DNA of 64,000 nucleotides, taken from contig JAOPTT010000008.1 of the NCBI GenBank assembly GCA_051531975.1, positions 32,001-96,000 of the forward strand, read 5' to 3'. The notes under the pieces are model-generated. The model had not been told where the DNA came from. It ran no database searches and saw only the letters and a list, made by a program, of their open reading frames with translations. The DNA comes from Spirochaetaceae bacterium (GTDB lineage Bacteria > Spirochaetota > Spirochaetia > DSM-2461). Below, one piece after another: positions 1 to 64,000 of this stretch; the first letter of the stretch is position 1, and every line of letters begins with the position of its first letter. The position numbers were made by a program, and so were the translations under genes.

Positions 1-958
1 TTGTTCTTGGATCTATAGAAAGTTTATTCGAAGGAAATATCCAAAACCATAACCAATCTATTCCTGCATTAGGAAATTTTCTAGATAGAGCACTAGGTAA
101 TTCGACTCCACATACGTTATTATCTCTATCCTTTATATGTAATACTTTAACTGTCGTTATATGTTTTTCTATATAACTTACTAAATACTGAGGTAATATA
201 GTAACTCTGTCCCTATTACCCTTAGCAGATCTAATAGTTATAGTTCCACATTCAAAATCTATATCCTTTATTCGTAGATTTAGACACTCTTCTAACCGTA
301 AACCTGCGCCGTATATTAGTTGTAACATAATAAGTTTAACACCATCGATGTTTCTAAAAATACATTTTATCTCATTCCCAGTTAAAACAACTGGTAGTTT
401 TTTACTTAATGATGATTTTACTACACTATTTAAATTTTCGACTTCTAGATTCAGTACAAATCGGCACATAAATAACAATGAATTAAAAGCTTGTTTTTGT
501 GTAGATGCAGCAACTTCTCTTGTTACTGCTAAATATGTTAAGTACCGTTTTAAATCAGCTAAAACTACTTTATTAGGGTTATTATCTTTAAAAAATGATA
601 TGAAATCTTTAATCCAAAATAAATATGTCTTCTCGGTATTATATGATTTATGTTGAAACCTTAATTCTAATTTAACTTTTTGTACAACATCATCCCAGGT
701 TATTGTCTTAATTTCTTCGTTATCCTTCTGGTTTAATGAGTATAACTTTTTATATTGCTGTAGATATAAAATAGCCTTCCTTGCTTGTTTAGTTTTCCAT
801 AGGTCGTGGTTAATGCTCAGGTTTTCAAGGAACTCTTTACTATAGTCCCCTATTGTTGAATCTCCAAACCTCTTATATAATTCCACCCAATATTCAAAAT
901 ACTGAACTTTATCCTCACGAACACCTTTCTCTTTACATATATACTCGCTATAAGTCAT
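1..958 (-). CDS. intI: Integron integrase (tyrosine recombinase), 3' end beyond window edge
   Basis: Manual translation from ATG 958 (GGAGG upstream): MTYSEYICKEKG...HKSYNTEKTYLFWI...VAASTQKQAFNSL...LIYGAGLRLEECLNLRIKDIDF...KGNRDR...LPSALSRKFPNAGIDWLWFWIFP, the last being the IntI-specific insertion. Not in the ORF track because it has no stop inside the window. Confidence 0.95.
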   Translation of the reverse strand, partial: MTYSEYICKEKGVREDKVQYFEYWVELYKRFGDSTIGDYSKEFLENLSINHDLWKTKQARKAILYLQQYKKLYSLNQKDNEEIKTITWDDVVQKVKLELRFQHKSYNTEKTYLFWIKDFISFFKDNNPNKVVLADLKRYLTYLAVTREVAASTQKQAFNSLLFMCRFVLNLEVENLNSVVKSSLSKKLPVVLTGNEIKCIFRNIDGVKLIMLQLIYGAGLRLEECLNLRIKDIDFECGTITIRSAKGNRDRVTILPQYLVSYIEKHITTVKVLHIKDRDNNVCGVELPSALSRKFPNAGIDWLWFWIFPSNKLSIDPRT

Positions 959-1059
959 GTTATCTTGCCTCCACATAACCTTATATTAAAGTTTTTTATA
1001 GTGCTTCAAAAAATGTTAAGATTTTTTAATAAAAAATCATTAAACTTAATTAAAGCTGA

Positions 1060-1094
1060 GAACTGGGGAAAACAAGTGATCTAATATGTTATGT
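1060..1094 (+). other. Putative attI recombination site (G/TT crossover 1088/1089)
   Basis: GTTATGT at 1088-1094, upstream of intI, is the exact complement of the ACATAAC R'' box that closes cassette 1 (2567-2573). The left boundary is approximate. Confidence 0.75.
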
Positions 1095-1168
1095 GTACTT
1101 AAAATTTAGGATATACGTAATTAATATATGACTTTGATTTTTAGAAAATTGAAGGTAGTATATAAAGA

Positions 1169-1660
1169 ATGAAAATAATATTAATAATAATGTTAATTGT
1201 TGGAACCACACAATTATTATATTCATTTGAATATGATCCTAGTTATTATATTATAAACCCAACATATGGAAATGTAACTATAACAGTTGTAATTTACGAA
1301 GATTTAATCGATTTATTTAAAGACTCTACATTGCCTACAAGTTATTCTCATTATGATATAGAAATAAATAAGGATATCGAAGATAAATTAACTAATAAAT
1401 TGAAGATAGAACAAGTTGATAATGTTTTCACAATAATTGTTCCACCTCGTAGTTTAGCTTTTATTGGACATTATTCTTCTCCATTTAACAAATCAATTAA
1501 GGAATTCAAAATAACATCAAATAACTATAATATTAATTATGAAATAACAAATAAAAAGAATGGTCTATTAGATTTGTATAAAATATTTAAACTTGATTAT
1601 ATAGATTTAGGTTTTTTAAAACAGGACAGATTTCTTGCTTATTATTTTTTGGAGATTTAA
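1169..1660 (+). CDS. Hypothetical secreted protein (cassette 1, gene 1)
   Basis: 163-aa ORF with signal-peptide-like N-terminus and AAGG upstream; no recognisable domain. Confidence 0.75.
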   Translation: MKIILIIMLIVGTTQLLYSFEYDPSYYIINPTYGNVTITVVIYEDLIDLFKDSTLPTSYSHYDIEINKDIEDKLTNKLKIEQVDNVFTIIVPPRSLAFIGHYSSPFNKSIKEFKITSNNYNINYEITNKKNGLLDLYKIFKLDYIDLGFLKQDRFLAYYFLEI

Positions 1661-1662
1661 TT

Positions 1663-2559
1663 ATGATAAAACTTAGAATTATCAAATTTATTGCAATTTC
1701 TATTCTTTTAACAACAAATTCATTTATTTTTTCTCATGGATTTCAAGAGAATTTTTTACCTGAAGTAAATGGCAATGTTAAAGTTATAAAGGAATATGAA
1801 AAAAAAGAACCTCTAGTTGAATTAATTTATAATGAAAATAATTTACTATCAAATATCATATATTTTAATAAAAAAACTAACCTTTATAGCTATGAAGATC
1901 AGTTTTTATCAAATACAACTTTATATAATGAAATACTGAATAATTTAAAAAAAATAAAATTAAAAACTTCTTATTATGTAATCTATATCATTGTAGAAAA
2001 CGAGAAATTAATACGAGAAGATCATTATAAAATCAAAGATAAAAAAGAAATATTTAACTTTTCAAAATATTATGAATTTGATAATGATTTAAAACTACTT
2101 AGATCATATTACTTAGAAAATGACCAAGAATATTTTGTACAACAGTTTGTATATAATAATGAAATAGATCTTAAATTTCCAAAACTTAATTTAGTTAATT
2201 TAACTAAATTAAGCGACTATGACGAATTTAATTATAGAATCTATATAAGTCATATATTTAAAATTGGTACTAATGGTAAAAAAGAACATGTATTATTTCA
2301 AAATATTGCTTCTGATAATTATTGTGATAGAGAAAAATTACAAAATATTGACGATCATATTAGATCGTTAAGCATTAATTCTTATAAGTTTAATTCAGAT
2401 GGTAATATTGAGTCATATATTATATATAATAGCGATGGATCGATAATGGGAGAATATGATTATTCTTATTTTTATGATAAAAATGAAAATTGGATAAAAA
2501 AAGAAATAATTTTTAATAATGAAATCTATAAATCTTTTACCAGACAATTAGTGTATTAA
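1663..2559 (+). CDS. Hypothetical secreted protein, YD-like C-terminus (cassette 1, gene 2)
   Basis: 298 aa with signal peptide; ends YSYFYDKNENWIKK...RQLVY; stop lies just before attC1. Confidence 0.8.
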   Translation: MIKLRIIKFIAISILLTTNSFIFSHGFQENFLPEVNGNVKVIKEYEKKEPLVELIYNENNLLSNIIYFNKKTNLYSYEDQFLSNTTLYNEILNNLKKIKLKTSYYVIYIIVENEKLIREDHYKIKDKKEIFNFSKYYEFDNDLKLLRSYYLENDQEYFVQQFVYNNEIDLKFPKLNLVNLTKLSDYDEFNYRIYISHIFKIGTNGKKEHVLFQNIASDNYCDREKLQNIDDHIRSLSINSYKFNSDGNIESYIIYNSDGSIMGEYDYSYFYDKNENWIKKEIIFNNEIYKSFTRQLVY

Positions 2560-2566
2560 CGAAAAC

Positions 2567-2677
2567 ACATAACAAAAAATTGGAATGGAAAATTATTTTG
2601 TCATGATTCCTGCAAATAAAATGCAGGAATCACGCCAACCCTACGGGTCATAATTTCCACTCAATTCGGCGTTATGA
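2567..2677 (+). repeat. attC site 1
   Basis: ACATAAC-AAAAAATTGGAATGGAAAATTAT...ATAATTTCCACTCAATTCGGC-GTTATGA: R''/R' boxes and imperfect palindrome. Confidence 0.92.
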
Positions 2678-2794
2678 AGACTCTAAATAGATATAAATTT
2701 ATTTATAAATTAAAATCTCCCAAATACTAAAAAATGTTTTTAAAAAACACCAAAAATATTATATTATGCTTTAAAGTATTGAAAAGAGGATAAA

Positions 2795-3958
2795 ATGAAA
2801 CCAAAAATATTTATAAGTTCAACTTGTTATGATTTATCACAAATTCGGCAGGATATATCTGATTTTTTTAATTCTTTAGGATTCACACCAATACTTTCAG
2901 ATAAGAGTAGTTTTCCTATAAATCCTAATAATGATACATTAACCAACTGTATTGAGAATGTAAGAAATAATGCTGATTTATTTATTTTAATAATAGGTAA
3001 CAGATATGGTAGTATTGTACATGATGATAAATCGATTACAAATATGGAATATAGAGCAGCAAAAAAGAAAGGTATTCCTATATATATATTTACTTTAAAA
3101 CAGGTATTAACAACCTATGAATTTTGGAATAAAAATAAAACAGGGAACTTCGAAGGTTTAGTTGATAACGTTTCTCTATTTGAATTTATAAAAGAAGTTA
3201 GAATAACTGATAAGAATTGGTGCTTTGAATTTGAAAATGCAAATGACATAAAACAATGCTTGAAAGATCAAATATCCTATTTATTCAAGAATTTATTAGA
3301 TGAGAGATGTAAAAATATTATAGAAATAGATGATTTTCTAATAAATAATATCTCACCATCAGCAAGAAAAATTTTAATACAAGAGGAAGATGCTTACGAA
3401 TTTGATTTTTTTTATCAAGTTCTTTTAGATGAATTTAATAAAATAGAATTATTACAAAAACAATATGAATACGAATTACTATTTCAAAGCCTAACCCATA
3501 TAAGTGATCCTGTAACATTATCTAATTGGGCCAGAAAACATCTAAACTCTATGACTAATTTTTCAAAAAGTTTTATTACGATTCTTAATAATCAATTAAA
3601 TATTTACTTTGGTGAACCTGGTGAACCTGCGGATCTAAATGGATTATTTTTAGTTGCATGTACAATATCAAAATTATTAAAAGAAATGATTAATTGTTCT
3701 CTTGAAATAAAAAGTACAAGTGTTGAAGATGAAATGTTAAATTTGAGAGATATGCTTGGAAAGTATTTAAGTAATGCAATAGAGATGGTACAACGTTTCC
3801 CAATTAACTTTAAAGAAGACTTGGATGATCTAAAAATGAAAATCTTAAATGGAGAAGATTCTTTTGAATTTGGAAGAACATACACTCTAGAAATTGATGA
3901 GAATCTAATTGATGAATTCGATAAAGAATTAATTCGGTTGGGTACAGTATACTCCTGA
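2795..3958 (+). CDS. DUF4062-domain protein (cassette 2)
   Basis: N-terminus KIFISSTCYDL...FILIIGNRYGS...SITNMEYRAA typical of DUF4062; AGAGG RBS. Confidence 0.85.
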   Translation: MKPKIFISSTCYDLSQIRQDISDFFNSLGFTPILSDKSSFPINPNNDTLTNCIENVRNNADLFILIIGNRYGSIVHDDKSITNMEYRAAKKKGIPIYIFTLKQVLTTYEFWNKNKTGNFEGLVDNVSLFEFIKEVRITDKNWCFEFENANDIKQCLKDQISYLFKNLLDERCKNIIEIDDFLINNISPSARKILIQEEDAYEFDFFYQVLLDEFNKIELLQKQYEYELLFQSLTHISDPVTLSNWARKHLNSMTNFSKSFITILNNQLNIYFGEPGEPADLNGLFLVACTISKLLKEMINCSLEIKSTSVEDEMLNLRDMLGKYLSNAIEMVQRFPINFKEDLDDLKMKILNGEDSFEFGRTYTLEIDENLIDEFDKELIRLGTVYS

Positions 3959-3964
3959 GAAGCT

Positions 3965-4074
3965 ACATAACAAACGATTGGAATGGCAAAGTTATTTGTC
4001 ACACTCTCTGCAAAAAAAAGCAGAGAATGCGCCAATCCTACGGAACTAACTTTCCACTCAATCGGCCGTTAAAT
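3965..4074 (+). repeat. attC site 2
   Basis: ACATAAC-AAACGATTGGAATGGCAAAGTTA...TAACTTTCCACTCAATCGGCC-GTTAAAT; homologous to attC1. Confidence 0.92.
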
Positions 4075-4203
4075 AGACTTTTGAATAGATATAATTTTAA
4101 CGATATGAGATAGTACTTAAAATTGTTTAACATATTATTAAAAATAAAGAAATTATGTACCCTAATACCAGATCATATAAAGGATTTATAAGATAATTAG
4201 AAG

Positions 4204-4371
4204 AGAATAAAGAACGAAACCTATGGTAATGGTGCATATAGTTTTATAGGTTTATCATATATTTTGTTATACAGTAGAATTGAGAAAGAAACCTACGGTA
4301 ATAACACAATTAGTTTTATAGGTTTATCAGAAGTTCTGATATACAGCAGAATTGATAATATAACCTACGGT
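4204..4371 (+). repeat. 72-bp tandem repeat (~2.3 copies) in leader of cassette 3
   Basis: (A/T)AACCTA(T/C)GGT recurs at 4217, 4289 and 4361; TAGTTTTATAGGTTTATCA and ATACAG(T/C)AGAATTGA each recur at 72-bp spacing. Confidence 0.85.
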
Positions 4372-4544
4372 GACCAAAGCACGAATATCTATATTAATTA
4401 TAAATTGATCAAACAAAATTATTGACTATAATATATGGTTGAAGTTTTATTAAATTGTTATTTAAACTACATATTCTTTTTATCTTAATTTTACTGTTTA
4501 AATATTGGTAATAATGCAATATATTTACTTAATAGGAGTGTAAA

Positions 4545-5153
4545 ATGATTAGTCTTAGTTTTATCTTAACATCTATCATTGTCATTATTATACCTGGTAC
4601 TGGAGCTATTTATACTATAACTACTGGTCTTGCAGGAAATAAACGAAATGCCATTTATGCAGCATTAGGTTGTACATTAGGGATTGTTCCTCACATTTTT
4701 GCTGGAATCGTAGGAATATCAGCAATTTTAAATACAAGTGCCCAATTATTTAAAATTGTTAAGATAATTGGTGTTATTTATCTTCTTTATCTTGGTATTG
4801 GATTATTAAGATCAAAAAGTGAAATTAAAATTGAAGAAGGACAAAATGAAGTAACTTCAAAAATAATTATAAAAGCAATACTATTAAATTTACTAAATCC
4901 AAAATTAACAATTTTCTTCCTATCATTTTTACCTCAATTTATTAACCCATCAGGAATGAGTTCAAATTATCAAATGGTAATATTAAGTTTAATTTTTATG
5001 ATTTTGACTTTTGTTGTTTTTATTACTTATGGTATTTTAGCAAATTCATTTAAGAATATTTTAAAAGAATCTCCAAAAATAACTAAAAGAATTCAACAAA
5101 GCTTCGGTGTTATTATAATGGGATTTGCAGCAAAGTTAGCAATTGATAATTAA
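4545..5153 (+). CDS. LysE/RhtB family translocator (cassette 3)
   Basis: IIPGTG near the N-terminus, NLLNPK motif, multiple hydrophobic segments; AGGAG RBS. Confidence 0.9.
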   Translation: MISLSFILTSIIVIIIPGTGAIYTITTGLAGNKRNAIYAALGCTLGIVPHIFAGIVGISAILNTSAQLFKIVKIIGVIYLLYLGIGLLRSKSEIKIEEGQNEVTSKIIIKAILLNLLNPKLTIFFLSFLPQFINPSGMSSNYQMVILSLIFMILTFVVFITYGILANSFKNILKESPKITKRIQQSFGVIIMGFAAKLAIDN

Positions 5154-5196
5154 TAATATACATTACAAAGATACTATAAAAAAATAATTGAAAACT

Positions 5197-5306
5197 ATTT
5201 AACAAAGTGTTGGAATGGAAAATTATTTTGTCAGAGTCTGTGCAGAAAAAAGCACAGTCACCGCCAACCCTACGGGTCATAATTTCCACTCAACACGACG
5301 TTATAT
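5197..5306 (+). repeat. attC site 3
   Basis: ATTTAAC...GTTATAT; R'' is complementary to the GTTAAAT that opens cassette 3; nearly identical arms to attC1. Confidence 0.92.
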
Positions 5307-5422
5307 TTATATAAAATTTTATCGGTATAATTAGTGTCTTTTCAAAAATTATTAAAATTAAATTGAAGATTTATACCTTTACAGTTATTATAATTTACAT
5401 ATTTACTTACATAGGAATTAAA

Positions 5423-6697
5423 ATGAAAAAATATATAATACTTCTATTGTTGTCTATCTTATTTTTATCTTGTACACCAACCAAAGAAATTATTGTAACG
5501 TCTAGAGAAGACTCTATAATTATTTTTAATAATAATGAATTTGATACTAAAGCAATAATTAAAGCTAAACTCAATGAATTAATAAGCATAACCGTTAGAA
5601 AAGACGGTTATATCAGTAAAACAGAAGAATTTGAAATAACAAATGAAATTACTGAAAAATATATTAATATTATTCCTAAACCTATAACTTTAAATATTAC
5701 ATCATCTCATAAAGATTTAGATATATATATAAATAAAAAAAAATACAAAAGCAATTCTATAGAATTAGATCCAGGAAAGTATGAATTAGAAATTGAAAAA
5801 AATGGATATGAAAAATATAGAAAAATGATAGAACTCAATATTGGTGAAATTAATAGAAATATAAATGTTAAACTAGATAAAGAAAAATCTTCAGGATATA
5901 CCATCAATAGAACTAATCCAATTAAATCATTTAGTGGTGAAATTTATTTATCAGAAAAACAAAAATTGTCAAAATGGCATCAAAGAGACACTTCTATAAC
6001 AATAACCAATAATTTTTCTGAAAAGCATTTAGTATCAACAAAATGGTTTGTTCCATTAGATGATCCTGTAAAGTTTTCTAGTAAAATTCTTATGTTTTTT
6101 TCTGATACTGTTTTTTGGTATGGTACTTATCAAAATGGAGCATATATAAAAGGTAATTATGAATTAATAGAAAATAAAGTTAAATTGTATAATATCGTAG
6201 ATGTTATCGATGAAGATGGTTGGCGATTGGAAGATATTTTTTATAATAATGAAGAGATTTATTTAGATATAAACAAAACACCATCTTATAACTACTCTAT
6301 AACCCTTGAAAATGAATTAGGTTTACTTCAGTTCGCAGCTGATGGTACAGAGCCTTTAATAAATGAAAAAATAAATATATGGGGTTTTAATTCTATATTT
6401 GAAAATAAAGCTGGAATAATATCAGCCGAAACACCTGTCTTTTTATCACCTGAAACAAAAGCTACTAATATATATATAGAAGAATTTGGATCTTTACAAC
6501 TTGTGAAAGATGAACAAGGAAATGACGAACATAAATTCATTGAGAGTAAAATAATTTTAAATAAAGATATAGAAATTCAAATTTTAGCAAAATCAGAATT
6601 GTACGATTCATATTTTTGTAGAGTTCCAGTAAAAGATGAATATTATAGATGGGCTAATGCTTGGATTTCTAGTAACAATGTCAAAATAATTAAATAG
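5423..6697 (+). CDS. PEGA-domain lipoprotein (cassette 4)
   Basis: Start moved to ATG 5423 (AGGA upstream); lipobox LFLSC; PEGA-like segments (ITVRKDGY; LDPGKYELEIEKNGYE). Confidence 0.8.
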   Translation: MKKYIILLLLSILFLSCTPTKEIIVTSREDSIIIFNNNEFDTKAIIKAKLNELISITVRKDGYISKTEEFEITNEITEKYINIIPKPITLNITSSHKDLDIYINKKKYKSNSIELDPGKYELEIEKNGYEKYRKMIELNIGEINRNINVKLDKEKSSGYTINRTNPIKSFSGEIYLSEKQKLSKWHQRDTSITITNNFSEKHLVSTKWFVPLDDPVKFSSKILMFFSDTVFWYGTYQNGAYIKGNYELIENKVKLYNIVDVIDEDGWRLEDIFYNNEEIYLDINKTPSYNYSITLENELGLLQFAADGTEPLINEKINIWGFNSIFENKAGIISAETPVFLSPETKATNIYIEEFGSLQLVKDEQGNDEHKFIESKIILNKDIEIQILAKSELYDSYFCRVPVKDEYYRWANAWISSNNVKIIK

Positions 6698-6720
6698 AAA
6701 TCAAACACATTCGATATAAA

Positions 6721-6831
6721 ATATAACAAAGAAATTGGAAAAGAAAAGTTATTGTCACAGTCTATGCATGAAAAATACAAAGACTGCGCCAACCCTGCGG
6801 GTCAAACTTTCTTCTCTATTCGACGTTAAAT
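6721..6831 (+). repeat. attC site 4
   Basis: ATATAAC...GTTAAAT; R'' is complementary to the GTTATAT that opens cassette 4. Confidence 0.9.
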
Positions 6832-6881
6832 TCACAAAAATTTATTTTACAAAAGAAGTTATATCAATTACTCTAAGGTTT

Positions 6882-8342
6882 ATGAAAAAAACAACTTTAT
6901 GTGTCATCATTATATTAATTGTATCTTGTCAAAAAACACTAGATATTGAAACAGAACCAAGTGGAGCAAAAATTTACTATAACGGTATCGAATTCAATTC
7001 ACCTGCTGAACTAGAGTATTCTGGAAATTCAAACCTACTTATTAAAAAAGAATTTTATAAAGATATTAAATATACTGCTGAAGAAACAAAATTACTATTA
7101 ACAAATAAAAATAACATAAAACTTACACCCAAATTATATTTATTAAAAATTACTAATAGAAATGAGTTAATGGATATAACAATAAATGGAGAGAAAGCTA
7201 AGTATAGAATTGAGCTACCTCATGGTGAACATCAGATTGAAATTAAAAGAGAAGGATATTTTACTTTTAAGCAAACAATATCTATCCCGGATACTAATGA
7301 ATTAAATCCTCAACTAATTGAAATATATATATTAAAAGAAATACCAAAAGGTATTTCTGATATAAAAATAAATAATGACAAAATATATTTAAATACTGAA
7401 TTCTATATACTAAATAACACCAATAGATTTGAACCAGGATATATACCTACAAAAATTTCATTTAAATATAATGATCTATTAATTGATACAACATTACATA
7501 ATATGTATATAAAGAATAGAGTATTAAATCTACAATTAATATTAGATGAATTCATTAATGAAGATAAAAACAAACCAAAGGTCATTATTGAAAGTGATTG
7601 GATTAAAGAATTTGAGTCGCCATTTCATCTAAAAAAGCTATTTTCAGGACCGACTGGATTTGAAAATATGCCAGATGTACTTATAAAAGGTGATAATAAA
7701 ATTATACAAAAGCCCTTAAATTTATTTCCTCATTTGTCTATAGCAAACCCAACTTCAGCAGTAATAGGAGCATATTTTATAGCTAAATCTGGAGATTTTG
7801 AAAAGAAATATGAAATTACATCAGAATTTTATAATTCAAATATAGACGAAATGTATGCGGGTGAAGAATATAATCCTGATGGTATTTATACAAAACAAAA
7901 ATTCCTTAAAATAGATAACCTTGACTTAGATGCACCTTTTAATAATGCTGAAATTGAATGTTATTTATATATAAATAATATAGTAACTGATAGTGTCAAA
8001 TTAAAGGTAAATAAAGATGTATATAATAAATTTGGTGATACATCTTATGGAGTATATTCCGATTTAAGGGAATCAATATTTTATCAATCAAAAAATCCAT
8101 CGAAAATACATTATCTTTATTCTGATGAATCTAGGTCAGGAGAATTTTTAATAATATATATGTCAAAAAACAGAGAATACATACCAATATACACTTATAA
8201 AATAGGAGATGTTTCTTCAACACCAGCTAAGATATTATTAGAAGAAAATGATTCCAATAATTATTTTATTCTAATTACTAAAGATTTATCAAATATTGAG
8301 AATTGGTATGCTAGACAATTTAAATATTTTACTGACAAGTAA
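6882..8342 (+). CDS. PEGA-domain lipoprotein (cassette 5)
   Basis: Start moved to ATG 6882 because the track start lies inside attC4; lipobox LIVSC; IETEPSGAKIYYNG and LPHGEHQIEIKREGY are PEGA-like. Confidence 0.82.
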   Translation: MKKTTLCVIIILIVSCQKTLDIETEPSGAKIYYNGIEFNSPAELEYSGNSNLLIKKEFYKDIKYTAEETKLLLTNKNNIKLTPKLYLLKITNRNELMDITINGEKAKYRIELPHGEHQIEIKREGYFTFKQTISIPDTNELNPQLIEIYILKEIPKGISDIKINNDKIYLNTEFYILNNTNRFEPGYIPTKISFKYNDLLIDTTLHNMYIKNRVLNLQLILDEFINEDKNKPKVIIESDWIKEFESPFHLKKLFSGPTGFENMPDVLIKGDNKIIQKPLNLFPHLSIANPTSAVIGAYFIAKSGDFEKKYEITSEFYNSNIDEMYAGEEYNPDGIYTKQKFLKIDNLDLDAPFNNAEIECYLYINNIVTDSVKLKVNKDVYNKFGDTSYGVYSDLRESIFYQSKNPSKIHYLYSDESRSGEFLIIYMSKNREYIPIYTYKIGDVSSTPAKILLEENDSNNYFILITKDLSNIENWYARQFKYFTDK

Positions 8343-8472
8343 GATAAAAAATGTTACGAAATTAACCTCGACCAGTCGAGCCATGATCTGATCAAAAGGA
8401 AGGATTAATTAAAAGAAAATTATAAATAATTAAAATCGCGGTACCAATATAGGTCATACGCTTATGATTGGA

Positions 8473-8590
8473 ATTTAACAAACTGTTGGAATATATTTTA
8501 CTGTTTTCACACTATTTGCAGAAAAAGCAAATAATGCGTCAACACCTCCGCTTCGCTCCGGCCGTAAAAATACTCAACACGACGTTATTT
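8473..8590 (+). repeat. attC site 5 (divergent subtype)
   Basis: ATTTAAC-AAACTGTTGGAAT...TACTCAACACGAC-GTTATTT; R'' is complementary to the GTTAAAT that opens cassette 5. Confidence 0.88.
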
Positions 8591-8603
8591 AGGGTATAAA
8601 AAT

Positions 8604-8819
8604 TTATTCAATAGGTATGGATAAGTAAATATTATAATAATAACCATACTTATCGCTTATATATTCAGCATTAGATAAAATATTTCTTACATCTACTTTC
8701 TCATTATTTAAAGTATATATTTCAAATATTTTAAAATAATTATTAAATTTATCAAAACTAAATTGAAAATTATCAGTAAGTGCGTAATCATTATATACTA
8801 TGTAATTATAGTTTTGCAT
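8604..8819 (-). CDS. Possible short hypothetical ORF or gene remnant, opposite to cassette orientation
   Basis: 71-aa ORF fills an otherwise empty gap at the start of cassette 6; no RBS or motif. Confidence 0.25.
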   Translation of the reverse strand: MQNYNYIVYNDYALTDNFQFSFDKFNNYFKIFEIYTLNNEKVDVRNILSNAEYISDKYGYYYNIYLSIPIE

Positions 8820-8838
8820 AATATAATAATTGTTATGA

Positions 8839-8867
8839 TTGTAATCTAATTACTATTGTATTACAAT
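8839..8867 (+). promoter_or_regulatory. Sigma70-type promoter with overlapping palindromic operator for the TA operon
   Basis: TTGTAA (8839)-17 bp-TACAAT (8862); palindrome ATTGTA-T-TACAAT (8855-8867) covers the -10 box. Confidence 0.7.
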
Positions 8868-8885
8868 TTGTTATACGAGGTAATA

Positions 8886-9131
8886 ATGACTACGATAAGA
8901 TTAAATGATGATTTAAATAATAAATTACTAACTTTAAAAACTTTAGAACATACTACTAAAACAGAAATTATAAAGAAAGCTATTGCAGAATATTATGTAC
9001 ATCATGTAAAAGAGAAAACTCCATATGAATTAGGTGAAGATTTATTTGGTAAGTTTGGTGATAGTCAGGATCTTTCAACAGATTATAAATCAAAACTAAA
9101 AAGGAAACTACATGAAAAACACTCTCATTGA
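8886..9131 (+). CDS. CopG/RHH-type antitoxin
   Basis: GAGG RBS then MTTIRLNDDL...KTEIIKKAIAEY (ribbon-helix-helix); overlaps the PIN gene. Confidence 0.85.
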   Translation: MTTIRLNDDLNNKLLTLKTLEHTTKTEIIKKAIAEYYVHHVKEKTPYELGEDLFGKFGDSQDLSTDYKSKLKRKLHEKHSH

Positions 9132-9531
9132 TGCAGGACCTTTGATAGCACTATTCAATAAAAATGATAAATATCATAAACAAATAAAAGAATTTATTAA
9201 AAACTATAATGGGTCATTAATAACAACTTGGCCTGTTCTTACAGAAGTTTCACATATGTTAGATTTTAATATAAAGACACAAATAGATTTCCTTACTTGG
9301 GTACAACTTGGTGCTGTAAGTATTGAAGATATTGATAACTCAGATATATTAAGAATAATTGAATTATCAAAAAAATATTCTAATGTCCCAATGGATTTAG
9401 CAGATGCATCACTCGTAGTTTTATCTGAAAATTTAAATATAAAAGAGATTATAACAATTGATTCAGATTATTATATTTATAGAACCATTGATAAAGAAAT
9501 GATCGAAAATATATTCAAGTATGAAAAATAA
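9112..9531 (+). CDS. vapC: PIN-domain (VapC-like) toxin
   Basis: LIDAGPLIA...VLTEV...MDLADASLV...ITIDSDY acidic PIN residues. Confidence 0.9.
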   Translation: MKNTLIDAGPLIALFNKNDKYHKQIKEFIKNYNGSLITTWPVLTEVSHMLDFNIKTQIDFLTWVQLGAVSIEDIDNSDILRIIELSKKYSNVPMDLADASLVVLSENLNIKEIITIDSDYYIYRTIDKEMIENIFKYEK

Positions 9532-10108
9532 TATATATGTGGGCATAACAAACAAATTTGCAGATCAGCTAGGAATTAAGAAATTAAATAATATAGATAT
9601 ATACTCTCCAACAATCAATATGTGGCATGCATCTTTAAAATATTTAAATAGAAAGAAATGTATCATATTTATGAATGACTTAACTAGATATTCATTTTTT
9701 CTTTATGGAATAAAAAAGAAGGATTTAGAACATCTTGATGATATATTTTATGACTCATTAATAGATAATTTAAGATATGAAGACTTTTCTCATGAAGAGA
9801 TTATAGCACTGGTTGATCCTCCAGGTGATATAGAATTAATTAAAACAAACAATAGAAGCGTAAATGGAAGTATTACTCAGTTTTTTAAAGATCTAGAGTA
9901 CTACTTTTGTGACAATATGAATAAGTACATTGAATTTGATGGGCAAATGAATTTAAGAATTTTAAATAAAAGATTAAATGACACACCACTTTGTTGCTCT
10001 GATAAAGGTTTCTTTCCTACTGAAAGAATGAAAGAAGAATTAATAAAAATGGTAAAAGATAACAAAAAGTTGGAAATGAAAATTCACGCAAATATTAAGC
10101 GTGATTAA
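9521..10108 (+). CDS. DUF6933-like protein
   Basis: WHA...RKKCIIFMNDLTRYSFFLYG...KTNNRSVNGSI...LNDTP pattern; overlaps the toxin stop by 11 nt. Confidence 0.7.
   Translation: MKNNIYVGITNKFADQLGIKKLNNIDIYSPTINMWHASLKYLNRKKCIIFMNDLTRYSFFLYGIKKKDLEHLDDIFYDSLIDNLRYEDFSHEEIIALVDPPGDIELIKTNNRSVNGSITQFFKDLEYYFCDNMNKYIEFDGQMNLRILNKRLNDTPLCCSDKGFFPTERMKEELIKMVKDNKKLEMKIHANIKRD
10057..10105 (+). repeat. Degenerate attC left half
   Basis: AGATAAC-AAAAAGTTGGAAATGAAAATT matches the start of the intact attC sites; no matching right arm or R' box. Confidence 0.5.
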
Positions 10109-10138
10109 TTATGAAAAACGGTGTAAAATTTCAAAATA

Positions 10139-10633
10139 ATGAAAAATGAAATAAATTTAAATAATAAAAACGAAATTAAAGTTGAAATTAAAGTCTTAGA
10201 ATCAAATGAAGATGCACCTCTAGATTTATTACTACTTGCTGATCCATCAGAAGTATTATTAAAAAAATACCTACAAACTGGTAAATGCTTCATTGCATTC
10301 ATAGGAAATTTAACAGTTGGTGTAATACTTATTATGGAAACCAAATTAGGTTTTGTAGAAGTAATGAACCTAGCAGTAATGCAGGAATATCAAAATCATG
10401 GAATAGGTAAAAAACTTTTATTACATACAATCAATGAAATAAAAAAAGGTAATGCAAAACATATTGAAATAGGAACTGGGAATCCAGGAGTAATACAAAT
10501 GTTACTTTATCAGAAATGTGGATTTAGAATTATAGACATTGATTTTGATTTCTTTAGACGAAATTATCCTGAGAGAATTTATGAAAATGGTATTGAGTGT
10601 CGTGATATGATTAGAATGCGAATTGACATATAA
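10139..10633 (+). CDS. GNAT family N-acetyltransferase
   Basis: LLLLADPS...NLAVMQEYQNHGIGKKLL...GTGN...YQKCGF...ENGIECRDM. Confidence 0.9.
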   Translation: MKNEINLNNKNEIKVEIKVLESNEDAPLDLLLLADPSEVLLKKYLQTGKCFIAFIGNLTVGVILIMETKLGFVEVMNLAVMQEYQNHGIGKKLLLHTINEIKKGNAKHIEIGTGNPGVIQMLLYQKCGFRIIDIDFDFFRRNYPERIYENGIECRDMIRMRIDI

Positions 10634-10684
10634 AAAATAAAAGAATCTAATTAAAATTATACAGAAAATTAATTAGGAGATTTT

Positions 10685-11225
10685 ATGCTCAACTTTAAAA
10701 ATACAATTTCAATAATTACAGGAGCTGCTTCAGGTTTAGGATTGGGACTTTCAAAAGAAATAATAGAAAGAGATGGAACTGTTATTTAAATTGATATAGA
10801 TAAAGTCCGTTTAAATACAGTTAGTAGAGAATTAAATAAATCTAAACATGAAAAAACAAAAACATGGATTTATTGTCAATACATCTTCAATAGCTGGACT
10901 AATACCATTTAAAGGACAGTCTTTATATAATACCACAAAGTTTGCAGTATCTGGGCTTTCATTAACGCTAGAAAAAGAATTTAAAGAACATTATATTGAT
11001 ATCTCAATTATTTGTCCGGAATTGTAAATACTCGTATATTTTATAAACCAATTATTGGAGAAGAAGCTTCTGATGAATATGTACAAATTCCAAAGGAAGC
11101 AATCTCTGTTGAAATAGCTATATATGATATAATGAAGGGCCTTAATAAAAAATAAAAAGATAATAATCACACCCAGTTTTTTAAAATATTTCTTTCTTAA
11201 ATATAGAATATTTGGAAATAAATAA
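10685..11225 (+). pseudogene. Short-chain dehydrogenase/reductase pseudogene
   Basis: AGGAG then MLNFKNTISIITGAASGLG (TGxxxGxG), an in-frame stop, then IVNTSSIAG...YNTTKFAV (YxxxK) in another frame; internal deletion and further frameshift/stop. Confidence 0.85.
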
Positions 11226-11261
11226 ATTAATCTCTAGTTTAATTAAGTTGTAAGATGCGGA

Positions 11262-11306
11262 ATTTAACAAAACATTGGAACGGCAAATCTTTTTGTCATA
11301 GACTGT
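11262..11306 (+). repeat. Truncated attC (left half only)
   Basis: ATTTAAC-AAAACATTGGAACGGCAAATCTTTTTGTCATAGACTGT aligns with the 5' ~45 bp of attC1-4. Confidence 0.7.
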
Positions 11307-11385
11307 CTAAGAAATCAATGCTTATCTTAAATGAAACAAATCCTACCCATAGATTTTAGCTCCATGAATAGAATTTTAGGCTAGT

Positions 11386-12558
11386 TTAATTCCAAATATA
11401 TGCTTTTTTATTACTACCAAAGAACATCTGTTCCCAAAGCCCCTCTTTTTCTATTACTTGAGTTTTTCCATCTTCCTCAACTGTTAGTCTAACATCACCT
11501 AATATTCTTAAATAAGTTGGATTTGCTCCCACAAGTTTAGCTAATGTTCTTTTTGCTGCTGATAGGCCTTCTAAAAAGCTATGATTTACAATATCTTGTT
11601 GTCTCATCATCTCAACTGTATAAGTTGTCCCATCATCTAACTTTTGAATATATGTAATATTATTATCATAAAACTTCCCAGTTCCTGGATGCTCAATTGT
11701 ATTAAACCTTTTAATTTCGGTTTTGCTTTGATCATCAGATATAATCTCGCCATCTTTAGCTATCATAATTACAGGTAATCTTGTAAATCCACTATCTTCT
11801 TCCGATATAATATCACAAGCAATAATATCATAAGCTCCAACTTTTGCTCTACCCCAGTACCAGTGATTGATAACCTTATCCATAGAAATATTACCCCAGT
11901 TATGATCGTGATACCCGGTACCTTCTAAATGCTGTTCTACTCCATTTACAGTTAATGTACCTGTTATTTCTGATGAAGGTTGTGCTACAAACCATGCAAA
12001 ATAATCTGTATCATTTGAAAAATACCAGTGCCCAGTATCTGGTCTCCACATTGGAAGTTTTGATTCCATTATTACATCATATTCAATAGCATCGTCTTTA
12101 TAATATAAGTGATAATCACCATCTACATACTTTAAAAAAGAATCTTTAATTTGAACATTTGCTAGATCTCTAGATGCAGTAATTATAGTTCCATCTGACT
12201 CATTGACTTTTCCTAACACCTTTTCACCATTTGGTTTTGTTACATCGATTGTTGCTGTAGGTCTTGCAGCTCCTGGTACATCAAAACCATCTTTTGTATA
12301 AAATGTAACTACAATAGTTGTACCATCATGAAACTCTGCATCGATATACCACCACTCATAAGAACCAGACTTACCATCGGTTCTCATTCCATCTTCCCAA
12401 ATTTCAGTAGTACCATCTTTAATACCTAATTCTCTGTATTTTTCAACCGAGTTTTCTAACCGCGCTTTTTGGTAATCTCCACCGTCTTTAGGTGCCGACG
12501 TACATGAAGCAAATATAGATATTGCTCCTAACAAAATAATTATTTTATTTAGTGTCAT
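11386..12558 (-). CDS. CrtC/AttH-like (hydroxyneurosporene synthase-like) lipoprotein
   Basis: Lipobox FASC; WEDGMRT...YEWWYIDA...GTGYHDHNWG...WYWGRA motifs. Confidence 0.75.
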   Translation of the reverse strand: MTLNKIIILLGAISIFASCTSAPKDGGDYQKARLENSVEKYRELGIKDGTTEIWEDGMRTDGKSGSYEWWYIDAEFHDGTTIVVTFYTKDGFDVPGAARPTATIDVTKPNGEKVLGKVNESDGTIITASRDLANVQIKDSFLKYVDGDYHLYYKDDAIEYDVIMESKLPMWRPDTGHWYFSNDTDYFAWFVAQPSSEITGTLTVNGVEQHLEGTGYHDHNWGNISMDKVINHWYWGRAKVGAYDIIACDIISEEDSGFTRLPVIMIAKDGEIISDDQSKTEIKRFNTIEHPGTGKFYDNNITYIQKLDDGTTYTVEMMRQQDIVNHSFLEGLSAAKRTLAKLVGANPTYLRILGDVRLTVEEDGKTQVIEKEGLWEQMFFGSNKKAYIWN

Positions 12559-12598
12559 AATTTTCTCTCCTTAGAGTTAATGAATCATATGCTAACAA

Positions 12599-12697
12599 TG
12601 ATACACTTGTCTCTTTTTACTGGTTAGAATATATTAAACTAAATAAATGATGTCTAACTAAATATCTAAAATGATACATATTCACTTATTTGTATCA
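12599..12697. promoter_or_regulatory. Candidate TetR operators in divergent promoter region
   Basis: TGATACA-CT-TGTCTC (12599-12613) and TGATACA-N12-TGTATCA (12672-12697). Confidence 0.45.
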
Positions 12698-12712
12698 AAA
12701 AAGAGGTTGGTA

Positions 12713-13267
12713 ATGGAAATAATTGATTATAAGAAAGTTGGGATTACAAGAACACAAAGTTTGATTATAAATTCAATCATTAAGCTTTTACAAACATATT
12801 CTTTTGATGAAATAACGATTTCAGAGATTTGTGAAAAAGCCAATGTCGCCAGAGCCACATTTTATAGGAATTTTGATTCAAAAGATGCTGTAATTTGTTT
12901 ATATATAGATACTTTGGTATATGACTATTTTAATAAATTAACAGAATATGCATATGTAGATTTTGAATTAACAGCTAAAAACTATTTTGAATATTGGTAT
13001 CATGAACAAGAAATACTAATAATTTTAGAGAAAAATAATCTAACCAATATTCTTTTAAATAAATATTCTATAGTTGAGGATTATCTTTGTGAAATAGGTT
13101 TAAGTAATATAGATGGATTATCAGATAATGACATCTATTATTTTTATTCATTTCATTTTGCAGGGTTATGGAGATTAGTGTTTTTATGGGCACAACATAA
13201 TTTTAAAGAGAGTCCACAGGATATGACCGATACATATCTTAGAATACAAAAGCTTTCAAGAATTTAA
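12713..13267 (+). CDS. TetR/AcrR family regulator
   Basis: ITISEICEKANVARATFYRNF HTH; start moved to the ATG after GAGG. Confidence 0.9.
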   Translation: MEIIDYKKVGITRTQSLIINSIIKLLQTYSFDEITISEICEKANVARATFYRNFDSKDAVICLYIDTLVYDYFNKLTEYAYVDFELTAKNYFEYWYHEQEILIILEKNNLTNILLNKYSIVEDYLCEIGLSNIDGLSDNDIYYFYSFHFAGLWRLVFLWAQHNFKESPQDMTDTYLRIQKLSRI

Positions 13268-13318
13268 TGTATGATTTAATAAAATGTATGATTGTAAATT
13301 GTTCTAGTTAAGTTTGAA

Positions 13319-13375
13319 AGTTAACAAAAAATTGGAACAGACTTCACCTTTATCACAACTCTTGCAGAGAAAAAA
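13319..13375 (+). repeat. Truncated attC (left half only)
   Basis: AGTTAAC-AAAAAATTGGAAC...TCACAACTCTTGCAGAGAAAAAAG resembles the 5' half of the attC family up to the first internal loop. Confidence 0.6.
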
Positions 13376-13601
13376 GGTAAATATTTATACGACAAAAAAA
13401 TATGGTTAACTTAAAAATTATATTAAAAACAATTATAAAGTATTTTACTATTTATGTAGAGTTAATTAGACTACGAATGAATCAACTGATAGATTAAATG
13501 GAAAAATTTTAAAAGTACTAATGGATAGGTTACAGTAATTAGGACAGATTTTACCCGACACATAATATATTAATCATTATATAATATGAGAGAGGTTTAT
13601 A

Positions 13602-13904
13602 ATGTCAAACAAGAAGGGTAAAAATCCTAATATGTCTAAGAGATATACAGATGAATTTAAAAAGCAGATAGTTGAATTATCAGAGAATGGTAAAACCATA
13701 ACAGAGATTGTTAATGAGTATAATATTGCTAGGTCATCAGTATGTAAATGGGTAAATGAGAATAAAACAACTGGATCATTTAAAGCAAAAGATAACCGGT
13801 CTGAAAAAGAAAATGAATTGATAACACTCAGGAAAAGAAATGCTGAATTGTTGATGGAGAACGATATTTTAAAGCAAGCGGCGCTAATAATGGGACGAAA
13901 GTAG
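13602..13904 (+). CDS. IS3 transposase OrfA
   Basis: KRYTDEFKKQIVEL HTH; ENDILKQAALIMGRK coiled-coil end. Confidence 0.9.
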   Translation: MSNKKGKNPNMSKRYTDEFKKQIVELSENGKTITEIVNEYNIARSSVCKWVNENKTTGSFKAKDNRSEKENELITLRKRNAELLMENDILKQAALIMGRK

Positions 13905-14743
13905 CAATAATTAAATCTAACTCTTCAAAATACAGTATTAGCGCCATGTGTAAATTATTAAATATAAATTGAAGTCTTTTATATTACTCAAAGACTTCCA
14001 GGGTTGTTCCTTCAGAAATAGATGATGAAGTTATTATAATTTTTAAGAAGAGTAGAAATAACTATGGAGCACGTAAAATTAAAATAGAGCTTGATAAAAC
14101 ACAATATAAAGCTTCTAGGAGGAAAATACGGCGTATAATGGACAAATATGGCTTAGTTTCAAGCTATACTGTTAAGCAGTTTAAGGTCGTTAAGTCTAAA
14201 TGTAATAATGAAAAAATTGATAATATTGTAGATCGAGACTTTAATCGTGATAAACAGCTAGATGTTGTTGTAAGTGATCTTACATATGTTAATGTAGCAG
14301 GAAAGTGGAATTCTATATGTATAATATTAGATCTCTTTAACAGAGAGATAATTGGATATTCAGCAGGTAAGAAGAGAGATGCTTTTTTGGTATATCAAGC
14401 TTTTACAAAAATAAAAAAGCCATTAGATCAGTTCAATATTTTCCATACAGATAGAGGTAATGAGTTTAAGAATAAAGTTATAGATGATCTTTTAGAGACA
14501 TTTGATGTAACAAGGTCTTTAAGTAGAATGGGATCTCCACATGATAATGCTGTGGCAGAAGCTACATTTAAAGTTATTAAAACAGAGTTTGTTTATCAAA
14601 ATAAATTTGAAAGTCTTGATGAATTGAAACTGGAGTTATTTGATTATGTTAATTGGTATAATAATTGTAGAATTCATGGTTCGTTAGATTATTTAACACC
14701 AGTTGAATATAGATTGAGGGTGTCCGATAAAAAACTGTCTTAA
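13898..14743 (+). pseudogene. IS3 transposase OrfB (DDE), interrupted by a nonsense codon
   Basis: The -1 frame is open from the orfA end to TGA at 13970-13972, then continues in frame through SDLTYV, HTDRGNEF and DNAVAE. Confidence 0.85.
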
Positions 14744-15015
14744 AAAGGGTTGCCTATCCAACCCTGTAGGAGTAGATTATATGTGCATTTACTATTACTT
14801 AAGTAAGACATCAAAACTTATGCTTACCATAGATTGCTATTTTAAAAGAGCCTATACTAAAAACATATATAAAATTCTTTAAATATTAACCATCTAAAAT
14901 TGTTCTTCTGAGGAATTTAAAAAAATTATATTCCCTAGGTAAGAATAATACGTATACTTATATACAGTAATATAGAGTAAGTATTGTGAAAAATAAAATA
15001 TTAGAAGAAGGTTTT

Positions 15016-15372
15016 ATGACAAAAAATAGAGTTTATACTATGAGTTTTGCAAGCATTTATCCTCTTTATATTGCTAAGGTTGAGAAAAAAGGACGTACAA
15101 AATCTGAAGTTGATAAAATAATATATTGGCTCATGGGTTATAGTAAGAAAGAGTTAGAAGTACACTTAAAAAAAGAGACAGACTTTGAGACTTTCATTTT
15201 ACAAAGTCCACAATTAAATCCTTCGAGAACTCTGATAAAAGGTGTCGTATGCGGTATCAGAGTTGAAGAAATAGATGATCCTATAATGCAGGAAATCCGC
15301 TACTTGGATAAACTTATCGATGAGTTGTCTAAGGGTAAAGCCATGCAAAAGATCCTTCGGAGTCACTCCTAG
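15016..15372 (+). CDS. DUF2200 family protein
   Basis: [20 protein letters not shown]...[13 protein letters not shown]...[11 protein letters not shown]. Confidence 0.85.
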
Positions 15373-15516
15373 TAAATCTTTTTGATCATAATTTCTAACC
15401 CTATAATTTAATCGACTCAGTGTTTTCTTAATTTTATTAGGAATAACTAACCAATCATTATCAATATTAATTGATTTAAATTGACAGAAACATTAGAACT
15501 GTTAATAATTAGTATT

Positions 15517-16140
15517 ATGAATACAAATGTAGATACATATTTTACCGAAGGATGTGGACGTTGCCCTATGGGTGGAACACCACAATGTAAAGTTCATAGA
15601 TGGTCAAAAGAACTAGAAGTATTAAGAAAAATCATTCTAGCATGTGGTTTGACTGAAGAATCTAAATGGGGTCAACCATGCTATACTTTAGGGAAAAGTA
15701 ATGTCCTATTACTGAGTGCTTTTAAAGAATATTGTGCAATTAGTTTTTTTAAAGGTGTATTACTAAAAGATCCAAAAAGTATATTAGTTCAACAAACCAA
15801 TAACGTACAGTCTTCACGTCAGATAAGAATTACCAATATACAAGAAGTAAATACACAAAAATCTAATATAATAAATTGTATTTATGAAGCTATTGAAATA
15901 GAGAAATCAGGAATGAAAGTTGTTAAAAAGAAGATATCAGAAATTATAATACCTGAAGAATTTCAAAATGTATTAAATAGTGATTCTGTTATAAAAGATT
16001 CCTTTGAAGCTTTAACTCCTGGAAGACAAAAAGGGTACTTATTATTCTTTTCTCAACCAAAACAGTCAAAAACAAGAGTTTCAAGAATCGAAAAAAGTAT
16101 TCCAAAGATTCTAGATGGTTTAGGATTGAATGATAGATAG
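15517..16140 (+). CDS. YdeI/OmpD-associated (DUF1801) family protein
   Basis: GCGRC...KWGQPCY...FFKGVLLKDP...LTPGRQKGY. Confidence 0.85.
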   Translation: MNTNVDTYFTEGCGRCPMGGTPQCKVHRWSKELEVLRKIILACGLTEESKWGQPCYTLGKSNVLLLSAFKEYCAISFFKGVLLKDPKSILVQQTNNVQSSRQIRITNIQEVNTQKSNIINCIYEAIEIEKSGMKVVKKKISEIIIPEEFQNVLNSDSVIKDSFEALTPGRQKGYLLFFSQPKQSKTRVSRIEKSIPKILDGLGLNDR

Positions 16141-16187
16141 AATTAATTATTAAAAAATATCGACTAATTTGTTTTTAGTATTTCAAT

Positions 16188-16850
16188 TTAAATGGATATA
16201 TTTATTTTAATTGTGTCTAATTTTTTGTTATGTCTATTTATTATTGTTCTTAATTTCTTTACCTGAGAATCACTTAATGATGATACTTTTTTATTAAGAA
16301 TAGTTTCAAATTTTAATGATTCCTCTTCACTTTCTAAAACAGGAAGCATTAGTTCAACCCTTTTTCCAAGGTCCACTGGTCTGCACATATTAAGATAGTC
16401 AAATAGCATAGGCATTAATTTAAATTTGTAATTAACATCTTCTAAACAAAGTTTAATTAATACATTGATACCGTGGATTTGAGTAATCAATGTACCTTTT
16501 TCTATAACATCTAGTAGGTAATCAATTTTAGAGAAAATCAGTTCAGATTTAATATTCGTTATAGTTGATAGAGCTATCATTCCACCCCAAACTAACCTAT
16601 TTATTTTAGATCCTAGTAAATCTATAAACAGATTTACATATGAAGATATAAGAGTTGGTTCTAAATATCCAACATTATATAAAACTGCGATACAGTCACT
16701 GGATATAGATTTGTTTTTATCATAAATGTATTCAGAGATCTCTCTAATACCACTAATACTATTTGAGTCTACAAGCTGTTTTGCTAATTCTTTATTTGGT
16801 TCTTCACCTCTTATATTTCTGTTAAAAGCAATATAATCTATCCATTCCAT
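16188..16850 (-). CDS. Hypothetical helical-repeat protein
   Basis: 220-aa ORF; EEPNKELA...NRLVWGGMIAL looks conserved; function unknown. Confidence 0.75.
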   Translation of the reverse strand: MEWIDYIAFNRNIRGEEPNKELAKQLVDSNSISGIREISEYIYDKNKSISSDCIAVLYNVGYLEPTLISSYVNLFIDLLGSKINRLVWGGMIALSTITNIKSELIFSKIDYLLDVIEKGTLITQIHGINVLIKLCLEDVNYKFKLMPMLFDYLNMCRPVDLGKRVELMLPVLESEEESLKFETILNKKVSSLSDSQVKKLRTIINRHNKKLDTIKINISI

Positions 16851-16947
16851 TGTTATATTTTAACTTATCATTTGTTTCTGCTCAATAACAATTATATGTT
16901 TCCTATTAATACAAATTATGTGGAGTGTTCATCAATGAACAGATATT

Positions 16948-18498
16948 CTATTTACTCGTTCTATTATAGTAGATAATTTTATCACTACCCCAGACATAAA
17001 CCTTGTTTCCATCAGGAGAAACAGCTACTTGAGAACCAACCACATCATCAGCAGAACCTGTGTAATTTCCTGGAAAACCACCTGTTTCTCCGTAACGAAT
17101 ATTGTCAGTATTCACAACCTGATAAATATTTTTTCCATCTGGAGAGATAGCAAAACCGTTATAATAATCCTCCCCCATTTTTGAACTTGTTGAGTAACCC
17201 GAGGAATGAACCTGAATTTCTCCCTGTAAATTCCTATAGAAGGCGGAAAATGGAGGAATGCCTCCTTGATCCATTATATTGTTTGCACGAAGATATAGGT
17301 AATTACCATTTGGAGACACACTCATTCGGCGAGGATTTAAAAGATAGCTATACCTCCCCCCCCACATTTGATGGGAACTTTCCAGTGTAAGATCTCCAGA
17401 TAACTCATTAAAAGAAAATTCAGCAAATCCTCTACCTCCACAAATAAATAGAAGATTCGACTCAGGAGCAATTACTAAATCCTGATAGGGCATTAATCCA
17501 TTTATCCCATCTCCTGAAGGATCAAAGGATTTAACAAAAGATATTACTCCTGTATCAAGATTACGGCTAAAAAGCAAGAAATTACTTGCATCAGGATTTT
17601 GAGAATCATAGGAAGCTCCATTTGTAAAATAGAGATAACGACCATCAGGTGTGATAACTCCATCGAGGGCGGACCCAAGGGGATAATCGTTTAAGATATT
17701 ATGAAGAAAACTCTCCTGAAAAACTAAGTCACCATTTTGATTCCGTTTAAACAGATGAATCCCACCGGGAAAATTTCCAACTGTTTGAAAAGGGACATAA
17801 ACGAAGTCACTATCAGGACTGCAGAAGAGGTTGTTAACCCGGTTAATCTTATATTCATCAGTACTACTGATATGTTGTGAAAATGAAGGTTGACCGTCAA
17901 TGCCGATATTGAATACAAAAATATCATTAAACCCTACAAGAAACAATGTAGCACCATCAGGAGAAAAGGTCATATAGCGGGCTTGAACCAAGGGATCGGT
18001 GTCTAATGTTCCCAATTCTGTTAGAAAACCTTGAGGAAGAGTTTTCTCATAGGTATAAACCCAAGCATCAGCGAGCTCTCCATCTAGTTTACAGGTAATC
18101 CTATAGGTTGCATTAAGTCCTAGAGGCAAATCTGATAGAATTAGCTCAGTTTCCTCAGTTTCCATAACATCAATAAAGACATAAGAACTGTTTCTTACTT
18201 GTAGAAGGAAGCTCAGTTTTTCCCAACTATTACCATTCGCCTCAGGGCTACCAACAACTGGGGCATCCCATTTTAGCGTTATCTCATCCATAGCTGTACG
18301 TTGTGACTGAACATTAAAAACCTTTACATTTACTTCCGGTGGAATCACATCCTCAACCGGGATGATAACATCTTCAGGTTGAGTAATGACATCTTCTAGT
18401 GGGGTATTCACATCTTCAGATGGTTCTTCAACAAGAATGTCGCATGAAAATGAAAAATAAAGGATTAATATAAATAATATACTTTTCTTAATAAACAA
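16948..18498 (-). CDS. Lipoprotein with FN3-like domain and lactonase-type beta-propeller
   Basis: TTG start after GGAG; lipobox FSFSC; ITLKWDAP; repeated SPDG/TPDG/SPNG blades. Confidence 0.8.
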   Translation of the reverse strand: MFIKKSILFILILYFSFSCDILVEEPSEDVNTPLEDVITQPEDVIIPVEDVIPPEVNVKVFNVQSQRTAMDEITLKWDAPVVGSPEANGNSWEKLSFLLQVRNSSYVFIDVMETEETELILSDLPLGLNATYRITCKLDGELADAWVYTYEKTLPQGFLTELGTLDTDPLVQARYMTFSPDGATLFLVGFNDIFVFNIGIDGQPSFSQHISSTDEYKINRVNNLFCSPDSDFVYVPFQTVGNFPGGIHLFKRNQNGDLVFQESFLHNILNDYPLGSALDGVITPDGRYLYFTNGASYDSQNPDASNFLLFSRNLDTGVISFVKSFDPSGDGINGLMPYQDLVIAPESNLLFICGGRGFAEFSFNELSGDLTLESSHQMWGGRYSYLLNPRRMSVSPNGNYLYLRANNIMDQGGIPPFSAFYRNLQGEIQVHSSGYSTSSKMGEDYYNGFAISPDGKNIYQVVNTDNIRYGETGGFPGNYTGSADDVVGSQVAVSPDGNKVYVWGSDKIIYYNRTSK

Positions 18499-18610
18499 TT
18501 TTGACTCCGATTTTTAATTAATCTATTTATACCACAGAATATCCTATTTACCTACAATAATTTCCATTAGAAACTAATTGAATATAAAAATAACCGGTAA
18601 TAAATTATTA

Positions 18611-19150
18611 CTAAGGAAGAGATTTATTATATTTATTATTGTAAGTAGAAATTAAAAATAACCGAATATCAAATTCTAATTGGTAATAATTAGGTAACAT
18701 ATAGGAACATAACTTGTAGAATTCTTTGTTATGCTCTTTAACTTTTAAATGAGCTAACTCATGGACGATTATCATATCTAACAATTCTAGTGGTGCAGAT
18801 TTAAAAATAGATGCTATTCTAATTTCATTTGTAGATTTTAATTTACGACCTTGTACTGTAGAAGTTCTACTGTTAAAACCTAAAGCTTTGTAAGTTCTCT
18901 CTATATCATCATCAAATAAAACTCTATGAAGTGGTTTTGCTTTTTTCATATATAATTTTTTTAATTTATTTGTATAACTATAAAGTGCTTTATTATTTTT
19001 AACTTCATGTGTATCAGGATATTTCTGTAATAAATATTGATGTAACTTCCCTGTATTAATTAATTCTTCAACTTTAGAAATTACATCATCAGAATATCCT
19101 GATAGTATTGAAATATCAGACAGTTTTTTTTCCTGATAGAAAATAACCAA
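18611..19150 (-). CDS. YgjP/M48-like metal-dependent hydrolase
   Basis: HELAH zinc motif followed by EHNKEFYKLC; start uncertain. Confidence 0.85.
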   Translation of the reverse strand: MVIFYQEKKLSDISILSGYSDDVISKVEELINTGKLHQYLLQKYPDTHEVKNNKALYSYTNKLKKLYMKKAKPLHRVLFDDDIERTYKALGFNSRTSTVQGRKLKSTNEIRIASIFKSAPLELLDMIIVHELAHLKVKEHNKEFYKLCSYMLPNYYQLEFDIRLFLISTYNNKYNKSLP

Positions 19151-20450
19151 CTAATATAGTGAGTAATAAAATTATAGAAAATATTATAAACATATCTTTT
19201 TGCATAGCTCCCCATATTATATATAAAGATCCAGCTGTAGCCAATAAAGGAGCAATAAATCTTGCAAATATATTTAATTCTTTAAAAGTTCTTATTACCC
19301 ATATATAAATTGCAATGTATATTAAATAAAGATAAGCAATTGGTAATTCTGATATATCCATAAATCCACCAAACCAACCAGCAAAGTTACCATACCATAC
19401 TGTTAGCCAAACTAAAGAGATAACAAAAGCTACAATTCCTGAATTTACACAACTATTTGTTTTAGGATTAATCTTTTTAAAAAGATCTCTTTTAACGCCC
19501 ATATCCCTAACTGCAATTGAGTAATAACCTCTTGTTGCACCCATTATAATACCATTTAATGTTCCTAAACATGAGATCACCACAAATACTGTTAATACAG
19601 TTCCTGCAATATCACCTAGAAATTTTGATATTACAATAATTGGTGAGTCGTCTCCATATTGTAAAACTTCCTGATTTGTTAATACTCCTGATATTCCTAA
19701 ATAATATAGAATATATATACACATAACAAAAATTGTTCCAAAGACAAGTGCTCTTGGTAGTGTTTTTTTTGCATCTTTAATCTCTGAATTTATTGTTGTT
19801 GCTATGATCCATCCTTCATAAGCAAAAGCCGTGGATAACGTTGCTACAGCTAATCCACCACCAGTTGATACTGATATGGCACTCTCTTTAAAGCTTTCTA
19901 TAGATTGACCAGATACTAAACCATAAATTAATCCTACGATACCTATCGTTGCTAATGGTATTAACTTAATGATTGTTGTACTAATTTGAAATTTCCCTGC
20001 TATTACAGGAGATAGAATATTTAATAAGTAGAAAAGAGCTAAATAGCTAAAAGATATAATCCATATTGCACTTTCGATGTTAAATAGGGTGCAAGTATAA
20101 CGTGCTGCAACCCAAGCTAATACTGCTGCTAATGTGGTATAGTACATATTAGACATAAACCAAGCTATGTAGTAACCTGCTTTTTTCCCATATGCAGCTT
20201 CAAAGTAATCCACAATACCATTTATTTTCTCTACTTTTGTCGCTATTTTAGAAAAAACATATGCAGTAACCACCATAATGATTCCACCAATTAACCACGC
20301 AATAATAGCAACAGGTAGTGACCCACCTGAAGCTTTTAATACATCATCCGCCTTAAAAAAAACTCCAGAACCTATAACTATTCCTATAACCATAGCAGTA
20401 GTTGTCCAGAAACCATATTTCTTCACTAATTCATTCATAAGCACTAACAT
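19116..20450 (-). CDS. APC family amino acid permease
   Basis: GIVIGSGVFF and FAYEGW motifs; about 12 TM segments. Confidence 0.92.
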   Translation of the reverse strand: MLVLMNELVKKYGFWTTTAMVIGIVIGSGVFFKADDVLKASGGSLPVAIIAWLIGGIIMVVTAYVFSKIATKVEKINGIVDYFEAAYGKKAGYYIAWFMSNMYYTTLAAVLAWVAARYTCTLFNIESAIWIISFSYLALFYLLNILSPVIAGKFQISTTIIKLIPLATIGIVGLIYGLVSGQSIESFKESAISVSTGGGLAVATLSTAFAYEGWIIATTINSEIKDAKKTLPRALVFGTIFVMCIYILYYLGISGVLTNQEVLQYGDDSPIIVISKFLGDIAGTVLTVFVVISCLGTLNGIIMGATRGYYSIAVRDMGVKRDLFKKINPKTNSCVNSGIVAFVISLVWLTVWYGNFAGWFGGFMDISELPIAYLYLIYIAIYIWVIRTFKELNIFARFIAPLLATAGSLYIIWGAMQKDMFIIFSIILLLTILVGYFLSGKKTV

Positions 20451-20553
20451 ACTACATATATTACGTTTTGCGCAATAATAATATGCATATTATGATTTAT
20501 ACGAATAACAAATATAAAATCCATTGATAAACGTAATTACTAATTTTTTAAGT

Positions 20554-20793
20554 CTATATTACTATTAGTTCAACTTTTGTATCGCTTATAGCTTCAATCT
20601 TAGATTTTTTTTCAGCACCAAATTCTTTTTTTGTTACTTGTAATACTATTAAACCCTTAGATGATGCCTCATCGTAATCGTGTAGTCCTAGTCTAACTTT
20701 TATAGCTTTTCCATACTCAGTTAATACTTTTTGAACTTCTACAGCTGATTCATCTCTGTTTCCAACTTTAATTAATACTATGTAGTTTTCCAT
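20554..20793 (-). CDS. TM1266-like (iron-only hydrogenase regulator-like, ACT-fold) small protein
   Basis: NRDESAVEVQKVLTEYG..IKVRLGL pattern; AGGGG RBS. Confidence 0.7.
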   Translation of the reverse strand: MENYIVLIKVGNRDESAVEVQKVLTEYGKAIKVRLGLHDYDEASSKGLIVLQVTKKEFGAEKKSKIEAISDTKVELIVI

Positions 20794-20862
20794 TTAATTC
20801 CCCTTATATATCGACAATTGTAGTTCAATTTAACTTTATTACGATAGATAAATTATTATGTG

Positions 20863-20895
20863 GAAAAATAAAGGCAAGGGAGAGTTCCCCCGCCT
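20863..20895 (-). terminator. Intrinsic terminator of GH8 gene
   Basis: - strand AGGCGGGGGA-ACTC-TCCCTTGCCT followed by a T-rich tail. Confidence 0.7.
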
Positions 20896-20919
20896 AATGA
20901 CTCAAGTTAATATTAATGA

Positions 20920-22470
20920 TTATTTATATGCTACAGATATTGCTGCACCTAGTCTTACAGTATCGTCAAAGTAATTATAAAATCCTTTGTCAGCATTTAC
21001 ACTCCCAATTTGATTCCACTTATCATCTCCACTAACAATGTCTGTTACATATAGACTCCAATAATTATTAAGAGCGATTTCATCATTTAATGCTTTTGCT
21101 GAAACCATAAACGGTGCATCAAATACCATTGAACCATAATCTGAATATGGAAGAACATTACCATCTAAGTCAAATCCAGCCATAACAGCTCCATCTGTTC
21201 TGTTTTCAGGTTTTTGTGCCCAAGCAAACCACTTAGTAATAACATCTTCAATTTTACTGTTCTTTACTCCAACTGCTAATGGTGCTGATATTCTCCATGG
21301 AGTTCTAGAAGCATTAAAATAATAGTTACCATCATTTTCACCTTCTAAGAAAGGCAAACTACCATTAGTAAATCCTAAACTTTTTGCTTCTTGAACCGAC
21401 GGAAGAGGTCTAGACCAAAGAGTATCTACACTACTTGAGTTTTCACTAAAATAAATAAAATCTGGGAGTAATCCGTCAACTGTTGCACAATCTTCAATTG
21501 CTTTAACTGTTGTATCGTAAACTTTCTGCCATGCATTTTTATGTGATGTATCAAATTTCTTAAATGCTAGAATATTTATTAGCTGAAAGTCACTTGTTCT
21601 TGCAACACGACTATAGTCAAAGTTCTCCCAGTTTTCTCCGTCGTATATATCCCCTTCTACATCCGTATCTCCAATTTTAAGATAATTAAATTTAGAATGA
21701 ACAACAAAAGTTCTAATAGCATCGATAGCTCTTTGTGCTGCTACACCATATTTACCATCACCCCATCCATTATCGTTAGCTAGAATTAATGCATATGCAA
21801 TATCTAAATCACCATCTGTAGCTGCATCAGATCCTTCAACTAAAATAGGTGATGTTGCTGTTGATCCTGGACTAGGCAGTAACATCTGTTTAGTTGGTCT
21901 TGATGTAGATGGGTCATAGGAAGGGAAATAATTTGATGATTTTTCACCATATTCAAAATCATTAAATCTTATAGCCCATTTCATGAAACCATTGTCATTT
22001 AAGAACTTAATGTAAAACTTATATAGTTCCTCAAAAAGAACTTCGTCCCCCATTTGGGCTGCTGCTAACATACCATAACCATGAGCTTCCGAAACAGTTA
22101 ATCTATTTGGATGATCTTCTGATCCACCATAGATTACTCCATTGGCATTAGAGCCTGTAAAAACTGTATTAGAACTGCCCTCTGCATCATTCCAAGACTG
22201 TGGACCATTATAATAAACATATGCATCAGAGTAGATCTGTTCTTGGTCAGTATCCAATTGCACTGTAGTAAATATGTATTTAGCCTTCCATGCTTCATAC
22301 AATACTTTTACTTCTGCAAGTTTTGTAGAATCAAAAACCATATCCGGTAGATCAGTTTCTACTACGGCTTCATCCATTGTAGTCTCTACCTTAGATAACA
22401 TTACACAACTATTTATTGTTAAAACAGTAATTCCAAAAGCTAAAAAGAGTTTTACAAAACCTTTATTCAT
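20920..22470 (-). CDS. Glycoside hydrolase family 8 (probable lipoprotein)
   Basis: TVSEAHGYGM, ATDGDLDIAYALILA, RTSDF, GLLPDF and NASRTPWR GH8 motifs; INSC lipobox. Confidence 0.88.
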   Translation of the reverse strand: MNKGFVKLFLAFGITVLTINSCVMLSKVETTMDEAVVETDLPDMVFDSTKLAEVKVLYEAWKAKYIFTTVQLDTDQEQIYSDAYVYYNGPQSWNDAEGSSNTVFTGSNANGVIYGGSEDHPNRLTVSEAHGYGMLAAAQMGDEVLFEELYKFYIKFLNDNGFMKWAIRFNDFEYGEKSSNYFPSYDPSTSRPTKQMLLPSPGSTATSPILVEGSDAATDGDLDIAYALILANDNGWGDGKYGVAAQRAIDAIRTFVVHSKFNYLKIGDTDVEGDIYDGENWENFDYSRVARTSDFQLINILAFKKFDTSHKNAWQKVYDTTVKAIEDCATVDGLLPDFIYFSENSSSVDTLWSRPLPSVQEAKSLGFTNGSLPFLEGENDGNYYFNASRTPWRISAPLAVGVKNSKIEDVITKWFAWAQKPENRTDGAVMAGFDLDGNVLPYSDYGSMVFDAPFMVSAKALNDEIALNNYWSLYVTDIVSGDDKWNQIGSVNADKGFYNYFDDTVRLGAAISVAYK

Positions 22471-22704
22471 TTATGTCTCCTACTTCATGCCTTCCGTACT
22501 TTCACGTTAAAGCACATTCTTAGACAGTATATAGCCACTTTTGTTTTCACGTCAAACCAATTTTATGATAATTTAAATTACCAAAGAATAACATGTGGTA
22601 ATATAGTTTCAGTAAAATAATAATTTACCACTTTATATATAGCTAAAAAAAATTATATGCTTACTAATACTAACAATATTAAAATAATTTCTTGGGAGGA
22701 AAAT

Positions 22705-23112
22705 ATGAATTATTCTGTAACAATTTATTCAATATTATTTAATAATAACAATGAATTTTTAACTCTTAAATATACAAATGGAGATTGGGCATTTCCTGGG
22801 GGACATTTAGAAAGTGGAGAGAACTGGAAAAAGGCTCTGTTAAGAGAAATTAATGAGGAGATAGGAGTTAAAGACAATAGTATTTCTATAATTCACCCTA
22901 TCTTTATTGATAATTGGCAATATGATCAAAAAGAGTATTTTGGGTCTGTTTTATTTGGGAAAATTTATTCTAATGATATTAAATTATCAGATGAACATTC
23001 AGAGTATAAATGGGTGAATCAAAAATCTTGTAGGAACTTAACACCTCAATATAGTACCTTTTTTGATATTGTTGATAACGCATATAAATACTTGGAACAA
23101 TCTAGAGACTAA
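22705..23112 (+). CDS. NUDIX hydrolase
   Basis: GGHLESGENWKKALLREINEEIG Nudix box; start after GGAGG. Confidence 0.9.
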   Translation: MNYSVTIYSILFNNNNEFLTLKYTNGDWAFPGGHLESGENWKKALLREINEEIGVKDNSISIIHPIFIDNWQYDQKEYFGSVLFGKIYSNDIKLSDEHSEYKWVNQKSCRNLTPQYSTFFDIVDNAYKYLEQSRD

Positions 23113-23319
23113 CGTCCCCCATGACATTTAGAAACATAAAACAAACTGATTGAAGTATCAAATTCTCCAGCTCAAAAAATGCTAGAAAAAGGTGTTATCA
23201 TTAAAACAATATTGAGAATATAATTAACATAAGACTATAAAGTGACCTTAAATAAAATAATGCTTTTGTTATATATCAATTTAGAATAAACTTAAATAAA
23301 AGTAATTAAAGGATAATGT

Positions 23320-23760
23320 ATGAATAAAAAAGTATTTTTTTTGATGATCATAATAATTGGAGGCTCTCAACTCTTTTCAAGTTCATATACTGATAAAAAA
23401 ATTGCTAAATTTGTAGATGAACTAAAAGAACAAAAATATGAACTTGCAATTGTACACTTACTTGCAAACTCAGCCCTTGAAAGTATAGTAATAGATAATC
23501 AAAGTACAATGAAAGATTGGATTAATAAATTAGAATCAATTCATCAATATTATGGAGATTATTTAAGTTTTGAAAAAGTAAGCACTACAAAGTTAGGCGA
23601 ATTAGAACAAACCATATATTTAGTTTATTGTGAATTTTATGCAATACAAGTAATAATTGCAGAATATAATAATGGGAAACAAATAAATATAATTAATATG
23701 GAATTCGATGATGAAGTTATTGATACTTTAAATACATATGGGACTACTAAGTTACATTAA
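23320..23760 (+). CDS. Hypothetical secreted protein
   Basis: 146 aa with signal peptide; AAGGA RBS. Confidence 0.75.
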   Translation: MNKKVFFLMIIIIGGSQLFSSSYTDKKIAKFVDELKEQKYELAIVHLLANSALESIVIDNQSTMKDWINKLESIHQYYGDYLSFEKVSTTKLGELEQTIYLVYCEFYAIQVIIAEYNNGKQINIINMEFDDEVIDTLNTYGTTKLH

Positions 23761-23769
23761 TAATTGTAA

Positions 23770-24417
23770 ATGGTTAAAATGCAATTTAAAGTACCTAATA
23801 GAATTAATAGAAATATAAAAAAACTCATCAAAAAAATTAATATTGAATCAAAAACTGAGTATATTACTGTAGAAACTGAGATCCTCAGCGATAATGAAGA
23901 TTGTTTTATGAATGTTAAAAATAAAATAAAGCGTGATGGTGGAGACATAAAATACGGTTGGCAAATAGTAGAAGATCCATTTTATTTAGAAGCAAAATAC
24001 TATTGTATTTGGGAAAGTCCTAATGGCAAACTGTTCGATATATCTCCTAGATCAAAGGGTTTTAAGAAAACCTTATTTGTCCATGACAGAGACAATATTA
24101 ATACAGGAATTAATACTAGAAGTATAAGAATTAATACATCTAAGAATCCTCTTGTAGATGACTTTTTAATAATGTTTAATACAATTGAATCAATCACAAA
24201 TTCATATAATATTAAAAATAACATTGTTGTATCTAGTTCATCAACAAACTATAACGACTTATACCATTATTTAATGAAAGCTAAAGGATTTTTATCCATA
24301 ATGATAATTAGTTCAGAATCAGATTTATCAATGAATTGTTACTGTGGTAGTGGTATTTCATATGAACAATGCCATAGACCTGAATTATTACATATATGTT
24401 CAGATATTATTGATTAA
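23770..24417 (+). CDS. SEC-C motif-containing protein
   Basis: C-terminal CYCGSGISYEQCH; CFMNV...GG...YGW...WESPNG..DISP core. Confidence 0.8.
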   Translation: MVKMQFKVPNRINRNIKKLIKKINIESKTEYITVETEILSDNEDCFMNVKNKIKRDGGDIKYGWQIVEDPFYLEAKYYCIWESPNGKLFDISPRSKGFKKTLFVHDRDNINTGINTRSIRINTSKNPLVDDFLIMFNTIESITNSYNIKNNIVVSSSSTNYNDLYHYLMKAKGFLSIMIISSESDLSMNCYCGSGISYEQCHRPELLHICSDIID

Positions 24418-24556
24418 TAAAAAGATGTTAGTGTAATTAATAGCAAACTTCTCGTAATACTTTCAGTTGTTAAAATATAATTTATATCAAATTGAAAAAA
24501 AAGATTGTTTACATACAGATTGTATTCTCTTAGTCTTTAAATCAAGGATGTAATAA

Positions 24557-25045
24557 TTGTTTTTAAAGCTAACTAAAGAAAAAATTGAATATATTTTTAA
24601 ATTTGTACTCTTCTATAATATATACAGTAATTTACTGATTGGTATCACTGCAATTATTATAGTATTGAATATTTGGATTATGGGGTTAGGTATTGGAAAT
24701 TATATACAACTCCTTATTCACTTAATTTCAATTGCACTGTCACTTTATTTACTTTTTAAAGCTATTCTAATTTCTTCAACCTACAAGAAAAAGTGGAAGT
24801 TTTATTCAATTACAAAATTAAAAATTAAACGAGATGGATTTAAACATACCTATTTTAAGTCTTCAATGTATGAACCATGTATGAGAATTATAACATGGGA
24901 TATTTTAAGGCAAAACAATTTGTCCTCTGAGTATACAAAAATAAAAGAATTATATTGCAAATTAGATTTCAATCTCGAAACAGAAAAAGACAAGTTAATA
25001 AAAGAGTTAAATATACTTGGTGCAGATAGCATTAAGTTTAATTAA
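24557..25045 (+). CDS. Hypothetical membrane protein
   Basis: TTG start after AAGGA; two hydrophobic helices. Confidence 0.7.
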   Translation: MFLKLTKEKIEYIFKFVLFYNIYSNLLIGITAIIIVLNIWIMGLGIGNYIQLLIHLISIALSLYLLFKAILISSTYKKKWKFYSITKLKIKRDGFKHTYFKSSMYEPCMRIITWDILRQNNLSSEYTKIKELYCKLDFNLETEKDKLIKELNILGADSIKFN

Positions 25046-25061
25046 AACATTGGAGGTTTTA

Positions 25062-25256
25062 ATGGCAAAACAATTTAAAGTAGAAACAATCAAGGCGGGG
25101 TTATTTACAGCAACACTTGAAGCTGAATCACTTGAGAAAACAATTGAAAAGATGAGTGCTGAGGGTTGGGATTTTAAAAACTGTCAGGATGTCGTAGGAA
25201 GAAGATGTGGATGTGTTCCATATCCAATAGTTTGGGCAATTTTTGAAAAAGGATGA
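25062..25256 (+). CDS. DUF4177-like small protein
   Basis: GGAGG RBS; LEKTIEKMSAEGWDF...IFEK pattern; unusual RRCGC insert. Confidence 0.75.
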   Translation: MAKQFKVETIKAGLFTATLEAESLEKTIEKMSAEGWDFKNCQDVVGRRCGCVPYPIVWAIFEKG

Positions 25257-25263
25257 TTGTATT

Positions 25264-25295
25264 TAAGGAGTTCTAAATTGAACTCCTTATTTTTT
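25264..25295. terminator. Intrinsic terminator between convergent genes
   Basis: TAAGGAGTTC-TAAATT-GAACTCCTTA followed by a T run. Confidence 0.8.
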
Positions 25296-25299
25296 GGAA

Positions 25300-26412
25300 T
25301 TATGGGCTTAATTTATAAAGAGCACCCTGATTTTCATCTGTAAGAATATATATAACTCCATCAGGTCCTGATCTTACATCTCGGATTCTTCCTATTATAT
25401 TCTTTAATAAAACTTCCTGATGAATGACTGTATTACCCTCTACTTCAAGTCTACGTAGATGTTTTCCTGCCAGTGCTCCTACAAAAAGATTTCCTTTCCA
25501 TTTAGGAAATAAATTACCGTTGTAAAATGTCATACCTGACGGAGCAATTGAAGGTATCCAATAGATAACAGGTTGTTCCATACCAGGCAAAGATGTTTTA
25601 TTAGAAATAATAGTACCATTATAGTCTATACCGTAAGTTATCAGAGGCCACCCATAATTAGCACCAGGTTTTATTATATTTATTTCATCTCCACCTTTGG
25701 GTCCGTGTTCATGAAGCCAGATGTCACCTGTTAATTGATTAAGTACTATCCCCTGGGAGTTTCTATGACCGTAACTATAAATTTCAGGCAGATAATTATC
25801 ACTACCAAAGAATGGATTATCCTCTGGTGGATATCCATGGACATCAATTCGTATAACTGAACCCCCATGGTGTGCTAGATTCTGAGCATTCTCCATCTGC
25901 CCTCTTTCTCCTAGAGTTATATAGAGATAACCATCTGCTCCAAATACAAGCCTGGATCCAAAATGATAACCACCTGTACTTTTAGGTTCAGCTCTAAATA
26001 TAACTTTCATATTTTTCAATTTCCCATCTTCCAATACTGATTTGGCAACTACTGTACCATAAGTATCCCCTTGGGCTTCAACATAAGAAAAATATACTGT
26101 TTTATTTAAGAGAAAATCTGGATCAGATATGATATCCAACATTCCTCCCTGCCCTATAGCAGCAATTTGAGGTAAACCAATAATTTCTTGAAGATGATTA
26201 TCTTTATAAATGTATAACTTCCCCGGTCTTTCGGTTATTAGAATTCCTTGTTCTTCCGGGAGTACTGATAGTGACCAGGGATGCTCCAAATTGTCAACTA
26301 ATATGGAGATAGTAAAGTCTTCTTTTTCAGATACAAACTTTTTACCATTAATTCCCTGAGAGAAAAGAGTAGAGCTAAAAATTAGAAATATAACAATATT
26401 TACAACTTTCAT
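25300..26412 (-). CDS. PQQ-dependent sugar dehydrogenase (YliI/GSDH family)
   Basis: LEHPW, TERPG, GQGGMLD, HFGSR, YGHRNSQG, EHGPKGGDE, GRIRDV. Confidence 0.92.
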   Translation of the reverse strand: MKVVNIVIFLIFSSTLFSQGINGKKFVSEKEDFTISILVDNLEHPWSLSVLPEEQGILITERPGKLYIYKDNHLQEIIGLPQIAAIGQGGMLDIISDPDFLLNKTVYFSYVEAQGDTYGTVVAKSVLEDGKLKNMKVIFRAEPKSTGGYHFGSRLVFGADGYLYITLGERGQMENAQNLAHHGGSVIRIDVHGYPPEDNPFFGSDNYLPEIYSYGHRNSQGIVLNQLTGDIWLHEHGPKGGDEINIIKPGANYGWPLITYGIDYNGTIISNKTSLPGMEQPVIYWIPSIAPSGMTFYNGNLFPKWKGNLFVGALAGKHLRRLEVEGNTVIHQEVLLKNIIGRIRDVRSGPDGVIYILTDENQGALYKLSP

Positions 26413-26568
26413 AATTATAATTTAATAATAAAACAGTGGATATGCAAATATTAATTTCTATATTTTGATTTCGATATAAAAAATAGTAAGATATCATAAA
26501 CCAATAAATTATAGGTTATCTCAATTTAATCTATATATAATAGCGAAACCCAATATGGAGGACTGAAA

Positions 26569-26991
26569 ATGATTGAATACAAAACTGAGATAGACAACTC
26601 TGAATGGGATATACTTGTTGACCTTTATGATGAAACAAATATGTTCCTTGGCCTTGGAAGAAATCGGGATACTGATAAAATCCGCCGAGCTTATGAAAAA
26701 AGCTATAGATATGTAATAGCTTGGGATTCTAATAAAATAATTGGAGCTGGAAGGATGATCTCTGATGGGGAATGTTATGCCTGGATTCATGATGTAGCAG
26801 TTTTGTCTTCATATCGAAAACAAGGTATAGGACGTGGAATTCTGGATAAACTTATGGAAGGCAATGAAGGGTTATTAATTGGACTAACCTCTTCTTTTGA
26901 AGCGATAGATTTTTATTCAAAGTTAGGTTTCAATAAACACAAGACAGCTATGGCAAAATATCCAGGACGTTCAGATTATCTTGAATATTAA
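26569..26991 (+). CDS. GNAT family N-acetyltransferase
   Basis: DVAVLSSYRKQGIGR...FYSKLGF; GGAGG RBS. Confidence 0.88.
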   Translation: MIEYKTEIDNSEWDILVDLYDETNMFLGLGRNRDTDKIRRAYEKSYRYVIAWDSNKIIGAGRMISDGECYAWIHDVAVLSSYRKQGIGRGILDKLMEGNEGLLIGLTSSFEAIDFYSKLGFNKHKTAMAKYPGRSDYLEY

Positions 26992-27022
26992 TTTTAAATC
27001 ATTTTAACTAGTTTTAATAATA

Positions 27023-27055
27023 GCAAAGCAGCATATAGATAAAATACTGCTTTGC
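27023..27055. terminator. Hairpin between convergent genes
   Basis: GCAAAGCAG...CTGCTTTGC inverted repeat. Confidence 0.55.
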
Positions 27056-27075
27056 CTCGTAATTTTGATAGTCCC

Positions 27076-29019
27076 TTATGAAACCATCCCCCTTTTACTC
27101 ATGATATATAGAGCTTTATTTAATGGATCTGGAAATATTTTTTTACTCTCCCTTTTTATATTTTCAACTGCAGCTGTATAACAGGAAAACCATGATACCA
27201 TTATCCCCTTTCCACTAGTGTAATCCGCTAATTCTATTGTGTAGTCCCTGGATGTTTCAACAGGAATTACACCTTGAATAGAGACAACTTCAGAAATTGT
27301 AACAGGGTCGCTAAACTCAGCTTTCATCTTTAATAAATCAGATACAGCCTTACCATAAAAGAGTTCAGGAACTTTCAATTCAAAATCCAGTACCGGCCAT
27401 AATAGTGTTGTTCCACCTTTATTTAAAGCTTCAAGAACAAGCATAGGTGCAACATCCCTAAAATCTGATGGGGTTGTTGGTGGTTTATATTCTACCTTTG
27501 TTACTGTAACAATAAGGTCCGTAACCTGCCATCCTTTTAATCCCTGCCTAACAGCAGATTTTATACCGTCATCTATCCCATGCCACATAGGTGTTGGCAG
27601 ATTACTAGTTCGAACCTCACGATTTATCTTTAAACCGGACCCCTGTTCTGCCTTTTCAACTCTTAAACCCAATGTTACCCAATATGGATTTCCATCATGT
27701 AGCATCTCCATAACGGCTTCCCCAGAACCTACTGGAGTTTCCTTATAAATTACCATCTGCTCAAGGATTTCCACTTCCACATCATATGATTCAAGTAGAA
27801 TATCCTTTACTATATCGATCTGAACCTCTCCGAAGAAATTTAAATATATCTCCTCATGACCCTCATGAAGTTCATATTCTAAAAAGGGATCCCCCTCAGC
27901 TATTTTATTGACACCTTGAACAAGGGCAGATTTCTGGTCTGGGTTAATTGCTTTAATTCCTGCTTTTAGGGTTGGAGTACCAAGAGAGATGTGTTTCATA
28001 TTATGAACATTCCCTATGACATCTCCAATTTTTAAATCTACCCCATAGATAATTCCAATATCTCCCTTAAGTAGATAGTCACAACTAATTTCTTTCCCAC
28101 CTTGAAGAATCTCGATTTTACTAATTTTTGACTCCTCTACGATGTCCCTGATACTTAATTTGCCACATTCCAATTTAATATAGAACTTTTTAATACCCTT
28201 TTTTGTCCGCGTTATTTTGAAAACTTTAAAACCTACTTCACCAGAATCACTCATCAAAGTTGCAGGAAGAAATAGTTCAATTGCTTCCACGAGCTCTTCT
28301 ATACCTTTTCCAGATAAAGCACTTCCAAAAAGAAGAGGATATACAATTCCCTTCTTTGAAAATTTGACTATAGATTTAGTTAAGCTTTGTATTGGGATTT
28401 TTCTATCATTAACATAATCATCTAAAATTTTAATATCATGATCTGCAATAATATCAATAGCTTTTTTTTTATCATTACAAAACAGTTTAGAAACCTCTGC
28501 ATCTTTTGAGCCCTCTGAAAAAACCTCTTGGAGAGATATAACATTTTTGGATAGAGATTTTTTTACTTCAGATATTACAGCTGTTGTATCAGAACCAAGG
28601 CGATCTATTTTATTTATGAAAATAATAAATGGAATACCTAGTTTTTTAAGAGAATGAAATAACAGATAAGTATGAGCCTGTACTCCCTCTTTTGCTGAAA
28701 GGACTAAAATTGCTCCATCTAATACAGTCATAGATCTTTCAACTTCTGCTACAAAATCTGTATGCCCAGGTGTGTCGATGAGATTGACTTTAATGTCATT
28801 TATTGGGAAAGATACAGGTTGGGCCTGAATAGTGATTCCACGCTTTTTTTCCTGTGACATGGAGTCTGTAATTGTATCTCCATGATCTACTCTTCCTGTT
28901 TTATTGATTACACCCATTGTATATAAAAGGTGTTCTGTAATTGTGGTTTTGCCTGCATCTACATGGGCAAAAATTCCAATATTTAATACTTTTTGATTAA
29001 CTTTATATGTAGTAACCAT
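27076..29019 (-). CDS. TetM/TetW/TetO-like ribosomal protection protein (EF-G-like GTPase)
   Basis: NIGIFAHVDAGKTT, RGITI, DTPGHTDF, NKID; 647 aa; domain IV loop YKPPTTPSDFR resembles the RPP signature YSPVSTPADFR. Confidence 0.85.
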   Translation of the reverse strand: MVTTYKVNQKVLNIGIFAHVDAGKTTITEHLLYTMGVINKTGRVDHGDTITDSMSQEKKRGITIQAQPVSFPINDIKVNLIDTPGHTDFVAEVERSMTVLDGAILVLSAKEGVQAHTYLLFHSLKKLGIPFIIFINKIDRLGSDTTAVISEVKKSLSKNVISLQEVFSEGSKDAEVSKLFCNDKKKAIDIIADHDIKILDDYVNDRKIPIQSLTKSIVKFSKKGIVYPLLFGSALSGKGIEELVEAIELFLPATLMSDSGEVGFKVFKITRTKKGIKKFYIKLECGKLSIRDIVEESKISKIEILQGGKEISCDYLLKGDIGIIYGVDLKIGDVIGNVHNMKHISLGTPTLKAGIKAINPDQKSALVQGVNKIAEGDPFLEYELHEGHEEIYLNFFGEVQIDIVKDILLESYDVEVEILEQMVIYKETPVGSGEAVMEMLHDGNPYWVTLGLRVEKAEQGSGLKINREVRTSNLPTPMWHGIDDGIKSAVRQGLKGWQVTDLIVTVTKVEYKPPTTPSDFRDVAPMLVLEALNKGGTTLLWPVLDFELKVPELFYGKAVSDLLKMKAEFSDPVTISEVVSIQGVIPVETSRDYTIELADYTSGKGIMVSWFSCYTAAVENIKRESKKIFPDPLNKALYIMSKRGMVS

Positions 29020-29020
29020 T

Positions 29021-29112
29021 CTGTTCTTTTTCCTTGTTTGTCGACAGGCTAGAACAGTCCGGGTTAATGTAAAAATTTTCTAAAATTATAGAAAACTTTT
29101 TCCAATCTCCGG
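29021..29112 (-). promoter_or_regulatory. Attenuator-like hairpins, one sequestering the RPP ribosome-binding site
   Basis: - strand CTGTTCT..CCTGT...ACAAGG..AGAACAG stem encloses AAGGA and ends 1 nt before the ATG; upstream AAAAAGTTTTCTA/TAGAAAATTTTT stem spans the leader stop. Confidence 0.6.
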
Positions 29113-29181
29113 ATTTCCACCTATTGACTCATGTGTTAGTTTTTTCATGATGTTTCCTTTTTGATTGTTATTGTTGCACAT
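29086..29181 (-). CDS. Putative leader peptide of the RPP gene (31 aa, or 20 aa from the second ATG at 29148)
   Basis: GAGGGG RBS, then MCNNNNQKGNIMKKLTHESIGGNPEIGKSFL-stop; ends 66 nt before the RPP start. Confidence 0.6.
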   Translation of the reverse strand: MCNNNNQKGNIMKKLTHESIGGNPEIGKSFL

Positions 29182-29411
29182 AGATGTTCCCCTCAGAATC
29201 GAATATTTTGTTTTATCATCTAGGATGATTAATTTAGAATAAACCTTAAATTGTTTTGTAGCAATATTATTTTGGATTGAAAAAAAGTTATTTTAGAGAG
29301 TATAAAAGTATTTTACTGTTTATACAGTGTGAAGTAGTATTAGAAATAGATGTAATAAAACATTGTAAAATGTAAAGAAATATAAAATACCAATTATAAA
29401 AGGAGTTTACT

Positions 29412-29818
29412 ATGAAAGTAACCATATTTGGGTCAACTGGTAGTCTTGGACAGGAATGTCTTAGGCAATGCGACAACAACATATCCCAAGATTCATATGG
29501 TGTGGAGGTGGCAGTAATATTCTTAAGGATGATGTTATCACTTCAGGTGCAAAATTTGTACGGAAATATTCTGAGATATTCTTAAAACATACAGACAAGG
29601 AACACCAATTGGCAGTGATAGAGGCAAATAAAGATCTTTGCTTGATTGGTATTCGGCCATTGCAAATGGTAAAAGGCAAAAAGACAGGTTTTTACCGACT
29701 TGGCTATAATAGGTTTAGTGGTATGTCAAAAATATCTTTTGCTGATTGTGCTCATGCCATGGTTAATATGTTGATTGATGAAAGCTGGGTTGGGAAAGCT
29801 CCTATAATTCAGTACTAA
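29412..29818 (+). pseudogene. NAD(P)H-binding oxidoreductase (atypical SDR) with internal deletion
   Basis: AGGAG RBS, MKVTIFGSTGSLG (GxxGxxG) joined out of frame to AMRQQHIPRFIWCGG...IRP...ISFADCA. Confidence 0.75.
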
Positions 29819-29870
29819 AAAGCATGTATATATAAATATGGAAGAAATTTTATATAAAGGAATTTTAATC

Positions 29871-30320
29871 ATGAAAATACAAATGATATTATTACTACTA
29901 ATATTAATAACTGGATGTGCCAGTATAAGCCCTAAATTAGGAATTGAAAATGGTCTGTTTGCAGAATGTCCTGATTCTCCTAATTGTGTTAGTAGTATGG
30001 CAAAGGATGAAAAGTTTTACATTAAACCAATAATTGCACTAGGGACTTCTATTGAAATAAATAGACAAATAATTAATATATTAAATCAGATTAAAAGTGC
30101 TGATATAATAATTAACGAAGATTATTATATCAGAGCGGAGTATAATTCTAAAATATTTGGTTTTGTTGATGACGTAGAGTTTTATTTCCCAAAGACTAAA
30201 ACAGAGGAAATAATAATACATATCCGATCTGCTTCTAGACTCGGGTATTCAGATATGGGAGTTAATAGAAAAAGAGTTGAAGATTTTCGAATAAAATTTA
30301 AAATTCTTAATTCTAAATAA
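29871..30320 (+). CDS. DUF1499 family lipoprotein
   Basis: CPDSPNCVSS...FGFVDDVEF...IRSASRLGYSDMGVNRKR. Confidence 0.9.
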   Translation: MKIQMILLLLILITGCASISPKLGIENGLFAECPDSPNCVSSMAKDEKFYIKPIIALGTSIEINRQIINILNQIKSADIIINEDYYIRAEYNSKIFGFVDDVEFYFPKTKTEEIIIHIRSASRLGYSDMGVNRKRVEDFRIKFKILNSK

Positions 30321-30390
30321 TAATAAAATAACATATCATTTAATATTATGAAATTTTCAATTTTCTATTATTATTAATTTTAGGAGAACT

Positions 30391-32160
30391 ATGAAACGTT
30401 TTAAGCTGATACTTTTTTTTACATTATTTATATTGTTACTAATATCAACAGGATATTTTGCATTAGAAAAAATTAAAAATGAAACTAAAATAAATATTAG
30501 AAGTTCTTTAATAACTGTTTTAGCAACTACTCACGAATCTATCTATATTTGGTTAGATTATAGAACTAAAGATATCGAAGAAATTGTATCTAATAAAAAA
30601 ATTAAAGCTATAACTTCTGAATTATTAAAGCTAGAGGATTATAGTAAATTACACTCTAACCCATCGATTATAGAACTTAGAGAACATATGAGACCTATAT
30701 TAGAAAAAAATAGTGATTTAGGTATTTTCATTATATCTCCAGATAACATAAGTATAGCCTCTATGCGGGATTCTAATCTGGGGTTAAAAAATATAATATC
30801 TACAGATAGACCAAATATACTAAAAGATGTATTTAAGGGAGAGACAAAACTTGTCCCAACAATTCAGTCTGATGTTGTATTAAACTCTGAAATAAACACT
30901 GATTTTAAAAAATCTACTCCAACAATATTTATTGCAACTCCAATAATAATAGACAATAAGATTGTAGCAGCTTTTACTCTCAGACTTGATCCTGCAAAAG
31001 CATTTACTAAAATTATTAGTTTAGGAAATATTGGTAGGTCAGGAGAAACTTACGCCTTTGATAATAATGCAACACTAATAACAGATATAAGATTTCCATC
31101 AGCACTTAGAAGCAAAGGTTTATTAAAACCAAATGAAAAAGCAATTCTTAATATGAGAATACTTGATCCTGGAGTAAATCTAATTAGAGATTCAGAAAGC
31201 TATCCTACACTTGATGACAAGAATCTTACTGTAATGGCCAAATCTGCAACTTCAGGTAAATCCGAAGTAAATATTGAAGGATATAATGATTATAGAGGTG
31301 TCCCAGTTTATGGTGCTTGGTTATGGGATGAAAACTTAGGTATTGGTATAACTACAGAGATAGATATAGATGAAGCTATGAAACCCTATCAGGTAACTAA
31401 GAAGGTATTAATTTCAGTGTTAATATCTATAGGAATAATTACAATTATATTTTTCATTTATCTTATTTATATGCAAAGATATAATGAAAGATCATTAAGA
31501 ATATTAAATAATAAGCTAGAAGAAAAGGTAAAAGTTAGAACTTTAGATTTAGAAGAAGCAAAATCTGAATTGTTGAATTTAAATAGAGAACTTCAAAATA
31601 TTGCTACTACTGATGCACTAACAGGTTTAGCTAATAGGCGTAATTTTGATAGTTTTTCTCATAATGAGTGGAACAGATGTTTAAGAAATAAAACTTATAT
31701 GACTTTAGCTATTTTAGATATAGATTTTTTTAAAAAATTGAATGATACATATGGGCATCAGTTTGGAGATGAATGTCTTAAAAGACTTGGGTTTTTATTA
31801 AAGAATAATAGATTTGTTTCTAGACCAGGGGATTTAATTGCTAGATATGGAGGGGAAGAATTTGTATTTGTATTTTCTGGGACTACAAAAGAAGATGCTT
31901 ATATAATTCTAAAAAAAGTGATAGATTCCATAAAAATAGAGGCTATACCCCACAAGACATCAGAAGTGTTAAATAGTGATATTATGACAGTTAGTATAGG
32001 ATATTATAGTGAAGTTCCAAATGATAAAGTTAGTTTAGATGAATTAATTTCTAGAGCTGATGAATCACTATATATAGCAAAAAAGAATGGTCGAAATAGA
32101 ATTGAATATTATTGTGATCATAAAAAATGTTCTGATTGTACTGGTTGTTCTAAATATTAA
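30391..32160 (+). CDS. Membrane sensor (Cache-like) diguanylate cyclase
   Basis: Two TM helices; DALTGLANRR, DIDFFK, RPGD I-site, RYGGEEF; Cys-rich tail. Confidence 0.92.
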   Translation: MKRFKLILFFTLFILLLISTGYFALEKIKNETKINIRSSLITVLATTHESIYIWLDYRTKDIEEIVSNKKIKAITSELLKLEDYSKLHSNPSIIELREHMRPILEKNSDLGIFIISPDNISIASMRDSNLGLKNIISTDRPNILKDVFKGETKLVPTIQSDVVLNSEINTDFKKSTPTIFIATPIIIDNKIVAAFTLRLDPAKAFTKIISLGNIGRSGETYAFDNNATLITDIRFPSALRSKGLLKPNEKAILNMRILDPGVNLIRDSESYPTLDDKNLTVMAKSATSGKSEVNIEGYNDYRGVPVYGAWLWDENLGIGITTEIDIDEAMKPYQVTKKVLISVLISIGIITIIFFIYLIYMQRYNERSLRILNNKLEEKVKVRTLDLEEAKSELLNLNRELQNIATTDALTGLANRRNFDSFSHNEWNRCLRNKTYMTLAILDIDFFKKLNDTYGHQFGDECLKRLGFLLKNNRFVSRPGDLIARYGGEEFVFVFSGTTKEDAYIILKKVIDSIKIEAIPHKTSEVLNSDIMTVSIGYYSEVPNDKVSLDELISRADESLYIAKKNGRNRIEYYCDHKKCSDCTGCSKY

Positions 32161-32255
32161 TACGTCAATCTACAATGATTCAGTTATTGTTATTTAAATT
32201 TTTTGATAGAGTATTAATCATTTTTCATGATATGATAAGTATAGGAGATTTAATA

Positions 32256-32354
32256 ATGGGTGAAAAAGATAAAGGCAAAAAAGATGTTAAAACTAAACCA
32301 ACTTTAACTGCTAAAGAGAAAAAAGCAAAAAAATTAGAGAAGAAGAATAAATAA
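32256..32354 (+). CDS. Unannotated 32-aa lysine-rich small protein
   Basis: AGGAG RBS; MGEKDKGKKDVKTKPTLTAKEKKAKKLEKKNK; followed by a hairpin. Confidence 0.75.
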   Translation: MGEKDKGKKDVKTKPTLTAKEKKAKKLEKKNK

Positions 32355-32368
32355 AAAACTTCTAGTTT

Positions 32369-32397
32369 TACTCTCTGCACAATAGATGCAGAGAGTA
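32369..32397 (+). terminator. Hairpin after small protein gene
   Basis: TACTCTCTGCA-N7-TGCAGAGAGTA perfect 11-bp stem; no T tail on the + side. Confidence 0.55.
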
Positions 32398-32523
32398 TCC
32401 TCCTCACAATTTAATATGATATCCAGAACAATTCAATAAATTAGAATAAATTATATTTATTAGTATATTGAAAAATCAAACATAGCGTTATTGATAATAA
32501 TTATTTATACTGAAGTGTAGGAT

Positions 32524-33087
32524 ATGAAAATGAATAGATATAAAAAGACTTGTAGTTTATCTTTGGATATAGAAATTAGGTTAATGCGGCTAATTCTGTG
32601 TATCATGTTATTATTTCACATTGCAATATCTCCACTATTTTCAAACAACAATTCTGAGATCTCAGAAATTGATAAAAAAATAGATACTCTATATAGTTAT
32701 ACAGTTAATCTAATTTATCCTGAAGAGTTAAATGAAATGTTAGACTCAGATATCTTTATTCTTGATACAAGATCAGAGAAAGAATTTACCCTTAGTCATA
32801 TAAAAGATGCAATTTTTATAGATTATAAATCATTCTCCTTAGATAAGTTACCAAAGATTAACAAAAATTCAAAAATTATTATTTATTGCACAATTGGTTA
32901 TAGAAGTGAAAAAATTGGAGAGGCTTTACTTGATGACGGTTACATCGATGTATCTAATTTATATGGAGGTTTAATAAACTGGGTTAACCTTAAATTCGAT
33001 GTATATAATAAAAATGGAATTGTAAAAAAGATACATCTATACTCAATTCTTTGGAGAAAGTATCTTTTAAATAAGGATTACAAATGA
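32524..33087 (+). CDS. Rhodanese-like protein
   Basis: LDTRSEKEF..SHIKDA, YCTIGYRS, NLYGGLINW; start uncertain. Confidence 0.88.
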   Translation: MKMNRYKKTCSLSLDIEIRLMRLILCIMLLFHIAISPLFSNNNSEISEIDKKIDTLYSYTVNLIYPEELNEMLDSDIFILDTRSEKEFTLSHIKDAIFIDYKSFSLDKLPKINKNSKIIIYCTIGYRSEKIGEALLDDGYIDVSNLYGGLINWVNLKFDVYNKNGIVKKIHLYSILWRKYLLNKDYK

Positions 33088-33869
33088 AAAAGTTATTATT
33101 CATATGTTTTTTAATATCAGTTATTTCAAATTTATATGCCGCTCCCACACCAGAAGTTTGGGAGAAATGGAATGAATATAATTTAAACAGTACGCTGGTG
33201 ATAAACCACGAATTATGGACAACGTTTTTAAAAAGAAATCTAGTTAGTAAAAATGGAATGAATCTAGTTAAATATTCAGAAGTAAACAGAGAAAGTTATA
33301 ATAACTTAAGCAGTTATATAGAATATTTAACTAGTCAAAAAATTACTAATCTGAATAGAGAAGAGCAGAAATCAGTCTGGATTAATTTATACAACGCTTT
33401 AACTATTAAAGTGGTTCTTGATCACTATCCTGTTAAATCAATTAAAAATATAAATATTTCAGGCCTATTTAAAATTGGACCCTGGGATAAAAAACTTGTA
33501 AGTATTGAATCAGAAGAAATATCCTTAAATGATATAGAACATAAAATATTGCGACCTATTTGGAATGACCATAGAATTCACTACTCTTTAAACTGTGCCA
33601 GCATGAGCTGCCCAGAACTACAGAAAGAGGCATTTACACCTAATAATATTGAAGGTTTGTTAAATATAGCTGAAGGAACATATTTAAAAAGTTCTTATGG
33701 CCATAAATTTTTAAATAATACATTAATTTTATCCTCAATTTATAACTGGTTTTATATTGATTTTGGTAAAGATGAAGAAGAAGTAATAAATTACATAGAA
33801 AGTATAATAAATATTCGTGATTATAAAAAAATCAAATATAGTTACGATTGGTCACTAAATGCTTATTAG
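33084..33869 (+). CDS. DUF547 family secreted protein
   Basis: WINLYNALT...SLNDIEHKILR...RIHYSLNCASMSCP...YDWSLN. Confidence 0.9.
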   Translation: MKKLLFICFLISVISNLYAAPTPEVWEKWNEYNLNSTLVINHELWTTFLKRNLVSKNGMNLVKYSEVNRESYNNLSSYIEYLTSQKITNLNREEQKSVWINLYNALTIKVVLDHYPVKSIKNINISGLFKIGPWDKKLVSIESEEISLNDIEHKILRPIWNDHRIHYSLNCASMSCPELQKEAFTPNNIEGLLNIAEGTYLKSSYGHKFLNNTLILSSIYNWFYIDFGKDEEEVINYIESIINIRDYKKIKYSYDWSLNAY

Positions 33870-34106
33870 TTTTTGTATAAATTAGTTACTAATCAAGAAA
33901 ACTATATTGTCCATAAGAATTCCTTTTGATAGGCATACTTAATAAATTGAGAACAGTCTAAGAAAAAATGCTAATATTTTTTTAATTATGTCCTAAAACT
34001 AATTAAAGTTAGATTCGAAAAGTTATCGTGTTAATATTTTATCAGGTCAATAAATTTGATCTAAATTGAATAAAAATATTTTAGAATAAAAAGATATAAA
34101 TAATTT

Positions 34107-34133
34107 CCAACTTTTTATTATTATATGTGTCTA
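34107..34133 (+). promoter_or_regulatory. Candidate ECF-sigma autoregulatory promoter
   Basis: CCAAC-N17-GTCTA directly upstream of the ECF gene, matching the common AAC/GTC ECF promoter pattern. Confidence 0.5.
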
Positions 34134-34151
34134 TTAGTGTAGAGAGGATTT

Positions 34152-35315
34152 ATGGATAAAAAGATTTTAATAGATGCAATACATGGCAATAGTAAATCAC
34201 TAGAAAAAATTATATCCCAAAACCAAACACGTATTTATGCTTTTGTTAAAAGTAAAGTTAATAATTCTATGGATGTAGATGAAATAGTGCAAGAAACTTT
34301 TATAAATTGCTTAATAAATATTGGGAAACTTCAAAAAATTGAAACCTTTGATTCTTGGTTATTTAAACTTTGCCATAACAAAATTAAAAACTATTATAGG
34401 GATAAAAGAGAAGATGTTGAGTTTAATGAAAATGTAAATATAACTAATGAAATTAAAAATGAGTGGAATAATTATACAGACTTATTAAAAGTTTCAATTT
34501 CCACTTTATCTAGAAATCAAAGAGATGTTTTGCAACTATATTACTTTTCAGGACATAGTTATCTAGAAATATCTAAAATTTGCAATATAAGTTTAATAAA
34601 AGTTAAAAGCAGACTCTATGAAGCAAAACAGATCCTAAAATCTAAAATACCTCATCTTTATCACGGAGTTGAGCTAACAAAAAGCTTAATGAATACAGAA
34701 AAGGAGTTAATTATGAAAGAGTTAGAATTAATAAAGATAGCATCAAGTGTAATAAGATCACTTTCTTTAAAAGATCAGATGGAACTATGTTTAAATATTT
34801 CCAATAGTGAAAAAATCTCAGGGAAACTATTAGAAAATATAAGTGAAATTGAATTTGGTAAAGATTTTTTAAAAGGATATAATTCAAGACTGACTGTACG
34901 CGATCTATCTAAAATTATAACTTACGATAAAGTATTGGATAAGTGGTTAATAAATAATCTTGAAAAAATAGAACCACAAATTACAGAAGAATTCAAAAAA
35001 AATATATTTGTATTTGAGGATATAGTATTATTGCCTCCAAGTTCTGTTGAGTTAGTACTAAAAAACATAAAATATGAGACTATAATTACCGCTATATCAT
35101 CTACCGAAAAAGTCGTAAAACAATATATACTTAGTTTCTTTGATAATGAAGAAAAAGAGCAAATACTTAATTTATTTTTAGATATTAGTAGTCTAGATAC
35201 AGATATAAATAGAGCTCAATTTAGTATCGTTGAAAGGATACGGGAACTACATGACGATAGAATAATCTCATTCTCATTTGATGTTAAAGAAAACTTACGA
35301 AAACAAGGTTTATAA
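34152..35315 (+). CDS. ECF sigma-70 factor with C-terminal FliG_C-like domain
   Basis: Region 2 (DEIVQETF, FDSWLFKL) and region 4 (LSRNQRDVLQLYYFSGHSYLEIS...VKSRLYEAK); C-terminus EEFKKNIFVFEDI...AQFSIVERIRELHDDRII. Confidence 0.85.
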   Translation: MDKKILIDAIHGNSKSLEKIISQNQTRIYAFVKSKVNNSMDVDEIVQETFINCLINIGKLQKIETFDSWLFKLCHNKIKNYYRDKREDVEFNENVNITNEIKNEWNNYTDLLKVSISTLSRNQRDVLQLYYFSGHSYLEISKICNISLIKVKSRLYEAKQILKSKIPHLYHGVELTKSLMNTEKELIMKELELIKIASSVIRSLSLKDQMELCLNISNSEKISGKLLENISEIEFGKDFLKGYNSRLTVRDLSKIITYDKVLDKWLINNLEKIEPQITEEFKKNIFVFEDIVLLPPSSVELVLKNIKYETIITAISSTEKVVKQYILSFFDNEEKEQILNLFLDISSLDTDINRAQFSIVERIRELHDDRIISFSFDVKENLRKQGL

Positions 35316-35499
35316 CAGAAGTTTGTTATTAAAAATCAGTCAGATCAATCGACATTTTCTAAGTATCCTGATTATTAGCAGCATAAACACTAATTTTTAA
35401 AAGTCAGATAGTAGATCTATTTTTTATATGGTAATAAATAGTTAAATATTTGATTTACATAAGTTAATGACATAAAATTTATTAAATAACAGATTAACT

Positions 35500-36753
35500 A
35501 TGAGGATGCAAATAATTATGAATAAGAGCAATATGAAAAAAATCATTGATGAATTATTACTATATTCTGGTCAATTTGGGTTATTTTATATCATTATGCA
35601 AATTATAAAATCAAAATCAATTTTTATAAATGATATTGGACATTTAGGATTATTGTTATCATTGATTTTACAAGTTTTTTTATTGGCTTACTTTGGTCAC
35701 AAAGTTAAATATCGTCTATTATTTTCTTTTATAGTTCCAGTTATTTATAGCTTATTAGAAGTGAGAGAGGGAATTGATTATTTACTAAATACTGCACATA
35801 TTGGATTCTGGATATATGCTGTAATTTCTGCAAGTTTAATGTCAATAAAAATTCATAGTAATACAATTTTTAATAAATCAATTGAAGTCATTTTTGTAGT
35901 TCTCAACGTATTTATATTTTTGTTTATCTACTTTTACTTTGATACCTGGAAAGAAGTAATTACACCTGAAAAATTAATAATAACAGAAATTTTTAAATAC
36001 TTAGATACATTTTTACAAGACCCAACCCACTGGTTTATCATTTTTGGTGGAACATTACTCGCTTTTACTATTGCTTTAGGTCGATATGAAATTGAAAAAC
36101 TTAAAGAAAGAATTACTTCCCTATTTGGACAATATGTAGATAAAAATATAAGGGATACAATTATTAATAAAGGTGAATATATCGCAAAAAAAGACAAGTT
36201 ATGTATCATGTTCGCTGATATCAAAGATTTTACAAAGTTATGTGAAGAAAATGATGCTGAAAGTATAAGTAAAATGTTAAATATATACTTTGATTACTGG
36301 AATAGTATAGTTAAGAGACATAATGGAACTATTGATAAATATATAGGAGATGCTATCATGGTTATTTTTGGACTTCAGAGTGTAAAGGATCCATGTAATT
36401 CTGCAGCAGAATGTTCATTAGAAATAATTAAAAACAAGATGATCCTTGAGGATGAATTAAATAGAAAATCATTACCACTGCCTACAGACTTTGGTATTGG
36501 TTGCCATTTTGGAGAATTAATAATTGGAGATTTAGGAAGTAGTGATAGAAAGAATTTTACAGTTATTGGAGACACTGTAAATATTGCATCTAGACTTGAG
36601 TCTATTACAAGAAATGTACATAGCGATTTGATACTATCAAATACTATGTACACCCACTTAAAAGATTCTCTAAAATCTAAATTTTATAATCTTGGAGAAT
36701 TCGAACTTAAAGGTAAGAGTTCTCTAGTAAAAGTTTGGGGTAATAAAGTCTAA
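35500..36753 (+). CDS. Membrane-bound class III adenylate/guanylate cyclase
   Basis: Multi-TM N-terminus; FADIKDFT, DKYIGDAIM, TVIGDTVNIASRLE, ELKGK. Confidence 0.92.
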   Translation: MRMQIIMNKSNMKKIIDELLLYSGQFGLFYIIMQIIKSKSIFINDIGHLGLLLSLILQVFLLAYFGHKVKYRLLFSFIVPVIYSLLEVREGIDYLLNTAHIGFWIYAVISASLMSIKIHSNTIFNKSIEVIFVVLNVFIFLFIYFYFDTWKEVITPEKLIITEIFKYLDTFLQDPTHWFIIFGGTLLAFTIALGRYEIEKLKERITSLFGQYVDKNIRDTIINKGEYIAKKDKLCIMFADIKDFTKLCEENDAESISKMLNIYFDYWNSIVKRHNGTIDKYIGDAIMVIFGLQSVKDPCNSAAECSLEIIKNKMILEDELNRKSLPLPTDFGIGCHFGELIIGDLGSSDRKNFTVIGDTVNIASRLESITRNVHSDLILSNTMYTHLKDSLKSKFYNLGEFELKGKSSLVKVWGNKV

Positions 36754-36761
36754 TAATATTA

Positions 36762-37622
36762 CTAAATAACTTTAAAATGATTATTCACTTTAAATCCTAT
36801 AATAATACCCCATAATAGATTTGCATACATGATCTCAGGAAGATGAGCCATTCTAACAAATCCAGGCATTAGAAAGTTTGGAACAAGAAGGCTTGATGAC
36901 ATTAAACACCCAAAAACAATCCCTGTAATTAAACTTTTTTCCCAAACGGACCCCTTCTGATTCTTCTGAAGTGCTATTGCAATAAGTATCCAAATAGAAG
37001 CTCTAGGTATCTGCATAATATATCCAATTGGAACTAGTGACATATCCATTGCAGAACTTTCTCCTGAGAAATAGAAGTCTTTAACACCTTCAACATTCAT
37101 AGGAATTAAAAATCCAGCGATAAAGTAGATAACAAACCAGATAATAATCCATGAAACCCAATGTAGAATAAGCTTTTTACTCCATAAAAATTCTGAAATT
37201 TTATCCTCACTTGGTATTTTAGAACCAAAGAGATAAGCGATTATATAACCAAGAATAAAAGACATAATAAGTCCATTTAATAAGTTAACCATCTGTAGCG
37301 GTACAGGATAAATATACCTCATGAAAATTAAGCTTTCCACTGTATTAAGAACATGATTAATAGCAAAATAAATTAGAGATAACATCAGTCCTAGACTTTT
37401 TCTTTTCAGTTTAGACCGATGTGCTATTAACGCTATAACTAAAATTTGTATTACTGCAACAGTAAATAGACCAGTAATTGTTTCAGTTTGTCCTGGCATT
37501 TTTATGTTACTCAGATCAATACCAAATAGTGGGGTAATTAATGCTCCAGTTAACATGATTGTTACAATATATGCTAAAGTAGCAATAAGACATTTAGTAA
37601 ATAATAATATAGATTTTTTCAT
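36762..37622 (-). CDS. Hypothetical multi-pass membrane protein
   Basis: About 8 hydrophobic segments; GGAGG RBS before MKKSILL. Confidence 0.8.
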   Translation of the reverse strand: MKKSILLFTKCLIATLAYIVTIMLTGALITPLFGIDLSNIKMPGQTETITGLFTVAVIQILVIALIAHRSKLKRKSLGLMLSLIYFAINHVLNTVESLIFMRYIYPVPLQMVNLLNGLIMSFILGYIIAYLFGSKIPSEDKISEFLWSKKLILHWVSWIIIWFVIYFIAGFLIPMNVEGVKDFYFSGESSAMDMSLVPIGYIMQIPRASIWILIAIALQKNQKGSVWEKSLITGIVFGCLMSSSLLVPNFLMPGFVRMAHLPEIMYANLLWGIIIGFKVNNHFKVI

Positions 37623-37681
37623 ATCATCCTCCACCTATTAAACTACAACCAGTATCAGTGAAAAGATATGGGAAATTATAC

Positions 37682-38554
37682 CTAGTTTAATAAATTAACC
37701 AGATCAACACGGCTATTTACCTCTGTTTTTTTATAGATGTTATATATATGATTTTTTACAGTACTAGTGGAAATTTTAAGGTCAAAAGCTATCTCTTTAT
37801 TACTGTGACCCCTAAGAATCGCTGTACTTATCTCTACTTCCCTAGTTGTAAGATTCCACTTTGAAATATATTCATCTAATATAATTGTGTTATTTTGAGG
37901 TCTCTTTATTTTAGCTTTTATTTGGGACATATTCAGTAAATTCCAGCAAATAAATATAATTGGAATATTAACTGTATAATCTCCAAGAAATCCAAAATAA
38001 TATTTTAAAGACATTTCTAATGCTATTATAGCCAGTGTAAAAAGTAGAAAGAAATACCAGAGTCTATTTTCATTACTGCTTTTATTCTCTTCTGATTTAG
38101 AATTCCTATGAGCAAACCAGATAGATATTAAAATAAAAGATGGAACAGCAATAATAATAGGGTAAAAAGAAAATGTAGTTTGCCACAATATTAGTTGCAA
38201 CATTGCTATAACAACAAATAATAGGGGTATAACAGACCATAAAATCTTAGTACTTTTAGTAATACCTTTTTTATCTACTATAAAACTAAGTCGTGATATT
38301 GACCTTGCTAATATACCTTGCCCTAAAATAATAACTGCAATAAAAACTGAAGAAACAAAGGTAGACTTAATAACATTAACCTTTAAATATAATACAATTA
38401 ATGCTGATAACATTAAAAAAGTATAAGAGAGATGAACTCCAATGTAACCCTTCATAAAATCAGAATTATTACCATATTTCATAATAAGATAGATAGCTGA
38501 CACTATGCCACTAATTCCAGATAAAAGATAAAGTAATAATATAATATGAGTCAT
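37682..38554 (-). CDS. Membrane-anchored LuxR-type regulator
   Basis: Multi-TM N-terminus; LTTREVEI...GHSNKEIA...STVKNHIYNIYKK HTH; start moved to avoid overlap with the divergent gene. Confidence 0.88.
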   Translation of the reverse strand: MTHIILLLYLLSGISGIVSAIYLIMKYGNNSDFMKGYIGVHLSYTFLMLSALIVLYLKVNVIKSTFVSSVFIAVIILGQGILARSISRLSFIVDKKGITKSTKILWSVIPLLFVVIAMLQLILWQTTFSFYPIIIAVPSFILISIWFAHRNSKSEENKSSNENRLWYFFLLFTLAIIALEMSLKYYFGFLGDYTVNIPIIFICWNLLNMSQIKAKIKRPQNNTIILDEYISKWNLTTREVEISTAILRGHSNKEIAFDLKISTSTVKNHIYNIYKKTEVNSRVDLVNLLN

Positions 38555-38615
38555 GTTTTGATTATAGCATTGGAATATAATTAGAACTATACTAATTGTA
38601 TTGGGGTTAAAAAAT

Positions 38616-39152
38616 ATGGTTAAAATCGAAATCAATTCAACCACACCTATTAATAATTTAAAAGATATAGACTCAGTTGAACACTCAGTAATAAATGCTG
38701 AAGGTATTACACTTATAACCTTTTTCAGATTTTCTACATGCCCTTTTTGTAATCTACGGCTACGTGCATTAAATAGCTTTATAGAACCCTATGGTTCAAA
38801 GATTAAAGTAATCGCTGTCTTTGGCTCTCCTGAAGCTGAAGTAAGGAAAGCTAAAGAACTTCACCATCCATCATTTCCGCTAGTAAGTAATGCTGATCGA
38901 TCACTATATAAAATATTTTCTGTAACTAAGTCATGGCTTGGTGTTATTAAAGGTATGATATTTAGATTTCCATCATTAATTAAAGGAATGGTACTACAGG
39001 GCAAAATCCCTTTAAATTTTGATGGTATGTTAAATACTATGCCGGCTAGTTTCATAATAGATAAAAACGGTATTATAATTGAAGTTTACTATGGAAAAGA
39101 TGAAGGTGATCATATTAGCTTTAAAAGGATTACAGAAATAATAAACAAATAA
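38616..39152 (+). CDS. AhpC/TSA (peroxiredoxin-like) redoxin
   Basis: FFRFSTCPFCNL; PASFIIDKNG. Confidence 0.85.
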   Translation: MVKIEINSTTPINNLKDIDSVEHSVINAEGITLITFFRFSTCPFCNLRLRALNSFIEPYGSKIKVIAVFGSPEAEVRKAKELHHPSFPLVSNADRSLYKIFSVTKSWLGVIKGMIFRFPSLIKGMVLQGKIPLNFDGMLNTMPASFIIDKNGIIIEVYYGKDEGDHISFKRITEIINK

Positions 39153-39166
39153 CTAGAATATCCAAA

Positions 39167-40339
39167 CTAAAGCCCGTTTTGCTTCTTCTTATTTTTGTTT
39201 TTATACATATCAATATCAGCAATTTTAATTAAATCCTCGGCGTTTAAGATATTATGATCTTTAAGTTGTGCATAACCAAAACTAATTGAATGTTTTATTT
39301 GTCCATTATTTATAGAGGTAACATTTTCTGAGATTCTTTCCAGTATTAACTTTGCTACAGAAATATCGCCATTGATGATTAGTACAAATTCATCACCACC
39401 ATATCTAAAAGCTGCTTCACTATGTCGTAATCCACTTTTAATTGCTTGTGCTATTGATTTAATATACTCATCACCAATTTTGTGTCCAAGTTTATCATTG
39501 ATGTGTTTTAGTCCATCTGCATCAATAAAAGATATAGTTAGTGGATCATTTGTTCTTTTAGATTTTTCGAACTCTTTAGACAATAACAGTATCCCAACTC
39601 TTTTATTGTAAAGGCCTGTCATCTCATCATATGAAGCTAACATATCCAAATAATGCTCATTATCTTTTATTTCCTGAAATGTTTTTTTCATCTCTTTCTC
39701 AACGGGAACAAAAATGAAAAGTGCTTCAAATAAAAGCAGGCAAAATGTTATTAAAAGAAGAATTATTTCAAGTTGTTTAATTTTTTTGAGTTTGTTTGTA
39801 GCTTCAAAATCATATTGAAATACTATGTCATTCATCCCTTGTAAGAAGATCGATTCCTGTTCTAAAATATTAGTTAAGAATTCATTAATATTTGTATCGT
39901 TATTATGATAGGATTCAATAATTAAATTAGTATTAATTATTATTATATTATATGGGTCTTTGATTTCCGAAAACATTTGAATAACTATTGGACTATTATT
40001 AGCTTCTATGCCTAATAGAACTGATCCTTCTTTTAAAGCTTTGTCCGAGGTTCTCCACAATTCTAATGTATTAGTAAGTTCAATAATATATTTTGCCTTG
40101 ATAAAGTTATCAGAATTGTTAGATAATGCTAATGCTGACTTCGTAATTTTTTGGCTTAACATTCTTTGCCTACCTGCTATATTTATAACTCTAGCAGAAT
40201 CTGTATTTTCATCCAGAGCGACCTGGATTAAAACTTGGCTTATTATAATTAATAATGCAATTAGACCTAAAGCTGTGGCATATCTTTTTCTTAATAGAGA
40301 TGGAGTAAACTTATAATTACTATTAATTATTTTCATCAA
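39167..40339 (-). CDS. Diguanylate cyclase with PilJ/NarX-like sensor domain
   Basis: INIAGRQRMLSQKI sensor motif between TM helices; DEMTGLYN, RYGGDEF. Confidence 0.9.
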   Translation of the reverse strand: MMKIINSNYKFTPSLLRKRYATALGLIALLIIISQVLIQVALDENTDSARVINIAGRQRMLSQKITKSALALSNNSDNFIKAKYIIELTNTLELWRTSDKALKEGSVLLGIEANNSPIVIQMFSEIKDPYNIIIINTNLIIESYHNNDTNINEFLTNILEQESIFLQGMNDIVFQYDFEATNKLKKIKQLEIILLLITFCLLLFEALFIFVPVEKEMKKTFQEIKDNEHYLDMLASYDEMTGLYNKRVGILLLSKEFEKSKRTNDPLTISFIDADGLKHINDKLGHKIGDEYIKSIAQAIKSGLRHSEAAFRYGGDEFVLIINGDISVAKLILERISENVTSINNGQIKHSISFGYAQLKDHNILNAEDLIKIADIDMYKNKNKKKQNGL

Positions 40340-40386
40340 ACAAAATCCTTATAAACACATTTAAATACTATATAAACAACATTGTA

Positions 40387-41784
40387 TTAAAACAATTTTA
40401 TTAGATATACATTCAGTTTGTTATCTTTACCTTTAACACTAATCTCTATTGGTTCATTAAAAGATATTTTATCTTTTAATTCATCATATATATTATCTTT
40501 TACTAAAACTTCACCTTTGCCAGCTGCACTGCAAATTCTAGCTGCGGTATTAACATTGTCACCAATAACTGTAAAATCAGCTCTATCTTGGGAACCTAAC
40601 ATTCCTAAAATAACATCTCCCCGATTTATACCTATACCAACCATTAAATTCCCATACTCTTTTTTAGATTTAAGTTTTAATTCTTTTTGGATTTTAATTG
40701 CAGCATTACAAGCTCTTTCTTCCTGATTTTCACCGGTGAATATTGCCATAATTTCATCTCCGACATATTTATCAATATCACCACCTTCACTTTTTATTAT
40801 TTGAGTCTGAAAATTTAATATTTTGTTTAAATCCCTAACAACTTCCCTTGGAGTATGTTTTTCAGAATATGAAGTAAAACCTCTTATATCACTAAAAAAG
40901 AGGGTTAAATTTACCTGTTCACCATCATCATTAGAACCAGATAGGGATTTAATTGTAGATTCCGAAACATATTTCGAAAGTTCAAATCTCTCCATAAGTC
41001 CCTCAGACATTTTATTAACAGTATTCCCTAAATCTCCAATTTCATCATTACTATTTATTTTTACTCTATTTGAAAAAACTCCTTTTGTTACAGAGTTACA
41101 AACTTCACCAATTCTTTTTATAGGATTTAATACACTTTTATGAATAAAGGTTGTTAATATTAATAACAGTGCCAAAACTATAATTGGAAATATAATTACC
41201 GATGTTATAATTCCAGTTTTTTTCTCATTTTCTGATTCTGTAATATTATTAGTAATTTCAATTACACCCCTAATAATATGATCTGAGCCGTGGCACTTTG
41301 CGCAACTAGCTAGGTTTCTAAGTGGTCTATATACTTTTACAAATGATTCATTTTCTACTTTAAAATCCATGAAACTTATATGGGTTGGTAGATCATCCCT
41401 CATAACTCCAGAGGTATAAATATCATCACGCTCCTTAAATACTTCTTTTTTGAGATTTTTATTAACCTGCATTATTGTTTTATTATCCGTAAAAGCATAG
41501 GTTCCATCACTTCGGTATAGTTTTATTGTAAAGTATGGGTTTGCTTCCTCTAGATCACTTAATAATTTCACAGCTAAAGGAGCTTGACCTGGTAACATAA
41601 AGTTTTTTATAGATGTATGCAGAATTTCAGACTGTTGCTCTATATTCTTTTTAGTGTCCATATCGATGGTAGTATATAAAGATCTAAAGAGTATAAATAT
41701 AACAATCCCTACGCCGAGGATAAGAGTTACTGAAATAATTGTATTAATTTTTTTTGATATAGGTTTATATTTTGATTTTTTCAA
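40387..41784 (-). CDS. HAMP-containing class III adenylate/guanylate cyclase with periplasmic CxxCH
   Basis: CAKCH between two TM helices; HAMP (DEIGDLG); FSDIRGFT, DKYVGDEIM, GDNVNTAAR. Confidence 0.9.
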   Translation of the reverse strand: MKKSKYKPISKKINTIISVTLILGVGIVIFILFRSLYTTIDMDTKKNIEQQSEILHTSIKNFMLPGQAPLAVKLLSDLEEANPYFTIKLYRSDGTYAFTDNKTIMQVNKNLKKEVFKERDDIYTSGVMRDDLPTHISFMDFKVENESFVKVYRPLRNLASCAKCHGSDHIIRGVIEITNNITESENEKKTGIITSVIIFPIIVLALLLILTTFIHKSVLNPIKRIGEVCNSVTKGVFSNRVKINSNDEIGDLGNTVNKMSEGLMERFELSKYVSESTIKSLSGSNDDGEQVNLTLFFSDIRGFTSYSEKHTPREVVRDLNKILNFQTQIIKSEGGDIDKYVGDEIMAIFTGENQEERACNAAIKIQKELKLKSKKEYGNLMVGIGINRGDVILGMLGSQDRADFTVIGDNVNTAARICSAAGKGEVLVKDNIYDELKDKISFNEPIEISVKGKDNKLNVYLIKLF

Positions 41785-41928
41785 GACATTACTCCATAAT
41801 CTATTATACTACTAAACTCAGTGAGCTCTCAATCTTATAAAATAATAATTTTATTCTTAGATAATTAAAAATTGATGAACCATTATTTAAAACGGTATAT
41901 AGTATAAAATATACAAAAAGGAGTACTC

Positions 41929-42372
41929 ATGGATACAAGATCAGACATTGCAAAAGAATCATTTGGTCCAAATTGTAACTGTTCACAAGCTGTTTTTACA
42001 TCATATTGTGAAGAATTTGGTATATCAAAAGAGTTTGGATTAAAACTTTCTATAGGTTTTGGAGGGGGTGTAGCACATAATGGGGAAATTTGTGGTGCTG
42101 TATCTGGGGCAATCTTAGCTATAGGATTAAAATTTGGAAATTCTAAGGATGAAACATATAAAATAATTAATAAATATACTAATAAGTTTAAATCAAAAAA
42201 CAAAACTTTAAATTGTTCAGAACTTCTTGGATATAATTTAAATAAAGAAGAAGAACTAATAAAAGCAAGAGAGTCTGGTATCTTTTCAAACTTATGTCCA
42301 AAATTAGTAAAAGATTCAGTTGAAATTTTAGATGAAATAATTATTAATTATGAAAGTCAAACCGATTTATAG
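41929..42372 (+). CDS. C_GCAxxG_C_C family redox protein
   Basis: NCSQAV...GFGGG...CGAVSG...C...C. Confidence 0.9.
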   Translation: MDTRSDIAKESFGPNCNCSQAVFTSYCEEFGISKEFGLKLSIGFGGGVAHNGEICGAVSGAILAIGLKFGNSKDETYKIINKYTNKFKSKNKTLNCSELLGYNLNKEEELIKARESGIFSNLCPKLVKDSVEILDEIIINYESQTDL

Positions 42373-42374
42373 AT

Positions 42375-42893
42375 ATGAATTTAAAACTATCAAACCGACA
42401 ATTAAGTATTAGACCTATATCGGTAGAGGATATCCAAGATGTTTATGAACTTTATTCTTCTAACAAGGTTTGTAAAGATTTTGATATAAAACCCTATACA
42501 ACTCTACTTGAATCAGAAAATCAGATTAATAACTGGATAAGATTATCAGAAAATAAAAAACAATATAGATATGCAATACTATTAAACAATAAGTTCATAG
42601 GAACATGTGGTATTTATTCAATATATTGGCATCAATCAAGAGTATCAATTGGTTATGATTTAAAACCAAAACATTGGGGACAAGGTATAATGACTAGTGT
42701 AATAAAAATATTTTTATTACACATAAAAAAAGAATTTAAATTAAATAGAATACAAGCTACTGTAAGACCAAATAATATCACTTCAAAAAAGTTATTATTA
42801 AATAATGGCTTCGAATATGAAGGATTATTAAAAGATTATGAGAAATGGAACGACCAATTTGTTGATCTAGAAATGTACTCTTTATTAACCTAG
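42375..42893 (+). CDS. RimJ/RimL-type GNAT acetyltransferase
   Basis: IGYDLKPKHWGQGIMT...NITSKKLL..NGFEYEG. Confidence 0.88.
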   Translation: MNLKLSNRQLSIRPISVEDIQDVYELYSSNKVCKDFDIKPYTTLLESENQINNWIRLSENKKQYRYAILLNNKFIGTCGIYSIYWHQSRVSIGYDLKPKHWGQGIMTSVIKIFLLHIKKEFKLNRIQATVRPNNITSKKLLLNNGFEYEGLLKDYEKWNDQFVDLEMYSLLT

Positions 42894-44399
42894 GAAAAGC
42901 TTATAGGCATCATCATCTGTTTTTTCAACATAGTTATACCCAACCTTATCTAAAACAGAAATTAGTTTACTTTTTTCCCCTATATTATAATGTAAACCAA
43001 TTAGACCTTTACCAATGATACTCCCCTCATTTCTATAGTGAAACATTGAGATATTCCACCTATCCCCTAATAATTCAAGTAAGTCCATAAGTGCACCTGC
43101 TCTTTCAGGAAAATCTATAGTAAATACAGCTTCTTCTTTTATTGATGTTTTATGCCCACCAACCATATTTCTAACATGACGTTTAGCAATACTGTTTTCT
43201 GTTAGATTTTTTACAATGTAGGACTTTGATTCTAATCCAGCTATAAGATTATCCAACTCTCCGTCTTTTCTTTTAATTTGAACACCTGCTAGAATTGTTG
43301 CATCTTCATCTTTAGCAAAACGGTAGTTAAATTCAGTAATACTATGTTCACCTATAACTCTACAAAACTCTCTGAAGCTTCCCTTCTCTTCTGGAATTGT
43401 AACAGCTAATAAAGACTCTCTTCTCTCTCCAAACTCAGAGACTTCTGATATAAACCTTAATTTATCAAAGTTAACATTAGCACCACTTTCTATTGCTAAT
43501 AAAGTTTGATTAGATAATCTGTTTTCTTCTGCATATTTTTTTAAACCAGCTAAAGCTAATGCACCAGCAGGTTCAGATATGGATCTTGTATCTTCAAATA
43601 GATCTTTAACAGCTGCACAAATTTCATCGGTTGTAACTGTTACAATACCGTCTATACACTCTTTTAAAAGCTTAAAAGTCTCTTCACCAATCTGTTTAAC
43701 AGCGACACCATCTGCAAAAATACCAACTTTTTCTAATATTACTCGGCTATTGTTTTCAAAAGCAGCTTTTAAACATGCCGATTCATTAGATTCAACAGCA
43801 ATAACTTTTATTTCAGGTCTTAGGTATTTGATATAAGTTCCAACACCAGCGGCTAATCCTCCACCACCTACAGGAATAAAAATTGCATCTATATTCTCAG
43901 AATATTGTCTAAGAATCTCCATGCCGATTGTTCCCTGCCCTGCAATTACCTCTGGGTCATCATATGGGTGAATAAATATAAAACCATTTTCTACTTCTAA
44001 TTGTCTAGAGTATTCTAGTGCATCGTTAAAATCATCACCATATAGTATTACATTTGCCCCATGTTCTTTAACAGATATAACTTTTATCTTTGGTGTAGTT
44101 TTAGGCATGACTATAGTAGCTTCTATACCTAAATATTTAGCAGCAAGTGCTACACCTTGGGCGTGATTTCCCGCAGAGGCAGCAATGACTCCTTTGACTT
44201 TTTGAACCTCTGTAAGCTGATTCATTTTATTATATGCACCTCTAAGTTTAAATGAAAAAACCGGTTGTAGATCTTCTCGTTTAATTAGAACCTTATTATT
44301 TATACGTTTACTTAAAAAAACAGCACTGTCTATTGGGGTTTCAATTGCAATATCGTAAACCTTAGCTGCCAGTATTTTTTTTATATATATATCACTCAT
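42885..44399 (-). CDS. ilvA: Threonine ammonia-lyase, biosynthetic
   Basis: KREDLQPVFSFKLRGAYN, ASAGNHAQG, two C-terminal regulatory domains. Confidence 0.97.
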   Translation of the reverse strand: MSDIYIKKILAAKVYDIAIETPIDSAVFLSKRINNKVLIKREDLQPVFSFKLRGAYNKMNQLTEVQKVKGVIAASAGNHAQGVALAAKYLGIEATIVMPKTTPKIKVISVKEHGANVILYGDDFNDALEYSRQLEVENGFIFIHPYDDPEVIAGQGTIGMEILRQYSENIDAIFIPVGGGGLAAGVGTYIKYLRPEIKVIAVESNESACLKAAFENNSRVILEKVGIFADGVAVKQIGEETFKLLKECIDGIVTVTTDEICAAVKDLFEDTRSISEPAGALALAGLKKYAEENRLSNQTLLAIESGANVNFDKLRFISEVSEFGERRESLLAVTIPEEKGSFREFCRVIGEHSITEFNYRFAKDEDATILAGVQIKRKDGELDNLIAGLESKSYIVKNLTENSIAKRHVRNMVGGHKTSIKEEAVFTIDFPERAGALMDLLELLGDRWNISMFHYRNEGSIIGKGLIGLHYNIGEKSKLISVLDKVGYNYVEKTDDDAYKLFLG

Positions 44400-44481
44400 G
44401 TGGTAATTCCTTTAGAATTGTTTAAATCATACTATCTCTCTTTAAAAAAAAAATAAAGAGAGATAAAATTGAGTAATATGT

Positions 44482-44518
44482 AACCTAGAAGTTAATTACA
44501 TATAAGAACTTCTAGGTT
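44482..44518 (-). terminator. Hairpin at end of AOR/ADH operon
   Basis: AACCTAGAAGTT-N13-AACTTCTAGGTT. Confidence 0.6.
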
Positions 44519-44540
44519 TAGTATAAATTTTCTTTTATTT

Positions 44541-46154
44541 CTAGAAAGCATCTTCTAAAATTTTTATTATATCATCAAATCTCAGTTCTCTAGGATTGTA
44601 TACTATAGATCCATCACCTAAAGCTGTCTTGGCAATAGCCTCAAATTGGTTTGGTTTTACTAAATGTTCACCATCTCTATTTTTTACTTCCGAAAATTTC
44701 AGAGGATGACGGCCATTTGTTAGATCATTTAGCTTAATATTCATACCTTTTATAATTTCAATTGCAGAAAATTCTGTAGAATCAGTTGATAGTGCATTTT
44801 TTAATTGTCTCAACTCGTCGGTAATAACTTTAGCATTATACTCTAGACCATAGGGTAGTAAAATAGACATGCATGTACCATGGGGAACATGACATACAGA
44901 GCCAATAGAGTGCCCGATTGTATGTACCATTCCAACCATAGAGTTAGAAAATGCCATTCCAGCTAAGTTTGAAGCATTTGCTAAAGCAGCTCTATGTTCT
45001 AAATTTTTTGGATCCTTCATCATAGGTATTAGATGATCCCTAATCAGAGTAATTGATCTCCAAGCTAGCTGATCACTTATTGGATTTTTTCCTAAACAAG
45101 TAAAAGCTTCCACAGCATGAGAAAGTGCATCCATAGTAGTCATTGAGCTTAAAAAAAGTGGTAGTGAAGCTGTTAAACGGCTATCTAAAATAGCATAATC
45201 AGGTTGAAGGTGATTTGAATTAAAAACATTTTTCCTCCCACTAATTTTATCCGCTATCACTGCAACTTTAGTTACCTCAGAGCCAGTTCCAGACGTTGTT
45301 GGTATGCAAACAAATGGAGTATTCAATTTGGGAATTATTCCAGAACCACTGTACTTTGAAAGGTTTTCTGTGCCCAAAGAGACATTTAAATATACACCTT
45401 TAGCTGTATCCAATACAGAGCCACCACCTAATGCAATTATTCCATCCCTATTTTCTTCATTAAAAATATGACTTATCTTATTAACAGTATCAGTATCTGA
45501 GTCCGGTGGGATATCTTTAAAAACTGTAATATCCTTCTTTTTTAATTCATCTTTTATTAGATCTAAAAGTCCAACAGATTCAATTCCCTTATCTGTTAAA
45601 AACAATGGTGATTTAACATTCAATTTATTGAGTAGAGGACCTAGCTCATGCAAAGAGTTATCTGCTTTAAGTACAGATGTACGGCAACTAAAAGTAAATG
45701 CTTTGGGTATAATAAAATTACATGGAAAATCTATGTCAGCATCCACTGTAGTTATATAGGCTTTAAAAAAGTTTTCCAAAATAGTTGATTTTCTACATGA
45801 AACAACTTTTGAATCGATAACTATATACTCAGAAAGAGGCTCTTTTATACTATCTATATCTGTTAATGAGAGTGGAATCAGAGCTTTTGGTCTAATATCC
45901 TGGGAATATTCTTTTACAAGTTCAGAATCACCCATAATAATCAAAAAATCATAATCATTAGATGGAGTATTTGCTTGAATATTAATACCTGAAGTATATC
46001 CAGGAATTAGAAGCTTCCCAGTTTTTATAGCTTTCTTTTTGTTTTTATCATTTGTTATAATTATAGGATTTTTAACTTTCAATAAAGCCATTTCTGAACT
46101 TAACTGAGCCATCATACCACGACCAAAAAGAATTGTACCTAAAGGTTTTGTCAT
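44541..46154 (-). CDS. Iron-containing alcohol dehydrogenase with ~150-aa N-terminal extension
   Basis: GGGSVLDTAK, PTTSGTGSE, DALSHAVE, HTIGH, HG; start at ATG 46154 (GGAGG; ATGA overlap with the upstream stop). Confidence 0.9.
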   Translation of the reverse strand: MTKPLGTILFGRGMMAQLSSEMALLKVKNPIIITNDKNKKKAIKTGKLLIPGYTSGINIQANTPSNDYDFLIIMGDSELVKEYSQDIRPKALIPLSLTDIDSIKEPLSEYIVIDSKVVSCRKSTILENFFKAYITTVDADIDFPCNFIIPKAFTFSCRTSVLKADNSLHELGPLLNKLNVKSPLFLTDKGIESVGLLDLIKDELKKKDITVFKDIPPDSDTDTVNKISHIFNEENRDGIIALGGGSVLDTAKGVYLNVSLGTENLSKYSGSGIIPKLNTPFVCIPTTSGTGSEVTKVAVIADKISGRKNVFNSNHLQPDYAILDSRLTASLPLFLSSMTTMDALSHAVEAFTCLGKNPISDQLAWRSITLIRDHLIPMMKDPKNLEHRAALANASNLAGMAFSNSMVGMVHTIGHSIGSVCHVPHGTCMSILLPYGLEYNAKVITDELRQLKNALSTDSTEFSAIEIIKGMNIKLNDLTNGRHPLKFSEVKNRDGEHLVKPNQFEAIAKTALGDGSIVYNPRELRFDDIIKILEDAF

Positions 46155-46606
46155 AAAACAGCCTCCCATTTTTTAACAGCTTTTTTAGCAATAAACCTGG
46201 GTAATAATAAGATTTCAACCTTATCCATAAGACGGATAAAGGTACAGGAATGTGGTAACTCACCTTTTACTGTAAGGCGACCATTTGCTTCACTTTGACA
46301 TGTACCTTCCTGAAATGATAACAGATACCATGCTGCTTCTATACTTTTTAGTGATACTTTCATATCCAAATCTAATGAATTCCTAGGAATCTGTTTTAAC
46401 CTGTTAGAAACACGTTTAAAAGCCACTGATGGCCCTGATGGCCATACCCCAAAAGAGAATGTAAAGTTTTCTGGAAAATCAGAAATCACTGTTCTAACAG
46501 TTTTTTTTCTACATGCAATTGCTGGAATAAACCAGCCTAAAACTGCAAAAACTATTCTACAATACAAAGTTTTAAATCTTCGTTTAGATGGTCTTATAGA
46601 AGTCAT
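46151..46606 (-). CDS. Hypothetical protein, possibly SCP2-like fold
   Basis: 151 aa, tightly coupled in the operon; ANGRLTVKGEL resembles the SCP2 C-terminal motif. Confidence 0.7.
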   Translation of the reverse strand: MTSIRPSKRRFKTLYCRIVFAVLGWFIPAIACRKKTVRTVISDFPENFTFSFGVWPSGPSVAFKRVSNRLKQIPRNSLDLDMKVSLKSIEAAWYLLSFQEGTCQSEANGRLTVKGELPHSCTFIRLMDKVEILLLPRFIAKKAVKKWEAVL

Positions 46607-46607
46607 T

Positions 46608-48488
46608 TTATTCTCCTGTATTCATTAATTTAGCAAGTGCAATATCTGTAGGTCCACCATTAGCACCATACTTTCTTTTTTTATAATATTGTTTAACCAT
46701 TTTTTTAATTGGTACAACTGTATTTTTACCCTTAAAAGCAGTCTCTTTTTCAGTTGTAAAACGTTCAGGAAGAGTATCGTGCTCTGCTTTATGCCCCATT
46801 TGAACATTCATCCAACGCTCTAACTTGTTTACTCTCTCACCAACTTTAATAAATCCCCATTTACCCATTTTAATACCTGTTATAGACCAAAAGTATTTGC
46901 TTAAAATACTCCAATCCATTAGTGCCATAGCGATTTTAGGCATCGTAATTGTTGCGACTTTAAGAACAAATTTTGGTAGATATTTAGGAATTACTGGCTC
47001 TGTCATAATACCAAAAACAGAAAATAGACAAACTTGTAATGAGTTAACACCTGAGTATAGATCTTCCATAAAAATAACCCAATCTGCTTTTCCCATAGTA
47101 ACATGTGGTGGCATATAACCCATATGTTGCTCTAAGGCAATTAAATAAGAGCCTAAATGGCATCCACCTTTATTATGAACAGCATATCCTAAACCATGCC
47201 CCCAGCTTGAACGAGGGTCGTATGCTGCAACCTCTATACCTTTTACATGGATTGCAAAATTTGTTCCACCATACTTTTGACTTAAATTACGGGAACCTAG
47301 AGCTAAATCAATACCTTCTGCCCTAAGATAAGCAATATCATTCAAAATACCTTCAATATTATCAAACTTTCCAAACTGTAAAGAAGTTTTACGTAGTCCT
47401 TTTTCTCCAGCTTCCATAGCCCATGAAAGTGTTCCACCACAAGAAATAGTATCCATTCCCAGTTCATTCATTACATCATTCCACTTGCCAATAAGATCAG
47501 GATCATAGTTATCAATATTACTACCAAACATACCAACAGTTTCATATTCAGGTATTTGTCTTAATTTACCATCTGGATAATGCCCCTTATGACCACATAA
47601 AACTGAACAATGTCTGCATGATGAGTGTCTGGTTTTATATTTTTTAGCCATTAGTTCACCAGAATTATTAATTATATCTGGATGATAACGGTCTTTAAAA
47701 TTGTGTACTGGTGCAAAACCTCTTTCCATACCAAGTTTAACATTACTGTTTGTACCATATAGTCGATAATCCTTTGTCATTTTATTCCGTAAAATATATT
47801 TTTTTGCTTTTGTTACAGTTTTATTAAAAAATTCAGGATAAACAGGTTCATAACTTACTTCTTTACCTCTAGCAACAATAGCTTTTAACATTTTAGAACC
47901 CATAACAGCACCAACTCCACCACGACCAGCAAAACGGTGACCAGAGCAAATATTTGCATAAAGAACTCTGTTCTCTCCTGCAGGGCCTATTACAGCGACA
48001 CCCTCTTTTGGACTAAGTTTAAGTGATTCTTGAACCTCGTGTGTTCCTTGACCCCAAAGTTCTGTAGCAGATTCAAATGTAACACCATCTTTATCTATTC
48101 GCATTGTAGTTGGAGAACTACAACACCCAGAAATAATAACTCCATCCCAACCTGCAGTTTTACATGCTTCACCAAAATAACCACCACAAGATGAACCAAC
48201 CATAAGACCAGTTAAAGGAGAACGTGTTACAACTTCAAATCGTCCAGAACATGATGCTCCAGACGTTAACATGACTCCCATAGAAAATATAAGTAGATTA
48301 TCGGGACCTAAAGCATCAACAGTTCCTAATTCCTCTTTAGTAAAACGATCATAATATATTTTTAATGCTAAACCCTTACCACCAATATATGATTTCAGGT
48401 CGTTTTGACTTACCTGATAAACACTCCAGGTTTGATCTGTAAGATTTACATCTAAATATCTATTTGAAGTACCCTTAATTATTTCCAT
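46608..48488 (-). CDS. Aldehyde:ferredoxin oxidoreductase family protein
   Basis: IGGKGL, SPLTG, IGPAGEN, GRGGVGAVMGSK, CRHCSVLC, PEYET, DTIS, GGCH. Confidence 0.93.
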   Translation of the reverse strand: MEIIKGTSNRYLDVNLTDQTWSVYQVSQNDLKSYIGGKGLALKIYYDRFTKEELGTVDALGPDNLLIFSMGVMLTSGASCSGRFEVVTRSPLTGLMVGSSCGGYFGEACKTAGWDGVIISGCCSSPTTMRIDKDGVTFESATELWGQGTHEVQESLKLSPKEGVAVIGPAGENRVLYANICSGHRFAGRGGVGAVMGSKMLKAIVARGKEVSYEPVYPEFFNKTVTKAKKYILRNKMTKDYRLYGTNSNVKLGMERGFAPVHNFKDRYHPDIINNSGELMAKKYKTRHSSCRHCSVLCGHKGHYPDGKLRQIPEYETVGMFGSNIDNYDPDLIGKWNDVMNELGMDTISCGGTLSWAMEAGEKGLRKTSLQFGKFDNIEGILNDIAYLRAEGIDLALGSRNLSQKYGGTNFAIHVKGIEVAAYDPRSSWGHGLGYAVHNKGGCHLGSYLIALEQHMGYMPPHVTMGKADWVIFMEDLYSGVNSLQVCLFSVFGIMTEPVIPKYLPKFVLKVATITMPKIAMALMDWSILSKYFWSITGIKMGKWGFIKVGERVNKLERWMNVQMGHKAEHDTLPERFTTEKETAFKGKNTVVPIKKMVKQYYKKRKYGANGGPTDIALAKLMNTGE

Positions 48489-48900
48489 TTTGAACCTCCA
48501 TAATTATTGCATCAAACTGACAATTATCTAAACACCAGTTACATGAAACACATTTGTTTGGATAAGCTAAAACAGCATAATTATCATTAAGAGGTAGATC
48601 TTCAGCTTTCATAGTCAAGGCATCTACTGGGCAAGCAACAACACAATTTTCACAGGCGTAACATTTTTTAACAATTATAGTTGGTTTAAGCCACTCTGAC
48701 TTTTTTAACCGAGGTACCAGATCCCCTTGCTCAGTTTCTATAGAATCTTTTGGACATACTCTTCCACACGAACCACAATCGATACATAATTTATAATCAA
48801 TTACATGCAAAGATTTTTTATCTCCAGTTATAGCGGTTGTTGGACATACTTTTTTACAAGCACCACAACCAATACAAGTTGAAATGATATTATGAGCCAT
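48475..48900 (-). CDS. 4x[4Fe-4S] polyferredoxin
   Basis: Four CxxCxxCxxxC motifs. Confidence 0.93.
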   Translation of the reverse strand: MAHNIISTCIGCGACKKVCPTTAITGDKKSLHVIDYKLCIDCGSCGRVCPKDSIETEQGDLVPRLKKSEWLKPTIIVKKCYACENCVVACPVDALTMKAEDLPLNDNYAVLAYPNKCVSCNWCLDNCQFDAIIMEVQNGNN

Positions 48901-48978
48901 TAGAACTCCCTTAATAATTTAGATATTTTAACTATAATATGGTTATGGCTAGGTGACAACAATCAATTATACGTCATA

Positions 48979-48994
48979 TGTCTACTAATAGACA
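48979..48994. promoter_or_regulatory. Candidate TetR operator
   Basis: Palindrome TGTCTA-CTAA-TAGACA between the divergent ferredoxin and TetR genes. Confidence 0.5.
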
Positions 48995-49036
48995 CTATGT
49001 GGAGTTATGACTATTATTACAGTGAATTGAGGTAAA

Positions 49037-49627
49037 ATGAGAACAGAAAAACAGGATAGACGTATACGTAAAACAAAAAAACTATTACGAGATTCACTTG
49101 TAGAAACTCTACAAAGTAAAGAACTCACCAAAATAACAGTAAGAGAACTATGCCAACATGCTGATATTAATAGAAGTACATTCTATCTACACTACAGAGA
49201 TATATTTGATCTTTGGCGGCAATTAGAAAATAAAGTAGAACAGGACTTAAAAGAAATACTTAGTAGTTTTTCTCCCAATTCCATAATAACTAATCCCCTA
49301 CCTCTATTATTAGAGATTAGTAAGCTATTAGAAGAGGAAAAAGAATTTAACAAATTGTTATTTAGTAGCCGAGAATCAATAATTTTTCTTGATCAATTAA
49401 AAGAAGACTTCATTAAATATTTTATGGATGAAAACCAAGACTTAATAAAAAAATCAAAGGATAGGGATTTTGAATTTTATATCACATTTGCAATTTCTGG
49501 GATATTTTCTCTTTTTACAAAATGGTTTGTAGAAGAGAAAGACTTCCCCTTAGAAAAACTAGCCCATACGATAGAACAACTTATATTTCAGGGTGTCGGA
49601 GATTTTTTAAAAAATAGTCAATCTTAA
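49037..49627 (+). CDS. TetR/AcrR family regulator
   Basis: DRRIRKTK...ITVRELCQHADINRSTFYLHY. Confidence 0.92.
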   Translation: MRTEKQDRRIRKTKKLLRDSLVETLQSKELTKITVRELCQHADINRSTFYLHYRDIFDLWRQLENKVEQDLKEILSSFSPNSIITNPLPLLLEISKLLEEEKEFNKLLFSSRESIIFLDQLKEDFIKYFMDENQDLIKKSKDRDFEFYITFAISGIFSLFTKWFVEEKDFPLEKLAHTIEQLIFQGVGDFLKNSQS

Positions 49628-49631
49628 AAAA

Positions 49632-50177
49632 TCACCACCAAATACTATATTCACAACCACAATATTTTTGTCTATATAGGCCTAACTCTTTTGATAGATC
49701 GGTACTAACTTTAAAACCATTTTCTTTACAAAAATCGATCATTAAAAACTCTACACCGTACTGTTTAGCCACATCTTGGCCAATCTCCATTATTGCTTTT
49801 GAGTTCTTATGTGGACTAATGGATAAAGTAGATGTAAAAAAGTCCATATTAAGCTCTTTTGCTTTTTTAGCAGCTGTAATAAAGCTAAATCTGAAACATT
49901 TTAAACATCTAGCACCTTTTTCAGGTTCAGCTTCTAAACCTTTTATGTAATCTGACCACTTTTTATGGTCGTACTTTTCTTTAATTATACTGTCTTTATA
50001 ATAATCTGAAACTGTAACTGCAGCCTCAAATCTTTTTTCAAACTCTTCTTCAGAGTTCATATTAGAATTAGAAAAATATAGAATTATATCATAATCATCA
50101 ATCCTTGGGATAGAACCTACAGCACAAGGGCCACAACATACATGTAATAATAATTTCTTTTTTTCACTTGTTATCAT
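49632..50177 (-). CDS. queH: Epoxyqueuosine reductase QueH
   Basis: LLHVCCGPC, EPEKGARCLKC, ISPHK, LYRQKYCGC. Confidence 0.92.
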   Translation of the reverse strand: MITSEKKKLLLHVCCGPCAVGSIPRIDDYDIILYFSNSNMNSEEEFEKRFEAAVTVSDYYKDSIIKEKYDHKKWSDYIKGLEAEPEKGARCLKCFRFSFITAAKKAKELNMDFFTSTLSISPHKNSKAIMEIGQDVAKQYGVEFLMIDFCKENGFKVSTDLSKELGLYRQKYCGCEYSIWW

Positions 50178-50761
50178 TTTAATATTTTAATCCCTAATAT
50201 TGAGACATCATCACTATCTTTTGCATATTTATTTAAAATATTTTCAGCTACATCTTTTATAGGATCAAATTTAAGATTTGCTATCTCCGAAAAGTCAAAA
50301 CTTTCTTTTACCCCATCTGAATATGATATAATTAAGTCACCTTCTTTTATTTTATGTTCCCAGATTTTTATTGTTGGTAATCTACAACCTAAAACACCAT
50401 CTTTTGATATTAAAGTACTGTTTTTATCACTTATAATCCGGGTTGTGATATTACCCACTCCTGAATATGTTAATAGACCTGTTTCTTTATTTAAGATACA
50501 AATATCAATAACAATTCCCCTACTCTTTAATAGAACATTATGTAATGATTTTAGTACTCCTGTCAGATCTGTTAATTGGGCTTTATCCAAATAATCTGTT
50601 GCGATTATAGCTGCATCATACGCTTTTTCTCCATGGCCTAAACCATCAATAACGGCAAAAAACAGATGTGAATCCGTCTCTTTTAAAAATACTTGATCCC
50701 CACTTACCATGGAAGATTTCTCATATGGAATTATTCTATAATATGATTCTACTCTTAACAT
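50174..50761 (-). CDS. RsbX-like PP2C/SpoIIE phosphatase
   Basis: SGD...IDGLGHG...GVGNI...SDG...DDVS. Confidence 0.85.
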   Translation of the reverse strand: MLRVESYYRIIPYEKSSMVSGDQVFLKETDSHLFFAVIDGLGHGEKAYDAAIIATDYLDKAQLTDLTGVLKSLHNVLLKSRGIVIDICILNKETGLLTYSGVGNITTRIISDKNSTLISKDGVLGCRLPTIKIWEHKIKEGDLIISYSDGVKESFDFSEIANLKFDPIKDVAENILNKYAKDSDDVSILGIKILK

Positions 50762-50762
50762 T

Positions 50763-51161
50763 CTATAACCATTTCCCTACAATTATTGTGGTCCCTATTC
50801 CAACTTTAGATTCAATACTAAAATCGTCCATAATTCTCTTAACACTAGATAGACCAAGCCCTAAACTATTTTTAGTTGTACTATAACCATCTTCCATAAC
50901 TATATCTACATTTCTAATCCCTGGACCAGTATCTTTTGCAATTATTTTAATTCCACTAACTTTGTCTTTAAATGAATTACTTAAATTTATAGTTCCACTT
51001 TTTGTATATCGAATTATATTTGTTGCTAATTCGGATACAGCTGTTGCTATTAACACAGCTGTAACTCCACTAAATCCAAGCTTTTCAGCATAAATTCTAG
51101 TTTCTAAAATAATCTGATATACATTATCAGTTTTTTCAATATTGAAGACTATATCTGGCAT
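50763..51161 (-). CDS. rsbT: RsbT-like Ser/Thr kinase / anti-sigma regulator
   Basis: ATAVSELATNI, DTGPGI, DGYST..SLGLGL...MDDF...GTTI. Confidence 0.88.
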   Translation of the reverse strand: MPDIVFNIEKTDNVYQIILETRIYAEKLGFSGVTAVLIATAVSELATNIIRYTKSGTINLSNSFKDKVSGIKIIAKDTGPGIRNVDIVMEDGYSTTKNSLGLGLSSVKRIMDDFSIESKVGIGTTIIVGKWL

Positions 51162-51176
51162 GTATATCTGTCCAAC

Positions 51177-51977
51177 TTACATATCAATTACTTTTAAGTT
51201 TACAAGACTAAAACCTTGAGCTAAAGCATCACTTAAAGTTGATTTAGTAATTATCCCATCCATTTCAACACCTAGTTGAACAATAGTTTGGGCTACCGCA
51301 GGGGAAATTCCTGATATAATACATGTACAACCCATTAATTGTGTAGCTTTAGTTATTTTAATCAGATGATTAGCAACCGCTGTATCTACAGCTAATACTC
51401 CAGAAATATCTAAAATTATTACTTTTGCCGAAGTAGTCACTATTTTTTCAAGCATTTTTTCCATCATGTGTTGTGCTCTATTAGAGTCAATTATTCCAAT
51501 GATAGGTAAGATAACAATACCATCCCATAATTTTATTGTTGGAGTTGATATTTCCTGAATAGTTTTTGATTGTTCTTTAAGTTTATCTTCATGTTTAATC
51601 TGATCTGTAATATCTAAAATATACTCTAAACCACCTATAATTTCACCACTGTCATCTTTTAATGGAACTGCAAAATATTCTATTGGAACCTTTTGACCAT
51701 CTAGAGTAATTTCATTTCTTGCAGTACATTTTTCACCTGTATTTATGGCCATTTTCATTCGGCAATCAGGAGTATTACAATGCCTTGAACAAAATAGATC
51801 TGCGCATATTTCTCCTGTTACTGTATCCATGTCTTTACCAAGCATAGTTAAAGCTGCTTGGTTCATGTAAAAAACTTCTAATTCCCTAGTTACTGCCATT
51901 ACAGGTGTAGGTATTTGATCTAATATTTGTGTCGATAATTTATCACTCATTGTTTTTAATTCTTTTTTAGTTTTCAT
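51177..51977 (-). CDS. RsbR-like PAS-STAS protein
   Basis: N-terminal PAS; ISTP...LPIIGIIDSNRA...LDISGV..VDTAVA...SGISPAVAQTIV STAS. Confidence 0.9.
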   Translation of the reverse strand: MKTKKELKTMSDKLSTQILDQIPTPVMAVTRELEVFYMNQAALTMLGKDMDTVTGEICADLFCSRHCNTPDCRMKMAINTGEKCTARNEITLDGQKVPIEYFAVPLKDDSGEIIGGLEYILDITDQIKHEDKLKEQSKTIQEISTPTIKLWDGIVILPIIGIIDSNRAQHMMEKMLEKIVTTSAKVIILDISGVLAVDTAVANHLIKITKATQLMGCTCIISGISPAVAQTIVQLGVEMDGIITKSTLSDALAQGFSLVNLKVIDM

Positions 51978-52051
51978 TGTAAAACTCCTAGATATTATTA
52001 TATATAATAACGGAAAATGTGGAAATTTACTAATTAATTTCGTTAATTTAC

Positions 52052-52080
52052 AAAAAAAAAGAGGATAATGAATATCCTCT
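52052..52080 (-). terminator. Intrinsic terminator after tyrS
   Basis: - strand AGAGGATA-TTCAT-TATCCTCT followed by a long T run. Confidence 0.8.
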
Positions 52081-52099
52081 TCTGTAGATGAACTTTAAT

Positions 52100-53332
52100 T
52101 TATTTTAGTATAACTCTAAAAAATCTCTTTTTACCTGCTTTTAATATAATATCACTATCTTCAGTTTTATCAGAAACAGTTATTAAAGCCTTAGGATCAC
52201 TATTTTTTTCGCCATTAACAGCAGCTCCATTTTGAGTTACAAGACGTCTTGCATCACTTTTACTTCCACATAATCCAGTATCAGTAAAAAGATCAACAAT
52301 ATTAAAGCCCTCTTCAAACTGAGATTTAGAATATTCTTTTGAAGGCATTCCAGTTTTATCTGCTGTACCACCAGATGTAAAAGCTGCTTTTGCAGCATCT
52401 CTTGCTTTATTAGCTTCGACCTCACCGTGGATAATTTTTGTTAATTCATATGCTAAAACTTCTTTTGAAGCGTTTATCTCTGCTCCAGGAGCATTTCCTA
52501 ATCGATCACACTCTTCTACAGGTAAAAATGTATATATCTTTAGAAACTTACCAACATCGGAATCGGTAACATTTCTCCAATACTGGAAAAACTCGTAAAC
52601 TGGAGTTAATGCTGGATCTAGGAACACTGCACCTTTCTCTGTTTTACCCATTTTTTTACCATCGGATCTTGTAACTAAAGGAAACGTTAAACCAACTGTT
52701 TCATTTCCTTCAACACGTCTTATTAAATCCATACCTGCAACAATATTACCCCACTGATCATCTCCACCAATTTGAAGTGTACAACCATATGTTCTATTTA
52801 ATTCTAAAAAGTCGTAGGATTGCAATAACTGATAGTTAAATTCAATAAAACTAAGTCCTGTTTCTAGTCTCTTTTTATATGTTTCAAAAGTTAACATTCT
52901 GTTTACACTAAAATGTCGACCAATATCTCTTAAGAACTCAATATAGTTTAAACCGGTTAACCAGTCTGCATTATCAAGTAACAGAGCTTTATCATCATCA
53001 AACTCAACAAAGTTTGCAATCTGACGTTTTAGAGATTCAGCATTCTCTTTAATCTTATCAACAGTTAACATCTGTCTCATCTCTGACTTACCAGATGGAT
53101 CACCGATTCTTGCAGTTCCACCACCAACTAAGGCAACAGGTCTATGTCCAGCTTGCTGCATGTGGTACATAGCGTATAAAGGAACTAAATGCCCACAATG
53201 AAGTGATGGCCCAGTTGGGTCAAAACCACAGTAAAACCGTACACTTTCTTCTTCTAGCTTTTTAGATAAAAGTTCTTCGTTTGTACACTGTTTAAAAAAG
53301 CCTCTAGCTTTTAATAAATCTAGTATTGCCAT
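52100..53332 (-). CDS. tyrS: Tyrosine--tRNA ligase
   Basis: GFDPTGPSLHCGH, QIGGDDQWGNI, KMGKT, S4-like tail. Confidence 0.97.
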   Translation of the reverse strand: MAILDLLKARGFFKQCTNEELLSKKLEEESVRFYCGFDPTGPSLHCGHLVPLYAMYHMQQAGHRPVALVGGGTARIGDPSGKSEMRQMLTVDKIKENAESLKRQIANFVEFDDDKALLLDNADWLTGLNYIEFLRDIGRHFSVNRMLTFETYKKRLETGLSFIEFNYQLLQSYDFLELNRTYGCTLQIGGDDQWGNIVAGMDLIRRVEGNETVGLTFPLVTRSDGKKMGKTEKGAVFLDPALTPVYEFFQYWRNVTDSDVGKFLKIYTFLPVEECDRLGNAPGAEINASKEVLAYELTKIIHGEVEANKARDAAKAAFTSGGTADKTGMPSKEYSKSQFEEGFNIVDLFTDTGLCGSKSDARRLVTQNGAAVNGEKNSDPKALITVSDKTEDSDIILKAGKKRFFRVILK

Positions 53333-54732
53333 TATTTCTTCTCTACCCTTTTGTAATTTTTCATTTCTAATTTAATTCTAGCAGCTAGTTCTGATCTTTT
53401 AACTCTAACTTGCTCCATAGTATCTCTAAATCTTAATGTAACTGAGTCATCCTCTTTAGAGTCATAATCAACAGTTATACAAAATGGAGTACCAACTTCA
53501 TCCATTCTTCGATATCTTTTACCAATAGCTCCAGATTGATCAAAAAATGTTACATAGTCTTCTCTAAGTTCTTTTTCGATATCTTTTGCTAGTTCAGCGA
53601 TTCCATCTTTTTTAACTAAAGGAAGAACAGCAACTTTGATTGGTGCAACATCTGGGTGAAAGTGAAGTACAGTTCTAACATCAGGTTTCCCTTTTTTGTC
53701 TTCACCTAATAATTCCTCATCGTAGGCATCAGTTAAAGCTATTAAAACAGACCGTGTTAAACCAGCTGAAGTTTCAATAACATATGGGATATACCACTCG
53801 TTAGTTTCCTGGTCTAAGTAGTTAATCTCTTTACCACAAAACTTTGAGTGTTGGGTTAAGTCGTAGTCAGTTCTTGAGTGGATGCCCTCAAGTTCTTCCC
53901 AACCAAATGGGAATTTATACTCTATATCAAATGCATCTTTTGCATAAAATGCTAATTCACCTTCGCCATGTCTATGAAATTGTAAATGGGATGGTCTAAC
54001 ACCTAATTTTTCTGTGTAGTAAGCTTTTCTAGCTTCCATCCAATATTCAAACCACTTATCGTCTGTACCTGGTTTTACAAAAAATTGCATCTCCATCTGT
54101 TCAAACTCACAGGTTCTAAATATAAAGTTCTTAGTAGTAATCTCATTTCTAAATGCTTTTCCAACCTGGGCAATACCAAATGGTATTTTAACTCTAGAAG
54201 TATCAACAACATTTTTAAAGTTAACAAAAATACCCTGAGCTGTTTCAGGTCTTAAATATACCTTCATAGAAGAATCTTCTACAGCACCCATCTGAGTTGA
54301 GAACATTAAGTTAAAGTTTCTAGGATCTGTTAACTCTCCACCACACTCTGGACACTCTTTGCTATCAATATATTTTTGTTCAAGTTTATCTTCTCTAAAT
54401 CTTGTTTTACACTTTTTACAATCAACTAAAGGGTCAGAAAAGTTAGCTACATGACCTGAAGCTTCCCAAGTTTTAGGGTGCATCATAATTGCAGCATCTA
54501 AACCAACTATATTCTCTTGGCTTCTAGTCATCTCTTTCCACCAAATTTCCTGAATATTCTTTTTAAGTTCAACACCTAATGGACCATAATCCCAAGTTGC
54601 TGATAGTCCACCGTAAATCTCTGATGATGGGAAAACAAAACCCCGTCTTTTACATAGAGATACAAGTTTCTCCATTGATACTCCAGATTCATCTGTCATA
54701 TTATTTGCTGTAATTTTTTTACTCTTAGCCAT
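53332..54732 (-). CDS. glyQS: Glycine--tRNA ligase (homodimeric type)
   Basis: YLRPETAQGIF, FRNEI, EFEQME, PYVIETSAG; stop overlaps the tyrS start (TAATG). Confidence 0.97.
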   Translation of the reverse strand: MAKSKKITANNMTDESGVSMEKLVSLCKRRGFVFPSSEIYGGLSATWDYGPLGVELKKNIQEIWWKEMTRSQENIVGLDAAIMMHPKTWEASGHVANFSDPLVDCKKCKTRFREDKLEQKYIDSKECPECGGELTDPRNFNLMFSTQMGAVEDSSMKVYLRPETAQGIFVNFKNVVDTSRVKIPFGIAQVGKAFRNEITTKNFIFRTCEFEQMEMQFFVKPGTDDKWFEYWMEARKAYYTEKLGVRPSHLQFHRHGEGELAFYAKDAFDIEYKFPFGWEELEGIHSRTDYDLTQHSKFCGKEINYLDQETNEWYIPYVIETSAGLTRSVLIALTDAYDEELLGEDKKGKPDVRTVLHFHPDVAPIKVAVLPLVKKDGIAELAKDIEKELREDYVTFFDQSGAIGKRYRRMDEVGTPFCITVDYDSKEDDSVTLRFRDTMEQVRVKRSELAARIKLEMKNYKRVEKK

Positions 54733-54788
54733 ATTTCTTCCTTTCTATTAGTTAGTGCTCTTAGAAAATCAACCATTCAGGTTAATTT

Positions 54789-56252
54789 TTAACTAAGAGC
54801 ATCTAGGGTATTTTTAACCCTTTCTATTGCTCTATCTTTACCAATTAGTCCAATGGACTCAAAAAGTGGTGGTGATGTTTTAGTTCCAGTTACTGCAACC
54901 CTTAAAGGCATAAATAGTTGCCCTACTTTAACTTCTAAGGTATTACATAGCTCTTTAAAAATAACTTCATTTTCTTCGTTTGTATGGTTATTATAATCTT
55001 CTAATAACGGAATTGTTGCTTCTAAAACTCTAGAAACATCATTTTTCTCCATTTTTTTAGGGATTAATATATCCATATCGTAGGATTCAACCTCGTTAAA
55101 CAGGAAGTTTATGCAATCTACAATATCTGTAGTTAAAGTTAATCTCTCTCTAAATATAGGCATCGCATTTATAAAGATCTTTTTTTCATCTACTGTTATT
55201 GGTTTTGATACAACTTTAGCATTTTCAAGAATAGGTATTAAAAGTGCCTCTAATTTTGTGTCTTCTAATTTTCTTAAATACTGGCCATTAAACCAATCTA
55301 ATTTTTTATAATCAAATGTTCCTGCAGATTTGTTAATCTTATCTAAAGTAAAAACTTCTTCAAATTCCTCTTTAGTAAAAAATTCTCTTTTGTCATCAAA
55401 TGCCCAACCAACCATTGTTACATAGTTAATCAGACCTTCAGGTATATAACCACCATCTCTAAACTGAATTAAAGAAGTTGCTCCATGTCTTTTAGAAAGT
55501 TTTTTACCATCTTTACCTATAACCATAGGTAAGTGGGCATATTGGGGAGGAGTCCAACCAAATGCTTCGTATAACATTTTATGAACCGGAGCAGATGGTA
55601 TCCACTCTTGAGCTCTTAATATATGTGTTATTTCCATAAAATGGTCATCTATAACATTAGCTAAATGGTATGTAGGAAATCCATCGGCTTTCATCAAAAT
55701 AGGATCAACCATTACATCTCTGTTTTTTCTTGTTATTTTACCCATTACAATGTCTTCAAAGCTGGTTTTACCCTCTATTGGAACTATTAACCTTAATACT
55801 GGTTTTACTCCACTATCGATTAGTCCTTGCTTCTCTTCTTCTGTTATACTTTGACACTTTCTATCATACCCTGGGTCAAGTTTATTAGCTTGTTGGTATT
55901 CTCTTAGATCGTTTAATCTCTGTTCAGTACAATAACAGTAATATGCTTTTCCACTATCTACTAACTTCCCAGCATACTCTCTGTAAAGTTCTGTTCTTTC
56001 TGACTGAACATATGGACCAAAATCTCCACCTTTAACAGGGCTTTCATCGAATTCAATGCCTAACCATCTGAATGTTTCATATAGGTCGTCTAGAGCCTCG
56101 TCTGAATATCTGTTTCTATCAGTGTCTTCTACCCTTAAGATAAAATCTCCACCATTAGCTTTTGCAAAAAAATAGTTGAATAATGCTGTTCTAACACCAC
56201 CTATATGTTGTAACCCTGTTGGGGATGGTGCGTAACGAACTCTTACTTTCAT
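54789..56252 (-). CDS. gltX: Glutamate--tRNA ligase
   Basis: RYAPSPTGLQHIGG, KLSKR. Confidence 0.97.
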   Translation of the reverse strand: MKVRVRYAPSPTGLQHIGGVRTALFNYFFAKANGGDFILRVEDTDRNRYSDEALDDLYETFRWLGIEFDESPVKGGDFGPYVQSERTELYREYAGKLVDSGKAYYCYCTEQRLNDLREYQQANKLDPGYDRKCQSITEEEKQGLIDSGVKPVLRLIVPIEGKTSFEDIVMGKITRKNRDVMVDPILMKADGFPTYHLANVIDDHFMEITHILRAQEWIPSAPVHKMLYEAFGWTPPQYAHLPMVIGKDGKKLSKRHGATSLIQFRDGGYIPEGLINYVTMVGWAFDDKREFFTKEEFEEVFTLDKINKSAGTFDYKKLDWFNGQYLRKLEDTKLEALLIPILENAKVVSKPITVDEKKIFINAMPIFRERLTLTTDIVDCINFLFNEVESYDMDILIPKKMEKNDVSRVLEATIPLLEDYNNHTNEENEVIFKELCNTLEVKVGQLFMPLRVAVTGTKTSPPLFESIGLIGKDRAIERVKNTLDALS

Positions 56253-56322
56253 AGGATACCTCGTCCTTGTTTATTGTATTGAATGGTATTATATATAAAA
56301 ACCTCTGTCTCTAACAAGATGT

Positions 56323-57558
56323 TTATGCTTTTGACTGCTTTAAAACCATCTGTTTTCTTCTACTTAAATAACTCTCTATTCGATCTAGTGCTTCTTTTAA
56401 AAGTTTTGTATCAGCTAAAAATATAATTCTAAAGTGATCCGGTGTTTTCAAATTAAAACCAGAGCCTTGAACTAAAAGAACTTTTGTCTCTAATAACAGA
56501 TCTTTAATAAATTCACTATCATTAGTTATACCATACATCTTTATATCAATTTTAGGAAAACAATAGAGGGCTGCTTCTGGTTTAGTACAAGTTATACCAG
56601 GAATATTAATAAGTCTTTCGTAACAGTAGTTCATAGATTCATATAACCTACCACCCTTTTCTATAAGCTCATTTATTGATTGATAACCACCCAAGGCTGT
56701 CTGAATAGCCAATTGCCCTGGGACATTAGAACATAATCTCATATTAGATAACATTAAAATTCCCTCTATATAATCTTTAGCAATTTGTCTGTTACCTGAT
56801 AAAATCATCCACCCAGATCTATATCCAGCAGCTCTATAGGATTTTGATAAACCATTAAAAGTTACAAAAAAGATATCATCAGCTAAACTTGCTATAGAAG
56901 TATGTTTACCACCATATGTAATTTTATCATAAATTTCATCCGCATATATAATCAAAGAATGTTCCCGGGCAATTTTAATTATTCCCTCTAAGATCTCTAA
57001 TGGATACAAACTTCCTGTAGGATTATTAGGATTAATAACAACAATAGCTTTTGTTGTTTTAGTAATTTTAGATTCAATATCAGCTAAATTAGGGTTCCAG
57101 TTATTTTCTTCATCACATTTATAGTGAATTGCCTTACCACCTGATAAAGTTGCTGAAGCTGTCCATAATGGATAATCTGGCTCTGGAATTAGTATTTCAT
57201 CTCCATCATTTAATAAAGCTTGCATAGATATACCAATAAGTTCACTGACTCCGTTACCAATAAATATATCTTCTACATCAACATTTTTAATAAAATTTTT
57301 CTGACATTCATGCATTATTGCTTTTCTTGCAGCAAAAAGACCATTTGATGCACAATAACCATCAGCTTCTGAAAAGTTTCTAATTACATCCCTTGTTATC
57401 TCTTCTGGAGTTTCTAAACCAAAAGGTGCAGGATTACCAATATTTAGCTTAATTAGTCTATAACCCTCTTCTTCTAGACGTTTCGCTTCTTCGTATATTG
57501 GTCCTCTAATGTCATAACAGACATTTTTTAGCTTATTTGATTTAGTAATTTTATACAT
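56323..57558 (-). CDS. PLP-dependent aminotransferase (AlaA/YfbQ-like)
   Basis: YDIRGP, LNIGNP, NPNNPTG, DEIYD, GLSKSYRAAGYRSGW. Confidence 0.92.
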   Translation of the reverse strand: MYKITKSNKLKNVCYDIRGPIYEEAKRLEEEGYRLIKLNIGNPAPFGLETPEEITRDVIRNFSEADGYCASNGLFAARKAIMHECQKNFIKNVDVEDIFIGNGVSELIGISMQALLNDGDEILIPEPDYPLWTASATLSGGKAIHYKCDEENNWNPNLADIESKITKTTKAIVVINPNNPTGSLYPLEILEGIIKIAREHSLIIYADEIYDKITYGGKHTSIASLADDIFFVTFNGLSKSYRAAGYRSGWMILSGNRQIAKDYIEGILMLSNMRLCSNVPGQLAIQTALGGYQSINELIEKGGRLYESMNYCYERLINIPGITCTKPEAALYCFPKIDIKMYGITNDSEFIKDLLLETKVLLVQGSGFNLKTPDHFRIIFLADTKLLKEALDRIESYLSRRKQMVLKQSKA

Positions 57559-57681
57559 AATTTATCCCTTTCTTCACTAATTACAGAACAATACTATAAA
57601 ATGTTGCAATAATGTGCAAATATATATTAAAGTTATTATTATATAATTCCGTAAAATATAGTTAAGGAGAAGTGTAGAACT

Positions 57682-58845
57682 GTGATAAAAACGCCAATTG
57701 GCCAATTAAAAATAGATCATTATTATAATGTTGACCTATATCTAGATAAAAACTTTCTCCTTTTACCTGTAGATATTCAATATACAAAAGATATTGCAGA
57801 CAATCTAAAAAGATGGAGTATAACACATATATTATCTAACGATGAACTTCAAGAAATTGCAGAAGAGGATCGTGTAGCACCTTTATCATCAACATCATCT
57901 ATTACAGCAGGGGTTGAAGAACATCAAGGAAAACAACATGCAGAAGAGTTCTACATGAAATGTTTAGAATTTGTAAATGTTCTATTTAAAGATTTTAAAA
58001 ACAATGAAAAACTTAATCTTAATAATGTAAGTGACAAAATTAAAGAGATTATTAAAGAAGTAAAAGAACACCCTCTTTATATATTAAGATTTGCAAGTCT
58101 TCCAAGTTTTGAACATGATTATATGGTTACACACGCTACAAAAACTACAATGTTAAGTATTGCTATTGGTGATAAATTAAAACTCCCACAACATAAACTT
58201 GTAGAACTTGGAATATCATGTCTATTCCATGAGATAGGTTTATTAAAATTACCAGAAAGATTATATAATGGTGCGGGAAAAATTACAGATGAGGAAAAAC
58301 AAGCCTTATCAACACACACAATACTGAGTTTTAGAATTTTAAAACAATTAAATGTATCAAGAGATGTATTATTAGGTGTTTTAGAACACCATGAAAGAGA
58401 AAATGCCTCAGGTTATCCTCAGAAACTTCCAGGTGAAAAGATTTCTCTATTTGGTAAAATAATTTCTATAGCTTGTTCATTCGATGCACAAATATCTGAT
58501 AGACCATTTAGAAATGGAAAAGATGCACACTCAAGTTTATTAAACATGATGCAGCAGATTGGAACTTTATATAACGATAAACTGATAAAAGGCTTAGTTG
58601 GCCTTTTAACAATATACCCTCTTGGATGTTATATTCAGATGGAAAATGGCTCAATTGCTAGATCCATTGGTTATAACCCAGAAAATCCAACTTTTCCTAT
58701 TATGCAACAAATAACCACGACTTCGGATAGTATTCTTGCCGAAAGACCTATTATCAATCTTTCTGAAGAGAATAGTTCTCTAGTCAAAAAAGTACTTTCT
58801 ATAGCTGAAGCTAGGATGTTTGAGGAAAAACATAAAGTCAGTTGA
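57682..58845 (+). CDS. HD-GYP domain protein (variant motifs)
   Basis: HHERENASGYP, FDA..SDRPFR, YPLG; the HD doublet reads HE. Confidence 0.88.
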   Translation: MIKTPIGQLKIDHYYNVDLYLDKNFLLLPVDIQYTKDIADNLKRWSITHILSNDELQEIAEEDRVAPLSSTSSITAGVEEHQGKQHAEEFYMKCLEFVNVLFKDFKNNEKLNLNNVSDKIKEIIKEVKEHPLYILRFASLPSFEHDYMVTHATKTTMLSIAIGDKLKLPQHKLVELGISCLFHEIGLLKLPERLYNGAGKITDEEKQALSTHTILSFRILKQLNVSRDVLLGVLEHHERENASGYPQKLPGEKISLFGKIISIACSFDAQISDRPFRNGKDAHSSLLNMMQQIGTLYNDKLIKGLVGLLTIYPLGCYIQMENGSIARSIGYNPENPTFPIMQQITTTSDSILAERPIINLSEENSSLVKKVLSIAEARMFEEKHKVS

Positions 58846-59825
58846 ATAATTTTAATTTAGCAATTATCACATATTTAGAAGATAAGGATCCTATAACTTT
58901 GGATTCTTTTATATCTTCACCCTCTCAGGTATTGGAATCTCAATATATTTCGAAAGATCATTTTGTTTATTCTGAGGCCATAATAATATTAGATTCTCTA
59001 AATGCATATAATAAAGGTCTTTCAAATTCAGATAATGAAGAAAGATTACTGGAAATAAATGATCAATCTCCATTCTATTCATGGAGATGTGCAACACTGG
59101 CTATAAAAGAGTTTTATAATGGAAATCAATTTCTTGTAAAAGAGTATCTTAATGATATTAGAGTTGAATCTCCTGTTTTGAAGATAAGAGATTTTATACT
59201 ACTAGGCAGAAACCATAGCCTTATAATTCCAGATAAACATCTAAATAGCAGTGTTGATGCATTAAGAGAAGTAATAGATAACTCATTAATTGATATGTAT
59301 GAAGTTACTGTAAAGCTACTTTTGGATGACTTAAAAGGTCTAAATACTACGGATTTACACAATATTTTAATAACAATAATAGAAGAATCTCTAGATATTA
59401 TTCCTCTGACCATGATTCATAAATCTCTTATTAAATCAGTTGAAATGATGGAGACCCTAAGACTTATGGCTTTAGGAACAATATTTAAGCACCCTATTAT
59501 TAGCCTTCAGTATCTTTTTAGTTATATAAGTATTAATAACTTTTCTAGTAATCAGGACCCTAAATTAACTGCTCTACTAATAATTATATCAGATATTTCA
59601 AAAGCACTAAAAATAGAAAAATATAAATTTGTATCTACTAAGTCAAAAAAACAATTTAGCACTAATTCTACTCTTTTTATTCAGGGGTTATCTGAGCTTT
59701 TTATTTTGGATTTTAAAGAGTCAAAAGACCCGCTAACAAACCTAATTAGAGCAATGAAGATTCCAAGCCCTAAAGTGGAAAATATTGAATATTCTAATGA
59801 TATTTTTCAAGGAGAACTATTTTAA
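58842..59825 (+). CDS. Hypothetical protein
   Basis: 327-aa ORF coupled to both neighbours; ends QGELF. Confidence 0.75.
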   Translation: MNNFNLAIITYLEDKDPITLDSFISSPSQVLESQYISKDHFVYSEAIIILDSLNAYNKGLSNSDNEERLLEINDQSPFYSWRCATLAIKEFYNGNQFLVKEYLNDIRVESPVLKIRDFILLGRNHSLIIPDKHLNSSVDALREVIDNSLIDMYEVTVKLLLDDLKGLNTTDLHNILITIIEESLDIIPLTMIHKSLIKSVEMMETLRLMALGTIFKHPIISLQYLFSYISINNFSSNQDPKLTALLIIISDISKALKIEKYKFVSTKSKKQFSTNSTLFIQGLSELFILDFKESKDPLTNLIRAMKIPSPKVENIEYSNDIFQGELF

Positions 59826-60154
59826 TGAAAAATATAACTGATACAATTTTTGATGAACTAAATATATTATTAAATCCATATAATGAACTTAAAATTTTAG
59901 AAAATAGTGATGATCAGACAATAAAAGAGGCATACAAACTATTAAAACAGGGGCAGTCCCCAGAGAAAATTGAACTTTTAACAATCTGTTACAATTTAAT
60001 AAAAACAGAATCTCTTAGAGTTAGATATAGTTTATTAAATAATAGACCACTACAAAAATTAGATGACATTAAAAAAATCGGTTTTAAGCCTAAGCAGATG
60101 GAAACAACAGATTGGATATCAATTATTAATGATGATCCTCTACATGAACTCTAG
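59825..60154 (+). CDS. J-domain-like protein lacking HPD
   Basis: NPYNELKI...SDDQTIKEAY...YNLIK...R.RY outline of a J domain. Confidence 0.6.
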   Translation: MKNITDTIFDELNILLNPYNELKILENSDDQTIKEAYKLLKQGQSPEKIELLTICYNLIKTESLRVRYSLLNNRPLQKLDDIKKIGFKPKQMETTDWISIINDDPLHEL

Positions 60155-60437
60155 CGACCTCTAAAACCTGTATTAAACATGGATCTTCAAGTTTATAAAA
60201 TACATTTTTACCAACTTGTCTTCTAGTTACGATTTTTTTATCTTTTAATACTCTTAAATGATGGCTAATTGCAGGCATACTCATATTTAACAGTTCTGAT
60301 AACTCTAATACGCCAACTTCGGATTTTAATAAATAATACATAATTTTTAATCTAGTAGGATTACCCATAACTTCTAAATGTGAGGATACATTTTCTATAG
60401 TTTTATCTGATGGTATATCTAGATCATTTTCTACCAT
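60126..60437 (-). CDS. ArsR/SmtB family regulator
   Basis: NPTRLKIM...MSMPAISHHLRVLK...GKNVFY. Confidence 0.9.
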   Translation of the reverse strand: MVENDLDIPSDKTIENVSSHLEVMGNPTRLKIMYYLLKSEVGVLELSELLNMSMPAISHHLRVLKDKKIVTRRQVGKNVFYKLEDPCLIQVLEVARVHVEDHH

Positions 60438-62344
60438 TTGCTTTTAATCCTTTCAACTACTTGTTTATGCCTTACTTCATCTGATTTTTCAATAACATAC
60501 TTAACAATAGAATCAGAGTCCAATTTACACATCTTTTTCAGTTCAGCTCTTGTTCCGTGGGTCAAAAAGTTATTATCAACACCTAAAACATAGATTGATT
60601 TTTGACTCTCTCCAGCTATGCATTTAATATCTTGCCCTACTCCACCAGTTATTACGCCATCTTCTAATATAACAATCATGTTGTATGACTTAATAGTGTT
60701 TAGTATTACTTTAGTATCTAATGGTGTTATAAATCTAAGGGAATATATATCGGCATCAAAACCCTTATCTTCTAGTTTACTAGATGCTTCTTTAGCTTCA
60801 GAAAGAAGTTCTCCATAACATATAATCAAAATATTAAATTTGTTTTTACTAAAAAGAACACCTCTATTTGGAACTAATGGGCTATCTAATACAGTATCTG
60901 ATTCTATAACATAATCTTTACTATATCGTATAACTGAAGGGCCTTTTAAGGTAAGTGCATGGTCAAACATCATAGACATTTCATTCGCTGTGGAAGGTGC
61001 CATTATTGTTATCCCTGGAATACTTTTTAATAAAGAGATATCAAATATACCCTGATGTGCTTCCCCATCGGCTGGAACTATCCCTGCCCGATCTAAAGCA
61101 AATATGACAGATAGTCCTGGTATAGAAATATCATGAATTATCTGATCTATACCTCTTTGGATAAAAGTAGAATAGATGGCTACTACAGGTTTTAACCCAG
61201 AAATTGCCATTCCTGAAGCCAGAGTTACAGCGTGTTCCTCTGTTATCCCAACGTCAAAACTTCTTTTAGGAAACTCTTTAAAAAATGCAGATAGACCTGT
61301 ACCACTCATCATTGCTGCAGTAATAGCAACAATTTTATTATTTTTTCTAGCATTAATCAGTATTGTATTTGCAAATGCATTTGTATAAGTTATTTTAGTC
61401 CCGGGAGTATTAACAACTCCAACTTTAGGATCAAAAGGTTTAACTCCATGATAATCACCTGGTCTTTTTTCAGCTAAAGGATAACCTTTCCCTTTTTTTG
61501 TAATTACATGTAATAAAACTGGTTCATCTAAAAGCTTAACTCTATTTAAAACTCTCTGAAGTTCCTGAATATTATGCCCATCAATAGGTCCAATATATTT
61601 TAAACCTAAATCTGTAAATATATCAGTTTTGTAAAATAATGTTTTAACAGATTTTTTCCATCTCATTACCGATGCATAAAAAGCTTTACCAACAAATGGG
61701 ATATGTAACATTGTCCAGTCTGCAACGTGTTTAAAAGCCTGATAACTTTTAGTTGTTGTCATTTTACTTAATTTTGAAGAGATAGCCCCTACACTACTGT
61801 CTATAGACATATTGTTATCATTTAATATTACTATCATCTTCTTTTTTATGTGTCCTAAATGGTTTAATGCTTCGTAGGCCATTCCACCAGTTAAAGAAGC
61901 ATCTCCTATTATAGGGATTATATAATTAAATTGACCTTGTAATTCTTCACCTAATAATATTCCCATTGCAGATGATATAGAGGTAGAAGCATGACCAGCA
62001 TCGATAAAATCGTGTTTACTCTCATATCTTCTAGTAAATCCACTCATACCACCTAATTGTCTATTAGTACTAAACATATCTTTTCGACCAGTTAATATTT
62101 TATGAGGATAACACTGATGTCCAACATCGAATATGAGCTTGTCTTTAGGGGAATCAAAAACCCTATGTAGAGCAATAGTTAATTCAACTATTCCCATATT
62201 TGATGAAAAGTGACCACCTGTTTTGCTTACATTGTCTATTAGAAATTCTCTGATCTCTTTTGCAAGAGTATTAAGTTCCTTTTGAGTCAGACTTTTAATA
62301 TCAGCCGGGCTCTCAACTTTTGATAATATCTGAAATTCAGACAA
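60431..62344 (-). CDS. dxs: 1-deoxy-D-xylulose-5-phosphate synthase
   Basis: GGH, DVGHQCYPHKILTGR, GDA...NDN, GPIDGH, DRAG. Confidence 0.97.
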   Translation of the reverse strand: MSEFQILSKVESPADIKSLTQKELNTLAKEIREFLIDNVSKTGGHFSSNMGIVELTIALHRVFDSPKDKLIFDVGHQCYPHKILTGRKDMFSTNRQLGGMSGFTRRYESKHDFIDAGHASTSISSAMGILLGEELQGQFNYIIPIIGDASLTGGMAYEALNHLGHIKKKMIVILNDNNMSIDSSVGAISSKLSKMTTTKSYQAFKHVADWTMLHIPFVGKAFYASVMRWKKSVKTLFYKTDIFTDLGLKYIGPIDGHNIQELQRVLNRVKLLDEPVLLHVITKKGKGYPLAEKRPGDYHGVKPFDPKVGVVNTPGTKITYTNAFANTILINARKNNKIVAITAAMMSGTGLSAFFKEFPKRSFDVGITEEHAVTLASGMAISGLKPVVAIYSTFIQRGIDQIIHDISIPGLSVIFALDRAGIVPADGEAHQGIFDISLLKSIPGITIMAPSTANEMSMMFDHALTLKGPSVIRYSKDYVIESDTVLDSPLVPNRGVLFSKNKFNILIICYGELLSEAKEASSKLEDKGFDADIYSLRFITPLDTKVILNTIKSYNMIVILEDGVITGGVGQDIKCIAGESQKSIYVLGVDNNFLTHGTRAELKKMCKLDSDSIVKYVIEKSDEVRHKQVVERIKSKW

Positions 62345-62389
62345 GGAACTCTCCTTTTAACTTTTTATATATTTAATTTTTTATTAGAT

Positions 62390-62426
62390 AAAAAAATAGA
62401 CAGCCCTATTGAATAAGAGCTGCCTT
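62390..62426 (-). terminator. Intrinsic terminator after bS22 gene
   Basis: - strand GGCAGCTCTTATT-C-AATAGGGCTGTC followed by a T run. Confidence 0.7.
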
Positions 62427-62446
62427 AATGATGTTTAAGTCATAAA

Positions 62447-62536
62447 CTATTTATGCTTATGTCTATTCTTTCTTAGCTTCTTCTTTCTTTTATGAGTCGC
62501 TATTTTTTTTCGCTTTCGCTTTTTACCACAAGGCAC
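62447..62536 (-). CDS. Small basic AURKAIP1/COX24-domain ribosomal protein (bS22-like)
   Basis: AGGAG RBS, GTG start, MPCGKKRKRKKIATHKRKKKLRKNRHKHK; below the ORF-track size cutoff. Confidence 0.88.
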   Translation of the reverse strand: MPCGKKRKRKKIATHKRKKKLRKNRHKHK

Positions 62537-62600
62537 TGAAATACTCCTACTTTAAACTGTTATAAAACTTAAATCATTATGCAAATGATTCAATGTATAG

Positions 62601-62864
62601 TCAAGACTTAGTTCAATAAATAAACAATATTAAAATTGAACATTTTCTTAATTAAAACATAATATAAGTCATAAATGTTAAGAGTTAGTTTAGTAAAATA
62701 GTAATATATTCTATTGCTAAATCAAAATTTAACTCTTACTTGTTAAGAGTTTGTTTATTTATTTAAATAACAATATTAAAATCGAATACAACCTACTATT
62801 AAAACAACCTTTAACTCTTAATTTTCAAGACTTAGTATATTAAAATACAAAAATTAAGTCTTAA
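62601..62864. repeat. Array of alternating inverted AAGASTT / AASTCWT motifs
   Basis: Left arms at 62601, 62678, 62743, 62825; right arms at 62665, 62730, 62812, 62855. Confidence 0.7.
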
Positions 62865-62892
62865 GTTATTATATATTAAAATAGCATCAAAG

Positions 62893-63855
62893 TCATGATT
62901 CTAAAGAGTTCTTTTTAAGAAACTCATCAACTATTTTTATTAATTCTATCCTTTTTTGGGGATTTACCCAATGAACATCGACAAAAGAGTTAAAAAAAGT
63001 AATTTGACGTTTTGCATAACGCCTAGAATTACGTCTTATCTCCTCTTTTAATTCTTCGATACTCCAACATCCTGATGCCATCATTTGAAAAAATTCGCTA
63101 TAACCTATGCCTTTCATACCAGGATCTGTTGGATTTAAACCCATAGAATACAGATGTTTAAATTCTTCTAATAATCCATCTGAAAACATAATGTCTACAC
63201 GCTGATTGATTCTTTCATACAATTCTACTCTAGGTCTTTCTAGACCTATTATTAAAAAGTTATATCTATCTCTTGGAACAGTTGGTTGTTTACAATCTAA
63301 AATAGATTTACAACTTTGTATAAAGACCTCTAAAGCCCTAGTAACCCTATATGTATCACATGGATTTATCTCTTTTGCTGCTTTTGGGTCAATCTCTTTT
63401 AATTTGTTATACATATGTTCTAAGCTAGTTTTTTTTAATTCAAGTTGGATATTATCCCTAGTTTCTTTACTAATTTCAGGTAACTTTGGAAGTCCATATA
63501 TAAAGTTTTTAAAATAGAATGCTGTTCCACCAGATATTACAGGAATCAAATTTTTATTATAAATTTGCTCTGTTAATACATCTGCTTCTCTAACAAAATC
63601 TGCAACACTAAACTGAATCTGAGGTTGAATTATTGATATTAAATGGTGTGGAATTTCTTTTACATACTGGGGAGTTGGTTTTGCCGACCCAACATCAAGT
63701 CCTTTGTAGACCTGCATGGAATCGGCATTAATAACTTCACCTCTCCCTTTAAAAAGTTCGAGAAGTAACTCTGTTTTCCCAACGGCTGTTGGCCCAAATA
63801 ACAGAATTACAGGTATTTTATCTTTCGTAGTTATATTTAACCCGTCCAGTAACAA
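62893..63855 (-). CDS. miaA: tRNA dimethylallyltransferase
   Basis: GPTAVGKT, DSMQVYKGLDVGSAKP, GGTAFY, YAKRQITF; start uncertain. Confidence 0.96.
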   Translation of the reverse strand: MLLDGLNITTKDKIPVILLFGPTAVGKTELLLELFKGRGEVINADSMQVYKGLDVGSAKPTPQYVKEIPHHLISIIQPQIQFSVADFVREADVLTEQIYNKNLIPVISGGTAFYFKNFIYGLPKLPEISKETRDNIQLELKKTSLEHMYNKLKEIDPKAAKEINPCDTYRVTRALEVFIQSCKSILDCKQPTVPRDRYNFLIIGLERPRVELYERINQRVDIMFSDGLLEEFKHLYSMGLNPTDPGMKGIGYSEFFQMMASGCWSIEELKEEIRRNSRRYAKRQITFFNSFVDVHWVNPQKRIELIKIVDEFLKKNSLES

Positions 63856-64000
63856 TTTCTTTTATAGAAACTGAAACTATTTTACCCATATTGTCGTCTA
63901 ATTCCTTAGAACCTGTTTTAGCTAGTTGTTTAGATCTTGAAATAGCTGCATTTGTTAACTCATAAATGTTATCAGTATTATTAACAAGATTCTCAATAGG
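63818..64000 (-). CDS. rpoZ: RNA polymerase omega subunit (5' end beyond window)
   Basis: Manual translation PIENLVNNTDNIYELTNAAISRSKQL...KIVSVSIKEIVTGRVKY; not in the ORF track. Confidence 0.8.
   Translation of the reverse strand, partial: PIENLVNNTDNIYELTNAAISRSKQLAKTGSKELDDNMGKIVSVSIKEIVTGRVKYNYER

Follow-up and report, generated by a model that had tools for sequence, protein, structure and literature searches.

The fusion gene, its promoter and its surroundings

The window, by which we mean the whole 64,000-nucleotide stretch of Spirochaetaceae DNA analysed here, carries on its forward strand a gene that joins an ECF sigma factor to an extension related to the flagellar protein FliG. 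The gene is preceded by an ECF-type promoter and contains a candidate second translation start where its two parts meet. The features are as follows:

34107..34134, + strand: ECF-type promoter (-35 CCAAC at 34107-34111, 17-nt spacer, -10 GTCTAT at 34129-34134)
34142..34148, + strand: Shine-Dalgarno-like GAGAGGA of the main start, 3 nt before the ATG at 34152
34152..35315, + strand: ECF sigma / FliG-like fusion gene, open reading frame from the ATG, 387 aa, stop codon included
34212..34409, + strand: sigma region 2, residues 21-86 (Pfam Sigma70_r2, 4.8e-11, 42.7 bits, cut-off 24)
34497..34631, + strand: sigma region 4, residues 116-160 (Pfam Sigma70_r4_2, 8.3e-11, 41.8 bits, cut-off 25.7)
34701..34715, + strand: internal AAGGAG and ATG, candidate second start (AAGGAG at 34701-34706, codons K184-E185; 6-nt spacer; ATG of M188 at 34713-34715)
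34704..35003, + strand: FliG-derived adaptor, residues 185-284 (C-terminal half of FliG_M, helix MC, ARM_C-like helices)
35004..35024, + strand: IFVFEDI, counterpart of the FliG MFxF hinge, residues 285-291
35025..35267, + strand: six-helix subdomain like FliG C-alpha1-6, residues 292-372, without torque-helix charges (Pfam FliG_C)

The first-pass annotation had placed the start of the gene at 34107, where in fact the promoter-like CCAAC begins; an in-frame TAG separates this position from the ATG. Both peptides that it quoted are found in the 387-aa translation, and the fusion that it proposed, of sigma regions 2 and 4 with FliG_C, is borne out by a Pfam scan in which all three domains score above their cut-offs (FliG_C at residues 269-372, 8.2e-12, 45.8 bits, cut-off 23.3). 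The protein scores 82.8 bits against the NCBIfam model TIGR02937 (sigma70-ECF, cut-off 42.9) and has the composition of a group 4 (ECF) factor: regions 1.1 and 3 are lacking, and Pfam at E up to 1 returns r2, r4, r4_2 and FliG_C only. Regions 2 and 4 are separated by only ~30 residues, which are poorly conserved and modelled with low confidence. Among the matches listed, the 24 models of named ECF equivalogs (SigZ, SigY, SigM, SigW, RpoE and others) all fall under their cut-offs, the best being SigZ (TIGR02959) at 79.9 bits against a cut-off of 168.65. An MgtE_N-like Mg sensor was also considered and ruled out, Pfam giving no MgtE_N match at E up to 1.

We regard a promoter as ECF-type when it has AAC in its -35 element and GTC or CGT in its -10 element. 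The AAC-N17-GTC noticed upstream in the first pass is located at 34109..34131, and CCAAC-N17-[G/A]TC stands ~39-48 nt before the start codon in 8/9 distinct loci with an intact 5' end; at locus L134 the promoter departs from this pattern. The loci that bear the promoter include a variant-type open frame of 688 aa, in which the family-profile match ends at position 303. Such a promoter is consistent with autoregulation. In its own genome, the fusion gene's promoter is the sole strong intergenic match before an ORF (PWM score 20.7 bits; next best, 14.3), and intergenic sites before an ORF are convincing only at the sigma gene itself. The strict motif has 15 matches in this genome, inside the range for other spacer lengths (11-40), and at a PWM score of at least 14 bits there are 2 matches versus 1-3 in spacer-shift controls. 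Motif counts in four other genomes equal those of reversed-pattern controls; when 30 of the 44 matches there were inspected, the well-placed intergenic sites were those of three sigma genes and of loci L102 and L116. We found no target promoter besides the gene's own in the host genome or in these four.

By Pfam, no neighbouring ORF has an anti-sigma domain, in agreement with the earlier statement that no anti-sigma gene is adjacent, and both flanking intergenic stretches are free of ORFs of at least 60 aa. The neighbours in the window encode DUF547, rhodanese, GGDEF and adenylate cyclase proteins, and no terminator was found between the fusion gene and the downstream cyclase gene. Across the five loci whose neighbours were scanned, neither an anti-sigma nor a flagellar gene lies beside the fusion gene and no neighbour is conserved. 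L004 shares a nearby AraC-type regulator with L096 and a CsgG/LpoB-like lipoprotein with L097. The host genome has two canonical FliG copies elsewhere, its true fliG being on contig C17 between fliF-like and fliH-like ORFs, and the other host genomes G031 and G038 also have FliG matches.

Relationship to FliG and the sister proteins

BLASTP aligns residues 197-368 with residues 145-321 of true FliG (27% identity, E 5e-11), and the family profile matches the FliG chain 1lkv_X at 1.3e-24; the profile match to 1lkv/4fhr begins at profile position 201 and the structural match at residue 192. Two AlphaFold models are confident (pLDDT 84.2 and 86.1; pTM 0.66 and 0.70) and match FliG middle/C-terminal structures with Z scores of 15-15.8. 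Individual matches of the modelled fold include 4fhr_B (Z 15.6), 3ajc (Z 15.1, rmsd 4.5 over 159), 1lkv (Z 15.0, rmsd 2.4 over 130) and 1qc7_A (Z 14.9, rmsd 2.3 over 96), and the C-alpha1-6-like subdomain of the AlphaFold model matches 8ucs_H (Z 12.4, rmsd 1.7 over 87). These FliG matches recur with the second model, so that the FliG_C assignment of the first-pass annotation holds both by HMM, at the 45.8 bits given above, and by predicted fold. Homology in sequence and fold covers the latter half of FliG_M, ARM_C, the MFxF hinge and C-alpha1-6. In the sigma part, region 2 matches region 2 of sigma-E and SigW (rmsd 2.1-2.9 over 87-90 residues, two AlphaFold models), and region 4 matches -35-binding domains such as 2h27_D (rmsd 1.8-2.1 over 67-69 residues). 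In both models the arrangement of sigma2 and sigma4 is nearer to anti-sigma-bound forms (rmsd 10-14 Å) than to RNA-polymerase-bound forms (~25 Å), which gives weak support to reading the extension as a regulator.

Not all of FliG is retained. The hinge described as MFxFEDI is present as IFVFEDI, with F286, F288 and D290 each kept in at least 93% of the 43 family members, and the loss of the charged torque helix is likewise real: the FliG Arg and Asp-Asp positions, which we take to be those of the E. coli numbering, are N/E and L/N here and variable across the family. The aligned positions in this protein are E333 and N340/L341, with an alignment that may be off by 1-2 residues, and the 43 members read E18/A10/D4 and other residues, varying freely. 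In alignment with three FliGs, the Gly-Gly linker is absent and, of the EHPQR motif, only E185 lines up with EHPQ, in a stretch before residue ~192 where the alignment is uncertain. The FliF-binding N-domain FliG_N has no Pfam match, residues 1-170 being the sigma domains. Thus, the fusion protein differs from FliG in having no FliF-binding domain, EHPQR motif, Gly-Gly linker or torque charges and in being encoded outside the flagellar operon (fliF-fliG-fliH). Judged by its sequence, the FliG-derived module is without motor functions: the part that binds FliF, the FliM site EHPQR and the charges for torque have all been lost.

The architecture survey that the first-pass annotation had proposed finds r2, r4_2 and FliG_C together in 43/43 aligned family members by Pfam. 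A MotA-like segment was looked for as well, and 0/43 members match a MotA family. Among the best 150 matches of an exhaustive profile search, at least 37 full-length cluster representatives have the fusion, and 9/401 sampled genomes of the host's class have a family match; the sigma/FliG-like fusion family is rare. A metagenome scan with P0004 gave three loci, each matching the sigma part only, and a search of the ESM Atlas returned plain ECF clusters only. Expressed as mean top-residue frequency, conservation of the adaptor (0.49-0.52) is like that of sigma2 and sigma4 (0.47-0.50); the IFVFEDI hinge is the best-conserved stretch of the protein (0.77), and C-alpha1-6 is the folded part with the lowest conservation (0.37).

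Sister proteins retain the sigma part and the FliG-like adaptor and have the last subdomain exchanged at or just before the MFxF hinge. When 27 matches were scanned with Pfam, the exchanged ends were STAS+SpoIIE (4), STAS (2), glyoxalase/bleomycin-resistance (8), cNMP_binding (1) and ends with no Pfam family (4). The adaptor is common to the STAS, VOC and cNMP variants, and the STAS and cNMP variants part from the FliG_C type at the hinge. In a quick tree the variants branch from within the FliG_C type or stand as its sisters. Two motifs mark the FliG_C type: E-W-x-x-Y in the sigma2-sigma4 linker, whose W is present in 23/43 members versus 2/22 variants, and I-P-x-L-Y-x-G after sigma4, whose P is present in 25/43 members versus 3/22 variants.

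A candidate start at the fusion point

AAGGAG occurs once in the gene, at the point where the sigma part gives way to the FliG-like part, in a reading frame that uses AAA 38 times and AAG 4 times, GAA 26 times and GAG 9 times. An SD-like element followed by ATG or GTG lies at the homologous sigma4/FliG-like boundary in 10/10 lineages, whose proteins share 24-44% identity (82% in one pair). Against the genome background, an SD-like pentamer precedes 0.86% of 25,797 internal in-frame ATGs, and the AAG GAG spelling is used in 2.5% of 7,462 Lys-Glu pairs. CheA-L/CheA-S and the isoforms of IF2 are familiar cases of one gene giving a full-length and a C-terminal product by way of an in-frame internal start, and the arrangement here is like theirs in placing an SD element and start codon within an ORF at a domain boundary; it differs in that the predicted short product is the regulatory module of a sigma factor. 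From these sequence signals, we consider that the FliG-like module is probably translated separately as well, as a 200-aa product from M188 to L387.

It is possible, though we hold it the lesser chance, that the internal SD and ATG are not a start at all, being a by-product of selection on [K/E]-E-x-I-M or a pause for domain-wise folding, with the full-length fusion as the sole product. E185 and M188 are each kept in 41/43 members at the protein level, for which structural reasons can be imagined, and of the five ~200-aa database proteins looked up that start at or near M188, four are on contigs of 876-2,492 bp, so that these stand-alone FliG-like proteins may be fragments. Against this stand several details of how the site is written. 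In all five AT-rich genes the internal SD is spelled with the rare AAG and GAG codons, at a per-gene chance of 0.014-0.045 from codon counts; the residue at position 184 is not fixed (K/E/W/M), yet the third base of its codon is invariably the G needed for GGAG; and in one lineage GGAGGA is followed by a Val codon, GTG, that can itself serve as a start. The site also lies 4-13 residues ahead of the start of FliG homology, and an SD and start codon kept at that place suggest that the module had formerly been encoded by a gene of its own downstream. A search for shorter unfused FliG-like proteins gave only P0056 (208 aa, on a 42-kb contig), which may be a natural split form.

The extension as a possible built-in regulator

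We favour, as somewhat more probable than its opposite, the reading that the gene encodes a self-activating ECF sigma factor with the FliG-derived module as its built-in regulator, the module probably also being made alone. As a group 4 (ECF) factor, the protein would recognise promoters of the TCCAAC-N17-RTCTAT type, and because its own promoter would be among them, we propose that it activates itself. In place of a separate anti-sigma factor it would have the ~200-aa module derived from the middle and C-terminal part of FliG, acting as its cognate regulator. The conserved ARM-like adaptor (residues 185-284) would hold or position sigma2 and sigma4, and the MFxF-type hinge would relay the state of the terminal six-helix subdomain. 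That subdomain would be the input end, a place taken in relatives by cNMP-binding, STAS(-PP2C) or glyoxalase-type sensor domains. The cell would make both the fusion and a free copy of the module, and the free copy could act in trans. Control of the sigma factor by the module, its direction, the separate product and the input signal are all points that we infer.

The first-pass annotation had offered two roles for the extension, built-in regulator or a means of docking onto FliG-like partners that might link motor status to transcription, and the first has fared better than the second. A built-in regulator fits an adaptor conserved as strongly as the sigma domains, sister clades that swap the last subdomain for classical input domains, five scanned loci without an adjacent anti-sigma gene, and the conserved promoter; it also fits the internal ribosome-binding site and start codon, which would mark the module as a partner protein that was once separate or is so still. 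The same strong conservation of the adaptor also fits a positive co-factor, which the sigma factor would require in order to fold, bind RNA polymerase, recognise promoters or oligomerise and which would exert no inhibition, a reading that we think rather unlikely. It has precedents: the accessible text of PMC8999054 calls the TPR extensions of ECF42 indispensable to activity and says that ECF41 needs part of its own. In favour of this reading, FliG_C-type members also have linker and post-sigma4 motifs of their own that are rare in the variants. However, the relic start at the boundary fits a former gene pair of the sigma/anti-sigma kind equally well or better.

Docking onto the motor, with the module binding the C-ring (FliG/FliM) or the stator and the sigma factor held or released by motor assembly or load, seems to us improbable. 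The module is truly homologous to FliG M/C and retains ARM_M-like and ARM_C-like helices and the MFxF hinge, and canonical FliG is present in the three host genomes checked. Yet there is no FliF-binding N-domain, EHPQR is down to a single E, the Gly-Gly linker is absent, and where FliG has the torque-helix Arg and Asp-Asp the 43 members have residues without charge or of no fixed kind. The motor proteins that such a surface would contact are highly conserved, and conservation of C-alpha1-6, the lowest of any folded part, is not what docking would lead one to expect; none of the five scanned loci has a flagellar gene next to the fusion gene; and sister clades have small-molecule or partner-switching sensor domains in place of this subdomain. 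The proposed link to motor status is not supported. In FliG, the ARM_M/ARM_C helices and MFxF hinge mediate FliG-FliG stacking in the ring. A remoter idea still, to which we attach very little weight, is that one gene yields a sigma factor and, from the in-frame internal start, a free FliG-derived partner, and that, since the stacking elements are kept, free and fused copies could join head-to-tail like the FliG subunits of the ring, perhaps even with real FliG, so that the occupancy or conformation of the rotor would be read into transcription. FlgM export reports hook completion, and a rotor-state read-out, if true, would be a second route from motor to gene expression, unrelated to FlgM.

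The closest known systems are ECF factors with fused C-terminal extensions, a recognised and poorly understood class. As they appear in the accessible text of PMC7826278 and PMC8999054, these share with the present family a core reduced to sigma2 and sigma4, the lack of an anti-sigma gene next to the sigma gene, and a conserved C-terminal domain presumed to serve as sensor or regulator instead; here the extension is present in 43/43 members, and no neighbouring anti-sigma domain was found in 5 loci. Three features set the family apart from these groups: its extension is a homologue of the FliG middle and C-terminal parts, sister clades have swapped its terminal subdomain at, or close to, a defined hinge, and a conserved internal start signal marks the fusion point. 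A FliG extension is not named in the searchable text of the ECF reclassification paper (PMC7826278) or in part of its supplement, and literature searches found no characterised example, as the first-pass annotation had surmised. According to the accessible text of PMC8999054, most types of ECF extension have no known mechanism. The family adds to them an extension recruited from a rotary-motor protein with a well-studied hinge switch. The exchange of its terminal subdomain for cNMP, STAS-PP2C or glyoxalase-type sensors suggests that the family may offer a modular scaffold for signalling within one protein.

Fusions of this kind could arise, as the internal start signal suggests, by read-through of a sigma/partner gene pair; the signal also predicts two products from one gene. 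The family also indicates that a FliG middle/C-terminal module can persist in a role for which the known motor contacts are dispensable. In coupling a sigma factor to the flagellum, the first-pass proposal follows the concept of the FliA (sigma-28)/FlgM checkpoint. FliA, however, belongs to group 3 of the sigma factors, and its anti-sigma factor, FlgM, is a protein apart that is exported; our family profile matches FliA chains only weakly, in region 4 (E 2e-6 or weaker).

Gene, domains and extension

The best-supported reading of this gene is a self-activating ECF sigma factor joined to a FliG-derived regulator module (the ~200-aa extension) that exists fused and probably also free. The flagged interval holds a single long ORF, 34152..35315 (+), encoding 387 aa, with GAGAGGA 3 nt before its ATG; the start at 34107 proposed in the first-pass annotation was not borne out, as this is the first base of the promoter-like CCAAC and an in-frame TAG precedes the ATG. 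The N-terminal half matches the general ECF superfamily model of NCBIfam (82.8 bits, cut-off 42.9) and reaches none of the named equivalogs, whose cut-offs all lie far above the score (best SigZ, 79.9 bits against 168.65).

Segments of the protein (residues), with conservation as mean top-residue frequency in the 43-member family alignment
21-86, Sigma70_r2 (Pfam); sigma2 conservation 0.47
116-160, Sigma70_r4_2 (Pfam); sigma4 conservation 0.50
185-284, FliG-derived adaptor; its two halves 0.49 and 0.52
269-372, FliG_C (Pfam, 8.2e-12, 45.8 bits against a cut-off of 23.3)
285-291, hinge; 0.77
292-372, C-alpha1-6 subdomain; 0.37

FliG homology exceeds the Pfam FliG_C match. BLASTP aligns residues 197-368 with 145-321 of a true FliG, the family profile matches FliG middle/C-terminal crystal chains from position ~201 (1lkv_X, 1.3e-24), and from residue 192 on both AlphaFold models of the fusion (built from 12 and 43 sequences; pLDDT 84.2 and 86.1; pTM 0.66 and 0.70) match FliG MC structures (4fhr_B, Z 15.6-15.8; 3ajc, Z 15.1-15.3; 1lkv, Z 15.0-15.3). 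On the basis of these matches, the extension is the C-terminal half of FliG_M, helix MC, ARM_C, the MFxF hinge (IFVFEDI) and C-alpha1-6. In the predicted models, the six-helix terminal subdomain superposes on 1qc7_A (rmsd 2.3, 96 residues) and 8ucs_H (rmsd 1.7, 87 residues).

Alignment to the two real FliG proteins of its own genome and to a third FliG shows that the module has neither the N-domain nor the Gly-Gly linker, retains E alone of EHPQ, and has N/E and L/N in place of the torque-helix Arg and acidic pair, positions that are free to vary across the 43 family members. The two ordinary FliG genes lie elsewhere in this genome: one (341 aa) is flanked by fliF-like and fliH-like ORFs; the second copy has 373 aa.

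Family and exchange of the terminal subdomain

The sigma-FliG family is rare and patchy. A word-indexed search returned 12 proteins of identical architecture, and a profile search run exhaustively over 1.84 billion cluster representatives gave at least 37 full-length members (366-414 aa), plus fragments, among the best 150 matches. All 43 aligned sequences carry r2, r4_2 and FliG_C, and none matches the MotA family. Matches occur in 3 of the 41 closest genomes, with none in three same-genus genomes (96, 81 and 71% complete). With four candidates scored per genome, 9 of 401 genomes in the class sample have a match, including none of the 37 from the host's own family, as do 2 of 401 in the phylum sample, own genome counted. 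The sequencing run containing this DNA is labelled marine metagenome. No publication on a sigma-FliG fusion came up in the literature searches; FliG, PF01706 and MgtE are not named in the accessible parts of the ECF reclassification PMC7826278, the remainder of whose supplement could contain a small group that fits, or of the review PMC8999054.

Also among the profile-search results are proteins whose match covers the sigma part and adaptor, stops at position 260-303 and gives way to a different continuation.

C-terminal ends of 27 profile matches scanned with Pfam
STAS + SpoIIE: 4
STAS alone: 2
Glyoxalase/bleomycin-resistance type: 8
cNMP-binding: 1
No extra family: 4
FliG_C only, short proteins: 5
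True multi-domain FliG relatives: 3

It is at the MFxF position that the STAS and cNMP sequences leave the FliG_C type. FliG_C-type members have two motifs in common that are rare in the variants, E-W-x-x-Y ahead of sigma4 and I-P-x-L-Y-x-G following it. A quick tree of the sigma and adaptor part (71 rows, LG+G4, SH-aLRT support only) sets four plain ECFs apart from the whole group (97), places a STAS/PP2C clade (91) within the FliG_C-type rows and unites the glyoxalase-type proteins in a single clade (100); two rows labelled plain ECF, probably fragments, group inside the sigma-FliG family. Because the shared adaptor itself comes from FliG, the simplest assumption is that the FliG_C form is ancestral.

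Promoter, internal start signal and mechanism

CCAAC-N17-[G/A]TC precedes the first five genes examined, with AAC placed 39-47 nt ahead of the start codon, and recurs at three further loci: L133, L135 and L139, the last a 688-aa open frame matching the family profile to position 303 only. L134 deviates (CCGGAC-N17-TACTAT), L137, a 265-aa open frame without an N-terminus, has no motif, and L136 and L138 duplicate L004 and L005; of the 9 distinct loci whose 5' end is intact, 8 thus carry the motif. The proteins behind it share 24-44% identity, so close relatedness alone does not account for it. The site of the sigma gene scores 20.7 bits in the own genome, against 14.3 for the next-best intergenic site. 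Motif counts there are equal at other spacer lengths, and hence no regulon was found, nor was one in four other genomes. One genome, G592, holds both a FliG_C-type member (L133, contig C340) and the variant-kind paralogue L139 (C193); as the two share the promoter motif and an internal AAGGAG-ATG signal, they could cross-activate.

This internal signal lies at the sigma4/FliG-like boundary, which in the window reads AAG GAG TTA ATT ATG. E185 and M188 are nearly invariant, and some database proteins start exactly at the Met equivalent to M188. An SD-like element followed by ATG or GTG occupies the homologous boundary in 10 of 10 lineages, the window's included. The site stands 4-13 residues ahead of the first FliG homology.

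SD-like element, spacing and start codon in the other nine lineages
L096: AAGGAG-6-ATG
L098: AAGGAGG-5-ATG
L005: GAGGAG-6-ATG
L097: AAGGAG-9-ATG
L133: AAGGAG-9-ATG
L139: AAGGAG-6-ATG
L137: GGAGGAG-6-ATG
L134: GGGAGG-5-ATG
L004/L135: GGAGGA-7-GTG

AAGGAG is unique within the window gene, which uses AAA 38 and AAG 4 times, GAA 26 and GAG 9 times. For the five AT-rich genes, the chance of both rare codons, computed from each gene's own codon counts, is 0.024, 0.043, 0.014, 0.037 and 0.045. Across the own genome, an SD-like pentamer stands at -16..-4 of 0.86% of 25,797 internal in-frame ATGs, compared with 25% of naive ORF starts, and Lys-Glu is spelled AAG GAG in 2.5% of 7,462 cases. Residue 184 can be K, E, W or M, yet its codon always ends in G. 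In our reading, the element began as the start signal of a downstream gene that used to be separate and has been retained by selection, so that the FliG-like module is probably still made alone as well. Alternatively, it could reflect ribosome pausing or arise indirectly from constraints on the residues. Protein P0056 (208 aa, 69% identical to residues 188-387), the one short relative whose contig is long (41,971 bp), starts 8 residues ahead of the conserved internal Met and may represent a naturally split form in which a separate gene encodes the module.

In the proposed mechanism, the ECF sigma factor would activate its own gene, the FliG-derived module, fused and probably also free, would regulate it, and the terminal subdomain would be the module's input end. 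In both AlphaFold models, sigma2/sigma4 lie closer to anti-sigma-bound forms (10-14 A rmsd) than to polymerase-bound ones (about 25 A), which is weak evidence for this reading. The first-pass annotation had offered the alternative that the module docks onto FliG-like partners. We disfavour docking because the motor motifs are lost, C-alpha1-6 is weakly conserved, sister proteins swap the domain, and the genomic context speaks against it. At none of five loci (the window and four others) does an anti-sigma domain or flagellar gene adjoin the sigma gene. The window neighbours are DUF1499, a GGDEF protein, rhodanese, DUF547, a membrane class III cyclase, an unassigned membrane protein and a LuxR-type membrane protein; those at the four other loci are unrelated.

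Surroundings and a related FliM-FliG fusion

Other features of the window
5363..8342 (+), tandem pair of PEGA-domain proteins, 28 kb upstream of the sigma gene
14138..14743 (+), integrase-core (rve) ORF (201 aa) in the left, lower-GC part (about 24-29% GC), probably what is left of an IS
30391..32160, 35500..36753, 39167..40339, 40387..41784 and 57682..58845, cyclic-nucleotide signalling genes: two GGDEF proteins (one having a PilJ-type sensor), an HD_5 protein and two class III membrane cyclases (HAMP in one)
37682..38644 (-), 320 aa, C-terminal LuxR/GerE helix-turn-helix
50174..51977 (-), three-gene partner-switching set: PAS-STAS, HATPase_c anti-sigma-kinase-like, SpoIIE/PP2C phosphatase

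The cyclic-nucleotide genes lie densely around the sigma gene, an arrangement not kept at other loci. A PEGA-domain protein also stands immediately upstream of the sigma gene in L097 (5944..6708), and a CsgG/LpoB-like lipoprotein lies close to it in L004 and L097; these recurrences may be coincidence. The hydrophobic N-terminal ~250 residues of the 37682..38644 product have no Pfam match and appear multi-pass by eye; it would be a membrane-bound one-component regulator.

In a related genome, L129 724..2586 (+) (G031, contig C95) encodes 620 aa with an N-terminus FliM-like by eye, followed by a FliG middle domain with EHPQ kept and then FliG_C, and reads as a natural FliM-FliG fusion. A frame of this kind (612-618 aa) was not found in the own genome. 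Protein P0125 has FliM, FliG_M and FliG_C by Pfam, and open frames of 612-618 aa that resemble L129 and match the FliG_C part come from four genomes of the window's own family (G010:C2, G014:C147, G005:C40 and G018:C139, as genome:contig).
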